This document shows, piece after piece, positions 1 to 64,000 of a DNA stretch of 64,000 nucleotides. The notes below the pieces were generated by a model that did not search any database, was not told where the DNA came from, and saw only the letters and a program-made list of their open reading frames with translations. A program made the translations under genes and the position numbers. The number at the start of each line of letters is the position of its first letter. Positions within the stretch are counted from its first letter, which is position 1. Origin of the DNA: Blepharisma stoltei ATCC 30299 (taxonomy: Eukaryota; Protista; Ciliophora); contig CBFDEM010000004.1 of assembly GCA_965603825.1 (NCBI GenBank), positions 868,001 through 932,000 of the forward strand. Direction: 5' to 3'.

Positions 1-3000
1 GTTTTTGGTTGACAAAATTGCAGAAATCCCTCCTAATAAGCTTTTTAAAGAAGAAGTCGACCTTTTGCATGAGCTAACTAAATATCCATTAAGAGCTGGA
101 AATGCAACTAATAGAGCTTGCGAGCTCTTATGGAGCATCTCACTAGATGAAGAAAAATACCTAGACCCCGTCAAAGATTTAGCACTTGAAAACTTTTGCA
201 GCCTCATGAAAAGCTGGGATTTAAGGAAAAACCGTATCCCAGTCATGATCCAATGTGTTGAAAAAATCAGAGAAAACAAAGCCGTTATCCAGTCTATCCA
301 AATCATCAAGAAACTTTTAGCTAATTTCTTTGTATACTCAACACCAACAGAACCTACATCAAGAGGAACAATAGTAGACATGCTGATTAAAGAGCACGAA
401 ATCTTGGTCGCATTTTTTGACAATCTTTATTATTTTAAAGAAAAAGCCGCACAGTGGGGAAAAGGAGAAGATATTAAAAATGCAGTTATTTGTGATAGAA
501 CTACTTATAAAGACCAAATAGAGCAAAGATTGAGCTTTTTGCATACACTGCTAACGAGCTCTATATCAATAACTTTGTCGCAAAAACAGATGGACACTCT
601 TTGGGACTTGCTTCTTCAAAACTCTTATTGCAGCGCTGAACGAGAATGCTTTTTGAAATGGCTAGGAGATGTTACTGAGAGCCAAAGCCAAGGCAAAAAA
701 ATTTTTGATGACTCTGATGTCCATTCTTTCTTCTTAGAAAAGGTCGCAAACCTGAAAAACAGTTACTTTGACATGTCCCCTGAAGGGTTTACAGTATTTA
801 AGTCATACTTTTTATTAATCAACGCTTCGTTAAGTAATATGAAGCAAAACCCTAAGACTTCTTATTCATCAAATACCACCACAACTTCTACTTATATAAG
901 CCCATCATATCAAAATGAGTATGCATCTAAAGAATTCGACTATCAAGTAATCACAGCACCATTGTCTTTGGTTGGTATGGAATGTCTGAGAAAAATCATT
1001 ATGGAGGTAAAGAACGAAAAAGTCCTATCACAAGCCTCAGATTTCTTGAATGATTTGTATGATAATCTGAATACATCAGAAAATCTGATAGAAATTAGAG
1101 AAGAGTTTATAGGATTTTGCTTAGGATACCTTAAAAAAGGAATTGTGACTGAAAAGAAAAGAGCACTGTCACTTATGAAAAGCTTTATGGAAGAATGCGA
1201 AAAGAAAGGAACCGCAGGGCTGAAGTCTCATTCTGCATTATTAAAAGGAGACATCCATAATTTAGTCATATTGAACCAGGTTTCCTACTACCCTCAAAGT
1301 GCTGACATTCCTAGAAGAATTGAGCTAAAGGTATATAGCAATACAACTTTTTGGGAACTCCGCTGCATAATTGGGAAAAAAATCAAATGCATGAGCGATC
1401 AGTTTAAGATATATAGAAGCTTGCTGCAAAAAGAAATAAAAGATAGCGACAATGGAAAAACATTGAGTGATTTGAGGATCAGGGTTAATGAAACTTTTTC
1501 TGTTTATAGAAGAATTACGAATATCCCTAAAGCAGCTTTAACTACGTCTGACAACCAGCTTTCAGAAAAAGCTCGAAAAATATTCAGTCAGTGGTTCCAC
1601 AAATACGCAGACAAGGGTGACAAAATGAGTCCTGAAGGCTGTTCTGCATTTACAAACTCTTGCACTGGCGACCCTTGTAAAGCAACAGACAAGCGTATCC
1701 AAGAATTCTTTACAAGTCACGATGACGACCGAGATGGCTTACTCACAGAGGATAACTTTTTAGAGTTTTATAGACAAGCCTGCATCCAGCGTCCTAACGT
1801 AGTCTGGACTAATTTAGCATCTCACCATTATAGAAACGACTTAAAGTGCTACGATGACGAAGAAGAAGATTTCGTAGACCCAAAAGCACTACCAGGTTTT
1901 ATTTTGACACAAAAACAAGAGAACTTTGACTTGATTTTTTCAGCGCTTAACGAAGAAGACTTGGCAAATGATGCTTGGGATTTAATTATAAAACTCCCCA
2001 CAAACCCTCAAATTTTTGAAAAAATAAAAAATCTCGAAGGATACGAAAACTGGGAAAGCCTGCTTGACTCTACCTCTAACCACAAGCTGCTCTACGCTCT
2101 ACAAATAATTGAATCCTTCATGGAAGACCCTCCAGAAGACGACTTAGCAGCCTTTGAAGAGCGCTGCCAATGGAAAGTAAAATTCTTACAAAAAGGCGGA
2201 TTTGGGCATCTCTATTCAATTCTCCTCAAATACCAAGCTAATCTTGACATTTTCCAAAAATCCTGCATAGGTTTTGTATTAAAACTTATATGTGTCTTCA
2301 TTATCGCTGCCTTTTCAGCTGTAAAACCTGACATTTATGAGGTCGTTAAACTTGTCAGAAAACAAAGTGGCGGACTTGAATTAGAAGAAAAACAGCCTGC
2401 AGAACCTGAAGAAAAGAAATCTGACAAAAAGGTAAACTTCGGAGAAGAAGGCACCCAAACTGACGAATTAAGCGGATATGCCAGTTTATTGCAAGAAAGC
2501 TTGCCAGCTGAGCCACAAAAAGTGGTAGAAGAAGACTCGTCAATGATGAAATACCAAGAAACCCGAGGCTTTAAAGACCTAGTCAATGAAGTTATGATGA
2601 ATGACCTTGGAGACAGCTTGATTAATAGCGTCGATTTGTCTCTTTTGATGGCAAAACTTATAGGATTAATGGTAAACACCCTTAAAAATGAAGACTATGA
2701 ACCTGAAGATAAACATATCATTGATTCTGCATTAGAATTATGGGTCAGCTGCCTTATGCACAAAAACGAGCTGATACAGTCAGTATATGACTACCAAGGA
2801 GAAATGGATGTGTCTGAGTTTACAATAAGAGGATTGACCTTTGCCAAGATGGCGCTGGTGAGAAAAGCTTTTTGCCAGAGCTTTAAGAGTATCTGTCTTA
2901 AAGTGTCTTACCCAGAAAAGATGCCGACACCTTTCTTCTTAGACATTTTGATTAATAGAATGCCTACAGGTATTGTAGATCCAAAAGAAGCTGATCACAC

Positions 3001-6000
3001 CCAGTTTTTCGAGCTTCTCTGTGAACTTGTAGAACTTGACGTCGCGCAGCCTTCTATTGACTATGAGCAGCTTGCAGTCCACCTGATGAACACTATTAAG
3101 CAGCATCCTTATATAGAAAAACGCAACACCTTTGTATCTGATAAAGTCTTGGTCGGGTATTTAAGCCTTGCAGAGCGTGTTTTTAAGTTTGTCCCTGAGC
3201 TGAAAAATATGGCTTATGAGAAGAACTTTACCAGAGACTGCTTCTTTGAGCTGCTTTTCCCACCTGAGCAAATTTTTGATAACCTTAAATATGACCCTGA
3301 ATATGTCCAAGAAACAGGCCACTTCCAGCCACCCAAAGCAAAAGCAAGGGACACCCGAAATGCAGCTTATAAGCTAATCAATGCCCTTGTACATGACCAT
3401 TCAGAAAACCTTATGTCTATTATAGAAGTCCTGGAATCTCTCAGAACTCAAATAACTCCTGTCAAATCCTGGTCATACTCCCCAGCTTCAGACGTAAGAT
3501 CAAGCCATGGTTATGCAGGAATCGTCAACCTCGGCTGTATCTGCTATATGATTTCTATGCTGCAGCAGTTTTATATGATCCCACAGTTCAGGTACTCTAT
3601 TTTAGACGTAGACGACAAAAAGGAGCCTACAAATCTAGCTTACTTAAAAGGAGATCCTAATGTAGATAAGTCTAAGCCTGGCTATGATTTAGACGATAAT
3701 ATGCTACATCAGCTGCAATCAATGTTTTCTTTCCTAGACCTAACTGATAGAAATGCATATAACCCACACCCATGGTGCCAAGCTTTTAAAGACTCCTCAG
3801 GCCAGCCAGTCAATATCTCAATCCAACAGGATGCTCAAGAATTTCTTAACAGAATTTTCGAAAAATTGGAAAGTGCTTTGAAAAACACAACAAGTAAATA
3901 TTTGACACAAGGGATTTTCGGAGGGAAAAACTCAGTCCAGCTTATATGTAAAGAATGCGGAAAAGTCAAAGAAAGCCTTGAAGACTATTATAATCTTTCT
4001 GTTGACGTAAAACACTCTAAAACCCTATTTGAATCATTAAATAAATACATCCAAGGAGAAACTATTAGTGATTACTCTTGCGAAACATGTGATAAAAAAG
4101 TCGATATTACTAAGCGAGCTCTTTTAGCTGATCTTCCTAATATTTTAATAGTCCATTTGCAGAGGATTGTGTTTAATTTTGATACTTTTGAAAATGAAAA
4201 AATTAATTCTAGACTGGAATTTCCGACGGAGCTGAATCTGTTCCCGTATTCAAAAGAAGGGGTTAAAGTCCAAGAGGAAAAAGAAAAGGTGGAAAAAGAA
4301 GAAAAAGAAAAAGAGGCAGCAAAAGAGCAAGAAACAACTGAGCAGCCGGCTTCAGAAATTGACCAAGAAGACTATAAGTATAATCTTGTAGGCATTGTGC
4401 TGCATCTCGGAACAGCCCAGATGGGCCACTATTACTCATTTATTCGGCACAGACTGCCAAATGGAGAAGCCGACCCTCAGAAATGGTATGAATTTAACGA
4501 TTCTACCGTCAGAGTTTTTAAGTAATTTTTATTTAGTCCTGACAATATTGAAAGCGAATGCTTTGGAGGAGCTCAAGATTTTGGAGGAGATGATTTTTCT
4601 GCGACTTGGCTGAAAAGCTTCAAGGAAAACTCAAAAAATGCTTATATGTTGGTATATGAAAAGAAGAGAAAGCATCCCTTAAAAATATTGAAAGCTCCCG
4701 TCCTAGAAGGTGATAGTACCACTTCCCCTAGGAGTGAGGAGGAGTTTGAATTGCGGAACTTTAACGACTTGAGACGTACTATGCCTTCATCCATATATCA
4801 AAGTGTACTGAAGGATAATGAAAAGTATATGTTTGAACGAAACTTATACAGCGCTGAATTCTTCAACTTTTTTGTAGAAATTATTAAAAGTGCTGAAGCA
4901 AGCTTCACTGATTTGAGCGCCATTGGAGCTGATTTCGCGCTAGAAGTAATGTCTCATGCATACCACAACCGAGCACTTCCTGACCTAGTAAAAGTCATTA
5001 AAGACCTGTTCAGCGAATTTCCTGAAAGCTGCGAAAAATGGATGCTGAAGAAAATGTCTTTGACTAAAAGACTTATTACAGACAACAGTATGTACTCAGT
5101 CACGCAATTACTCCTAACCTGTGTTGAAAAAACAACCCGATCTGCCCTTGCAGACTTATTTTCATTTAGTTTGAACTTATTAGCGAAACGAGACTTTTCT
5201 GATAACTCTATAGCAAAAATCTTTATTGACGGCCTATTGAATTTGATCCCACAAGACATCTCAAAGCACTGGACAAGATTCCAGCAATTCTGGGAGGTCA
5301 TAAAAGATTTTGCTGCAGAAAGCCCTGAGCATGCTTTATATTTGATTCACAAAGGAGTTATTGGAACTTTCTTAGATTTCTATTTAGGTAATAAATCCCC
5401 TCTACTAAAGCCAGGAGAAAATAGGCAGGCTCTTGGAAATAAGCTATGGACCCCTAATTTTGACCCACTGATACAAATTATTGCGATCCTTGATAAGTAC
5501 TGTGCGACAAATGTGGTTGATGGACAATATAAGCTGACATATGAAGAAAAATCGTGCTTGCTTGATAAGGAGACTTATGATAAAACACTGAGAAATGGGT
5601 ATGATGGAAAAGCGCTTTCAGAAATTGTGTCTCATTGGAGCTATGAAGATAAAGAGTACTCACAGATGATCGCACAGATTATCCTTAAAGGGCTTAATGA
5701 AATAGAATATGAAGAAGTTAAAGGATTTTACGAAGTCCTAGAAGAATTTCTGACCATAAAAGACAGCTTAACCAGTAATTATCTATTTAGAACACCGTAT
5801 TGAGTGGATCATGGGCTTCCCCACCTTAGTGAAAATCAACCGAGCTGACTTAATGTATCCTTTCTTCGGGAGCTCCATAATTACTGCAATTGACGACGAA
5901 GTCGTCACCTATTCCACCACCCTTTGCTTTGGCTATACAATTTATGACGCTGCTGAAAGTGTTTTATCCTTAATTTGGAAGCACAGACGAAGATGGGACC

Positions 6001-7280
6001 ATTACTGCATCATGAGTATCAAGCATCTCCTTGGAATCTGCCTTAAAAACTCTGAGCTTGCTAACTATATCAATAACCTTCCTCCTGCAACTTATCAATA
6101 TAAACATTATATTGACTGAATTGAAGAATATATCGCCAATTATAAAAATTATTCCTCGTCCTATGTCTCTTATGGATCCAGCTCTTATTCCACTAAAAAA
6201 GAAGACCACAGTATTGACGCTTCTAAGTATTTACAAGAATTTAAAGAAAAATACCCATCTGAGAACAAAGAAATGTTTATACTAGGCAGGACGACTAAAA
6301 AAGAAATCGCCAGTCAAAGTGAGCATGAAGATGTACTGTTAACAGTCACAGAATATACAACACAATGGGGCAGAAGTGAGCCGGATGGCAAAAGAAACCT
6401 GGCGCTGCCTACAAAACCATTGAGAAGTGAGCTGAACATAAAAGCATCTTATTCAAGCTCAAGACCTGCAGGAATTAATGTAGATTCTCAAGGATACAGC
6501 TACACCAATACTAATGCCTCGTCTTATGGGTCTTATCCTTATTCAAACTTTAATTATCCTTCTACAGATGAAAAAGTTCCATACGGCCCAGCACCTCCTG
6601 GGAAGACTTCAGGCTCCCAATCCAATGCATACCTACAGCAAAAGCACGCTGACGAAGAATGTGAAGAAGAAACCACTGATGAAGCAGTCCCTATTTTCCC
6701 AAGCCCAGGTGGAAGCTTTAACACCCCAGCTGAAGAGTACCCCAAAGTCCAAATTACAACCCAAGAAGAGCCTAAAGAAGAGCATAAAGAGGAAGAAGAA
6801 GACCACGACAAGCTTTTCTTTGAAGACCAAACCATCATGAGATTTGAAGTTTACAATAGATCAAGCGACCCTGTCAGGGTAAACTTGCAGATTCACTCAC
6901 CTGATGAAAACCCTAATTACTTGTACCCGTCAACTCCTATTTTAATTGAGCTTTCCGCACATACGTTTAAAGACTTGATTATTTTGACCAAGAAAAATCC
7001 AAGCTTGCCATGGGGAGACTTGAAGTATGATTTTAGCACGTCTGAGCCGAAACCGTTTGCGCTGAAATCAGAGCCAAGTGAAGATTATTATAAAGAAGGC
7101 AGAGATGTTGCATATTATCTGGGTGATGATGTGGCGGTTAATATTAGTGATGTGGGGTCAGAAAATGAAGATACGAAAGCGCCGACTGGGAAGATTGCGT
7201 GTCCGATGTGCACTTTTCATAATGACAGTGGAGCCTTGAAGTGTGAGATCTGTGGAAGCATCTTTAGAAGTAAGGGATAA
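1..7280 (+). CDS. Large ubiquitin carboxyl-terminal hydrolase (USP9X/24/34-like, peptidase C19), 5'-truncated by window edge; introns 4522-4536 and 5775-5790; TGA=Trp at 6117-6119
   Basis: Cys box GIVNLGCICYM, QQDAQEF, His box LHLGTAQMGHYYSFI and WYEFNDSTV. Removing the two tiny introns and reading TGA as Trp joins ORFs 5..4525, 4646..5803, 5811..6119 and 6273..7280 (junctions RVFN-PDNIESECFGG, DSLTK-HRIEWIMG, YIDWIEEY). C-terminal RanBP2-type finger CPMCTFHN..CEICGS; stop TAA. Confidence 0.92.
4522..4536 (+). other. 15-nt spliceosomal intron GTAATTTTTATTTAG
   Basis: Contains the TAA that ends ORF 5..4525; removal restores the USP-typical continuation ECFGG...NAYMLVYEK. Confidence 0.93.
5775..5790 (+). 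other. 16-nt spliceosomal intron GTAATTATCTATTTAG
   Basis: Removal corrects the frame change between ORFs 4646..5803 and 5811..6119. Confidence 0.9.
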
Positions 7281-7556
7281 AATTAATCTCTTTAGATATT
7301 AAATTTTTCAAATATTTTATTTTCATATAAATCTCCCATACCCAATAAATTCTAGCTAAAAATACTTATAAAATTTCAAAAAAATTAGAAAGCAAAATCT
7401 GGCTCACTTGAATAACCCCCAGCCTTAATTTCTAATATCTCCTAAAGATAGCTTAAATTCCCATCAATCTCCAATAAAATCCTCAAAGATTCTTTCTTAT
7501 GAATATCCATTTATAAATTCTTTTATTTCTAAACTTTCATATATATTTAAATTAAA

Positions 7557-8501
7557 ATGGCAACATTAGAAAACTCAAATCACAGATCAACCCGAAAGAC
7601 CAAGGGAAAAGAATACAATTGGACCATCGACGAGTCATCAGGAATGGGAATCAAGACAGGACCTTGGACTGAAGAAGAAGATGCAATGGTAATCAAACTT
7701 GTAAGCAAAAATGGTCCTCAAAAGTGGAGTTATATCGCAAGACATCTACCTGGACGTATAGGAAAACAATGCAGAGAGCGCTGGCATAACCATTTAAACC
7801 CACACATACGGAATGACACTTGGACAGTCAGTGAGGAGTGGCTTTTGTTTTTATATCACAAAACTCTAGGGAATAGATGGGCAGAAATTTCAAAGATCCT
7901 TAGAGGTAGAACTGACAATTCAATAAAAAATCATTGGAATTCTTCAATGAAAAAAATAATCCCTGAGTTCGCTTGCAAATATGATGTGCTTATTCGATAT
8001 CATGGCCACGATGATGAGTCCCATGTATGTGTCGAGCATTCTTTTGAAGATTTAAGCAGAAGGAAACGAGGCAGGAGATCTACTAATGAAGCCACAGAGC
8101 AGTGCGAAATTTACTGTATGCAAGCCCATAGACAGATTTTAGCTGAAGCTTTAGAAGCTTATCAGCGAGAAAGCTACTCCTCTGATGACAGCAAAGAAAA
8201 CACCCCTTCGACTCCTTTGATGCACAAAAAGAGAATTTCAGCTGACTCAACCCCAGTTTATAAAGTGTATGGGCCTTCAAATGAAAATGAAGACGTAGCT
8301 TTTCAGTTCACACCTATAGTGAGTCCTCCAGCCAAGACTAATTTAACTGCTTTTTATACTTCGAGCTTCCTTACGGATACTACAGCTAGCACAAATACGA
8401 ACTCGTACAGCTTGAGAACACCTGACCAGAGCAAGTCACCATGCTCAGTACTTTTTGAAAGTCCAAGCTTTATGCTCAATTTTGATGCAAGTCCACAATA
8501 A
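7557..8501 (+). CDS. R2R3-type Myb transcription factor
   Basis: [10 protein letters not shown]...[27 protein letters not shown] and [26 protein letters not shown] Myb repeats; TAA stop. Confidence 0.95.
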
Positions 8502-8579
8502 TCGAAATTCAATATTTAATAAATTTAGTTTTAACAGCCAGCTATATATGAATTATTTATATCAATATATTTATCCAAA

Positions 8580-10088
8580 TTAAGTCAGCTTGTTATCAGC
8601 TTCTTCTTTGCCGCCTTTAATGAGCTGCTCAATATTCGCCTGCGTCATCAATCTTTCAATTGTATTCTGTGCATTTAAAATCTTATCAAGATTTTCAGTC
8701 ATCATCTGCTGATTCCCAATCAACTCTTGTAGTCTTTCGCCTATATAATCAATATCAATAATTTCTTTCCTAATATCATCAATATCAGAAATTAATTTCT
8801 GTTCTAGCTGAACCAGCATTTCTGGAGGCGGCAAATATCTTGTATTTGCAACACTTGTATCTCTTTTAAAATAATGTATATGTCTCCTCAAAAGTGCTCC
8901 ATAAATAAATACCCTTCTTAAATAATTTGCGCCTCTTTTTCTCATAAGTGCTTCTTTTAGCTTAAAAGTGGCTTTTATTACATTAGATGCCTTGTGCCTT
9001 ACATCGCTGTTAGCTTTGACTTTTTTTATCATATAATAAGCTTTGGTTTCCTCTTTGCTGAACATTGTAGCAACTGTTAAGGTAACCACATATAAAGAAA
9101 CCATGACTAGCCCAGCTATTGCTGTAAATAACATTAAGGCTCTTCCAAAGTGAGTGGAGGGGTAACCGTCTCCGTAGCCGACTGTCGTCATTGTGACAAC
9201 AGTCATCCACCAGCCATTTGTGAGGTAGTCAAAATTCAGCCTTGACTTTGTGGTCGAGACAAATGGGCGCTCTAAATCTCTTACAGCATAGCCTATACAA
9301 ATGACGAGAGTTCCAATTGCGGCGGACAGGATGATGTGGGGCTGGTATTTTAAGTCAGCTTTTAGGGCAAAAAACACGTTTGTGTTGACTCCGAGCTTTT
9401 TTCCTTCTTTAAAAGACTCATTGCTTAGTCATATAGAAAAATGTGTATAAACCCTTAAAATAAGAAAAACACGCAAAATCGTTAAAACTGCAATAATCAC
9501 GTCATATGAGTACACGTATTTTCCATTAAGCATAGTCCCTGAAAACGTAGAGTCAAAATAAGGCGGACAAAAAATTCCCATAATGACCATTTCAGGGACC
9601 ATTGCTTGTAAAAGGTTAGAAGTCTTCAATGTACTTTGTGGAGGAACTTGCTTTCGGATTTTCATTTTGTCAAGCTCATAAAGGTAGTGTTGATATATTA
9701 AGCATACTAAATAAATCTTACGAATCACCAATGTAATGCCGATGTTAGTGACTCTCATTGAAGTCACATAATCGTTGCTTTCATTATGGCTTTTTGTTAT
9801 TGCACATTCCCCAGCTGAACATTTAGTATCCTGCTTATAAAACTCTTCACTCTAAATAGAAGCTACTTCATAATAGACGATCATAATTGACGAAAATGCA
9901 AGGGCTGCATTAATCAAATCAATTTTAAGCTGCTTTTTACACACGAATTCCAGTGAGTTCCCAAGAGTTCCTTTCGGGACAACTTTTCTGAGGTCTGTTT
10001 TTAGCGTATTCTTATGGCTGATTATTTTTTTGGGTTCTTCAACCCTTGATAAATCAAAAGTTGTGTCATCTCTGACAGAATCACTCAT
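8580..10088 (-). CDS. Small-conductance Ca2+-activated (SK/KCNN-like) potassium channel; introns 9852-9866 and probably 9707-9721; TGA=Trp at 9429-9431
   Basis: TMTTVGYGD selectivity filter, SK-like LFALK...P and VRDLERP segments, C-terminal coiled coil. Three minus-strand ORFs join in one frame after intron removal and TGA=Trp. Confidence 0.88.
9707..9721 (-). other. 15-nt stop-less in-frame intron GTAAGATTTATTTAG
   Basis: Perfect match to the local intron consensus; removal turns GITLVIRKIYLVCLIY into the uninterrupted hydrophobic helix GITLVILCLIY. Confidence 0.78.
9852..9866 (-). other. 15-nt intron GTAGCTTCTATTTAG
   Basis: Its terminal TAG is the apparent stop of ORF 9852..10088; removal gives YYE-SEEFYKQD in frame with the next ORF. 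Confidence 0.88.
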
Positions 10089-10179
10089 ATTGGCTATTTA
10101 ATTTTCAATGATTTAAAAAAAGTAGGCAAGAGTTTCACATAAATCACTATGAAAAAATTTAAATATTCCAAGAATAATT

Positions 10180-10716
10180 ATGGGCTGTGGAGGAAGTAAA
10201 AAAGATACAAATGTTGTCCCACCTAAAATAGGTGAAAAAGAAACGATTGCAAGTGGAGCTTATGATCCAGGCTCAAATAAAATTAAAAACGACGAAATCC
10301 CTGATGAAGAAGCAGTTGTATTAAATGACGCAAAAGTGCTGAAAAAGAAACCAACTGACTATAGAGAGAACCTAGAAGAGCCAAAAGCACCAATTGTCGT
10401 CCCAGTTAAAAAAGAACCCCCACTTCCTCCTAAGAGTGGGGCTGAAGAACCAAAAGCAAAACCTCTGTTTCAGGAACAAAAAAGTGAAAATGTCCCTGTA
10501 AATAAAGCGATGACATTTCAGCAACCTCCACGGCCACCTTCAAAACTGCCACCTATTAATGAAAAACCAAATTTTCCGAACTTGAAACCTGAGTTTGATT
10601 TCGATTTTCTAGAAGAAAACGATAAGTCAGGAAGAGGAGGAACTGAGGCACAGAAGAAAAATGCAGAAAAAATTGTTATCGTTGACCAGCTGCTGGAGGA
10701 ATTTAACGATATCTAA
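10180..10716 (+). CDS. Hypothetical Pro/Lys/Glu-rich protein with N-terminal dual acylation motif (MGCGGS)
   Basis: 178-aa ATG..TAA ORF; Gly2/Cys3/Ser6 myristoylation-palmitoylation pattern. Confidence 0.8.
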   Translation: MGCGGSKKDTNVVPPKIGEKETIASGAYDPGSNKIKNDEIPDEEAVVLNDAKVLKKKPTDYRENLEEPKAPIVVPVKKEPPLPPKSGAEEPKAKPLFQEQKSENVPVNKAMTFQQPPRPPSKLPPINEKPNFPNLKPEFDFDFLEENDKSGRGGTEAQKKNAEKIVIVDQLLEEFNDI

Positions 10717-11631
10717 AATTTATACAATAGAAATTGAGTTGATAAGAAAAGTTGTTAAAGTTTAAGAGAAAAATACCTTTTAAATGGAAAGTGGTTAAGT
10801 GTATGGCTGTTTCTTTTGTTTTTAAATGGATTGATTAAATTCATTTTATTTTCTTATTAAATTTAGGATTAGAGATTTTTTGATAGAAAATTTTAATTTT
10901 GTAACGCTGCAGGAAAAAACGCAAAAGCCAAGATCTTAATATTCTTAACCAATTCAAATAATAATTACGAAGACTGGAAGCTATTATAGAGAGTGTTTTT
11001 AAAATTGGAAATTTAATAGGGAATTTAATTTAATTCCCATTTATAATTGTTTAGCTAATAATATGGACATCCAAAAGCTAATAATATAGTCAAAGCTTTT
11101 TTGGGAAATAAATCATAAAATTTATATCATGCTGGCCAGCTTATCAATTTAAACCCCTTCAATTTTGCTTCCTTTTTCCATTTAAAGCTTAAAATCTCTT
11201 CACTATCTTTAACTGTCTGTCGTCTTTGCATAGCCCTAACTATAGCAAAATCTGTATAATTTATCTTAAACCACTTAAAAAGATTGATACTTTTTAAAAT
11301 TTTCAATTAAAAAACCCTAAACAATTTATTTACCTAACCAAAATCTTCAAATCCATAAATCCTTTCAAAAAACGCTTTCTTCCTGCCTTTCTGATACAAA
11401 GCCTTTTATCTCTTCCGTATTCTGATTAAAAAACGTGAGCATATTTCCACATTTGCCAAAAGAGTTAAAGAAATTTTAATGCCATTAAAAAGTTCACCAG
11501 ACTTTGGGAAGCTCTCTAGGACTTAAATAATTTATAGGAAGCTCAAAAAGCTTATCAATCCCTAATAGTATGATATTTATATGAAAATTTTTAACATAAC
11601 TTATTGTGAGTTTTACCAGCATTGGTGATAA

Positions 11632-14600
11632 ATGACATTTTTTGGTCACCTGAGAGCTCTGTGCTTCAAAAACTGGCTGATTTGGAAAAGAGAATGAGTT
11701 GGGTCTGCTTGTGAAATTTTCTTTCCAGTATTTATCATGCTTTTCATGCTTTTATTGAGATATTCTCTTCCAGCAGAGCATAAGCCAGCAAAATCTCATC
11801 TAGATGATGGACAGATCATAGCTCCATCATGAAGTATGAATGAGTCCCTCTATTTTAACAAAAACTTGACTAAATCAGATGATACATGGCCATTTGCATG
11901 ATGCCAAGTAAATATTCAGTATCATTTCACATGGGGAATTATAGGGAATAAAACTTCTCCAGGTCTTAGCAAATATTTAACAGAACAAATAGGTAGCTAT
12001 TTTCCTTATACAGATTATAAGGGTCCAATGTATTTTGATACCACAGACGATATGGAAGATTATGTCACAGATTCAGACTATGACGATAAAGGGCGTGAAA
12101 AAATATGTTTCGCTGTAGACTTAAGCAAACAGAAAGATGATAACCACAAGGTCTATTTACGGTTTAATCTCACAGATATATTGCCAGACGAACAGACTGT
12201 ATACGGAAAATGATACCTTATTTTTTTGACAAGTCTTATACCGCCTGTAAATAAATTCCAAAAAGAAGTAAAACTCGAACACCAGCACAATTTTATATAC
12301 AGCGGCTTCTTTTCTATCCAAAACATGATTTACAACTACTATCTCACCAATAAAACTGAAAACCCAGACGCCTACCTCCAATTCGGATTCGTCCCAATGT
12401 ATCAGCAAAAATTCGTAAAAGACAATTTCATGATCGGGTTCGCCATGACCCTCGGGTTTTTTATGTTTATTACCTCGTTAGTGCCTGTTTCGAGGCTAAT
12501 TAATAAGATTACAATAGAAAAAGAAACAAAAGTCAAAGAAGCTATGAAAATGATGGGCTTAAATGACGCGCCTTATTGATTATCGTGGTATATTATGTAT
12601 ATGCTTATATATACAGTCATAAGTGGCTTACTTACTCTTATTGGCTGGGATATTTTTTCTGGCTCCCAAGCGATAGTTTTCTTGATTTTGCTTTTGTATG
12701 GGACGTCTTGTATAGCGTTTAGCAGCTTGATTAGCTCATTTTTTTCAAAAGCGAAGACTGGGATTTTAGTAGGCGTTTTGGCTTATTTTGCGTCATATTT
12801 TACGATTTTTGCTGTGACTGATACAACGCCAGCGTCAACGAAAAATGGGCTGTCGATTTTTAACACAATCGCGATGACACAAGGGTTTTATGTGTTGCTT
12901 AGCTTGAAAGGAAACCAAATTGATTCGACTATATCAAATCTTGACATTGAGTATGAATATTACAAGGTAGAAACCTGCATTATTATGCTATTTGTCGATA
13001 CAATTTTATATTCACTTTTAGCATTTTATTTTGGTAAAATTGTCCCTTCTCAGTATGGTGTAAGCTTGCCTTGGTATTTTCCTTTTACAAAGTCCTTTTG
13101 GCTAGGCAGGACAAGCAATGACAATAAATTAGATGAAAAAGCTAAAGAATTTATAAATGATGAAGAAGAAAAAAGACGTGAAGAAATGAGACAAAATAAA
13201 AATATAGAAGATCCAGACCCATTGCTGCTTAAACAGATAGAAGCTAATCAAGCTATGACTGTGAGAGGGCTGAGAAAACACTTTGGTGATAAAATCGCTG
13301 TAGATGGACTTGATCTTGACATATTTAGAAACCAAATTTTTGCATTGCTAGGACATAATGGTGCAGGGAAGACGACTACATTGTCAATGCTGACTGGACT
13401 ATTAAAGCCAACTGGAGGCAATATGACTGTTGATGGGCTTGACTTTAGGACTGATATGCCAGAAATAAGAAAGCGCCTTGGTGTATGTCCGCAGCATGAC
13501 GTTTTATTTAAAAATCTGACTGTTTATGAGCACTTATACATGTTTTGCAGATTTAAAGGCCTCACAGACTCCCAAGCAATAAATTCTAATATCGATGAAA
13601 TTCTGAAAGAAATAAATTTAGAAGACAAAAAATTCGTAAGGTCAGAAAACTTGTCAGGTGGCCAAAAACGAAAATTGTCATTATCAATAGCCTTGATAGG
13701 CGGATCGTCTATAGTAATGCTTGATGAGCCTACGTCAGGGATGGATTTGACAGCAAGAAGAAGGGTTTGGGATATGCTGAGAAATGACAAGCATGGAAGA
13801 ATTATTATTCTGACGACGCATTATATGGAAGAAGCTGATATTTTGGCTGATAGGATTGCAATTATGTCAGAAGGGAAGCTGCATTGCTTAGGATCTCCTT
13901 TGTTTCTTAAGAATAGGTTTGGAGTTGGGTATAATTTGACGATAGTTAAACAGATATCAGCAAGTGGAAAAGAATATTCTCAAGCTATAACAGATTTAGT
14001 AAAAAAATACATCCCTAAAGCAGAAACTTTATCTGATGTCTCCGCTGAATGCACATACCAAATCCCTCTATCAGAATCTGTTTATTTTAGTAGCTTTTTC
14101 AAAGAACTTGATAGACAGATGGCTAATCTTAAAATTGAAGCATATGGAATATCTGTTACTACACTAGAAGAAGTGTTCTTAAGAGTAGCTAGAGGAGATA
14201 ACGATTTTTCACCTGAAAAAGTCAGAACTGCAAGCTTAGAGCATGAAGACAAATTCATCCAAAAAGAAGATGATACTGCCACGCTAGGGGAAGCAGAAGA
14301 GATGGTATTCGAAAACAAAAGAGCAAAAACCTTTAATATCGCAAAAGACCATGACAAAGGCATGCTATTTATGTCTCACTTTTTAGCGCTGACACAAAAA
14401 CGAATTATTTATTCTTGGAGAGATTACAAAGGGTTTATTTTAGAAATTCTTTTGCCTATTTTATGCGTCATATTTGGGCTAGCCTTACTGACACAGTTTA
14501 GTATTTTGAATAATCAAAAATCATGAAAAGAAGACCTCAATAAATTTGATAAGCCTCAAAAAGTATTTTATAATCCCCAGCCTTATCTAAACCCATCAGC

Positions 14601-16973
14601 TGCAGGAGCTTCCGACATCAAATTCATTATGAACAGAGCAGTTGACAATACAAATGGCCGAATTAAACTAACAGAGTATCAAGGATCATTAGAAGATTTT
14701 GATTATAACATCTATAAACAAAGGACAAACAACCCATTTCGGCTTGGCTCCTACTATTTTTATGAAGCCGACCCAGTAAAGCACGCTTACAGTGTTGTTA
14801 TTTTCCATAACACAACAGCTTTGCAAGGTGCCCCTACATTTGCTGCCACAATCGGCCAAGCATTTTTACAAAACATCTATAATGACGATAATTTCAAAAT
14901 TCCTATTTACAACTACCCATTACCGCTCTCCCACAAGCAGCAAAACCTAGCTAGGAACGCTGGGACATTTTACGTTTCTATGATTTTTGCCATCGGAGTT
15001 TCCTTTATCCCTACAGGACTTATCACTTTTATAGTAAAAGAGCGTGAAAACAATATAAAACATCAGCATTTGGTAAGCGGGGTCTCAATCCCTGCATATT
15101 GGCTTTCTTCTTATGCGTGGGATTTATCTAAATTTATGATCCCTGGTATAATTTCAGTATTAATGATCAAAGCTTTTGGCTTAAAAAGCCTCGTAGAGTC
15201 TGATGACGTATATGGGGCGACATGAGGCTTATTCCTTCTCTATGGAGTTGCTATATGTCCATTTACTTATGCTTGCAGTTTTGTATATAAAAGCTACTCC
15301 ATCGCTCAATTTTTTACCTTTATTTACCACCTCATCACAGGGGCAATTTTTGCTACTTTAACTTGGACGCTACGCATTATATCTGAGACAACGAGAGACA
15401 TTTCTGACGTCTTAGAATGGCCTTTCCGCATTTTTTCACCCACTTTTTGTTTTTCTTTTGGAATTATGAATATTTCTAATAGAGAAGCTTATCAGTCAGC
15501 TTATAAAGAATCTAATATAAGAGGTCCATTAGACTGACAGATCGCTGGAGCTGACATTTGTTTTTTATGTTTACATGCAGTGGTAAGCTTGATTATGATT
15601 TTTGTAATAGAATGGGCAAGCACTGTTCAATGGTTCAGAAAAATAGGCTCTGCAAGAGATCCAGGAGAAAATGAATATAAACAAGATGATGACGTAGAAA
15701 GGGTTAAGAAAGAAGCGGCCGAGACAGACGCAAATAGTGTCGCTGTAAAGGTGGCAGGGCTGAGAAAAGTATATGGAAACTTTTTTAATAAAACACAAGT
15801 AAAAATAGCTATCCAAGAAATTTCTTTTGTGGTGCCTTTTCAGGAGTGTTTTGCGTTATTAGGAGTTAATGGGGCTGGAAAAACTAGCACGTTTAGGATT
15901 TTGACTGGGGAGTATGGACCAACTAAAGGTGAAGCTTATATTAATGCGTATAATGTCATCACACATTTATCAGAAGCTAGGTATAATATAGGGTATTGCC
16001 CTCAATTTGACGCTTTAACTGATCTACTTACCCCTACAGAGCATTTAATTTTATATGCAAAAATCAAAGGGATCCCTAAAGATCTAATCAAATATTTTGT
16101 AGAAAAACAGCTAAAAGATATGAACCTTGAAAAATACGCCAAAGTCAGGGCAGGAATCTTAGTGGCGGGAACAAGCGAAAACTCTCAGTTGCAGTAGCCT
16201 GCATAGGGAACCCTCCTGTCGTATTTTTAGACGAGCCAAGCGCGGGTATGGACCCAGAAGCACGCAAAAATATGTGGGGTGTTATAAATAATATAAAAAA
16301 ACAAAACGTCAGCATTATATTAACCACCCACTCTATGGACGAAGCAGAAGCTCTCTGCAATAACATCGGAATAATGGTAAACGGCCGTCTAAGATGCTAT
16401 GGGACAGCTACCCACATAAAAAATAAATTCAGCAGTGGCTATGAATTTTTCTTAAAAGTCAGGTACCCACGAGAAGAAGAAATTAATGAATTTATCAATA
16501 AATTAAGGACAAGGTATTTAGAAGACGTTATTGGTCAAGAAGAAGTCATAAATGCTATGGAAATTCTGGATTGTGGAGACATGTACCCAGAAATTTCTAA
16601 GGAAGGGACAGGATCACATTTGAAAGACGAAATGAATGAGTCAGGGAAATTAGGAATAAATAATCTGGTAGAGTGGATTATTGTAGAAAGATATGGACAA
16701 GCTATATATAGGTGGCTTGTAGATGAATTTGTGGATATTACGCTGATAGAGCATTATGGGACTTATTTTAAGTACAGACTGGAAAAGCAAAGTAAAGGAA
16801 TTGGAGATATTTTTGGGAGAATTGAAGATGCCAAAGAAGATTTGTATGTGAGTGAGTACTCGTTGAGCCAAACTACATTAGAACAAATATTCAATATGTT
16901 TGCTACAGAAGGAGAGATGGATATGACGATGTCTAATCAAAGATTAAGCAGAAAAATACACCCTAAGGAATAA
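11632..16973 (+). CDS. Full-size ABC transporter, subfamily A; 8 in-frame TGA=Trp; apparent 1-nt deletion frameshift at about 16155
   Basis: Start MTFFGHLRALCFKNWLIWKRE(W); EKETKVKEAMKMMGL..PY(W)LSW; NBD1 GHNGAGKTT, LSGGQKRKL, LDEPTSG; NBD2 GVNGAGKTS, LSGGNKRKL, LDEPSAG; C-terminal SQTTLEQIF. TGA at 11695, 11830, 11899, 12211, 12577, 14524, 15223, 15535. Confidence 0.92.
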
Positions 16974-17049
16974 AAAAACTAACAAATTATGAGATTTAGA
17001 TTGCTTAATATTATTTAAATTTATTCCTTTGGAATTAAAATTAAGATAT

Positions 17050-18750
17050 CCTAATAGCCCGTTATATTTAAGTTTATAATTTAGATACGCTTAATCAAAT
17101 TTTTCTCCAACTAAACTCTTATCTTCTAAATTGAATTTATAACAAACCACTTCTCTTGAATGTCAAAACCCGAAGTAAATTATATTTTCTTTCCAAGTTG
17201 AAAACAATTGTGAAAAATTACTTAAGTTTCATTTGCAAACAATTTGCCAGCTGTACTATGCTTCTTCCATCTCATATATAGCTCTACTATCTACAATTAA
17301 AAATATTTTTTCATCTGCTTTTAAAAATAATTTGCGTGATTTTACTACAAGCTCATTTTGAATTACCGAATAACTCCCTATTATGATATCATATATATAA
17401 ATGCAATTAGTCTTGGAGCTATCAAAATTCAATTTTTATAAACTGTAAAAGAACACTTCGATAAATTATGGGGTATACCGGCCAACTTCGTTCATTTGCA
17501 GTTAATTAAGTCATATTTTCATGTTTTATTCTTAGTTCAAAAATGTGGCTGGGACCTTTCCCAAATATGTAAATGCAGTTTTCATGGTAAATTCCATTTT
17601 TTCATTTATCTATGATCGGTTGATAAATAGCTAATAATATTGCTCCCCATGCAATATCTTTTATAGTAAAAGTTGCAGTGCTAACTATATAACTACTTTC
17701 TCCTCCCAAAAATAGTTTATTATTAGGCAGCTTGACTATAAAAACAAAATTATCCTTAATTTCATAAGCTTCAAAAGTTTTAAAAGCTTTCTTTTTTAAA
17801 ACTGGGTCATACATAATTATATTCCCTTTATTAAGATATTGATATGTGAAATAAATGCAATTTGTGTTATCCAAATTGCCTATATTTTTCTGGAATTCAT
17901 CTACTGTATAATTTCAATGATTTCTTATATAATTGTATTTAATCATCAATTTATGAATTTTTTTCTCCATTCATGTTTCATATTTTCTTAGAAATGAGTA
18001 CTTCCCACCATCTCCATATAAATCAAATACATCTTTCAGATGAATTTCAGCTTTTATATAATTTATATCAAGTTTATTTAGCTTATCATACAGTATCTTG
18101 CAGCAGGCTGAAGCAGTTTTAAAGTTATTTTCTCACTCTTTTTTTAAATGAAAATAATTGAATTTTTCAATATTGTTGTCTTCATATTGGTGTATTGGGA
18201 ATGTTTCATCAATTATATGAATATATCTTGTCATTGCATAAATTGCTTCATGTTTTGGTAAAGATAAAAGCACTGTAATTTTGATTAGGAATTTCTTTTG
18301 GATTTTTGCCAAATGTTAAGATTAAATTTAATAGATTGGCACATTCATTTGAAAGGGCGTTGATTTTTGGATATAGGAACTTAAATCATTCTTTATTTTA
18401 GTAATCTTTTGGCTTGCGTTTAAGATTTGGAGTTCTTTCTGCTCTGTAATTTGTTTTAATGTTCAATTGATTAAGCTAACCATTTCTTGTTTTGTTTGGT
18501 AGTTGACCTTAATCTCAGTGTCAATTTCTATCGTTCTCAGCTTTTTACCATTTATAATGATGCTGGATTCAAGATTGCATGAATTTTCCAAATCCATTTC
18601 CATTTTATTAATTATAAAACACCCAATATTAGGTAGATTTCTATATTTTATGGTCACTCTCTTATAAAAATATAATGATATTTCTTCAAGTTAAGACTAT
18701 AAATACTTTCCTTCACAAAAATTTTAATTTTGGAACAGAAAAACCATGCT
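17050..18750 (-). pseudogene. Decayed gene remnant: coiled-coil N-terminal part plus kelch-like repeats; boundaries approximate
   Basis: Coding-like fragments on the minus strand (..VKLPNNKLFLGG.., ..GIYHENCIYIFG..) broken by TAA stops and frame changes that neither TGA=Trp nor 15/16-nt introns repair. Confidence 0.55.
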
Positions 18751-18850
18751 GTCTGTCGATTCTTGATCAAAATCCCTATCACTTTAATTATTTAACACCC
18801 CAATTTTTAAAAAAATTATTATAATGATTGCCTCACCATGAGACAACCAC

Positions 18851-20251
18851 TTAAATTTTATTGATACTTACTATAAAAGTATCCAGCGATCCAAGATTTG
18901 ACTCTTTCTTCAAAAAGCACCCATTAACCAAATTCAAAGCAGCTACTCCCGCAAATGCATAATAAGGGTACATAGGATTCATCTGATGTAGTGTTAGCAG
19001 GACAAAAGGTGACGAAATAGCTGCTATATTCATAAACGTAAAACACAACGAATACCCTGTCGTCCTAACACTAGTCGAATATAACTCATTTGTATAAGGG
19101 ACGATCACATCACTATTCACCATCCCACATATCTGTAACCCCATCACAAATGAGTAATAAAGTGTATTTGTCCACTTAAAAGCACATAATAATGAAGTCC
19201 CCAAGTGGAATACACTCACAAGAACTATTGTATTTTTTCTCCCAAATTTGTCTTGCTCTATCAAAAACATTGGAATTAGGGAAAGCGGGGACTGTATTAC
19301 GCTCATAATTGCTAAATTTGTAAGGACATCTCCATCAGATGAGTCACTTCCGAGGGTTCTTGGCAAAATAAACACGCAGCCATAGTATAAAAACCCAATA
19401 GCCCACCACAAGAAAAATCCTTGTAGTGTTATTCTTAAATAGTCTCCTCCAAACACCAATCCAAGCCTATCTAAATGGTTTTCAGCTTCACTTTTTTCTA
19501 TAAGTTTGACGGCTTCGATTTCTTCTACAGTGATTCTTCTGGCGTTATTTATTCTCGCGATTTTATTCAAAATCTTCACACACTTGTCGTGCTGATCGTT
19601 CATGGCCAGCCACCTTGGACTTTCGTCCAATAGGAAAACTAGGAAAATTGTACTGAAAAAAGCTGGCCAAGCTGCAAGTAGTAAAAGTTCTCGCCAATAG
19701 AGAGGATCGAGGTTTGGAACTAAAGCAAGACCAAGGAGAATAACCATCGTGGTTCCTACTTGGTAAAGCATTTGTCCAGCTAATACGGATAGTCCTCTAG
19801 AATTTTCTATGCCAGTCTCCACAATCAGGGTGGTGCCAATTGGGACTAAAACACCGAGACTTATGGACAAAAAGAGCCTTGTGCATACAAAAGTCCAGAT
19901 ATCTGGCATAAAAGCAGAGGTTACGGCAAAAATGCAGTAGGAAAGGGAGGAAAAGACCATGCATTTTCGTCTGCCAAAGGCATTGCCTAAAGGTCCTGCT
20001 ATGAGAGTTCCAATGGCTGTGCCAAGAAATAGGATTCCGCCCATGAATTCGACTACTTCGAGGCTTAGGTTTCATTCTTTTTGGAGAACTGAGGACATCA
20101 ATGTGACGATGAGAAGTTCAGCTCCTTCAGCCATTAAGAAAGCTCCACAAAGGCAGAGGACCATTAGTTGATACCGGCCAAAGCCAATTCGAGACAGAAT
20201 TCTATCAATACTCGAGTTTGGATGGCTAAATATTGCTTCTTCTATATCCAT
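18851..20251 (-). CDS. Major facilitator superfamily transporter, SV2/SVOP-like; TGA=Trp at 20072-20074
   Basis: True start MDIEEAIF..IGFGRYQL..AEGAELL..QKE(W)NLS; motif A GNAFGRRK; LDESPRWL; ELYSTSVRTTG. Confidence 0.9.
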
Positions 20252-20476
20252 TTATACTTTAATTTTATCACACGATTTGAATAATTTCAATCAACAAAAT
20301 GAATTAAATTAGATTAATTTAAAATCCAAATTAGCTCAGATTTTTTTATTATACATATTTTGTATCATATTTTTATATAAAATAAAATTATAACAGATTT
20401 TTTTTAGCTGAAAAGAGGTAAAATTATTATTAGCAAAATGAGTCTTTAATGAGCGATATTAAGGGCTTAAGAAAAT

Positions 20477-21241
20477 ATGGACTACAAAATTGAGGTATTC
20501 AAAGTAAGCCATAGGAAAATTTTTTACTTATTTATATGCCTAAATACAATTGCCCTTGGGTGTATGATAGCAACTTTATTTATTCCAAGCTGGTCTTCAT
20601 TTAGGTCAAATAATGCTGATCTCAGCAGAGACTTTAAAGGAAAATTATTAGAGACATCTGAAATTTCTAAAGAGTCAAATTATGTAAATTTTATTGATCT
20701 TTTTTACCTTTGTCCACATAAAACGTGTAAGTTCTGGAAAAGTCTTTATATTGGAGGCAGCAGCTATGCTATTTTTGAGTGCTTATCAATTGGGTGCACA
20801 ATAATTTGGACTGGGATATTGGTATTTTTCTTACGTAAAAAAGATTACTTGGTAGGGTCGCTTTTTTTCTGCGCTATGGCTTGGATGGGGCACTTTATAG
20901 CTATAGTAACCTGGCTCAGTGTAATAAAAGCTACTTATAACGGAGACTGCCATAATTCAAGAGATGTCGACATAACAATTTGCGCGGAAGATGCCCCAAA
21001 GCTCTCATTAGCTATCCTATTGCTCATTACAATTGTAAATATTGCGTATTTAATTATTGCAAGAAAAATAATTATCCAAAAACTTTCATTCGAAGAGCAA
21101 AGATATGCTACAATAGAAACCGAAACTGAAGCCAAAATGATAAATAAAACGACAGAAAATGATAGCGATTTTATCATGAGAGACGAAATCTGCACTGAGC
21201 AGTATAAGGCAAGTAGCTTTTTAAATGAAACTCAAAATTAA
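20477..21241 (+). CDS. Four-TM membrane protein (claudin/PMP22/amastin-like topology)
   Basis: 254-aa ORF with four hydrophobic segments, Trp after TM1 and Cys pairs in both extracellular loops; family assignment is by topology only. Confidence 0.7.
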   Translation: MDYKIEVFKVSHRKIFYLFICLNTIALGCMIATLFIPSWSSFRSNNADLSRDFKGKLLETSEISKESNYVNFIDLFYLCPHKTCKFWKSLYIGGSSYAIFECLSIGCTIIWTGILVFFLRKKDYLVGSLFFCAMAWMGHFIAIVTWLSVIKATYNGDCHNSRDVDITICAEDAPKLSLAILLLITIVNIAYLIIARKIIIQKLSFEEQRYATIETETEAKMINKTTENDSDFIMRDEICTEQYKASSFLNETQN

Positions 21242-21333
21242 ATAACGAAATAATTGTGTATACTGATTTTTTGTAAATAATTATAAATAATTCAATTTTT
21301 AAAAACTAAATCTTGGCGAATACATTATTTATA

Positions 21334-22611
21334 TTAAGCTTTTGATGAAGACGATGACGATTCATTGGACTCTGAATAGCTCGAAGACGAAGATGACGAA
21401 AACGTTTCATGTTGAATTTCTTCCAATTTTAAACTTGGAATATTCTGAGGCTTCTTCACATCTTTTGGTCTCCCACTAACTAGCTGCTCATTTTCTGAAT
21501 TATCTTCAGGCTCATCAGATCCTTCATACTTTGGCATTTCTTTCTTCTTTTTCTGGACGTCTTGGTCATATACTTCTTCAACTGGGTATCCTCGCTTTTT
21601 AAGCGCCATTACAAGTTTTAATAGTTTTTTTTCTTTGTATTTGTAATTTTTAATATCAGTTTTCATTTTTTGACATAAGTCAGCATATGCTTTGTTTTCA
21701 GCAATAATGAATTTTCAGCTTTCTTCATTCATGTCGACTCCTTCTACATTAACTTGAGATATCTTATAAAGCTTGCCTTGCAATTCTTCATATCTGGTTT
21801 CTTTGTCTTCAAGCTTTATATTCAAAGCTTGGTTTTCTTTCAAAACTCGCTCAATTTTTTTTTCAAGCGACCTTTTGCTTTCTGCACAGTTAGTTAATTT
21901 TCTGTTTAAGTCTTCTACTTTTGATTCTAATTCATTTGTATTTAAAGCCTTCAAGGTATTTCTTTCTGTTAGCGCTTCATCATACGCCTTTTGTATTTTT
22001 GCTAACAAAGTTCCATAAATCGTGTCCTTATTTATAATTTCCTGGAAAATTTCTCTATACACATTAAGCTTCCCTACTGTCTGAAGCCTGTCTTTTTGTG
22101 ATAACTCACTTAGTTTCTGTGAAAGCTTGCCTTCAAGAAACTGAATTTCTGTCGACGCCGTACTTTGCCTTGACGGGATTTTCGGAGACCCTTTAGAGTC
22201 ATTCCCTTGTGAAGGAATTTTGAAGGAATTATTAAATGACAAATTTACGCTGTGGCCTTGTCTATTAGGCTTTATGACTGTAAAATTATCAATACTTTCA
22301 TTGAGAAGTGGCAAATTTGAATGTGAAGAAGTCCGTTTTTGAGGAGGGATTGACTGGGTTTGTAGAAGGGAACTTGAGGAATTTTTTTTTATTGTAGGAG
22401 TAGCTCGACGAATTCTCGCTGGGGAAGGGTCAGCCTTGTGAGGAGAAGATTTTGAGCGTGAGTTTGGACGTGCATATGGAGAGTTCTTGTAAATTTGGGA
22501 AACTTTGTTGGTGACTGATTGAGAAAGAGTGATTTTTGGGGGTTGGGATAAAGAGATGTGTCCTAGCTTTGTTGGGGTGTTAGAAAATCGTTGAACTTTA
22601 TTGAGGTTCAT
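21334..22611 (-). CDS. Coiled-coil protein with TSNAXIP1_N-like segment; TGA=Trp at 21715-21717
   Basis: ORFs 21715..22611 and 21334..21666 are in frame through one TGA (EES-W-KFIIAENK). Segment VYREIFQEII..YGTLLAKIQKAYD resembles the TSNAXIP1 N-terminal family (recognition by eye). Confidence 0.75.
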
Positions 22612-22817
22612 TATAATTAGCTATTATCTTCCTCAAAATAAATTTGAAATGGTTCTGATTAATTTAAACTTAATAAGCAGAAAAAAGCTTTTATTTGAGT
22701 GATTAGATCATGAATTTCTTATAATTTTTTAAATAAATACGCAAGGCATCTGAAATTAATTAAAAAAATGATTTGTAAATGTATTAACATTAGCATCAAA
22801 ATTACTAATTTCCAATC

Positions 22818-24545
22818 CTAAAACGAGTCTACGCTGTTTCTTTTTCTTGAAATTTTCTTTTCTTCTGTTTTCTTTTCGCTTTTTTCTTCACTTTCTTCTT
22901 TTAAAAATGTTAAAATTTTTGTGACCTGCTCTTTTATATACCCTTGCCTATTTTGAAGAAGTGCCAAAGACCCTTTTGAAACTCTGAGTTTATTATGCAA
23001 TTTGGCATTATGTTTTGATAAATGGGCATATAGCATCTTTAATAGCTGCAATTTATTATGCTTTGGGTCTTTATTTTCGTTTTCTTCAGTAGCTAAAGGG
23101 GAATCAACTTCAAGCTCTTCGTATTTCATAATTGGGATGTCAAAATCAGTCTTTGCAACATAATTTCTATTTGGATTTCTCTCTAATGAATCAAATTTGT
23201 CTATGTTTGGGGCAAATGTAGAATGCCGACGAGCACTTCTGATTTTTTCAACATTCATTTTTACGCCTGGCATCATTGTAGGATGCCTTTTTAGTGTTCG
23301 CAAGTTTGGCTTGTTATCTGGGGATTGTGGCTCTGAGCCTTTTAGTGAATTTTCTTTCTTTCTTCTAGCAATTTCAGATTTGTTTTCTTCTTTTTTTTCT
23401 TCTATTATATTTTGCCACATTTTTCTGAATTTTTCTTTTTTGAAATTCATTGTTTTTTGCTTATTTTTTTTATTGTTATCACTATTTTTAGGCGATTTAT
23501 CATTTTTTTCTAAATTTCTCGTTGAAGATTTTTTAAGTCTCCAGCTTTGTTGTCTATCAAGAATAAAAGCTTTTTTTGTTTCTATTTTTAGAGCTGTCTC
23601 TTTGGCTTCAGAGTTTTTTATGCATCTAAGTCTAGAAGTGTCATTGATTTCTTCAGCAATTTTTGGAAATTCTTCAAGCATCTTTAAGAAATGCCTTTTA
23701 GACAGGACTAAAAACTCAGCCCCATCCTTTGTGGCTTGCACTGAACAGTCTCTAGGGGTGTTTTCCATGATTTCGACTTCTCCAAAATAAGATCCTTGCA
23801 CATATGATTTAAAAACAACGCCATTTGAGGCTATTAAATTTACTCTTCCTTTAGTCAAAAAATAAACCTCGTCTGGAAATTCATACTCTTTATATAAAAA
23901 CTCGCCTGGCTGAAGACTTACAGTTCGGAGTTTAGGGACTATGTAAGATATAAATCCTGGGTCTTTGTCCTGGAAAAAGTAAATTTTTTCCACAATTTTA
24001 TGATGCATATGCAGAGACACATCAGTCCTTAGCGAGGCTGGCAATTCATTCATCAAAGTATCCTGATCAAACCAGCTGAACATATTTTCTTCATAATTCA
24101 AAAGAATATGAGCTTTAATTTTCTGCTTTAAATCATCTGGAAGCTTCGTCGCTTTTGCAAAATCATTTAAAGCATTTAAGCGGTTTCGTAAATTTGATGT
24201 TTTGCTGTCCATATTCGCCATGATTGTGGAGAGATTGGAAATTGTGTAAGAGTAAAATGCAACCCCAAGTGCCATCAGGACAAATACAAAGGCTCTTTCG
24301 GATTTAGTATAAGCATGGATATCTCCATAGCCTACAGTTGTTAATGTTGTGAAAATGAAATAAATCGAGGCAATATAACAAGAGGTTTTATCAGAATCTA
24401 TATAGCCATGCCGAGCTACTCAAGTATTTGGGCTAAAATTATCAAGTTTTGCTATTAAGTATCAAAGACACCCCATCACGTGCACAACAATCGCTACAAA
24501 AATTGCAAATTTTATAAGCTTTATTGCTCCTCTATGGTCTTTCAT
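22818..24545 (-). CDS. Cyclic-nucleotide-binding-domain K+ channel (KCNH/HCN-like) comprising S5-pore-S6, C-linker and CNBD only; TGA=Trp at 24462-24464 and 24420-24422
   Basis: MKDHRGAIKLIKFAIFVAIVVHVMGCL(W)YLIAK..NT(W)V..YIASIYFIFTTLTTVGYGDI; C-linker ELPASLRTDV; CNBD GSYFGEVE..PRDCSV; basic tail; TAG stop. Confidence 0.88.
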
Positions 24546-24878
24546 TTTTGATAATTTTATTTAAAATTATTATAACTCCTTCTCTATGACTTCTTGATAG
24601 AACTATATTTCATAGAAAAACTTTACCAATTTATAAATCTAGCATTCTTTTTAAATAACTACTGATTTTTATGCTATTACAAAAAGCATTTAAATTAATA
24701 GCTTTTTAGAGTAAAATAGGATCGTTTAAAATCTTCTGTTAATTATCTAAATTAAATACCAATAATTGCAGTAAAATTAGCATGGCTATACTAAAATATA
24801 AAAAGAAAAGATAATAAATATATTTAGTAACTGATTACATACTAATTAGCATTCAAATTAAATCGTGATAATTGTAAA

Positions 24879-27770
24879 ATGGTAATTCATTTGATTTTTC
24901 TTTTCTTCAGCGTCGTTTATTCCTGGGATGACTCAAATTTGGCCACAGGCAGCTTAGGAGGCTACTTCAACATGACGGAAATTAATAAAATGCTGGAAAG
25001 CTTAGCATCCACCAGCGTGACCTCGATTACTGCAGGCCAAACTGAAGGCGGCGTCGATATAAAAGGAGTCAAAGTGATTTCAACAGGTAAATATTACTTA
25101 GATGGCCTTGACTCCACAAAAAGACAAAAAATTCTGGTTACAGGGACCCATACAACGGCTCAGCCTTTATCAGCTACCCAAGTCTTATATTTATTAAACT
25201 ACATGATCAATGATGCTAGTTCTGACACCGTTTATTTACTCCAAACCTCCATATTCTACTTCTTTCCAGTGATAAATGTGGACGCATATACAAAATCATA
25301 CGAAAACTATGCAACTACAAGTAGCTTTGTGACATATTTAAAAAACACCAAAAGTACATGCACATCAGAGTAATTTTTATACAGCGCCACTAAGTCAGGA
25401 GTAGACCTTAATGCAAATTTTGGCGCATATTGGGGTTATGACAGCAAAGGGTCTTCAGACGATACTTGTAGTGATACTTATAGAGGAACTGCTGCATTTT
25501 CTGAAAAAGAGTCTTCAGCAATAAAGTCATTACTCACAAATGAAGGGACCTTTACGATGTGGATTCATTATGATAACTATGGAAATAAGTATTTTTACCC
25601 TTATTCCTACACAGATGGAGATATGTTAAAAGCTTTTACAGGCCAAGAAAAATATTATTCTTATTATACAAATTTAGCAACAAATGCGACTTCTTTGGGA
25701 TCAATGACCTATGGCACTACTCATGATAAGAACGCAACTGTTGCAAATGGTGCTATAATAGACTATGGTATGAACAATACAATTATTTCATTTTTAGCTG
25801 CAATAGGAGATAAAAACACAGCAAAAGATGCAATACTTTCTACTTGTAAAACCCATGTGACTACTTTTAAAGAAATTATTATGACAAGCACTCCTGATAT
25901 AAAACTTTACCTTTCCAGCAGTGCAAAAGTGGACTGCGGAACAAATTGTGGGGACGCTGTAAACCCTGTAGCATATTCAACCTTAACATTCACATTACAA
26001 AATCTTGGGATTTCTGACAGTTATGATAGCCTAAATTTCATTTTTAAAGCTACTTATGGGTCAACTTATGACTATATGGTCACTAACGTCACAGGTGGAG
26101 GAGGCTCTCTAGATATTACCAATGTGACAGACTCTGCTGAAAAAATCAGTTTTCAAGTCAATATTGGCTCACTTACAAAGCTTACGAACTATACTTTGAA
26201 AATAAACTTATACAGCTATAAAGGAGCTTCTTATAATGATGAGGACATGGCTATCACCTATACAGCCACAGCTACCAGCTCATTATCAGCAACTAAAACC
26301 TTTTTAACGACTGGTGATGCCAAGCTATCAGGGGTCACAACACCTTCTACTAGTACTAATAATAACAATGGCTCAGGGGCTTTTCAATACATTAGGGTAT
26401 CCAGCTCCCACAAAGAGCTTGCTGCAGTCGCTGTGATAAGCATTTTTATGGGAATTATTATGATAGTCATATGGGTTTTTATTATAAGAAGATTCAAACA
26501 TGAAAAAGAATTCGGAAGCGCCAATGAGGAGCATGACGCAATGTCTCATGAAGAAATCAATATTAAGCTAGATGAAAAAGATACCAAAAATGTTACAACT
26601 GATAATATAAATAGCAAAAATGAATTCCCATCAAGACCTGGAGATGATTTCAAAGGGCTCGGAGTTAGAAATCCTAATGGATTTGAGGTAAGAAATATGA
26701 ACCAAGAACCAAAGAAATTTGAATTTAAAACTGAAGCAAGATTGCCTGAAGATGGCTCACCAGGGCTTAAAGGGAGATTCGGGGTGTCAAATCCTCAACC
26801 TGAAATAAGAGGGAATTTTGGAGCGAATAGACCTGAAGGGGTTGAAGAAGGGTCACCTGGGCTAAAAGGGAGATTTGGCGCGCCAAATGCTCAGCCTGAA
26901 ATAAAGGGGAATTTTGGAGGATATAGACCTGATGTCCCTGAAAAACAAAGTCCAAGGGTAGAAACTGTAGGATTTGGTGCAAGAGGAAACCCTGGAGGGC
27001 TAAGAGCAGTTGAAGTCCCTGAAAGACAAAGCCCAAGAGTAGAAAATCCAGGCTTTGGCAGGCCTGATATGAGGCCAGGAATCCAAAAAATTGATATCAG
27101 TGCCAACTCCTCTGACCAAAGCGTCAATATCCCTTCAATGAGAGGCCTTCCACCTAAATCAGAGCCTGAATTAAAAGGCACTGTAAACGTTCCTTCAGGC
27201 TTTTCCGCAATCCCAATAGAATCAGACGCTCCTAAAGGAAAATTCATCCCTCAAGGACGAGAAATTCCTTCCCATCTAAAAGCATCGCCATTTGGAAAAG
27301 AGCCTCAAGCTAAACTCGGCGCTGTTGAAGAGCCACAACTCCCAAGTTTTGCAAGGCAGCCGACTGATCCTGGGATGAAAGCTCCTTTACAAGAAAAGCA
27401 GTCCTTGGCGCCTGTATATGAAGCTGACGAGCCACGCCCTATATATGTAGAACCACAAGTAAGAATTGGAGGAATGGGCAGAGGAGGATTTTCAAGGCCT
27501 GTAGAAGAGCCAAAGCCACAATTCGCTAGTCCTCAGTTTAAAGGATCAATAGGGGTGTCAGTTGAAAGCCAGCCAAGAGCCCAAATACCTGGAGCTGGGA
27601 TAAATTTAGGCGGCCCTCCTGCTAAAAGTACATTCCAGCCTATAAGTGCTGCTTTTAGAGCTGACGAAAGCAGCGATGACATCCAAATTTTGGCAGAAGA
27701 AAACAGGTGGGGAGACCCTCCATCAAGAAAAATAGGCCTCAATTCCAGCTCAAGTAATGAATCCTTCTAA
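24879..27770 (+). CDS. Type I membrane protein with degenerate M14 zinc-carboxypeptidase domain and long Gly/Pro-rich cytoplasmic tail; introns 25087-25101 and 25370-25384
   Basis: Signal peptide; M14 scaffold motifs FFPVINVDAY, GVDLNANF..WG, YRGTAAFSEKES, YPYSY; TM LAAVAVISIFMGIIMIVIWVFII-RR. Confidence 0.82.
25087..25101 (+). other. 15-nt stop-less in-frame intron GTAAATATTACTTAG
   Basis: Matches consensus (GTA, A at -6, TAG); not required for the frame. Confidence 0.7.
25370..25384 (+). other. 15-nt intron GTAATTTTTATACAG
   Basis: Contains the TAA ending ORF 24879..25373; removal yields CTSD-ATKSGVDLNANF. Confidence 0.92.
26754..26945 (+). repeat. Two imperfect 96-nt (32-aa) coding tandem repeats
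   Basis: GSPGLKGRFG..QPEI(R/K)GNFG..RP begins at 26754 and at 26850; followed by two VPE(K/R)QSPRVE units. Confidence 0.85.
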
Positions 27771-27846
27771 AAATCTTAAATAAAATCCATTTAAGGCTAT
27801 TTTTATAACTATTAATTCAGCACTATTTATAACCCTTTAGAATAAA

Positions 27847-29485
27847 ATGGCAAAATCACACATCCTTTTATGTCTGCTCGCCCTGGTGTTTTCTCAATCC
27901 GACCTAGATATAATCCAGCAAGAAATCGAGGAATCCAAAAAACTACTGTCCCTTCTCAATCAAAAAATCCAGCATCTAAGCCAACTTCGTGAAGATTTGC
28001 TGAAAAATGAAGTCGAATTGCCAGTAATCTTTTATTTAGCTTGGAGACTCATGAAGGCATCTTCCTCAGCTGTCTGAAGACTACACCCAAGAAGAAAATA
28101 TAGAAAATCGGTTTATTTTGAAAGGAGCTAATAGCGTCCCAGGGAAAATTCAGGCTGCAGATATCATGATTTTGAAGCCTTTTGAGCAGAATAAAGAGTC
28201 ATATAGCTTCATTAATACAGTAATTGTTGTATGCTTGAATGATGGGACGCTTAATATTTATGACTTAGCAGGAGAACTTCTTTATAGATACCAAACAGGT
28301 CATAAGCATTTATTTTGTGCAGCTACCCAAAATACTGATGAAATGCTGATAGCGACTATTGATAAAACAGAAATAAAGGTTCACCAAATAGAAATACACT
28401 TAGAAGCAAATTCAACAATAACAGCAACAGATCAGGAATTTGGATTAAAATGCAGTAAAGCTAAATTTACTGTATCTTTGCTTTCTAGTGGTATTTTATT
28501 TAACGGCACAAATCCAGAACCAACTGCATTTTCTCATTATTCTAGACTAGGCAAAAAATATTGGATTGTTGGAGACAGTGATGGATTTATAAATGTTTAC
28601 CATTATAATGGAGAAATTTATAGCCGCGGGTCAACAGGATTATCTACAATAAAAACTTTAGATAGATCAGGCCAACAGCTAGCTTACGCAGGCGATAAAA
28701 CTCTTGGGATTTACAACTTAGGCTCTATGGAGCCTCACATAATCTGTGACCCAGGAATTTACAATATAACTGACATTGCTATAGATTTCACCTCCTCAAT
28801 AGTCCATGCCGCCTTTGAAAATGGTGAAATTTTTACTTATGATACCAGATTTACCACAAATAATGTTCCCACACATTGCAAAGCTATTGCAAGACTAGTA
28901 AATAAGCATGGCGGAATTGACACAAAACTTGTCAGTATAAAAGGATCATTATTAGCATGGGGTGACGGCGTTTTAACAGCCTTTAATACGTCATTTCTTG
29001 ATGGGAAATCTTTCCTTCCCCCAGCTTATTTTTCGCTTAATCAGCTTCCACAGAAGGAATCTCCTCTTATGAAAGGGTTTAAATTGTCATTAGGAGGGCA
29101 TTATTTAGCTATAGCCAGCAGTGACAGAATTGCGACTTATGAAATTATTGCACCTAAATATAAGCCACAAATAGCCTCTGAAAGCTTTGATTTTGGGAAT
29201 TTAAGGATCATTGCAGTTGCCTTAGCAATTATAGGTATTGTGATATGGAAAGCTAAAACTAGAAAATCAAGGCCACAGCAAGAGGTAGAGAAGCTGGAAA
29301 AAGGGCTAGAGGACTTACAAAGGACGATAAACCAGACTAATAAGATGAGTGAAGATATGACAAGGAAGCTGAGAGATGTAGAAGGCGAGGCCAGAAAAAC
29401 AGTCAGATTTAATGAAAATTTAAGCTATAATTATCCAAGCTCAAGGATTGTAGAAGAAGAGGGGGAATATGAAGATTATGAGTAA
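27847..29485 (+). CDS. Single-pass membrane protein: signal peptide, coiled coil, WD40-like beta-propeller, TM, coiled coil; intron 28024-28039; TGA=Trp at 28052-28054
   Basis: Removing the 16-nt intron and reading TGA as Trp joins ORFs 27847..28077 and 28118..29485; propeller-like motifs (DGTLNIYD, GDSDGFINVY, ENGEIFTYD). Confidence 0.8.
28024..28039 (+). other. 16-nt intron GTAATCTTTTATTTAG
   Basis: Consensus match; removal corrects the frame. Confidence 0.9.
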
Positions 29486-29575
29486 TCAATAATAGTTAAG
29501 CTATAATTAATTAGTAGACATATAATTTTTAAAAATTATCAATAAAAAAAACATTGGCAGTCAAATAATTAGAAA

Positions 29576-30082
29576 ATGGACCTTCCAGATAACTACGGCT
29601 GGGTTCTGTTCATGGAGCTCTTAATCCTTGTGGAATATTATTGCACTGTCATCTACGTTGGCTATGCCAGAAAAAAAGTATTTACGCCCAAGTTCATGAG
29701 TGAGAATTTTGGGGAAGAATTCAGAAATACGTTCAGACGTGATCCGGATCCACTAGGATATCCAGATATGGGAAATGGACGATTCTCTGAAAAACTGTCT
29801 TTTGCGGACTGGTATTATTTTAACAATGCTCAAAGGGTACACTATAACTTTTTAGAAGGAATCCATATCCCTCTTGTTTGCATTCCGATCGGAGGGGTAG
29901 AGCTGGAGTACTATACAATTGGGCTAGCAGCTGCGTATATTGCTGGGAGAGCTATATATGCGATAGGTTATACAAGGGTAGGCTCAAAAGGAAGATTGAT
30001 AGGAGTGGGGATTCTTGATTTAGCACTTATTGGTCTTGTGGTTATTGCTTTTATTTCAAGCATCTTTATGGTTTATAACTAA
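29576..30082 (+). CDS. MAPEG family protein (microsomal glutathione S-transferase 3-like)
   Basis: YGWV, GYPDMGNGRFS, FNNAQRVHYNFLE, GRAIYAIGY motifs. Confidence 0.9.
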   Translation: MDLPDNYGWVLFMELLILVEYYCTVIYVGYARKKVFTPKFMSENFGEEFRNTFRRDPDPLGYPDMGNGRFSEKLSFADWYYFNNAQRVHYNFLEGIHIPLVCIPIGGVELEYYTIGLAAAYIAGRAIYAIGYTRVGSKGRLIGVGILDLALIGLVVIAFISSIFMVYN

Positions 30083-30472
30083 GCCCACTTATCTTAAAAA
30101 TCTAATTAATTTAATTTTTTTAAATTGATGCAGATAAATACTTATCAGTGTGATTGGAGCTTAAAAAGAAATCTCAATATGGCAGAATAAAATTAGCGTT
30201 TCAACTTTTAGTTATTGAAACTTAAGATAAAGAAAAACAGATAAATTTATAATAATTACTATGAAAATCCAAAACTGACTGAGAATAATTATAATTCAAT
30301 CCGTTTTTAGTTTCTTTTCAATCGAGAAAGTGCTAAAAATTTTGTGCATAGCCCTAAGCACCAGCGTGGCTTATCCCGCTTAAACTGTGATGATAGTGAA
30401 TCTTAATCTTATCATTTTTCCATTTTATATTATTCATTTACTAAATTCCATATTAACGCAATAAAAACAGTT

Positions 30473-31225
30473 TTATCTTTGAGTTACTTTAGGACTTGCA
30501 CAATAGTCCGAAGAAAATGCAGTACTTTTAAAAACAGGATCCTTTATACTCTGATAGGTTAAAAGCTTTCTTATTCTTACAGGCGATGCCCTAAAATTCG
30601 TAGACTTATAAAAATCCACATTTCATCTATCACCCTCTCTATTTTGCCTTATTGGCGATTTAATAGACTGCAAAGTGTCATACTGAAGACTGAATTTTTT
30701 CCCCCTTGAATATTTTTCGTCATTCATAGCCTCCTGGATCCCTGAAACAATTCTTGCTCGTTTTTTGTTAAACTCTTGGAATTTGCTTTTAGAAGCAATA
30801 GGAGATCATAAGCTGTTTATATGTTTTGATGTCTTTTTTTCATTCAGCTCGATTTCTAGCTCGTTTTCTAAAATAAAATCGTGGGACATTTCATTTTCAA
30901 TAGAACTAATTTCTCAGCAGGGGTCTTTAGTTGACCCTGTCGGGTCTTCAAATTTTGATTTAATTCGCTGGGTTAGGGTTTTGGACCTGTATTCTTTGCC
31001 TAAATTGCTGGGCTGGTTGGATTTGAGTAGGTAAGACTTGGATTTGGATGATAATTTTCCAATGATGGAATTATACCTTCTTATTAAATTGTCCTTGTGA
31101 GCTTTGTGAGACTTAGCCAAGGATAGTTGAGAAAATGTATGTTTAAGAGATGACGGATTTTGAGGAAAAAAATGCTGAGGGGATGCACAATTTCGCTTTT
31201 CATGTATCATCAGATTTGTATTCAT
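30473..31225 (-). CDS. Hypothetical basic, Ser-rich protein (250 aa); TGA=Trp at 30914, 30806, 30623
   Basis: ORF 30914..31225 stays open through three TGA to TAA at 30473-30475; no recognisable domain. Confidence 0.65.
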
Positions 31226-31519
31226 TATTCTTTTGCGCTTATAAATGGCATTTTGAAGTAAATTTAAATAATTGGTAGAGAAATGAAACTGAAAGCTGAA
31301 ATTGAATAGTCAATTTTTTGCTTTGTAATTATTTAGCAAGGCAATAGGTGCTTTAAGCAGCCATTACATTTTAAATAGCAATTTGCATTCATTAAGCTTT
31401 ATTTATAGATATTTGCATTTGATTTTGATAATTATTTGGAAATATTAATAACTTTATTTATGATTTTGTAAAATACATGATTTTCATATAATATAGTTGC
31501 GACCTATATCATAATAAAA

Positions 31520-33862
31520 ATGGTATTACTTATTCTGTCATTTTGCTTAGTATCATTTGCCCTTGCAGAACCAAACCCTGACAGAGTAGAATACCAGTAC
31601 ATCGATCTAAACTCTCCAGTCACCGAAATAAAATTCTGCGGCGCTCAAGACGAAGTCATGCTTCTTCTCACCACTGAAAATTCTGTATATCGCTCTGAAA
31701 ACAAAGGCTTTTCATGGAAGCCGCTTTCCCCAATTCTAGAAAAAGAAGGCAAAAAGACAGGATCAACAGTCGGTAAGGTAACCCAAATAATCATAAATCC
31801 AGCAGACAAGCAAGTCGTGGTAATGTTAGGAAGCACAGGCCTTAACTGATTTTCAGAAGATTGTGGCAAAACAATAAAAGCTTTAAACTACGGACGACCA
31901 ATGGAAGAATATCACTTTCATCCTACAGAAAGAGACTGAGGATTAGCAGCGTCATGGTCTAAATGCTCAGATTTCGTTGATCAGCCCTGCAAAAAATATA
32001 GAGCTGTTTATCTGACAAAAGATTTAGGAGAAACTTGGACAAAAGTTGTGGATTATGTCGTGCAATTTTCATGGGCATATGAAAATTTAGCAAAATATAT
32101 CAGAAAAAACATCCCAAAAGAAAGAATTTATGTCACAAGAAGTTTGGAGGAAGGGGACCAAAAGGTGGCAGGATGGAGCTATAATGTTGATATGATAAAA
32201 AGTGATGATTTTTTCCTGACCTCGTCAATTTTAGTCCCACATGGGAATAAGTTTTTACTTGCTGACAGATACATACTAGTAGCTCAATCTATTGAAGAAG
32301 GATCCCAAGATGTCCAGCTGCAGATTTCTAACGAAAAAAATATAGAGAAGTTCTATAAAGCAGATTTGCCTATTAAAAGAATTTCTGAGCACAGCTATAC
32401 TTTATTAGACACAAGTGAAGGGTCGATTTTTCTCAATGTAAACCATTATGGCCCAGGCTCTAGATATGGAAACATCTACGAATCTGACGTCACAGGCAGA
32501 AAATTCGCAGTCTCTCTCCTCCACAACGTGAGAGATGCAAAAGGATACTGCGATTTTGACAAAATTTATGGACTAGAAGGAATTTATATAGCCAATACCT
32601 ATGACCGCGAAAAAACTAACGAAGAATTTGACGCTTCTACCACAAAAAAGAAAAAAGTTATCGCAGATTTAGACCAAAGCTACAAGAAAACAGTCATTAC
32701 ATTCGACAAAGGAGGACTTTGGAAGCCTCTAACCCCTCCGGAAAAGGACTCTAATGGTAAGCGTGTTCTCTGCAAAGACGAAGACTGTTCCCTTCATTTG
32801 CATTCTATTACTTCTCAAAAATTCGGTCCTGCTTATTCCTCAGAAAATGCTGTCGGAATTATCATAGGTGTTGGAAATGTCGGAAAATATTTATCCAATA
32901 AGCCTGACGAGCTTAATACCTATTTGTCAAGAGATGGAGGACTAACCTGGACTGAAATTAAAAAAGGGTCATATATTTATGAAATCGGCGACCATGGTGC
33001 TATTATAGTAATGGCTGATGACCAAAAAGCCACAGATAAGGTCTATTTCTCTTGGAATGAAGGACTTACTTGGGACTCAGTCAAATTTACTGACACTCCT
33101 ATAGAAATTGACAATATTATTATTGAGCCCAAAGCGACGTCTCAAAATTTCATTATATACGGCCAAATAGGAGAAAAAGGAGCCAGCGTTGCCATTGATT
33201 TTTCTTCACTTCATGAGCCACAATGCAAAGGTGCTGATAAGCCAGGAGAAGGCAGCAGTGACTATGAACTGTGGAGTCCTAATGATGGGAGGGCTGGGAA
33301 TGAATGCTTGCTAGGCAGAAAGGTAGAATATGTCAGGAGAAAAAGAGAAAGTGAATGCTTTAATGGAGAACAGTTTGAAAGAGGCACGTTTAAGTATAAC
33401 TGTGAGTGCACTAAGGCTGATTATGAGTGCGATTTAGGATTTTTCAGCGAAAATGAAGGGCCATGCAAGAAAATTGAAGGATTTATTGATGAAGAAAAAT
33501 GCCAGGATGGGGATTTGTATTATGAAGTTTCAAGAGGATACAGAAAAGTCGCTGGAGATACCTGTGTGTACGGGGTCAGTGAAGATTTAGACCCATTTAC
33601 ATTTGAATGTGACACAAATGCTATCAGCACGACTGGGATTATCATAATCCTCGTCCTTATAGCAATCATAATTGCCTTGCTTTATGTGCGGTTTTCAGAT
33701 TTTATCTGCAAAAAATGGACTGAATTCAAAGGTCTAGAAGTTTTTGACAAGGCTGGGTACTTCAGCGACCTCAGCAAAGCTCCTGAAGGTATGGAAGAAG
33801 AGCTTCCTTCCATAGTAGCTGACACTTTTGACGAAGAATCCCAATTTAATTCTAAATCTTAA
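31520..33862 (+). CDS. VPS10: Sortilin / VPS10-domain sorting receptor; TGA=Trp at 31847 and 31937
   Basis: Signal peptide, Asp-box repeats (SENKGFSW, N(W)FSEDCGKT, TKDLGETW, TFDKGGLW, SRDGGLTW, SWNEGLTW), 10CC module (CLLGRK..CFNG..CECTKADYECD), TM and acidic tail. Confidence 0.93.
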
Positions 33863-33876
33863 AATTATTATAAAAA

Positions 33877-35523
33877 ATGAGCATCCGTGACAAGCTGGAG
33901 AACGTTTTAAAAGAAATACAAACTCAGCTTGACAAAATCGACGACCATCTGAAAAAGACTACTTTTAAAGATCCTGATTCAAGCTTTGAAGAATATTTAT
34001 TGAACACAAAAGAAGAGCTTGAAAAACAAAAAAATGCTCTCATAAATGAATTTGCTGATATCGAAGATCTGAATTCTTCAATCTGTTTAGCTTTTCCAGC
34101 AAAAAAAAAGGTGAAAAATAAAGGTCCTGAGCTAGAACTTAAGGTTTCGACAGAAAAAAAAGCCCCTGCTCGTAAATCCACTAGCAACTTGTTAATCAAT
34201 CCGAACAATTGCACCTGAAACCGAACTCCTAGCCAGCAGAACAAAACCCCGGCGTCTCCAGTAAATAATGCAAATGCCGAAGAACCGAAAAGTCCTCAAA
34301 CCACGACTTCGTGGTCTAAAAACTGGAGGTATGAGGCTCCTCCTGATATAGAGGATTCTTTTCGAAATCCATTGGAGATGCTGGAGGAATCAGCGATACT
34401 TGAGCCTAGGATTTATAGGGCTCAAACTTCCTGAGAAGAGCTTGATCAGGACAAAGAAGAATTTAAAGAGGTTGATTTTAGATCAATCAGCTGGGAGCCT
34501 GATCCGCCTTTAAGATATAAAGATGAAAGTCCGAGAAATCTGGCACAAAACCAAGTTTTAAAAAACCAAGGAACTTATAATGATTATGCGAGGAAAAATT
34601 GCAAAACTATTGCATCATTAACAAGCTCTCTTGAAGAATTAATAGAAGCAACTCAAACAGAAGAAGAACTAAAGCCACAACTAAAAAAGGCAAACACATG
34701 GGGAAAAGAGCCTGTATATAGAGATCTTTTGGCACCTAACAACCCAAAAAGCTCTTCTTATTCTCGCTTAGGCTCTCAAAATACCCCAAGCAGCGATTTA
34801 CCAAAGCCAAAGAAAAAAGTGATCCCAGCTATCAAAATTGATAGTGTAAAAGAAACAGGCCCAGAAGAGCCAGACGAACTTAATGCCTCAGAAATTCAAA
34901 AGCTTGTTGAGCTTGACAGTGAAGACTTAGAAATCCAAGACTCGATCGAAAAAATGAACAAATTGAGAGAAATTAAAAATAAAGCGCATGAAGAAATGCT
35001 GAATATTAAAGAAAAAATTTTGCAGGCTAAAGAAAAAAAGCTGGAAACTTTATTAAATCAGCTGGCAGCCCAAACATCTCCAAAATCAGCTAATGAAACT
35101 AAATCAAACAATGCGAGCTATATAAAGCTTGGCCTTCCGTCGCTATCAAGATCAAGGCTAAGCCCAAATGTCTTTAAAAGCAACTCAAATTCCCCAAGAC
35201 CTGTTTCTCATAAAAATGAAAAAAATAAAATAATTGCTCCTATCAAGAGAAACAAAGAAGGGTCAATTTCTCCAAGATCGCAAAATATGTATATAGAAAA
35301 AAGAATTCAGAAAATTACAACTGGCGAAGGAAAAAATATTTTAGTTTTCCAAAGCGCAAATAGAAACCTCAATGATGAGGAAAATGCTAAGGATAAAAAT
35401 GTAAAATTTATTTAGTGTGATATGCTAACTCCTATGTCAAGACTTAACCTAGACACCAAAAAAATTATGAAAAAGTCTAGGAGTTTTACAGAGATTGCTT
35501 CCGAGTTTAATAAAAAAATATAA
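33877..35523 (+). CDS. Hypothetical coiled-coil / low-complexity protein; TGA=Trp at 34216 and 34432; intron 35401-35415
   Basis: Single frame from ATG 33877 through two TGA; the apparent TAG stop is the 3' end of a consensus 15-nt intron, after which the frame runs to TAA 35521-35523. Confidence 0.75.
35401..35415 (+). other. 15-nt intron GTAAAATTTATTTAG
   Basis: Perfect consensus; 35 further sense codons follow in frame. Confidence 0.8.
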
Positions 35524-35600
35524 AATTTTCTTTTATTGCCCTTATGTGTTTTCTTTATTTTCTCATAAACATTCGATAAAAAAAGTTTGCTTAGATAAAA

Positions 35601-36656
35601 ATGAAAAAGGATCAATAGTAACTTTTACACAGTGTCTGCGTAAAGTCCTTAACATGGGCAAGGGACTCTCACGGGCTTTTTGATTACGAGTCCAAAAGTA
35701 TTCACAAGAAAACCACAAAAATAGACCATTCAGGAAAAATATTCAGAGTTGGGAATGATGTGAATTTTGTAGGTGAAGATATAGACATCAATCATATAGA
35801 GGGCTGCGTCAACTTAGCAAATATTTCGATAGACAACAACCAATGTTTTCTATCACAAATAGATGAGTCATTGTGGCTGTCTTTAAGAAATTCTAAGCCA
35901 GAGGAGTCAAAAAATTACACTCTTACTGAAGGGACAATTATGAAATTAGGCAGGGTAAAATTCAAAATAAGTGCATTGCACACGTCAAATCTAGAGTCTT
36001 TGCTGTTTGTACAAGATGGCCCAGAAAGTGTTTTACCTGAAGATAGTGTATGCAGGATATGCCTTTGCGGATTAATTGATGTGGAAAACCCTCTTATCAG
36101 TCCTTGTGTGTGTAAAGGGACTATGAAGTACATTCATATCCAGTGTCTGCAAAAATGAGTTTCTTCTAAGTTTTCGACAAAAATCGGCTTAAATTCAGTG
36201 ATTTTTTGCTGAAAATCAATGGATTGCGAGCTTTGTAAAAATCCTTATCCAGCAAGCATAAAAGTTGGCCGAAAAGTACATGCGATTTTTACAGCTGGAG
36301 ACATTCAGACCCCTTATTTCATGCTAGAGTCTATGTCTAGAGACAGTAACAACCACAGAATGCTTTATTTAGTTTCCTTTACTAATAAATGCTCAATAAC
36401 CCTTGGAAGAGGCCATGATTCTGACTTAAGGGTCTCAGACATTTCAGTCTCAAGATGTCATGCGGTCATTAAATATGTGGATGGAATATTTATTTTGGAG
36501 GATAAAGCAAGTAAGTTTGGGACTTTAGTGATGCTGCAGGAGCCGCTTAGAATTAAGGCAGAAGATAATATAGTTTTGCAGGTTGGAAGAACTGTTCTTG
36601 AAGCTACTTTAAAAAGTGGGTCTAGAGAAGATTATTCGACTGATGATGATTTATAA
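35601..36656 (+). CDS. RINGv (C4HC3) plus FHA domain protein, putative E3 ligase; intron 35618-35632; TGA=Trp at 36156 and 36210
   Basis: Spliced start MKKDQYVCVKSLTWARDSHGLFDYES; CRICLC..PCVCKGTMKYIHIQCLQK(W)..CELCK; FHA LGRGHDSDLRVSDISVSRCHA..SKFGT. Confidence 0.9.
35618..35632 (+). other. 15-nt intron GTAACTTTTACACAG, 17 nt after the first base of the start codon
   Basis: Unspliced frame stops at once (TAG TAA); removal links ATG 35601 to the RINGv-FHA frame. Confidence 0.88.
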
Positions 36657-37003
36657 AGCGAGGCATGATTATGTTTAAATAGATCAAGGTAATCAAGGCT
36701 AAAATATTTTTTATTATTTTGTTGATTAAAAGTAATTTTCAAATAAATTTACACTATTTTATAGTCAATTTTCACCTAGGAGAACAAAAATACTATTTAT
36801 CAAATAACATAAATAATCAAAATTTCAAAATAATTTGAGATGGATTTTCTTTTATTTTGATTACGTTACATATTTTGTATTTAAAGACTTAATTTATATA
36901 TATAAATTTATTTTAATTTCAAGATTATTTTCTCTATTTATGTATCAGGCAACAAAAATTCAAAAATATTTTTATTTCATTTTTTTTATAATTATTAAAT
37001 CAG

Positions 37004-37507
37004 ATGAGCCGAAATCCATTACATCTAAAATCACTTCCTCGTTCCTATGACAGGAAAACTGATCGAGTTCATATCGACATTAATGCCCAAAAAATCCGGA
37101 TTCACAAAAAAGATATCCGCCATTATCATCCTGAAACTACAAGAGAATCATACGACCAAAATTTTTTGCAACTTTCAGTAATAGAGCCAGCTGAACAAAA
37201 TTCAAATGATTTATTAGACGACTCTGCAATTTTTGAGGCATATAAAATATTAACTCCAACTACAAACAAGCCAAATACTGAAAATTCAGTAAAAACTGCG
37301 CTCAGTTTAAAATTGGGCAAGTGCAAAATGATGCCATTTTTAAAGCCAACATGAGACAAGCAGGATTTAAAAAAATTGGTGAAGACGTTAGAAAAAAAAG
37401 AGACTGGAAGAGTTCTGGTATCTCCGCTTATATTTAAACAAAATTGTGAGCAGAAATCATTATGATTTCATATACAGATTAAACAGAGAAAGGTAGCCCA
37501 ACTTTAA
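37004..37507 (+). CDS. Hypothetical protein (167 aa); TGA=Trp at 37352 and 37463
   Basis: Frame stays open through two TGA to TAA 37505-37507; flanked by AT-rich non-coding DNA. Confidence 0.6.
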
Positions 37508-37801
37508 AAATTGTATAAATTAATAAATATTTTTGGTGTAATTGAGCTATTAATATTTAAATTAATTAAAACCATGGATATAAATATTCAAACAAAAATA
37601 ATTAATATTTGGTGAAATTAATCATATAGGCTTTTTAATGATTTGACAAAATTATAATTTCAGCAGTTAAACTTATTTTTCATAGAAAATCCTCCTTAAT
37701 ATATATAAAATTTATATCATCTTCAATAATTCTCCGATCCGCTATAAAATCTATCAGCATTTTTATTATCTGTAAACTCTTTATCATTACAAAATATCTT
37801 A

Positions 37802-38566
37802 ATGAGTAGCACAAAAAGGAGATCATTTGAAACTGAAGACAAGAAAAACCTTTTAAAAACTCTATCTAAAAAGCAAATTACTTTACCTCACGAAAGAGCA
37901 AGCCTATTAAATCCTCTATCAAAATCTCCTAATGATGGTTTTCGGACTTTCAACAGAAGAAACACATGCATGGCTTCCAGCTTAGAATTTGACGGGCTAT
38001 TAGAACTCCAGCATGAAAAATCATGGCCTAAGCCTACTTCAATATCAACAGACAGTGTAAAAAGTATCGTTGGGAAGAATTTTCTTGAGCTGATATCCAG
38101 GACAAATTTGAAGAGGAGAAGGAAAAATACTTGAATAGATAATACTGACTCTGAAATTAAAGAAGAAAAAGAAAGAGTCACAAAGCTAATTTTTTCATAT
38201 CAGCTTAGAGAGCCTATTAAAAAATTAGATAAAAGATTATCAGCTTCATCTGAAACTGGAATTTTTTTAAAAATTTCAGATAAAAGATTTTCGCCAAGAA
38301 AAAGCGAAAATAAGCAAAACTTGTCAATAAAATTACTAGAAGACTCAAGAGATAATTCATCTTCTGATATAACGCCAAGGAATTATATTGAAATTACTCC
38401 AAAGACACAAAGGCATAGGGCAAATAATGAAGAATGAAAAGATATGGGCAGAAGAAAAAAATTTTATGGTGCGGAAAACCTAAAAGATAAAAAATTGCCC
38501 GTGATAAATAAAAATGTAAAAAGAAAGTCTCAGGAATATAGAGTATTTGTTAAGAGTGAGATTTAA
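37802..38566 (+). CDS. Hypothetical basic protein (254 aa); TGA=Trp at 38132 and 38435
   Basis: Frame open through two TGA to TAA 38564-38566. Confidence 0.65.
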
Positions 38567-38982
38567 AATTGACAGCCAATATAAGTAATAATCCAATTTA
38601 AATATTTAAAAATGAATAAAAGTTGGTATAGTCTTAAATTAATCGCTTTATTTGTTAATATATATAATAAATTTAAGTGTAATTTTTAAATGGAATAGGC
38701 TGTCCTATTTAATTTTTGTTGTTGTTTAAATGCTAAATCCAGAGTCTGATTTTATTAAATTGGCTGGATGACATAACAAAAAAACTCAAATTTTAAGTAA
38801 CTCCTTTTAAAGATAAATCTTAAATATTAATTATATTCCCTTTTCTATTTTCATATAAATATCCATCTAAAACTAAATTTATTTTCATAATAAATATCTT
38901 CAATTCTAAATTCTTTTTAGTTTTAAAAGCAAACTACAATCTTTTAGTTATTATACTTCCATTATAAATTTTAAGAATATTC

Positions 38983-40566
38983 ATGAGCACAAAAGAGAAT
39001 AGTTTTGAAGCCAAATTACCCCCTCCTGCACCATCACTTGTTTCAATGAAAAAAAGATCTGAATCTAACCTAAGAACCTCCATTGTTCTTTCAAAATCTT
39101 CAATGGCAGAATCATTGAGTAATATTCGAATGCAGACTTATACCAAGCTTTACAGTAATAAAATTTTCCCTAAAACCACAATATCCCAAGGGCAATCCAC
39201 TATCAGATTAAACGAAAATTCAGAAATTCTACGTGAAGGAACCCGAGAAACAAAAGTTAACCTTACAAGTATTTCTTCAAAGCAAATTAAACGTAAAATA
39301 ACAAATCGTGCTGAATCTCTATCACAGATAACCCCAATTCAAAGGGTTGATAATAATGAAAAAAAGATAAAGGACGGAATGTATGAAATCCAGACTGCAC
39401 TGAGCGATAAATTAGAGCTTATGAGGGATCTTGCAACTTACGAAAATAATTTTTCAAAGTCAAAAGATTTATCAATATTATTAGGCAGACTAAGAGTATT
39501 ATCAGCATCAATTCCTGATACTTATGATGAAAATAATGGGATTCAAACTGAAGAAAAAGTAGTCTACAAAAAATTAACTGAAGGCTTAAACTCACTTTTA
39601 AATTTAGAAACTCAGCATAGCCCTAAGCTAGGCCACAGTCAAGTTGAATATGAATCATTTGACTTAAAAAGCATTTACCAGATACAAAAATTCGAATCAG
39701 TCTTCCAAGGGATTTTCAATATATCTTGTATATCAAGTATAATAAATTTTCGTAGTGATAAATGATTGGAGTATATAGAAATTACTGTCCAGACACCATA
39801 TGGGGATTTTTTTAATATGAATATAAGACTAGCTATATCAAATTCGTATCAAAATAAAAAACAAGTCTCTGCTTATGCGAAAAAAAGCATCCTTCCTCAT
39901 CTTTACTATATTTACTATAAAAATGAACTAAAAATGAATTATGATTATAGACACAGTCATACTTTTTATAGCTTAATTTGTAGAATTAGAGGATGAGGGG
40001 TTTGCTCGGTCGAGCTTACTGAAAATAATGAACAGCAGGTTCACATTCAGGTAAGCTCAATAGATGATGCTTTAGAAGTGCCAATTTATATTATTACTTC
40101 AAAAAGCAGCCTGTTTCTTGAGACATCTGACTGACTTAAAAGAGTAATTGAAAAATACTTATGTTATATCCCTGAAATGAATGGACTTTATTGGCATGAG
40201 GTTGGTGACCAAGGTTTTATATTCTTCCAAAAAGAAATGAGCTCTATATTAATGAATGATGAATATCTTAAAGAAGAACTTGATATTTTGTTATTTAGCG
40301 AATTATATACGTTTGAAGCCAAAATTAATAATGCTGTATTTGTAATAGAGATACTTGGATCTACTCAGCACGTGAAAATTAATGTAAAATATGAAAATGA
40401 GACAGTTGATATCAGTTCTGAGTCAAAAAGATTTAAATTATTGACTGACTTGCAGTCGCTAAATATAAGGAAAGGTATTGAGACTCTGAGGAGCTCACTT
40501 GAGCTAGAGTTATTTCTTCGAAAAGTTTTCCCAAAAGCATTTTTATGTAAAAATAAAGAAAATTAA
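38983..40566 (+). CDS. Hypothetical protein (527 aa); TGA=Trp at 39763, 39994, 40132
   Basis: Three track ORFs are in the same frame and separated only by TGA. Confidence 0.75.
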
Positions 40567-41170
40567 CTTTTTACTAGTAGGGGTATATGATAGCAATGAC
40601 AAATTATTATTTTTGCTGCTTCAAAGAATAAGAAGATCGATTTTAAATTTTTTGATTAAAATATTTCAGTTTAAATTTTGAATTTATATTAATAAAATTT
40701 GTTTCCTTATTGCTAATTTTTATTAAAGATATCTTTAATTTTACTGATGAATTTCAAAATAAATCAAATTTTCTTGAATTAATAAATTCTTTGCTTTAAT
40801 GATTTAGCTTTTGTTAGTTTTCTTTCTATTACATTGCATATATCGCATTTTTTACAGCTTCTTAGTGGTCTTTACAAATTATTATATATTTTTCTTAAAC
40901 GCGTTTAGCGTTTTGATAATTTCATTTGTCTTATTATTAATATTATCTAGAATTTCCATTTTAAATGATAAAGTTTATTTTGCATAAAAAGTCTTTTTAA
41001 GACTTTTATAAAAAATATTCAAAATTAAAAGACGGTTTCAACCAATTTCCTTAAAAAATTCAAAATTTTTTTATTTCCCCAAAAATTCTCTTAAAAATGA
41101 TCTTTTAAATATTCTGATTTCCGGCACATGCAAATACTGAAATTTTCTTATGTCGCCATAAACAAAAAAT

Positions 41171-41890
41171 ATGAACGATTTGTTAAGAGGAATTACTCCA
41201 AATAACAATCTTTATGATATTCAAAGCGTTATCGGACACATTTTATTGGTTGCGGACATGTGCTTTTTTGTGACTGCGATTATAGACGCTCAGATGAATT
41301 ATGAAGCTGTATTTCATTCTTCGTGCTCTCTTGACGTCGCCAATATGTCTATTGAAGCTGCAACCACTCTTGGATATATTATTAGACTAATATTTACAGC
41401 AATACTCTTATTAACTAAAGTGGTTAATCTCTACAAGTTTATAGCCAGAACAAATGTCTTTCCGAAAATTGGAGCTCTTTATGCACCTTTTATGTCAACT
41501 GTGCTGCTGACTGTAATTATCTATGATTTTGATAGTTGCAATGAAGTGAGCAGTATTTTCAGCTTAAAGTCTTCAACAGATTTATGCAGTGCATACAGCG
41601 CGATTATTTTAGCTGTGCTTGCTGGACTTTTTACCATTAAAATTGTGACTCTTGTTCAAAAGAGAGCTCAGCGTTACAAAATATTCACAATTTTAACTTT
41701 TATACTAACGTTTGGCATAATTGTTGGGTCTTTAATTGGTCTGATATCAGAAATTGAAATATTAAGAAAAGACAAAGTTTATACCTTTGTGCTTTTTGAC
41801 TTATATAGCTTTTGCATAGCTATATTCTTTATCCTAATTTCAGTTGAAAAAAGGTTTGAAAGCTACCTAAGGCGTATTCAGCCTAGCTAA
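41171..41890 (+). CDS. Hypothetical multi-pass membrane protein (about 6 TM)
   Basis: 239-aa ATG..TAA ORF with repeated hydrophobic segments. Confidence 0.7.
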   Translation: MNDLLRGITPNNNLYDIQSVIGHILLVADMCFFVTAIIDAQMNYEAVFHSSCSLDVANMSIEAATTLGYIIRLIFTAILLLTKVVNLYKFIARTNVFPKIGALYAPFMSTVLLTVIIYDFDSCNEVSSIFSLKSSTDLCSAYSAIILAVLAGLFTIKIVTLVQKRAQRYKIFTILTFILTFGIIVGSLIGLISEIEILRKDKVYTFVLFDLYSFCIAIFFILISVEKRFESYLRRIQPS

Positions 41891-42346
41891 TTGTTATCAT
41901 TTGAGATTTTATTAACTAAATAATTAATCATTTTTGGATTAAAATTTTCTCCAATTTCTTAGACTTTAACTATGTGACACTGATTATTTATCATCCATCC
42001 CCTGAAATTTAAAACAGGCTTATAGTGACTATTTCTGCTTCTCAGATTGGACTCTATTTGTAAGAGCTAGCATATAAAAAACTAAATCTCTAAAGTTTAT
42101 TTTCAAAACACCAATTTTTATGATTTACGACAAAAAATTATTTGAATCCATTAAATTTATTAATAATTATTATTATAAGTTTTACTGCGTATAAAGATCT
42201 TTAATTTAAATTAATGCTTGACTATTCCCTCTAATATCTACTTTCAGAATATAATTATCAAGAAGATCCACCTTATTAATCACTATTATAAATTCAGAAA
42301 AAATCTTTAAAGCACTTATTTCTGATGAAGCATTAAGCGGCAATAA

Positions 42347-43741
42347 ATGGAAAATCAAAAGGAAGATTTATTTGAAATGCAAATAAATTCCCCAGACATA
42401 GTGATTTCATCTTTGAAAGAACTACTGTTTTCAGATCTTTATAGTGATTTTACTGTAATTATTGAAAAAACTGGAGAAAGAATTCCAGCACATAGCCAAA
42501 TTTTGGCAGCAGCAAGCCCTTACTTCGCAAGGCTGCTTTACGGCCCATTTGTAGAAGGCTCTTCTAAACAAATGAGAGTAAACGATACAAGCTCAGATAT
42601 TTTTAAATCACTATTACAATTTCTCTATACAGGAAGCATAAATCTGAATATTTCTACTATAGTTCCTTTAATTAAAGCTGCAGACGCATTTTGCATTGCT
42701 ACAGCAAAATCAGAGTTTTGCAATGCAGCTAAAACCATAATAGAAAGTTTAGACACTTCGCCGTCAACTCTTGAACAAATTTCGATAATCCTTACAGACT
42801 CTTATGATTTGAAAATTCTAGAAATCCAAGAAATGTGTTTAGAATATATTGATCTGTATACAGAAGAGTATTTAGAAAGCGAAGCATTTTTGCATTTACC
42901 GATAGAAATTGTTGAGTTGATTTTAGAAAGAGACACTTTATGCGACGGTGTATTTGAGGTAAGTTTGTATTTGGCTTGCTTAAGATATGTAAGAGGAGAT
43001 GGTAGCATTAATCAAGAAATTCATGAAAACTTTGATGTCGGTATGTTTACAGCTGAAAATATTGAAATCCTTAGTAGGCTGTTTGCACATATAAGATTTC
43101 CACTAATTCCAGCAAGCTATATTATAAGAGAAATTGAGCCTACTCACCTTATTTCTAAAGATGATCTTTATCATGCTGTTGCTTTTCAAGCTGCACCTCA
43201 TATGTACCAAATGAGTGATAATAAAATATTTAAAGAAAGATCAGGCAGTAAAAGACCATGGACATGAAACTCAAACAAAATAGGATCTCTCATTGTCTTA
43301 TCAAGCGACAAAAAAACAGCTGTTGGGCACCATTATGACTGGGAAAAAGTTCTAGGTGACGTAAATTGGTATGCTGGAGTCCACACATATTCTGTCATTT
43401 TAGAGATGAATGCCTCAGCATCCAGCAACTCCTGGCAAATCATTGTAGGAGTCGCTCACCCTGACACTTCATTATCTGGGCATCTAGGGTCAGGAAGTAA
43501 AGAATGGGGACTAGCTTGTTATAATGGCCTAAAAATTTCTAGTGGAGACACAAGAGAAGAATTTACAACACCAAGTAAGCGAGGAGATGTCATTACTGTA
43601 AAAGTAGACATAATGCATCAGACGCTAGAGTTCTTTAGGAACGGGATATCCCTTGGAATTGCATATAATAAAGTGACAGGACCATTATGTCCAGCAGTTT
43701 CTCTATTAAAAAGCCAACGTGTAGTATTGAAATTCGATTAA
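42347..43741 (+). CDS. BTB/POZ-BACK-SPRY protein; TGA=Trp at 43265
   Basis: YSDFTV..IPAHSQILAAASPYFARL..LQFLYTG (BTB); LFAHIRFPLI (BACK); GDVITVKVD..LEFFRNG..LCPAVSL (SPRY). Confidence 0.9.
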
Positions 43742-43818
43742 TAAATATTTCTTGCCAAAATAACTAATTTTCATTATAATTTTCCATAAGAAAATAACTA
43801 GAGATGAATATTATATAA

Positions 43819-44523
43819 ATGGAAAACTCTCAAGCAATTTTTACTATCAAAAAGTGCCTCATACCTCCTATCGAAATTGACCCAAGACTCCTAAAATCAG
43901 CCCTAATTGAAGAAATAGATACTTCAGGCCTGAACTTAAAATTAAATAAATATCTCAATAGAAAGCATGAAATCCAAAACATGAAAAGGCTTCAAAGCCA
44001 AAAAAGCCAACTCAGAGACGAGAAGCTTAGAAAAAACAAAGAAGAAATGGCTAGAATCAGACAGGAAAACCAAAAGCGGCAAGACGAAAAAGCCCAGCAA
44101 GACCAAAGAGAATATCAACGCTTGTGTAAGGCTCAAGAATTGATGTCGGCATGCCCTAATATTTATGACGTAAATGCTGCGTTTTTTTACTTAGAAGCAG
44201 GGAATTGGGATGTGGCGAAGGCTATTCAATGCTATTCAGAAAGCTCTGGAGATATGGCTCCAGCTGATATTGCTAGAAATAGGGCAAGAATTAATATCCG
44301 ATTTATCATGCCAAATGGTGCAGAATTTACTGAAGTATTTGACGCAAGCCAACCAATGTGGAGCATGCTCAGCAAAATCTATGAAAAATTAACTGAAAGG
44401 CGGAACTTTGTCGTAAAAACCAGCAGGGCTTCACCTCCAATAAAGATGGAAGACATGACCCGAGTTACATTTACTCAGTTTGGCTGTGAACCTAACACTA
44501 CCTTCATAGTAGAATATGAATAA
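43819..44523 (+). CDS. Coiled-coil, UBA-like and UBX/ubiquitin-like domain protein
   Basis: AAFFYLEAGNWDVAKAIQCY (UBA-like); INIRFIMPNG..TEVF..TFTQFGCEPNTTFIVE (UBX-like). Confidence 0.72.
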   Translation: MENSQAIFTIKKCLIPPIEIDPRLLKSALIEEIDTSGLNLKLNKYLNRKHEIQNMKRLQSQKSQLRDEKLRKNKEEMARIRQENQKRQDEKAQQDQREYQRLCKAQELMSACPNIYDVNAAFFYLEAGNWDVAKAIQCYSESSGDMAPADIARNRARINIRFIMPNGAEFTEVFDASQPMWSMLSKIYEKLTERRNFVVKTSRASPPIKMEDMTRVTFTQFGCEPNTTFIVEYE

Positions 44524-44555
44524 AACGCCTATTAGTCTAATTCCCAAAAAAATTA

Positions 44556-45314
44556 TTAATTGTCTCTAGTCGCTAAATATCTTCTATCAATTCCTAAAAA
44601 TTGGACTATTTCCTTTGTTTTATAGCTCCTTACCTTTGGTGCATACCCTTCTTTATCCACAGGTGGGAACCTTTTTACCTCTTTTCCATCCTCATATACA
44701 ATCAAGCTTGGCAGCTGTCTAGAAAACCCTGAGTTGTCTACAGCGCTTTTTTTGGCTAGATGTTCATTATTTTCTACATCAATTCTTGCAAAACATAAAG
44801 AATTTGTGGTATATTTTATAGACATATCAGACCATAAGGTCATTGTAGTTAGACAATCGTCGTTCCAAGGGGCATAAAAAAGCACGATTCAGGTTTTTTT
44901 GCTTTTTAAGACGTCTTCTTCGAAGTCTCGCATTGAGTCGATTTCTTTGAACTTGTGAGGACCGTCGTACATAGGCATTTTAAATAGCATTCAGACAAGG
45001 AGACAGGCAAATATGTACCAAAACATAAGCCATATGCTGATAAAAAAGCAGAGGATGATAATAGAGATTTTGTAGTAGAAGAAGAACTCGGTGAAAAAGG
45101 CTTCCCAGGTTAGGCTTTTGATGTATTTTAAGAATGCAATGACGGTACAAGTTGCCAGTACTTGGATTTCTCGAGAATATGCAAGAGAGCTTGGCAAAGT
45201 GTCGTCTGCCATAAAGAGTCTTGAGGGTTCTGCACCTGAAAGCAGCCGGAAAAGCGGGTATAAAAGTAAAACTGCATAATTAGCAAGGTAATAGCTATTG
45301 AAAAATCTTGACAT
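44556..45314 (-). CDS. TMX2: Thioredoxin-related transmembrane protein 2-like; TGA=Trp at 44991 and 44889
   Basis: MSRFFNSYYLANY, REIQVL, PMYDGP, T(W)IVLFYAPWNDDC, SRQLPSLIVYEDGKEVKRFP. Single-Cys active site (NDDC; TMX2 has SxxC). Confidence 0.85.
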
Positions 45315-45543
45315 TTTATATTTATAATTAAGAGAGATGCAATAATGATAGAAGTTAACAATCATAAATACCTTAAAAGGCGAATTTCTATAATAATCAG
45401 CTGATTATTTCTCACTAAGAAATAAATTAAAAATAATTATTAAGTAAAATAAAAGGCTAATTAAAATAAAATGTTTACGCTTATTTGCCTCTTAAAATAA
45501 ACTTCTTTTATCTAAAATAATCATAAAGCCATTTCCTTTATAA

Positions 45544-46281
45544 ATGGAAGAAAAGTGGGTAAACAAGCAAAGGACACTTATCGTCTGCTCCAGAGGAGTT
45601 TCACACCAAGAGCGTCACCTGATCACTGATCTGATCCGCCTTCTTCCACACAGTAAAAAAGAAACCAAGCTAGATCGAAAAACACAAGTCTCGACCTTAG
45701 CAGAGCTTGCCGAAATGCATTCGTGCAATAATTGCATTTATCTAGAGAGCAGAAAACACATTTCCTTCCTTTGGATTGCGAATTTCCCTTCTGGACCTTC
45801 TGCCAAGTTCTTGCTCCAAAGTGTCCACACAAGTAGTGAGCTTAAATTGTCAGGAAATTGCTTAAAAGGATCAAGACCACTTTTATCATTCGACAACAGC
45901 TGGAGCGAAAAACCCCAACTTCAGCTGCTTCAACATATGTTGACACAAACTTTTAGCACACCTTTAAAACACCCTAAATCAATGCCATTTGTGGATCACG
46001 TTTTAAGCTTTAACCAAGCACAAAATAAAATATTTTTCAGAAATTTCGAAATGATACAAAGTAATAGTGAAATCGCGCTGGTAGAAATCGGCCCAAGGTT
46101 TACTTTGACTCCTATAAAGATTTTTGAAGGAGCACTTACAGGAGAGACGCTATATAAGAATGAAGCTTATGTTAATCCTAGAGAGCAAGAGATGAAGTAC
46201 AAGATGGAGGTGAAAGTAAAAAGAAGAAATAAAAAAAATAAGCAAAAGTTTGAAGTTGGTCCTGAGGAGTCTGATGAATAA
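45544..46281 (+). CDS. BRX1: Ribosome biogenesis protein BRX1 (Brix domain)
   Basis: KWVNKQRTLIVCSRG, LLPHSKKETK, ELKLSGNCLKGSRPLLSFD, LVEIGPRFTL. Confidence 0.95.
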   Translation: MEEKWVNKQRTLIVCSRGVSHQERHLITDLIRLLPHSKKETKLDRKTQVSTLAELAEMHSCNNCIYLESRKHISFLWIANFPSGPSAKFLLQSVHTSSELKLSGNCLKGSRPLLSFDNSWSEKPQLQLLQHMLTQTFSTPLKHPKSMPFVDHVLSFNQAQNKIFFRNFEMIQSNSEIALVEIGPRFTLTPIKIFEGALTGETLYKNEAYVNPREQEMKYKMEVKVKRRNKKNKQKFEVGPEESDE

Positions 46282-46590
46282 TCCTGATAACTAATCTGAT
46301 TTTGAGGGCGATAATTAAGAAATTTTTTATTTATTTATAGAGTCTAGGGCAAACAAAATATTATGTTTGTGGGAAGTCAAGCTAGATTCTATATAATGCA
46401 GTAAATAGTAATTTAAGGCAAGATTTAAAGATTCTCTTTTATGATAAAAATGCATTTAACAAAGATTTATAAAAATTCAACATTCCCGGCCATACCCTAT
46501 TAATAGGGTGAGCTTCAAACTGCCGAATTGCTAAAAAAATAAGTAAAAGAACAAATATTTTGTGATATGTTATTTTATAACTTAACAGCG

Positions 46591-46596
46591 AAAAAA
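46591..46596 (-). terminator. RNA polymerase III oligo-T terminator (equivalents at 47386-47390 and 48569-48574)
   Basis: T5-T6 run one base after the discriminator of each tRNA copy. Confidence 0.85.
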
Positions 46597-46597
46597 G

Positions 46598-46670
46598 TGA
46601 ACCCAGAGCGACTTGAACGCCCAACCTGCGGATTTGGAGTCCGTTGCACTACCAGTTGTGCTATGGGTCC
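46598..46670 (-). tRNA. trnW: tRNA-Trp(CCA), copy 1, 4-bp anticodon stem
   Basis: 73 nt GGACCCA TA GCAC AACTGGTA GTGC A ACGGA CTCCAAA TCCGC AGGTT GGGCG TTCAAGT CGCTC TGGGTTC A; full cloverleaf; followed by T6. Confidence 0.96.
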
Positions 46671-47391
46671 TGCTTAAACAATAACCTCAATACCACTATT
46701 TATATTACTGATTCCTAAATATTGTGCGCTTTATCAGCCCATAAGTCTTCAATTAATCTCTTCTGTACTCCTATTTAAATTTTTTTGCTTTTACTTGAAT
46801 TTCTAGATAACTCTAAATCAACGGTTTTTAAAAAACTTTCTAATTTGTCTTGTGTTGCAAATTTATTGCTTTCTGTCTGTTTTTTGCAACTATAAAATAG
46901 TGCCTTCATCTTTGAAGTAGTTGCTTAGTTTGGGAAGGCTAAAAGATTAATAGCCTTAAAGATGGATATCAAATTTATATACTGGAATTAAATAAGCCTA
47001 AATTTCAAGAATCAAGATTAGGCTATTCTCAAAAAATTAATTGTTTTTTAATTTCACTAGCTATAATTATAGTTTAGTTTAAAATTAAATTTTAGAAGAC
47101 TAATAAGTTTTAATCATAGCATAGCAGTCGCTGCATGAAAAATGGCTTAATGTCGCTTTTCTCTATGCAAAATTTATATGTTTTTCTTACCTTTTTAAAT
47201 TTGGAATTTTTCTAGAAACCTTAATAAGCAATAAAATTATTTTTTTGAAAGATTTATTGCAGGATTCTTGCAATTTTTATAAAAATTAAGATGAAAAGAC
47301 GTAATTTTGATTGGAAAAATAGTTCCGGTAACATTTAACTGGAAATTTGGTCAAATTCATCAGCCATATTCTTTTTGAAATTCATAAAAAG

Positions 47392-47464
47392 TGAACCCAG
47401 AGCGACTTGAACGCCCAACCTGCGGATTTGGAGTCCGTTGCACTACCAGTTGTGCTATGGGTCC
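47392..47464 (-). tRNA. trnW: tRNA-Trp(CCA), copy 2, identical
   Basis: Identical to copy 1; followed by T5. Confidence 0.96.
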
Positions 47465-47491
47465 TGCTTAGTTTATATTATCTTATTTCTC

Positions 47492-47509
47492 TTAAATATA
47501 CTTTTTACA
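47492..47509 (-). promoter_or_regulatory. Conserved upstream TATA-like element of tRNA copy 2 (TGTAAAAAGTATATTTAA, -45 to -28)
   Basis: Same 18-mer at the same offset upstream of copy 3 (48676-48693); copy 1 has TAATATAAAT ending at -28. Confidence 0.6.
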
Positions 47510-48575
47510 TCACATTTTCTTTAAAAAATTAATTTTTATTAAAAAGTAACTTATATGAGTTATTAGCTTTTAGCAGCTATGCATTAAGAAACCTCGGACA
47601 CGCAACTTCCAGCTGCAAAAATCTGAAAGGGTAAATATCCCTTTAAAAACTTTATAAGTGATATTTATGAAAGGTCATCGATTCAGTATATTCTTGATAA
47701 ATGCTTTTCATTCCTCTTTTGACAAGACACATTTGCGCTCTCAGAATAATATATGGATTAATTATAATTCCAATATTTAAGTAGTTTTTGATTATTTTTT
47801 TGTGTAAAATTTCAGAATTGTAAAAATGACGGTTTTCGATTTTTAATTTAATAACCCGATTTCTGCTATAATTTATAACTCTAAATTTAATTATAATTTA
47901 ATCTCAAGCTTATAATTGGATAAGTTTTTAGTTTTTTATCTATAATTTGTGTAATTTAAATTTTGGTTTTAAAGATATACTAAATTCTATGAAATATACG
48001 ACTATCTATGAAAATAGTTTAGTATTGCTTTCCTCTATGCAAAGGTTTCTATTTTCTTATCTTATTTAAACTTGAATTTTTCTGAGAAAAATCCTTATAA
48101 TAATAATAATAATAAATTATGCTTTATCGCACCCGAGGTGCCTTTACTTTTATTTCTCATAATTAAAATCAATAAGTCTTTTGCAACATCATCAACGTAG
48201 CGACAACAACATCAACGATTCCAGGAAAAAACACCAGCATTACTGCAGCATTAGATCCAGCTACAACTCTAGCATCAACTCAATTGGCAATTTAGGTATC
48301 TTCAAGGCTCACTAAAACTTTATTTTCTTCAGTTTGCTTCAATTTTTATCATTTTTTAACATTTTGGATCATCATGTGCTGTCTCCATGCCATCGCCCAT
48401 TGCATCATCTTCCATCTTCGCTTCAACTCCTGCACTCCATGGATTCAGCACCGAAAAGACTACCGCTGACGCAAAATCTCCTCTCATACTGCAACTCCTT
48501 TCAGAATTGACAGGATAAGCACTTCCAAGAATAGTATAATTTTTAATAGTTAATATTCTTTTAAATTTAAAAAAG

Positions 48576-48648
48576 TGAACCCAGAGCGACTTGAACGCCC
48601 AACCTGCGGATTTGGAGTCCGTTGCACTACCAGTTGTGCTATGGGTCC
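48576..48648 (-). tRNA. trnW: tRNA-Trp(CCA), copy 3, identical
   Basis: Identical to copy 1; followed by T6. Confidence 0.96.
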
Positions 48649-48733
48649 TGCTTAATTTAAATGTTCATATCCCTATTAAATATACTTTTTACAGTATGGG
48701 ATATTCAGAAAATTAAGTTTCAATTAAAGACTA

Positions 48734-49381
48734 TTAGTTACTAGCGTTTCTGACAGCTGTGCATGTAGAAATCTCTGGACATACGGTTTTCAGGCTGCAA
48801 GTCTTTGGAAGGTCAAAAATCCCACTAGGAACACTATAAGTGATTTTATGGAAATCCATTAAGTCGTTTGGTTCTTGATAAATGCCTAGCATGACTCTGC
48901 TTGAAGGAGATGCCACTGCTGTCTCAAAGTAGAAATTATTTTGAAGTCCCTGCTTGTTCCACTTGTAAGCTTGAACTCCCATATGAACCTCAGTGTCAAT
49001 AAAAGTGGCATTATCAAGCCATGTAGGCTTAAGCATCCCACATCCTTGAGCAGCATTGCAGCAGAAGCAGCAAGTACCGTCATTAGGGTAATACAAGAAT
49101 CTGTTTCCTCCAACAACAATGTGGCTGCATGGAGCATTAGTTAAGACTCTGAACCCAACAAGGCCGCAATATCTGTCAAATCTACCATTTGCTCTGTCAA
49201 TACGGTACATTTGGTTGGTCCAGTCATAGTAATAAGTACCAGTGGTAGTTTGGTTGCCAAATTCTGGGTAATAGAGAGTTTCGTTGAAGGTTTGTGTAAA
49301 AACATTAGGCCATAAAGGATACTGAGGAGTGGCTTCTAAAGAAGCACTGGCGAGTCCTAAAGTAATTAACAGGATCCACAT
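48734..49381 (-). CDS. Secreted Cys-rich protein, ependymin-related (EPDR)-like
   Basis: Signal peptide, PLWPNVF, GTYYYDW..RIDR, CCFCC, LKPTWL, FDLPKTC; family assignment by recall only. Confidence 0.7.
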   Translation of the reverse strand: MWILLITLGLASASLEATPQYPLWPNVFTQTFNETLYYPEFGNQTTTGTYYYDWTNQMYRIDRANGRFDRYCGLVGFRVLTNAPCSHIVVGGNRFLYYPNDGTCCFCCNAAQGCGMLKPTWLDNATFIDTEVHMGVQAYKWNKQGLQNNFYFETAVASPSSRVMLGIYQEPNDLMDFHKITYSVPSGIFDLPKTCSLKTVCPEISTCTAVRNASN

Positions 49382-49629
49382 TTTATTAGAATAAAAACTT
49401 GTTGAATATATTTAATCCTCAGACTTTTAATAAAATTTCAATCTACCATTAATCTAAAAACATTTAATCATTGAATTTATAAATTTCGCTATTTAAGTTA
49501 CGTCAAATAATTAAATAATCTTTTACCTTTATCATACTGAAATTTTTCAAATGGCAAAAAATGACTGTTTTTCATATTCTAATAACAGCAGTCACTGAAA
49601 CCGCTGATTTATAAAGAAAATTAATTAAT

Positions 49630-50130
49630 ATGGGCGAGGAACCAGTTCTGGATTTTTCACATTTCCATATAAATCCTAATGATGTTCAAGAAGCTATGAA
49701 ATCATTTAGGTGGTTTCACAGTAGAAGAACAGGACTATTAAAAAGAGAAGATGTCCCAAAAGCGTATGAAAGCTTAGGTCTCAAACTTTCTCAGCAAGAA
49801 ATTAACGCAATGATCGATAAAATTAAAAAACCAGGAGAAGGGGAGGAGGCGAGGCCTGATTTATCGTTGCCTGAGTATTTAAATATTACTTTACAAAAAA
49901 TCCACCAAATGAATATGCAAGATGACCTTATGGCGCTTTTCCATCTCTATGATCTAGATAGAAAAGGATTTTTAAGCAGGGAAGAAATACAGTTTCTTGC
50001 TTTGAAGCTGCTTTCAGATTTAGGCTTAAATAGTGATCTTGTGAATAAGCTTGTAGATAGGTCTGACAGAAATTCAGAAGGACTGGTAGATTATAAAACC
50101 TTTGTGATTTTATTAGTGCAGGAGCTATAA
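49630..50130 (+). CDS. Divergent calmodulin/centrin-like EF-hand protein
   Basis: LFHLYDLDRKGFLSREE and SDRNSEGLVDYKTF loops; N-lobe EF hands degenerate. Confidence 0.85.
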   Translation: MGEEPVLDFSHFHINPNDVQEAMKSFRWFHSRRTGLLKREDVPKAYESLGLKLSQQEINAMIDKIKKPGEGEEARPDLSLPEYLNITLQKIHQMNMQDDLMALFHLYDLDRKGFLSREEIQFLALKLLSDLGLNSDLVNKLVDRSDRNSEGLVDYKTFVILLVQEL

Positions 50131-50345
50131 ATAAATAGATTTCATATAAAATACATATTTTCGCCTCATTTACAGCCTAAAATCCAAATTTATAACCAAT
50201 TTTAAGGTATAGTCATTTTAATAAATCTTATTTTTATTCAAATATTTTTAAAATTTAATAAAAATACAAAAAACTTTAAAAATTCCCAAAATTCAATATT
50301 ATTTAAGAAAATATCTTTCTTGATAACTTGTGACGTTATAAAAAA

Positions 50346-51734
50346 ATGGAAGAAGTCAGCAGAGAAGGTGAAGCAACCATAACTCTCCCAGACGGCACCA
50401 CCGCCAAACTTCCATTCCTCCGAGGCACTCATGGTCCACCAGTTATTGACATCCGCACACTATTCAACCAATTAGGCTGCCTTTCTCTTGACCCTGGGTT
50501 CACATCCACCTCAAGCTGCTTTTCCGCAATTACTTATATTGATGGCGAAAAAGGAGAGCTCTGGTATCGAGGATACGCAATTCAAGACTTGGCAAATAAT
50601 TGCACGTTTCTTGAAGTCTGCTATCTCCTTTTGTATGGAGAATTACCCAGTGTCGTAGAACTCGAAAGGTTTGAAAATGCAGTCAAAAATGAGATGCTGA
50701 TCCATATGAAACTTATTGATTTTTATAGCAGTTTCCAGCAAGGAGCGCATCCTATGGCAATTATGGTAGGCGTTGTAGGCGCTTTATCAGCTTTTATGCA
50801 TGAAGACATTGACGTCATGGTCGCTGAGCAGCGTGAAGCAGCTGCTATCCGAATTTTAGCAAAATTCCCTATGATGGCTGCTGTCGCCTATAGAACTGCC
50901 TATGGTTTACCGATTGTTTTTCCTAAGAAAAAGTTCGGGTACACCGAAAATTTCTTGTACATGATGTTTTCTGACCCTATGGCTGACGATTTTACAGTCG
51001 ACCCAGTCGTAGTCAACGCTTTAGAAAAAATCTTTATCCTTCACGCAGACCATGAGCAAAATGCATCCACTTCGACAGTCAGAATTGCAGGAAGCTCCCT
51101 TGCTAACCCTTATGCTTGTGTAGCAGCTGGCATTGCTAGTCTATGGGGTCCTATGCATGGCGGTGCAAATGAAGCTGTCCTTGCTATGCTTGATGAAATA
51201 AAATCAAGAGAAAATGTCGACACTTTTATAGCAAAAGCTAAAAATCCTAATGATTCCTTTAGACTTATGGGCTTTGGACATAGAGTTTATAAGAATTTTG
51301 ACCCAAGAAACCAAATAATGCAGGATATCGCTCATGAAATTTTGACCCATCTGCAATGCAATCAAAAAAATATATTAGAATTAGCCCAGGAGCTGGAAAA
51401 TAAAGCGCTAAATGATGATTATTTTATTAAGCGAAAATTGTACCCAAATGTTGATTTTTATTCAGGAATTGTCCTGGAGGCTATTGGGATACCAAGGGAT
51501 ATGTTTACTGTCATTTTTGCATTGGCAAGGGTTATTGGGTGGATGTCACAGTGGCATGAAATGATGTCAGAGTCTGTCAAAAAGATAGGAAGGCCTAGAC
51601 AGCTGTATGTGGGAGCACAAAAGAGAAATGTGCAGCCTAGAGAAATGAGGGAAGGGAGAGAAAGCATTTCTCCAGAAATTATAAATTCACCAAGAAAGGT
51701 CTGGTCACCTACTAAAGAAAAAGCAGCAAACTAA
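50346..51734 (+). CDS. gltA: Citrate synthase, bacterial type II (GltA-like)
   Basis: DPGFTSTSSCFSAITYIDGEKGELWYRGY, ILHADHEQNASTSTVR, LWGPMHGGANEA, RLMGFGHRVYKNFDPR, LYPNVDFYSG, IGRPRQLY. Confidence 0.93.
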   Translation: MEEVSREGEATITLPDGTTAKLPFLRGTHGPPVIDIRTLFNQLGCLSLDPGFTSTSSCFSAITYIDGEKGELWYRGYAIQDLANNCTFLEVCYLLLYGELPSVVELERFENAVKNEMLIHMKLIDFYSSFQQGAHPMAIMVGVVGALSAFMHEDIDVMVAEQREAAAIRILAKFPMMAAVAYRTAYGLPIVFPKKKFGYTENFLYMMFSDPMADDFTVDPVVVNALEKIFILHADHEQNASTSTVRIAGSSLANPYACVAAGIASLWGPMHGGANEAVLAMLDEIKSRENVDTFIAKAKNPNDSFRLMGFGHRVYKNFDPRNQIMQDIAHEILTHLQCNQKNILELAQELENKALNDDYFIKRKLYPNVDFYSGIVLEAIGIPRDMFTVIFALARVIGWMSQWHEMMSESVKKIGRPRQLYVGAQKRNVQPREMREGRESISPEIINSPRKVWSPTKEKAAN

Positions 51735-51968
51735 GTAGCTAAAATCAGTTAAAAAATTTTTGATAGGCTAATGATTTTTATTTGAAATTCACAAAAATGC
51801 TTTATTTCTATATAAGAATTATATTATTCAATTCCAAAATCAGTTAGTTTAACAATATTTCATAATTAAAATGATTTTTCGCAGATTTAAATATTAAATT
51901 TATTTTAAAATTAAAACAGTGCAGCTTGTGTGAACAATAAAAAACTACTATAAATATCGCCTGGATCA

Positions 51969-52979
51969 TTATTCTGTATGCGGGTTAATTTCTTTCACAT
52001 CTGGAGCAGGTATTTCTAAACAAGTGTGAACTCTTAATAAAGGCACTTTATTGCCATTTCTTTTCGGGGTTGGCTGAGTTTTTGATTTTAGCTTGTCCCA
52101 CTGCCGCAGCATTTCTTCTACAGGTATTCCTTCTTCTTTTAGCACTTCTAATAGTTTTAAGGTCCTAATCTCTCTTTCTTCATACTCATTATTTTGCAGT
52201 CTCAATTCTTTAATTATTTCGCTTTTTTTCTTTGCTTCTTCTAATAAAGACGCAAAAGCTAGGTTATTGGCTTCCTGCTGCTTATAGTCGTCAATCTCTT
52301 TATTTAGGTTTTTTATTTGCTCCTTTAAGGTTTCAATTTCTTTATTTAAATTGATATTGTCAATGGATAGAGTGTTTAGTTTTTTTATCAATTTGTTTTT
52401 ATCTTTTTTTAGCTGCTCTACTGTTTCTTCACCTTTTAAATCTTGCTGATTTTGATGCTTGATTGTGTCTTTATCTAGTTCATCATTTAAAAAACTATTT
52501 GATAGTCCATCTTTTATTTGCCTTAGTAAAGAAGACAAAGGTTGAAATAAAAGAATTATTTCATCAATTGCTTCAAAGCAAATCTTTCTTATTGATGCAC
52601 GTGATTCCTTACTTAAGTTGCAACCAATTAAAACTATTTGATTTTTCAATTTTGCCTCTATGACAGAAAATTGTTTGACATCAAAATACTCAAAACACGG
52701 TTTTGTAGGTGTTAAGCTTGTCGAAAACAATGGATTTGAGCTTGCAAATGATAAAGAAATAGTGTCGCTTGAAGAATTATACAAGCTGCTGTCAAGTATT
52801 TTAGATCCCCTATGGTTCAGACTTGAGATATTATGTAACTTGTGCTTATTTGACTTAATTATGTGTTCCTTAACAGTGACTAACTTGGTCTGGATTTTTA
52901 TTTGTGAGGCATAAGGGGAATTTGAATTAATACGCTTCCTTTGTATTGGTTCAAATCGTTTCTTTTCCTGTGAGTCCAT
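51969..52979 (-). CDS. Coiled-coil protein, distant paralogue of the 21334-22611 gene
   Basis: 336-aa ORF; shares helical block and LLEVLKEEGIPVEE motif with LVMALKKRGYPVEE of the other gene. Confidence 0.75.
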   Translation of the reverse strand: MDSQEKKRFEPIQRKRINSNSPYASQIKIQTKLVTVKEHIIKSNKHKLHNISSLNHRGSKILDSSLYNSSSDTISLSFASSNPLFSTSLTPTKPCFEYFDVKQFSVIEAKLKNQIVLIGCNLSKESRASIRKICFEAIDEIILLFQPLSSLLRQIKDGLSNSFLNDELDKDTIKHQNQQDLKGEETVEQLKKDKNKLIKKLNTLSIDNINLNKEIETLKEQIKNLNKEIDDYKQQEANNLAFASLLEEAKKKSEIIKELRLQNNEYEEREIRTLKLLEVLKEEGIPVEEMLRQWDKLKSKTQPTPKRNGNKVPLLRVHTCLEIPAPDVKEINPHTE

Positions 52980-53301
52980 TATAAATTTTATTTTAATAAT
53001 CAGAAATATTAAAAGTACTGGATTTTTACTTGATTATTAAATTATCTGTTATGCGAATCAGGTAGCTCTGTCTAGCTGATTTCTGATATTTTCCAATTAT
53101 TTATAATTTATTATTTATAATTTATATAGTTTATTTGTATAAATGGCTATTACTAATTAAAAGAATATAGCACGTGATATCAAATTTCAATTTATTCACT
53201 ATTTTTTCGTATTAAATTTCCTATATAAAGTGTTTACTTTTCGCATATAGAAAATATAATTAATCAAAAATAAAATTATATTAATATAACTGCAGCTACC
53301 T

Positions 53302-56300
53302 CTAACCCTGAGAAACCTGCCTATAAGATGATAAATTTTCTGCAGGAATAACTGACGATAAATTTTTAGCTTTTAACGCATAATTCATTAGGATTTCAGG
53401 CTTCGACGGATGGAAAATTCTTCTGAAAAAATGAATCCCACCATCAATACTCGCAACCAGGCTAAGCGTCGTAAAAATACTTAAATAAAAATAAGGAGAC
53501 TCAATAATCTGAAAAATCGATAAATAGTCTGGCAGCTCCGTTAAACTATCATATACAAGAATAAACCCAAAATACAGCAGCAAGCTTAGTATACATATAG
53601 AAAAAACGCTATAAACAGTCCAATGTCTCGTATGTAGCGACAGCTTCAAATTTACAATTAAAATCACACAGGAAAAAGAAGTAATAGAAAATGATCACAA
53701 ATCGTGGTTTAAGCCATCTTCAGTCAACATTCCATACTCAGCTGCATAAAAAGGGATAAAATAAACAATAAATGAATGGAAAAGTCCGTTGCCAATTCAT
53801 ATAGAAAAATTATAAGGTGTAAAAATCTCATTTAATCGTCCTGTATTGTAACATTTTGGGACCAAATCCCTAATTTTATTATGATGCGTCGACCTTAATG
53901 GGTTATCTTCAGTACTATTCATACTGGCGATGGACTGCACTTCATTTCGCCTAGGAATGATAATATCAATTTCTAATAAGGCTTTTACAATTAAAGGTAA
54001 AGCTGTAAAAACCATATTGTAAAACGTTATATATCAGTCGTCATAAACTGTTTGGCCACTATAAGCACAATAAAATGCAAAAAAAAACTGAGGGATTGTA
54101 AAGACTAAATTTTTGTAAAAAAAATACATAATCATTTCGCTTTGGCGGAGATAGTTAAACCTGCCATGGATTAACAATAATTCTCATAGAAATTTAAATT
54201 CACCTATAGCATAGTCGCTGGCTTGTACAGATTGCATGCCTTCTTCGCCATATAAACCAATCCCTACATGTGCTTCTAAGATCATAGCTACATCATTGGC
54301 TCCATCTCCTATAGCTAAAGTAATATATCCGCAATGGTCTTTCATTAATTTTACGACCTCTTGTTTCTGCCCAGGAGTTACTCTACAACAAATGACTGTT
54401 TTGCACATCGACGAAATTCTTAAGAACATTTTTTGGATTTTTGTCGCTTTTTGTATAGAGTCAGCTGTGCCTGACAATTCCGGATATTTTGATACTTTTT
54501 CAGGGTTTTTGCAGTCAAATAGGATAATTTCAAGGGAATCTCCTTGTATTATTAGCGCCGCAGGTTTTCCTGATTTTATTGACTCTTTAAATTTTTTTTT
54601 AATTTCTACCATTTTTCCATAACAAATATCTAAAACCCCAGACGAACATCTTTCTATTGTAGTATTCGCGTCAATTAACGAGCAGGTTTTTCCAATATTT
54701 TCTGCAGTTTCCAGTTTATCCCCAGTCAGCATCCACACACTAATCCCAGCACCCAGCAAATCATTAATAGTTTTAGGCACATCTTCTTGTAAAGAATCCT
54801 CTACAGCTGTGCATCCTAATAAAAAAATATTTTTTTCTATTTCATCAGCGACTTGGCTAATTTTTTGGTTCCTCCCCTCAATTGAAGTACTGGCTACGTC
54901 ATATTTTGCTTTCCAAGCGCTGAACTCATTTTCCTCAATAATCCGAAAACCGAGCATAAGAGTCCTTAACCCTCTTTCTGCAAAGGTCTGTAAATTCGCA
55001 GAAACTGCTTCAAATATTTCTTTGCTGCTGCTTCCTGACAGCTTTGTTTTAATCATATCATCAGCACCTTTAATAAATAAAAAGATTTTATTTGTAGATA
55101 AATCCCTTACAATAATGGAATTTCTTTTTCTGTCTGAGTCAAATTCAAGGGTGCAGATTTTTTCGTATTTTTCTATAGAAAAATCAGTCCCGACTTGTAG
55201 ATCGACGATTCCGTCCTTTATTTTTGTGTATTTAAAGCCAATTCGGCTAGCACTGTCAACTAAGGCAATTTCGTCTGGGCTTTGTCCGACATAGGAAATC
55301 GCTCCAGAGTCATTATTTTCGATAAGACATTCATGGCAGAGAGAAAGACACCTTAAAAAAAATTCATTAATTTGCTGCTGGTTTTGCAGCTCAAAATTTT
55401 GGGTAATTTTTATAGGTTTTATAGCAATCGGAACCTTGGAAAAAAAAGTGTCGTGCTCAATCACTTTGGTGTCAAAGGAAAATGCAATTTCTTTATTAGA
55501 AAAGCTAGGTTTTTGGACGTATTCTAAATTCATAAGGCTTCTATTATCCCCATACATTTTGGTCCCAATTGTACAAAATTTAAATTCCATTCTATTACAA
55601 GTCAAAGTCCCAGTTTTATCAGAAAAAATATGCTGGACCATGCCAAGCTCTTCATTTAAGCTAAATGAAGAGACCTTACATGGCCGATCCCTGAGTTTGC
55701 TATACATTTCACTGTCTTTGCTCATAAAATAGCCTTGTACAACCTTAAGAATTTCAAGAGAAACTATAAGGGAAATAGGCAACATCGTGTTTAATAATAA
55801 AAAATACGTAAAATACCCTAAAAACCCTTGCATGTTTGCAGAATAATCTAAACCGTGGAGATATTCATGCTTTTCCCAGTGTTTACTGGTTCATAGTCCT
55901 TCTAAAATTGCAGTAGCAAGGCACATTAGTGATTGAATCCCAATGATATAAATAATGTATCGATTTACTTTTCTTTCTACTTGGCTCTGCTTAAATCTCC
56001 TCCCCATCAAATTTTGCCTCAATTTTGTATCATTTCCTGTGTAAACAGCAACCCCAATCGCTCAGCTTGTGTTCCTCAAAAAAGCGCCTCCAAGTAAAAC
56101 TTGGCTTTTATCCAATGGATACCTTTTATTTTCGTACTCAATAGCGCCGCTGAATTGATAAATCCGAGGATTTGGAGTGTCACATTCAAGCATGCTAAAA
56201 ACCCGAATAATCCCTGTATCTTTAACGATTTCTGAGGTGGGTCCAAAAGCTTGTCGCTGTTTAAGGGCTTTTTCGCCATCTAGAGTAGACGTTTCAATAT

Positions 56301-56778
56301 AAGCGATACCATTTTCGCTTGAATTTGAAAGCATGACTAAATCGCAGGGGAAAGACTCGTCTTTTAGCACCTTGACTAGATCTCCAACCTGTACATCTTT
56401 AAAAGTAGCATCTTCAAATGAACCTTTATTATAGACAAGGGTTTTAGTAGAATTTGTTTCCTGGTCTGATTTATAGCGTAAATAATCTTCTACACCTTCT
56501 CTGATCATACTAACAGCTAATACAAACACTAATGGAGCTATAGCACTAAAAGCATTTAAAGGAGAAATCTGAGGAATTGACTGAAGAATTGCTGTAACTA
56601 GAAAGTAAATGTTCGCAATACGCTTGAATTGGTCAAATAAACTTATTGGCAGGAACGTAAAAACGTTGTATTTTGTGGTGCTTACGTAATTTGTGGGGTA
56701 TTTATAAGTGTCATTTATTTCAGCTCCGTTGATATAAAGGATACGTTTCCTTTCTTCTTCTATTTCACTTTTGGACAT
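53302..56778 (-). CDS. P4-type ATPase (phospholipid flippase), about 1158 aa; TGA=Trp at 56062, 55891, 54184, 54034, 53797, 53695
   Basis: TTKYN, LDGEKALK, LRNTS(W)AIGVAVYTGNDTK, PISL, DKTGTLT, SPDEIALV, MLTGDK, CCRVTPGQK, IGDGANDV. Confidence 0.95.
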
Positions 56779-57015
56779 TTACTATAAAATTTTAATGAAA
56801 ATTAATTTAAAATATACTCTTGTTGTTTTGCAGATCACTTCAACAGAAAACATGCTGATTTTTGAATTTTTCTCAATGATTTTTTTTAAATAGTCATTTT
56901 GTCGTTAAAACTTATTTTTTAATATAAATCATAATAATGATCTTTTTCTTATTAAAAATTATTCCAAATTTACTATATCTTTAAACTAAATTTTCCTCTT
57001 GAAAGCTAATTTAAT

Positions 57016-60000
57016 ATGGAAGGGATCGAAACTCTAAAAGCTGATACCACACTAGACAAATTTAACCCTATAAGACAGCTCTCTAAAAACCTGCCCCCTT
57101 ATCTCCAATCAATGAATGAGGTGGACAAAGAAATTAACCTGAAATTTATTGAAAGCATGAACAAAAAAATAACTTTTCTCAAAAATCCCAGGACTTTACC
57201 TGCTCATTTGACGACTAAGACTGAGAAATTGGCAGAAAAAAGCCCATTTAGGCTGGTCCCAGAAACAGTTACTTTTACAGAATATGAAGAAGGAGGCGTA
57301 TATGAAATCCCAATCACCATCACGAACGTTGCAGGGATTTTAAGAAGAATTCAGGCTATACCGCCTGCGACTGAGTATTTTAGTATTGGGCAAATAACTT
57401 ATCCAGATAAAGAAAAAGGAGAAATCGCACCTGGGATGAGCGCGACCATTCTAGTCCGCTTTCATGCAGTTTCATTAGCAGAATATGATGATGAATTTTT
57501 AATAAAAACTGAGCAAGATCCTATTGTGGTGCCATTAAGAGCTAGAAGGGAACCTCCTAATCTGACCCTTGTAGAAGTGATGGACTGCGGAACTATTTGG
57601 ATAGGAGATAGAGTTGACATAAGTTTCAGATGCCAAAATGTAGGGGGAAGTGCTGGGTTTAAATTTTTCCATGAAAATGAAGAATTGGACGCAGCTCCTG
57701 GAGATGAAATTCTCATGAGTGGGCCATTTACGATTTTTCCGCTGCAGTTTTATTTGGCAACTGGTCAGTTTATTGATGTATTAGTCAGCTTTCAGCCTAA
57801 AGATGAAGGGGTTCTTGAGAATAAAATAATTTTAGCATGTGACAATCAGACCTCACAGTTTTATACCCTAAAAGGCTTTGGAGCTGCTTTAGACATCTCA
57901 GTCTCAAAAATCGATGACAAGCCTCTGAATTTCAAAGAAAATCCTTTAAATTCAATCTGGTTTAACGAAACTCACCCTAACTCAGACGCTTCTCGAGATA
58001 TTTATGTTTCCAATTTAAGTGCGCTTCCAGTAGCATACCATTGGTCAACCTATGTATTTAATGATACAAATATTACGCTAGAAGCTCACAATAACCATTA
58101 CTCAATCACCCCAATACAAGGGATTTTAGACCCTGGCTCCACAAATCAATTTAAAATTACGTTTAGGCCTGCGTCATTTCAGCCGTTTAATGAATATGCT
58201 GATTTATTTGTTGATAATATTCCGCTTCCTGCTTTAAAATATATATCTCCAAGCTTAAAAGAAAGTCCTTTGCTAAGTGAAATTGCGGGGCAGTTTTTAG
58301 GCAGCAATGCCAAATTTCCATCAATCCCGTATTTGCAATTTGAGCTTCATGGAAAAGGGAGCCTTTGTGAACTGGAATTTGACCCAGTCTATTATGTATT
58401 TCCTCATAATTTATTACTTGGACAATCTTATAGAGCAGAAATAAAGCTAAAAAACAAAAGCCAAGGATCTGTTAATTTCAAGCTTATAAATTTGCCTGAA
58501 AGGACCTCAGAAAGTGTTACGACAGCAGTAAATATCTCTGAAGGCCAAATTGATGGGAATTCTGAAATCAGCTTAGACTTCACTTGGATCACAAACACCT
58601 TAGGCAGCCAGGTCGGCGTCTACCAATGCTCTGTCAGTAACGGCTTTCCTATCTATTTCCAAATCCAAAGCAACACAATCGGCCCTGAAATCTCTTTAGA
58701 ATCCTCCAATTGCGATTTTGGGATCATAAAATGTAAAGAAAAATCAATTTCTAATTTTACTATAAAAAACGAAAGCGGGATACCAGCACATGTTACTATT
58801 GGCCACGAAAATTTCCATAAATATACCAATTCCTCAGAGCAATCTATTATAATTTCCCCAAATTATAAAGAAATTGCCCCATATGACACATTAAAAGTGT
58901 CTATAGAAATTCTGAGTAACAAAGTCGATACTATTGAAGAAATCATAAAAATTGCTGTAAAAAATGGAGAAGCCAGGTATATAAATATTTTTGCAGAGGT
59001 CCAAAAGCCTGTAGTAAGCCTTGACTGCTATGAATTCAAACTTGGGCAGCTTGCGGCTGGGATAGAGTCTAAGCCAAAAACAGTGACCCTTATAAATTAT
59101 GGAAATTTAGATACAACTTTTAAATGAGTAATTCCACTTACTGAAGCCCACGATTTCAAGATAAGTCCTTCTTCAGGAGAAATCAAGGCTTCATCAAAGG
59201 TTACTTGTGAATTTACAATGATTCCATTCAATGGAGGGAATTTAGATGAAATTTGGGTTTGTGAAGTAGAAGGATTGGACTCGCCTTTAGGAATTTTGAC
59301 TACTGGAGACGTAAAAGGTCTCGAAATTAGCTATATTCCTGCTGATGATAATAATTTGAACACTCTGGCAAGCTTGACAAGCTCAAAGCAGAAATCGATA
59401 CTTCCTCCATCTTTATATAACGCAAGTGACAGACAAAGCTACTTGTCTAGTATGACACTGTCTGCAGCACAGCCTGATCAGCATTTGAAAGTCATTGATT
59501 TTGGCTATTCTAATATAGGAGACTCCAAATCGATAAAATTCATCATAAAAAACAGCTCAGGACTAAGAACCACTTTTGACCTAAAAATGGACAACTATGA
59601 GCCAGGGCTTTCACAAGAAGAAGTCCTAGCCCAAATCAAAGCAAAAGAAGCAAAAGCTTTGCAATTCGAATCCCCCAAAGACGCAAGCCCTAGGAAAATC
59701 AAATTCACCTCCTCTACAAAATTCCAAACAAAAAATACCACAAAACGTCCAGACTCCAGAGAAAAACTTCCTCCATTACTAAGTGATGCTCATGAGCAGC
59801 TAAATAAATTTTCTACCAAAGAAGGAGAAACCTTTACAGCGACCAAACAGCTGGAAAAATCAAAAAAATTCTATTTAAGCAACAATAAAGGCCTAGCTTT
59901 TGTATGTGAGCCAAAGTCGGGGGTAATTGATGCCCACAGTGAGGTAATTGTGACTGTGACGATGTATAATGACATTTGTGGGAGATTTGAAGATATTTTA

Positions 60001-61509
60001 GTATCTTCAGTAAAAGGTCTGAAACCTCATAGGATTCCGATAAGGTCAAGAATTAAAGGCTCTCCACTAGTTTTAGCTCCAAATCAGCTTGGCGTTAATT
60101 ACAAAGTAGACCCCCCTATTTTATCATTAGGTACCCTCCTCTCCTCAGGCCAGCCTCTTTCTAAAAAAATAAAACTCTACAACAGCGGGCCTAAAGACAT
60201 TTGGCTTGACTGGAAAATCTTCAATTACAAAGACCTTGCCGCCCGTGAAGACGGGATTTTCAAAATTTCCCTGGTCCCCACCACAATCCAATATTCCGCT
60301 GATGACGAAAAAATTGACCTTTTTGACGTAAAATTTCAAGTCACAGAACCTGCCGAAAAGCCTTCCCCATTTTCTATATCTCCCAAAGAAGCCATTATTT
60401 CAGGCAGAAAAGAGACTATTTTTACTATAAGTTTTACTAGTGAAATAGAAGAAATGCATGAAGCCGTGATTTTGGCACACCCAAAAATTGTAGAAGAAGA
60501 GGACACTGTGCTAGGGGAGCTTGGGATTAATTTGCAGGCTAAGACGATTTTGCCTTGGCTTCATGTAGATAAGGTGCAGAGGGCTGATGGGTTTTATTAT
60601 TTAGCATTTGATGGATATTCAGCTGGCGGGCCAAATGGGATTAAAGATATTGGACTTTCTAACATTACGTCAGCTATCCTTAGTTTTACTATTTTAATAG
60701 AAAATGGACCTTTTATGATCGTCCAAGCCAAAAGTTCTGCACCTATTTATTTACAAGATTATGAAGGAGGTGCTGTAGCTGACAAAGTAGAGCAGCTTAA
60801 GCTAAAGAAAACTAGTAGTAATTTACCAATAACAGAACAAAAGTATACACTTGCCCCAGAAGACAACCTACAAGTATTTATCAAATTTTTAAAACCAAAT
60901 CTTAACGATATTGATGCCTGGCCTTTGGCTTCTCGGTCCTCTATTGGTGGCTCCTTTTTAATCCGTTTCTCAAATGGCCACGAGCAGCGGCTAAAATTAG
61001 AGGCCAGATTATACAGACCAAAAATAATCATAAATTCAGAGCAGTCAGACGAGTTTAAAAAGCTAATAGAACAAGACTTTGGGATAGTAAATATTCAGTT
61101 CTCTAAAAAACTGTCTCTATTTTTATCAAATGTAAGCCCTGTGGACGCTAAATGGAGACTTAATTATGTTCAATACCCTAAAAAGAAAAATACTGGCTGG
61201 AAAACAATGACTAAACAAGAAAAAGAAGACGATACTATTTTAGATGACCCTGAGGTGTTCCAGTTTTCTATTTCAGAAGGGGTGCTGAAAGGGCCTTCTG
61301 TACCTTTAAAATATACCCCAACTGGTCCAGCGCTTCCGCAAGCCCTAAACCAAGACTTAGAGAAGCTTCCTTTACAAATCCAAATATTATTTAAGCCAAA
61401 ATTAGACAAATTGTACAAATCAATGTTCAAAATTATCACTGAAGGAGGGCCTGACCTAGATTTTGTGCTTAAAGGAAGAGGCTCGTATTTAGAAGAATAT
61501 GATCGTTAA
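57016..61509 (+). CDS. DLEC1: DLEC1/CFAP81-like ciliary protein with multiple ASH/PapD-like domains; TGA=Trp at 59125
   Basis: FTEYEEGGVYE..IAPGM..EYDDEF..VPLRARREPPNLTL near the N-terminus, repeated NxG/NxS..F.W ASH motifs, C-terminal LKGRGSYLEEY. Confidence 0.8.
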
Positions 61510-61561
61510 AATTTATTAAAAATAGGAATTTTCTTATTAGAAATTTTAGTTAAAATGCAAT

Positions 61562-62287
61562 ATGGATATCTCAATCAATGGGACAAGAAATGTGCTTATT
61601 AAAAAAGCTCTTGCTTATAACAAAAAATACATATATAGAAAAGCGGAAAAACAGAAAAATAATATACAGGACTGATATGGGATAAAGGCGATTAGTTTAT
61701 CAAAACCTCTGAGGGCTACGTCATTAAATTCTATTAATGCTCGCCACAGAGGAGTTTTACTTGAGAACTCTGCCAAGATTGCAAGAGATCTGCAAAGAGA
61801 AAAACTTAAAGCGAGGTATAAAATTTATGTCAGAGAAGCTGATCGAAATTTTAATGACAGTGGGAAATTATTTAATAAAGAAGAAACCTTTAGAGATCCC
61901 GATTTCATTGACCACAGCACCTGCCTTCACAAATACTCTGACGAAAGCCAAGCTTCTCCCTTCTTCAGATCTTGCAGCTCCCGAAGCTCCCCCTTCACAA
62001 ACGAGCTTCTTGTCTCTTCTAATATTTCCATCGACTGAAAAAACGCTGTCCAAAAAAAGCTCTCCACAGTCAAAATCCTAAAAAAAGAAAAAAAACACAT
62101 GAAATTGCCTCGAAAATCGTTAAAATTTATCAAATGTGAAAACAAAGAGCCTTTATATTCCCCTACAATGTCCCAGGTTTTTTTAAAAAGAAGTTTAAAC
62201 TCCAAGTCAAATACCTCGTCTCCTCACATTTTTGATGTCAGTGATATGTTTAACATTTCAAGTGGCAAAATTAAGCTGAAAAGATAG
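61562..62287 (+). CDS. Hypothetical basic protein (241 aa); TGA=Trp at 61673 and 62036
   Basis: ATG 61562 frame is open through two TGA into track ORF 62099..62287 and fills the gap between its neighbours. Confidence 0.65.
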
Positions 62288-62327
62288 TAAAATCTCTATA
62301 ATTTCCTTTATTTACCTTATTTAATAA

Positions 62328-64000
<1,673 letters not shown>

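Follow-up and report, generated by a model that had tools for sequence, protein, structure and literature searches.

Close counterparts of the genes reported here are the tRNA-Trp(CCA) of Blastocrithidia nonstop and Condylostoma magnum. According to papers that cite Kachale et al. 2023, both organisms read in-frame UGA as tryptophan with a tRNA that keeps a CCA anticodon and has the top pair of its anticodon stem unpaired, and neither a cytosolic tRNA-Trp(UCA) nor editing of the anticodon is reported for either. When tRNAs from the two organisms were examined in reporter systems, stem length alone strongly changed UGA readthrough (Kachale et al. 2023, as related by papers that cite it). A further parallel comes from the anticodon-stem mutants of E. 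coli su7, in which loss of pairing between 27 and 43, at the top of the stem, favours C:A mispairing at the third base of the codon (Schultz and Yarus, as summarized in bioRxiv 10.1101/2023.10.09.561518), although here a bacterial suppressor was mutated in the laboratory and the code did not change naturally. It is unusual for a genetic code to change by reassignment of a stop codon without a tRNA of matching anticodon.

The macronuclear genome of Blepharisma stoltei ATCC 30299 was published as 41 Mbp of DNA with 66% A+T in 64 telomere-to-telomere contigs, with UGA translated as Trp. The tRNA genes that we describe here have also been published: Swart et al. 2023 (bioRxiv 10.1101/2023.10.09.561518; cited as eLife 2024 RP93502) report the same three genes at Contig_12 914598-916648, their reference file holds the identical tRNA sequence, and a 2026 Nucleic Acids Research paper that cites RP93502 treats Blepharisma as an established case. 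The original prediction for this locus, in which three clustered tRNA-Trp(CCA) genes with a shortened anticodon stem were proposed to supply a near-cognate tRNA reading UGG and UGA, left open whether this had been reported for the species. It had, and in the same sense: the 4-bp-stem reading of these very genes is not new, and our analysis confirms the earlier work, with the same sequence, coordinates, genome-wide count of six and interpretation, and with no difference of substance. What we add is a description of a common leader and an upstream A/T-rich motif, the relic of a duplicated flank, and an independent, pattern-based check for tRNAs with a UCA anticodon.

Set beside its counterparts, the Blepharisma tRNA differs in the nature of the mismatch (A:C, against C:U in Blastocrithidia) and in the kind of support behind it, since it is known from its genes and from tRNA-seq, whereas reporter assays are described for the tRNAs of Blastocrithidia and Condylostoma; a literature search found no UGA readthrough assay with Blepharisma tRNA-Trp. 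The codes also differ, in that in those organisms UGA or the other stops are ambiguous, or all three stops are reassigned, while in Blepharisma UGA seems always to be Trp. Because UGA is apparently always Trp, UAA and UAG are ordinary stops and the genome is complete, Blepharisma offers the cleanest case of this kind.

Structure of the tRNA-Trp(CCA) cluster

The DNA analysed is a 64-kb stretch of the macronuclear genome of B. stoltei ATCC 30299 (Contig_12, or C4 in our numbering, 868001-932000), hereafter the window. Both ARAGORN and Rfam RF00005 found in it three tRNA genes of 73 nt, all on the minus strand and 100% identical to one another (Table 1), with gene ends that vary by 1 nt between calls (46597/8, 47391/2 and 48575/6). 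ARAGORN assigned all three to Trp(cca), and each scored 62 bits against RF00005 (gathering score 29, E 5e-11), which places them within the tRNA family.

Table 1. Positions of the tRNA-Trp(CCA) genes, their flanks and a neighbouring gene in the window, with the eRF1 paralogues named by contig.
Feature	Position	Strand	Description
tRNA-Trp(CCA) copy 1	46598..46670	(-)	ARAGORN, Rfam; published tRNAscan-SE entry Contig_12.trna5 914598-914670
tRNA-Trp(CCA) copy 1, sites	A27 46644, C43 46628 (mismatch); anticodon 46637-46635; discriminator A73 46598	(-)	
tRNA-Trp(CCA) copy 2	47392..47464	(-)	Same sequence as copy 1; Contig_12.trna4 915392-915464
tRNA-Trp(CCA) copy 3	48576..48648	(-)	Same sequence as copy 1; Contig_12.trna3 916576-916648
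Pol III terminator, copy 1	46590..46597	(-)	C then T6, immediately 3' of A73
Upstream flank, copy 1	46671..46710	(-)	Flank comparison, six genomic loci
Copy 2 flank	47465..47717	(.)	69% identity to copy 3 flank 48649-48898; blastn of inter-tRNA spacers, direct-repeat family D1
P4-ATPase (flippase) gene	53302..56778	(-)	Six in-frame TGA codons; test case for UGA=Trp
eRF1 paralogue C11			NIKSRIVRQA; Ala at yeast-67 position
eRF1 paralogue C37			SIKSRVVRQA; Ala at yeast-67 position
eRF1 paralogue C28			SIKSRNMRQS; Ser at yeast-67 position

In the RF00005 alignment the single non-standard pair lies at the top of the anticodon stem, and position numbering puts this A27:C43 mismatch exactly where it had been predicted, above the four retained pairs C28-G42, G29-C41, G30-C40 and A31-U39; the remaining stems (acceptor, D and T) are intact. 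The genes thus have the structure of the 4-bp-stem UGA-decoder class, with a non-standard 27:43 and the other four pairs preserved. ViennaRNA folds the 73-nt RNA at minimum energy (-24.7 kcal/mol) into a cloverleaf whose anticodon stem has 4 bp; when the pair is restored in silico by A27G or C43U, the stem has 5 bp and the fold is more stable, at -28.5 or -26.3 kcal/mol, respectively. Terminators had been predicted as well, and each copy has a C and a run of T directly after A73 (T5 in copy 2, T6 in copy 3).

A comparison of the flanks of all six genomic copies (see below) revealed that they have in common the leader AAGCA at -5 to -1, as well as an A/T-rich, TATA-like motif (TATAAAT, TTTAAAT or TATTTAA) some 25-35 nt upstream, which may be a promoter element. 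Published YAMAT-seq data document expression and CCA tailing of tRNA-Trp(CCA), with 172,929 unique reads on the six identical genes and no appreciable C34-to-U editing (<0.1%) (bioRxiv 10.1101/2023.10.09.561518). In public sequencing-run contigs, 12 runs from the same organism share the window or part of it; none is recorded as RNA, and four were guessed to be RNA. Among assembled contigs, those of the poly(A)-type runs cover only the genes that flank the tRNA cluster, and a small 2024 run (X13) has none on the window.

Given that the cluster lies in a tandemly duplicated region with decaying flanks, one might suppose that the genes are themselves decaying duplicates, or artefacts of assembly, and that the mismatch is damage. 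We regard this as scarcely credible, as had been argued from the three clustered copies: all six copies in the genome have one and the same sequence, and in each the stems are intact and a terminator and the common leader are present; neither our scans nor the published tRNAscan-SE table show any other tRNA-Trp, the same structure occurs in two other Blepharisma species, and about 173,000 tRNA-seq reads fall on these genes. The identity of the six copies, together with the shared structure in B. japonicum and B. undulans seen in published ARAGORN output, excludes chance or sequencing error as the origin of the mismatch. Classification as a tRNA pseudogene or tRNA-derived repeat was likewise rejected, on the grounds of six identical copies, intact stems and a T5-6 terminator in each.

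UGA as a tryptophan codon

The long open frames in the window are broken by TGA, and not by TAA or TAG. It had further been claimed that the neighbouring genes need UGA to be read as Trp, and the P4-ATPase gene bears this out. Around one of its in-frame TGA codons, the 49-residue piece before the codon matches Pfam PF16212 positions 17-64 and the piece after it matches positions 66-116, and therefore the TGA stands for exactly one residue, position 65. In the column of that position one genomic P4-ATPase paralogue has TGG, encoding Trp, and two others have TGA, all within a YDDWY motif common to the paralogues. The same pattern was found in the eRF1 paralogues, where in the motif NIEQ-W-K the Trp codon is TGG in one and TGA in two. 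UGA serves as a sense codon where Trp is conserved.

The usage of this codon is extensive. Published genome-wide counts are 44,087 TGA against 78,535 TGG (Swart et al. 2023, bioRxiv 10.1101/2023.10.09.561518), so that roughly one third of Trp codons are UGA, and a single near-cognate tRNA encoded by six genes would accordingly have to decode UGA efficiently. Blepharisma seems to use UGA for Trp without ambiguity, with UAA and UAG as plain stops.

Genome-wide census of tRNA-Trp and of UCA anticodons

We searched the whole genome (41,464,486 bases in 64 contigs) for further tRNAs that might serve UGA. BLAST with the 73-nt gene returned six copies, all 100% identical, three in the window and one each on C14, C44 and C46, and detected no diverged tRNA-Trp in the genome. 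The published tRNAscan-SE table of 169 tRNAs lists the same six Trp CCA genes at the same coordinates, and its only TCA entry is SeC.

A whole-genome RF00005 search, which scored 63 of 2298 candidates, was replaced as a census by pattern scans combined with ARAGORN. The pattern consisted of the anticodon followed by a canonical T-loop at tRNA spacing; it needs a short variable loop, so that unusual RNAs are missed. With the CCA anticodon it gave 67 matches (51 with a reversed-pattern control), of which 42 were checked by ARAGORN, 30 as loci and 12 chosen by eye. ARAGORN found among the 42 the six Trp genes, tRNA-Gly(UCC), and the tRNA-like genes L142 and L150, which are aberrant and were read ambiguously, but neither a tRNA-Trp with a 5-bp stem nor any tRNA-Trp beyond the six; the other 25 matches comprised three repeats of the tRNA-Gly sequence, two of the known Trp copies and otherwise A/T-rich strings.

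With the UCA anticodon the pattern gave 99 matches against 152 for the reversed control, that is, no enrichment, and ARAGORN identified no UCA-anticodon tRNA among all 99. Nor did ARAGORN find one in the 64-kb window, as had been noted from its sequence. The sole UCA tRNA found in the genome is the tRNA-Sec at C30:34444-34529, the same one that appears in the published table. The pattern scans and the published tRNAscan-SE table together thus yield no nuclear tRNA-Trp(UCA), and the expectation that the genome would hold neither a non-Sec tRNA(UCA) nor a 5-bp tRNA-Trp was borne out within the reach of these two sources. Swart et al. likewise obtained no UGA-cognate nuclear tRNA other than tRNA-Sec by tRNAscan-SE or ARAGORN (bioRxiv 10.1101/2023.10.09.561518).

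The most serious rival to the tRNA-Trp(CCA) genes as decoders of UGA, yet a minor one, is an RNA that such searches pass over. Swart et al. describe a tRNA-like RNA, abundant and CCA-tailed, whose anticodon may be UCA and which is encoded on Contig_39 (C33) with paralogues on Contig_1, and it is conceivable that this RNA, perhaps charged by a second cytosolic TrpRS paralogue, is the main UGA decoder and that the 4-bp stem of tRNA-Trp is incidental or auxiliary. The RNA has a YAMAT-seq coverage of about 7800x and a non-templated CCA tail, it is 93.8% conserved among Blepharisma species against about 61% in its flanks while being absent from Stentor, and among the ciliates examined by Swart et al. 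only Blepharisma has two cytosolic TrpRS genes (bioRxiv 10.1101/2023.10.09.561518). On the other hand, it is unlike tRNA-Trp and is missed by tRNAscan-SE and ARAGORN (bioRxiv 10.1101/2023.10.09.561518), our pattern of UCA anticodon plus canonical T-loop gave no match to it, and Condylostoma and Loxodes both read UGA as Trp with a 4-bp tRNA-Trp and have no such tRNA-like RNA reported for them. We consider it improbable that this RNA carries the main burden of UGA decoding.

The release factor and other possible routes to UGA reading

Three paralogues of eRF1 are encoded in the genome, along with a single Dom34/Pelota homologue. A change of eRF1 at the residue equivalent to yeast Ser67, which lies six residues after the NIKS motif, had been proposed to accompany the altered tRNA, with Ala or Gly in place of Ser; we found Ala in two of the three paralogues and Ser in one (Table 1). 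The published account is in line with this: eRF1 has three divergent paralogues, the most transcribed of which has Ala67 and a weakly transcribed one Ser67 (bioRxiv 10.1101/2023.10.09.561518). However, Ala67 is present in standard-code heterotrichs too and is missing from several ciliates with UGA=Trp, and therefore the residue is not diagnostic; Swart et al. show that UGA reassignment does not require it and does not follow from it alone (bioRxiv 10.1101/2023.10.09.561518). Recognition of UGA by Blepharisma eRF1 is weak in vitro (bioRxiv 10.1101/2023.10.09.561518).

These properties of eRF1 raise the question of whether UGA reading comes mainly from changes in eRF1 or the ribosome, or from a chemically modified nucleotide of the tRNA (C34, A37 or another), with A27:C43 playing a minor part. 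Such a view could draw on the weak UGA recognition and the Ala67 just described, on the clear modification signals at non-anticodon positions in tRNA-Trp reads (bioRxiv 10.1101/2023.10.09.561518), and on the occurrence of 4-bp stems without reassignment. What makes it unlikely in our judgement is the close correspondence between stem and code: in addition to the three Blepharisma species, B. japonicum and B. undulans among them, Condylostoma and Loxodes have 4-bp stems, while the standard-code heterotrichs Stentor coeruleus and Fabrea salina have 5-bp stems only, so that among heterotrichs and karyorelicts a 4-bp stem goes together with UGA=Trp (bioRxiv 10.1101/2023.10.09.561518). The comparison with standard-code heterotrichs thus turned out as the original prediction required. 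Moreover, stem length alone shifted readthrough strongly with the Blastocrithidia and Condylostoma tRNAs, in the accounts of citing papers, and the E. coli su7 genetics agree; for eRF1 in particular, the presence of Ala67 in standard-code heterotrichs also speaks against it.

Probable decoding of UGA through a four-pair anticodon stem

Taking these results together, we think it probable that the six identical nuclear tRNA-Trp(CCA) genes are functional and that the 4-bp stem lets their CCA anticodon read UGA as well as UGG. This near-cognate reading, put forward for the window from its sequence, is the accepted one, and Swart et al. 2023 draw the same inference. A27 and C43 are unable to make a Watson-Crick pair and leave an anticodon stem of four pairs instead of five; in such a mechanism the unpaired 27:43 would make the anticodon arm flexible, and mispairing of C34 with the final A of UGA might then be tolerated. 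One tRNA species would in this way supply Trp at both its cognate codon UGG and UGA, competing at the latter with an eRF1 of weak UGA recognition, and eRF1 would continue to terminate at UAA and UAG. That the missing 27:43 pair is what causes UGA reading in B. stoltei we infer from the reporter assays on the Blastocrithidia and Condylostoma tRNAs and from the older E. coli su7 genetics.

The 4-bp stem is not sufficient by itself for UGA reassignment. Paramecium biaurelia has a tRNA-Trp with a 4-bp stem, yet UGA is a stop in that organism (bioRxiv 10.1101/2023.10.09.561518). The published structure file draws tRNA-Ser(CGA) of B. stoltei itself with U27:U43 at the top of the anticodon stem; otherwise, in parts one and two of the six that make up this file, every canonical tRNA has five pairs.

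We also scanned metagenomes for relatives of the Blepharisma tRNA-Trp, which yielded mostly bacterial tRNA-Trp and a few eukaryote-type genes with a mismatched 27:43. Two eukaryote-type tRNA-Trp(CCA) with G27:A43 adjoin, on their contigs, kinase genes that end in TGA and have no in-frame TGA, a counter-example that is weak because a G:A pair may still stack. Another tRNA-Trp, with U27:C43, adjoins a TrpRS gene that is uninformative about the code. No gene in the scan was proved to be a close relative of the Blepharisma tRNA-Trp, and the scan has no bearing on heterotrich evolution.

Origin of the mismatch and of the cluster

A further parallel is seen in Loxodes magnus (Karyorelictea), whose major tRNA-Trp(CCA) also has A27 and C43, and a variable loop and T-loop nearly identical to those of Blepharisma in the published source data. 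The two organisms differ in that L. magnus has more than 100 copies of the gene and reads UGA as Trp or stop by context (bioRxiv 10.1101/2023.10.09.561518). The shared A27:C43 might go back to a single unpinning in the common ancestor of Heterotrichea and Karyorelictea, a suggestion that we offer tentatively and think rather doubtful, and one that is not stated in the preprint text consulted (bioRxiv 10.1101/2023.10.09.561518). If it were true, a UGA-reading tRNA-Trp would predate the split of the two classes, and Stentor and Fabrea would have regained the pair, and UGA as a stop, secondarily.

The three-gene cluster itself originated by tandem duplication. The flanks of copies 2 and 3 belong to one direct-repeat family (Table 1), and the copy 3 flank contains the 3' end of a cysteine-rich-protein gene at 48734-49381(-); judged by its sequence, the copy 2 flank looks like the relic of a tandem duplication that carried along the 3' end of that gene. 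In B. undulans, too, three copies lie in a cluster, spaced by 1365 and 804 nt in the published ARAGORN output.

Conservation of the tRNA-Trp cluster

The published ARAGORN output for the B. undulans MAC assembly (Swart et al. 2023, bioRxiv 10.1101/2023.10.09.561518) places tRNA-Trp genes on a single contig, at 119654, 121019 and 121823. Like B. stoltei, this species has three clustered copies at similar spacing, so the tandem arrangement is older than the split of the two.

Within the spacer separating the second and third copies in B. stoltei, window 48176-48528 is covered at high depth by contigs from runs guessed to be RNA, and no convincing open frame was found there. With 7-9 mismatched bases and a gap of 12 nt, the contigs probably derive from a transcribed paralogue at another locus.

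Other unusual tRNA genes in B. stoltei

The published tRNAscan-SE structure file (bioRxiv 10.1101/2023.10.09.561518) comes in six parts. Across its first two, tRNA-Ser(CGA), with U27:U43, is the one further canonical tRNA whose anticodon stem is 4 bp long; tRNA-Ser(UGA) has A27-U43. Looser reading by C34 in tRNA-Ser(CGA) would reach only UCA, likewise a Ser codon, and thus would cause no recoding.

Several tRNA-like genes form a family in which the acceptor stem begins TCAGA(G/A); low-scoring entries in the published tRNAscan list (same source) add further members. The three tabulated genes combine a normal T arm with aberrant anticodon arms: a 6-bp stem and a loop with UUCAGG, a 10-nt loop with UCCAA, and an 8-nt loop.

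Environmental tRNA-Trp(CCA) genes

Metagenome contig Ga0310786_10228201 (2137 bp, 26% G+C) carries a tRNA-Trp(CCA) gene of eukaryotic type in which U27:C43 is mismatched, leaving a 4-bp stem; it adjoins a tryptophanyl-tRNA synthetase gene whose 4 TGG and 0 TGA in 447 codons do not fix the genetic code. On metagenome contigs Ga0058701_10000109 and Ga0209372_1000131, tRNA-Trp(CCA) genes with G27:A43 adjoin STE20/MAP4K-like kinase genes free of in-frame TGA, and the complete open frames there end in TGA; the source organisms appear to be eukaryotes that use the standard code and whose tRNA-Trp has a non-Watson-Crick top pair.

eRF1 paralogues

B. stoltei has three eRF1 paralogues, at loci L153 (contig C11), L154 (C37) and L155 (C28). 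In two of them SIKS replaces NIKS. The residue at position 67 is Ala on C11 and C37 and Ser on C28, and a conserved Trp close to the N-terminus is encoded by TGG in one paralogue and by TGA in the other two.

Locations of tRNA, tRNA-like and protein-coding genes (G000, B. stoltei genome; C, its contigs; L, fetched loci)
Feature	Location	Strand	Basis
tRNA-Ser(CGA)	Contig_8:468433-468513 (G000 C63), outside window		published tRNAscan-SE structure file (in part)
tRNA-Ser(CGA)	Contig_20:787064-787144 (G000 C13), outside window		published tRNAscan-SE structure file (in part)
tRNA-like gene	L115:89-163 = G000 C42:21582-21656		
tRNA-like gene	L142:68-141 = G000 C37:127654-127725		
tRNA-like gene	L150:89-160 = G000 C33:56559-56630		
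Dom34/Pelota	L152, G000 C33		
ABCA-type ABC transporter, 8 in-frame TGA	window 11632-16197	+	Pfam
MFS sugar-transporter-like protein	window 18851-20251	-	Pfam
Sortilin/VPS10-domain protein	window 31472-33862	+	Pfam
Citrate synthase	window 50334-51734	+	Pfam
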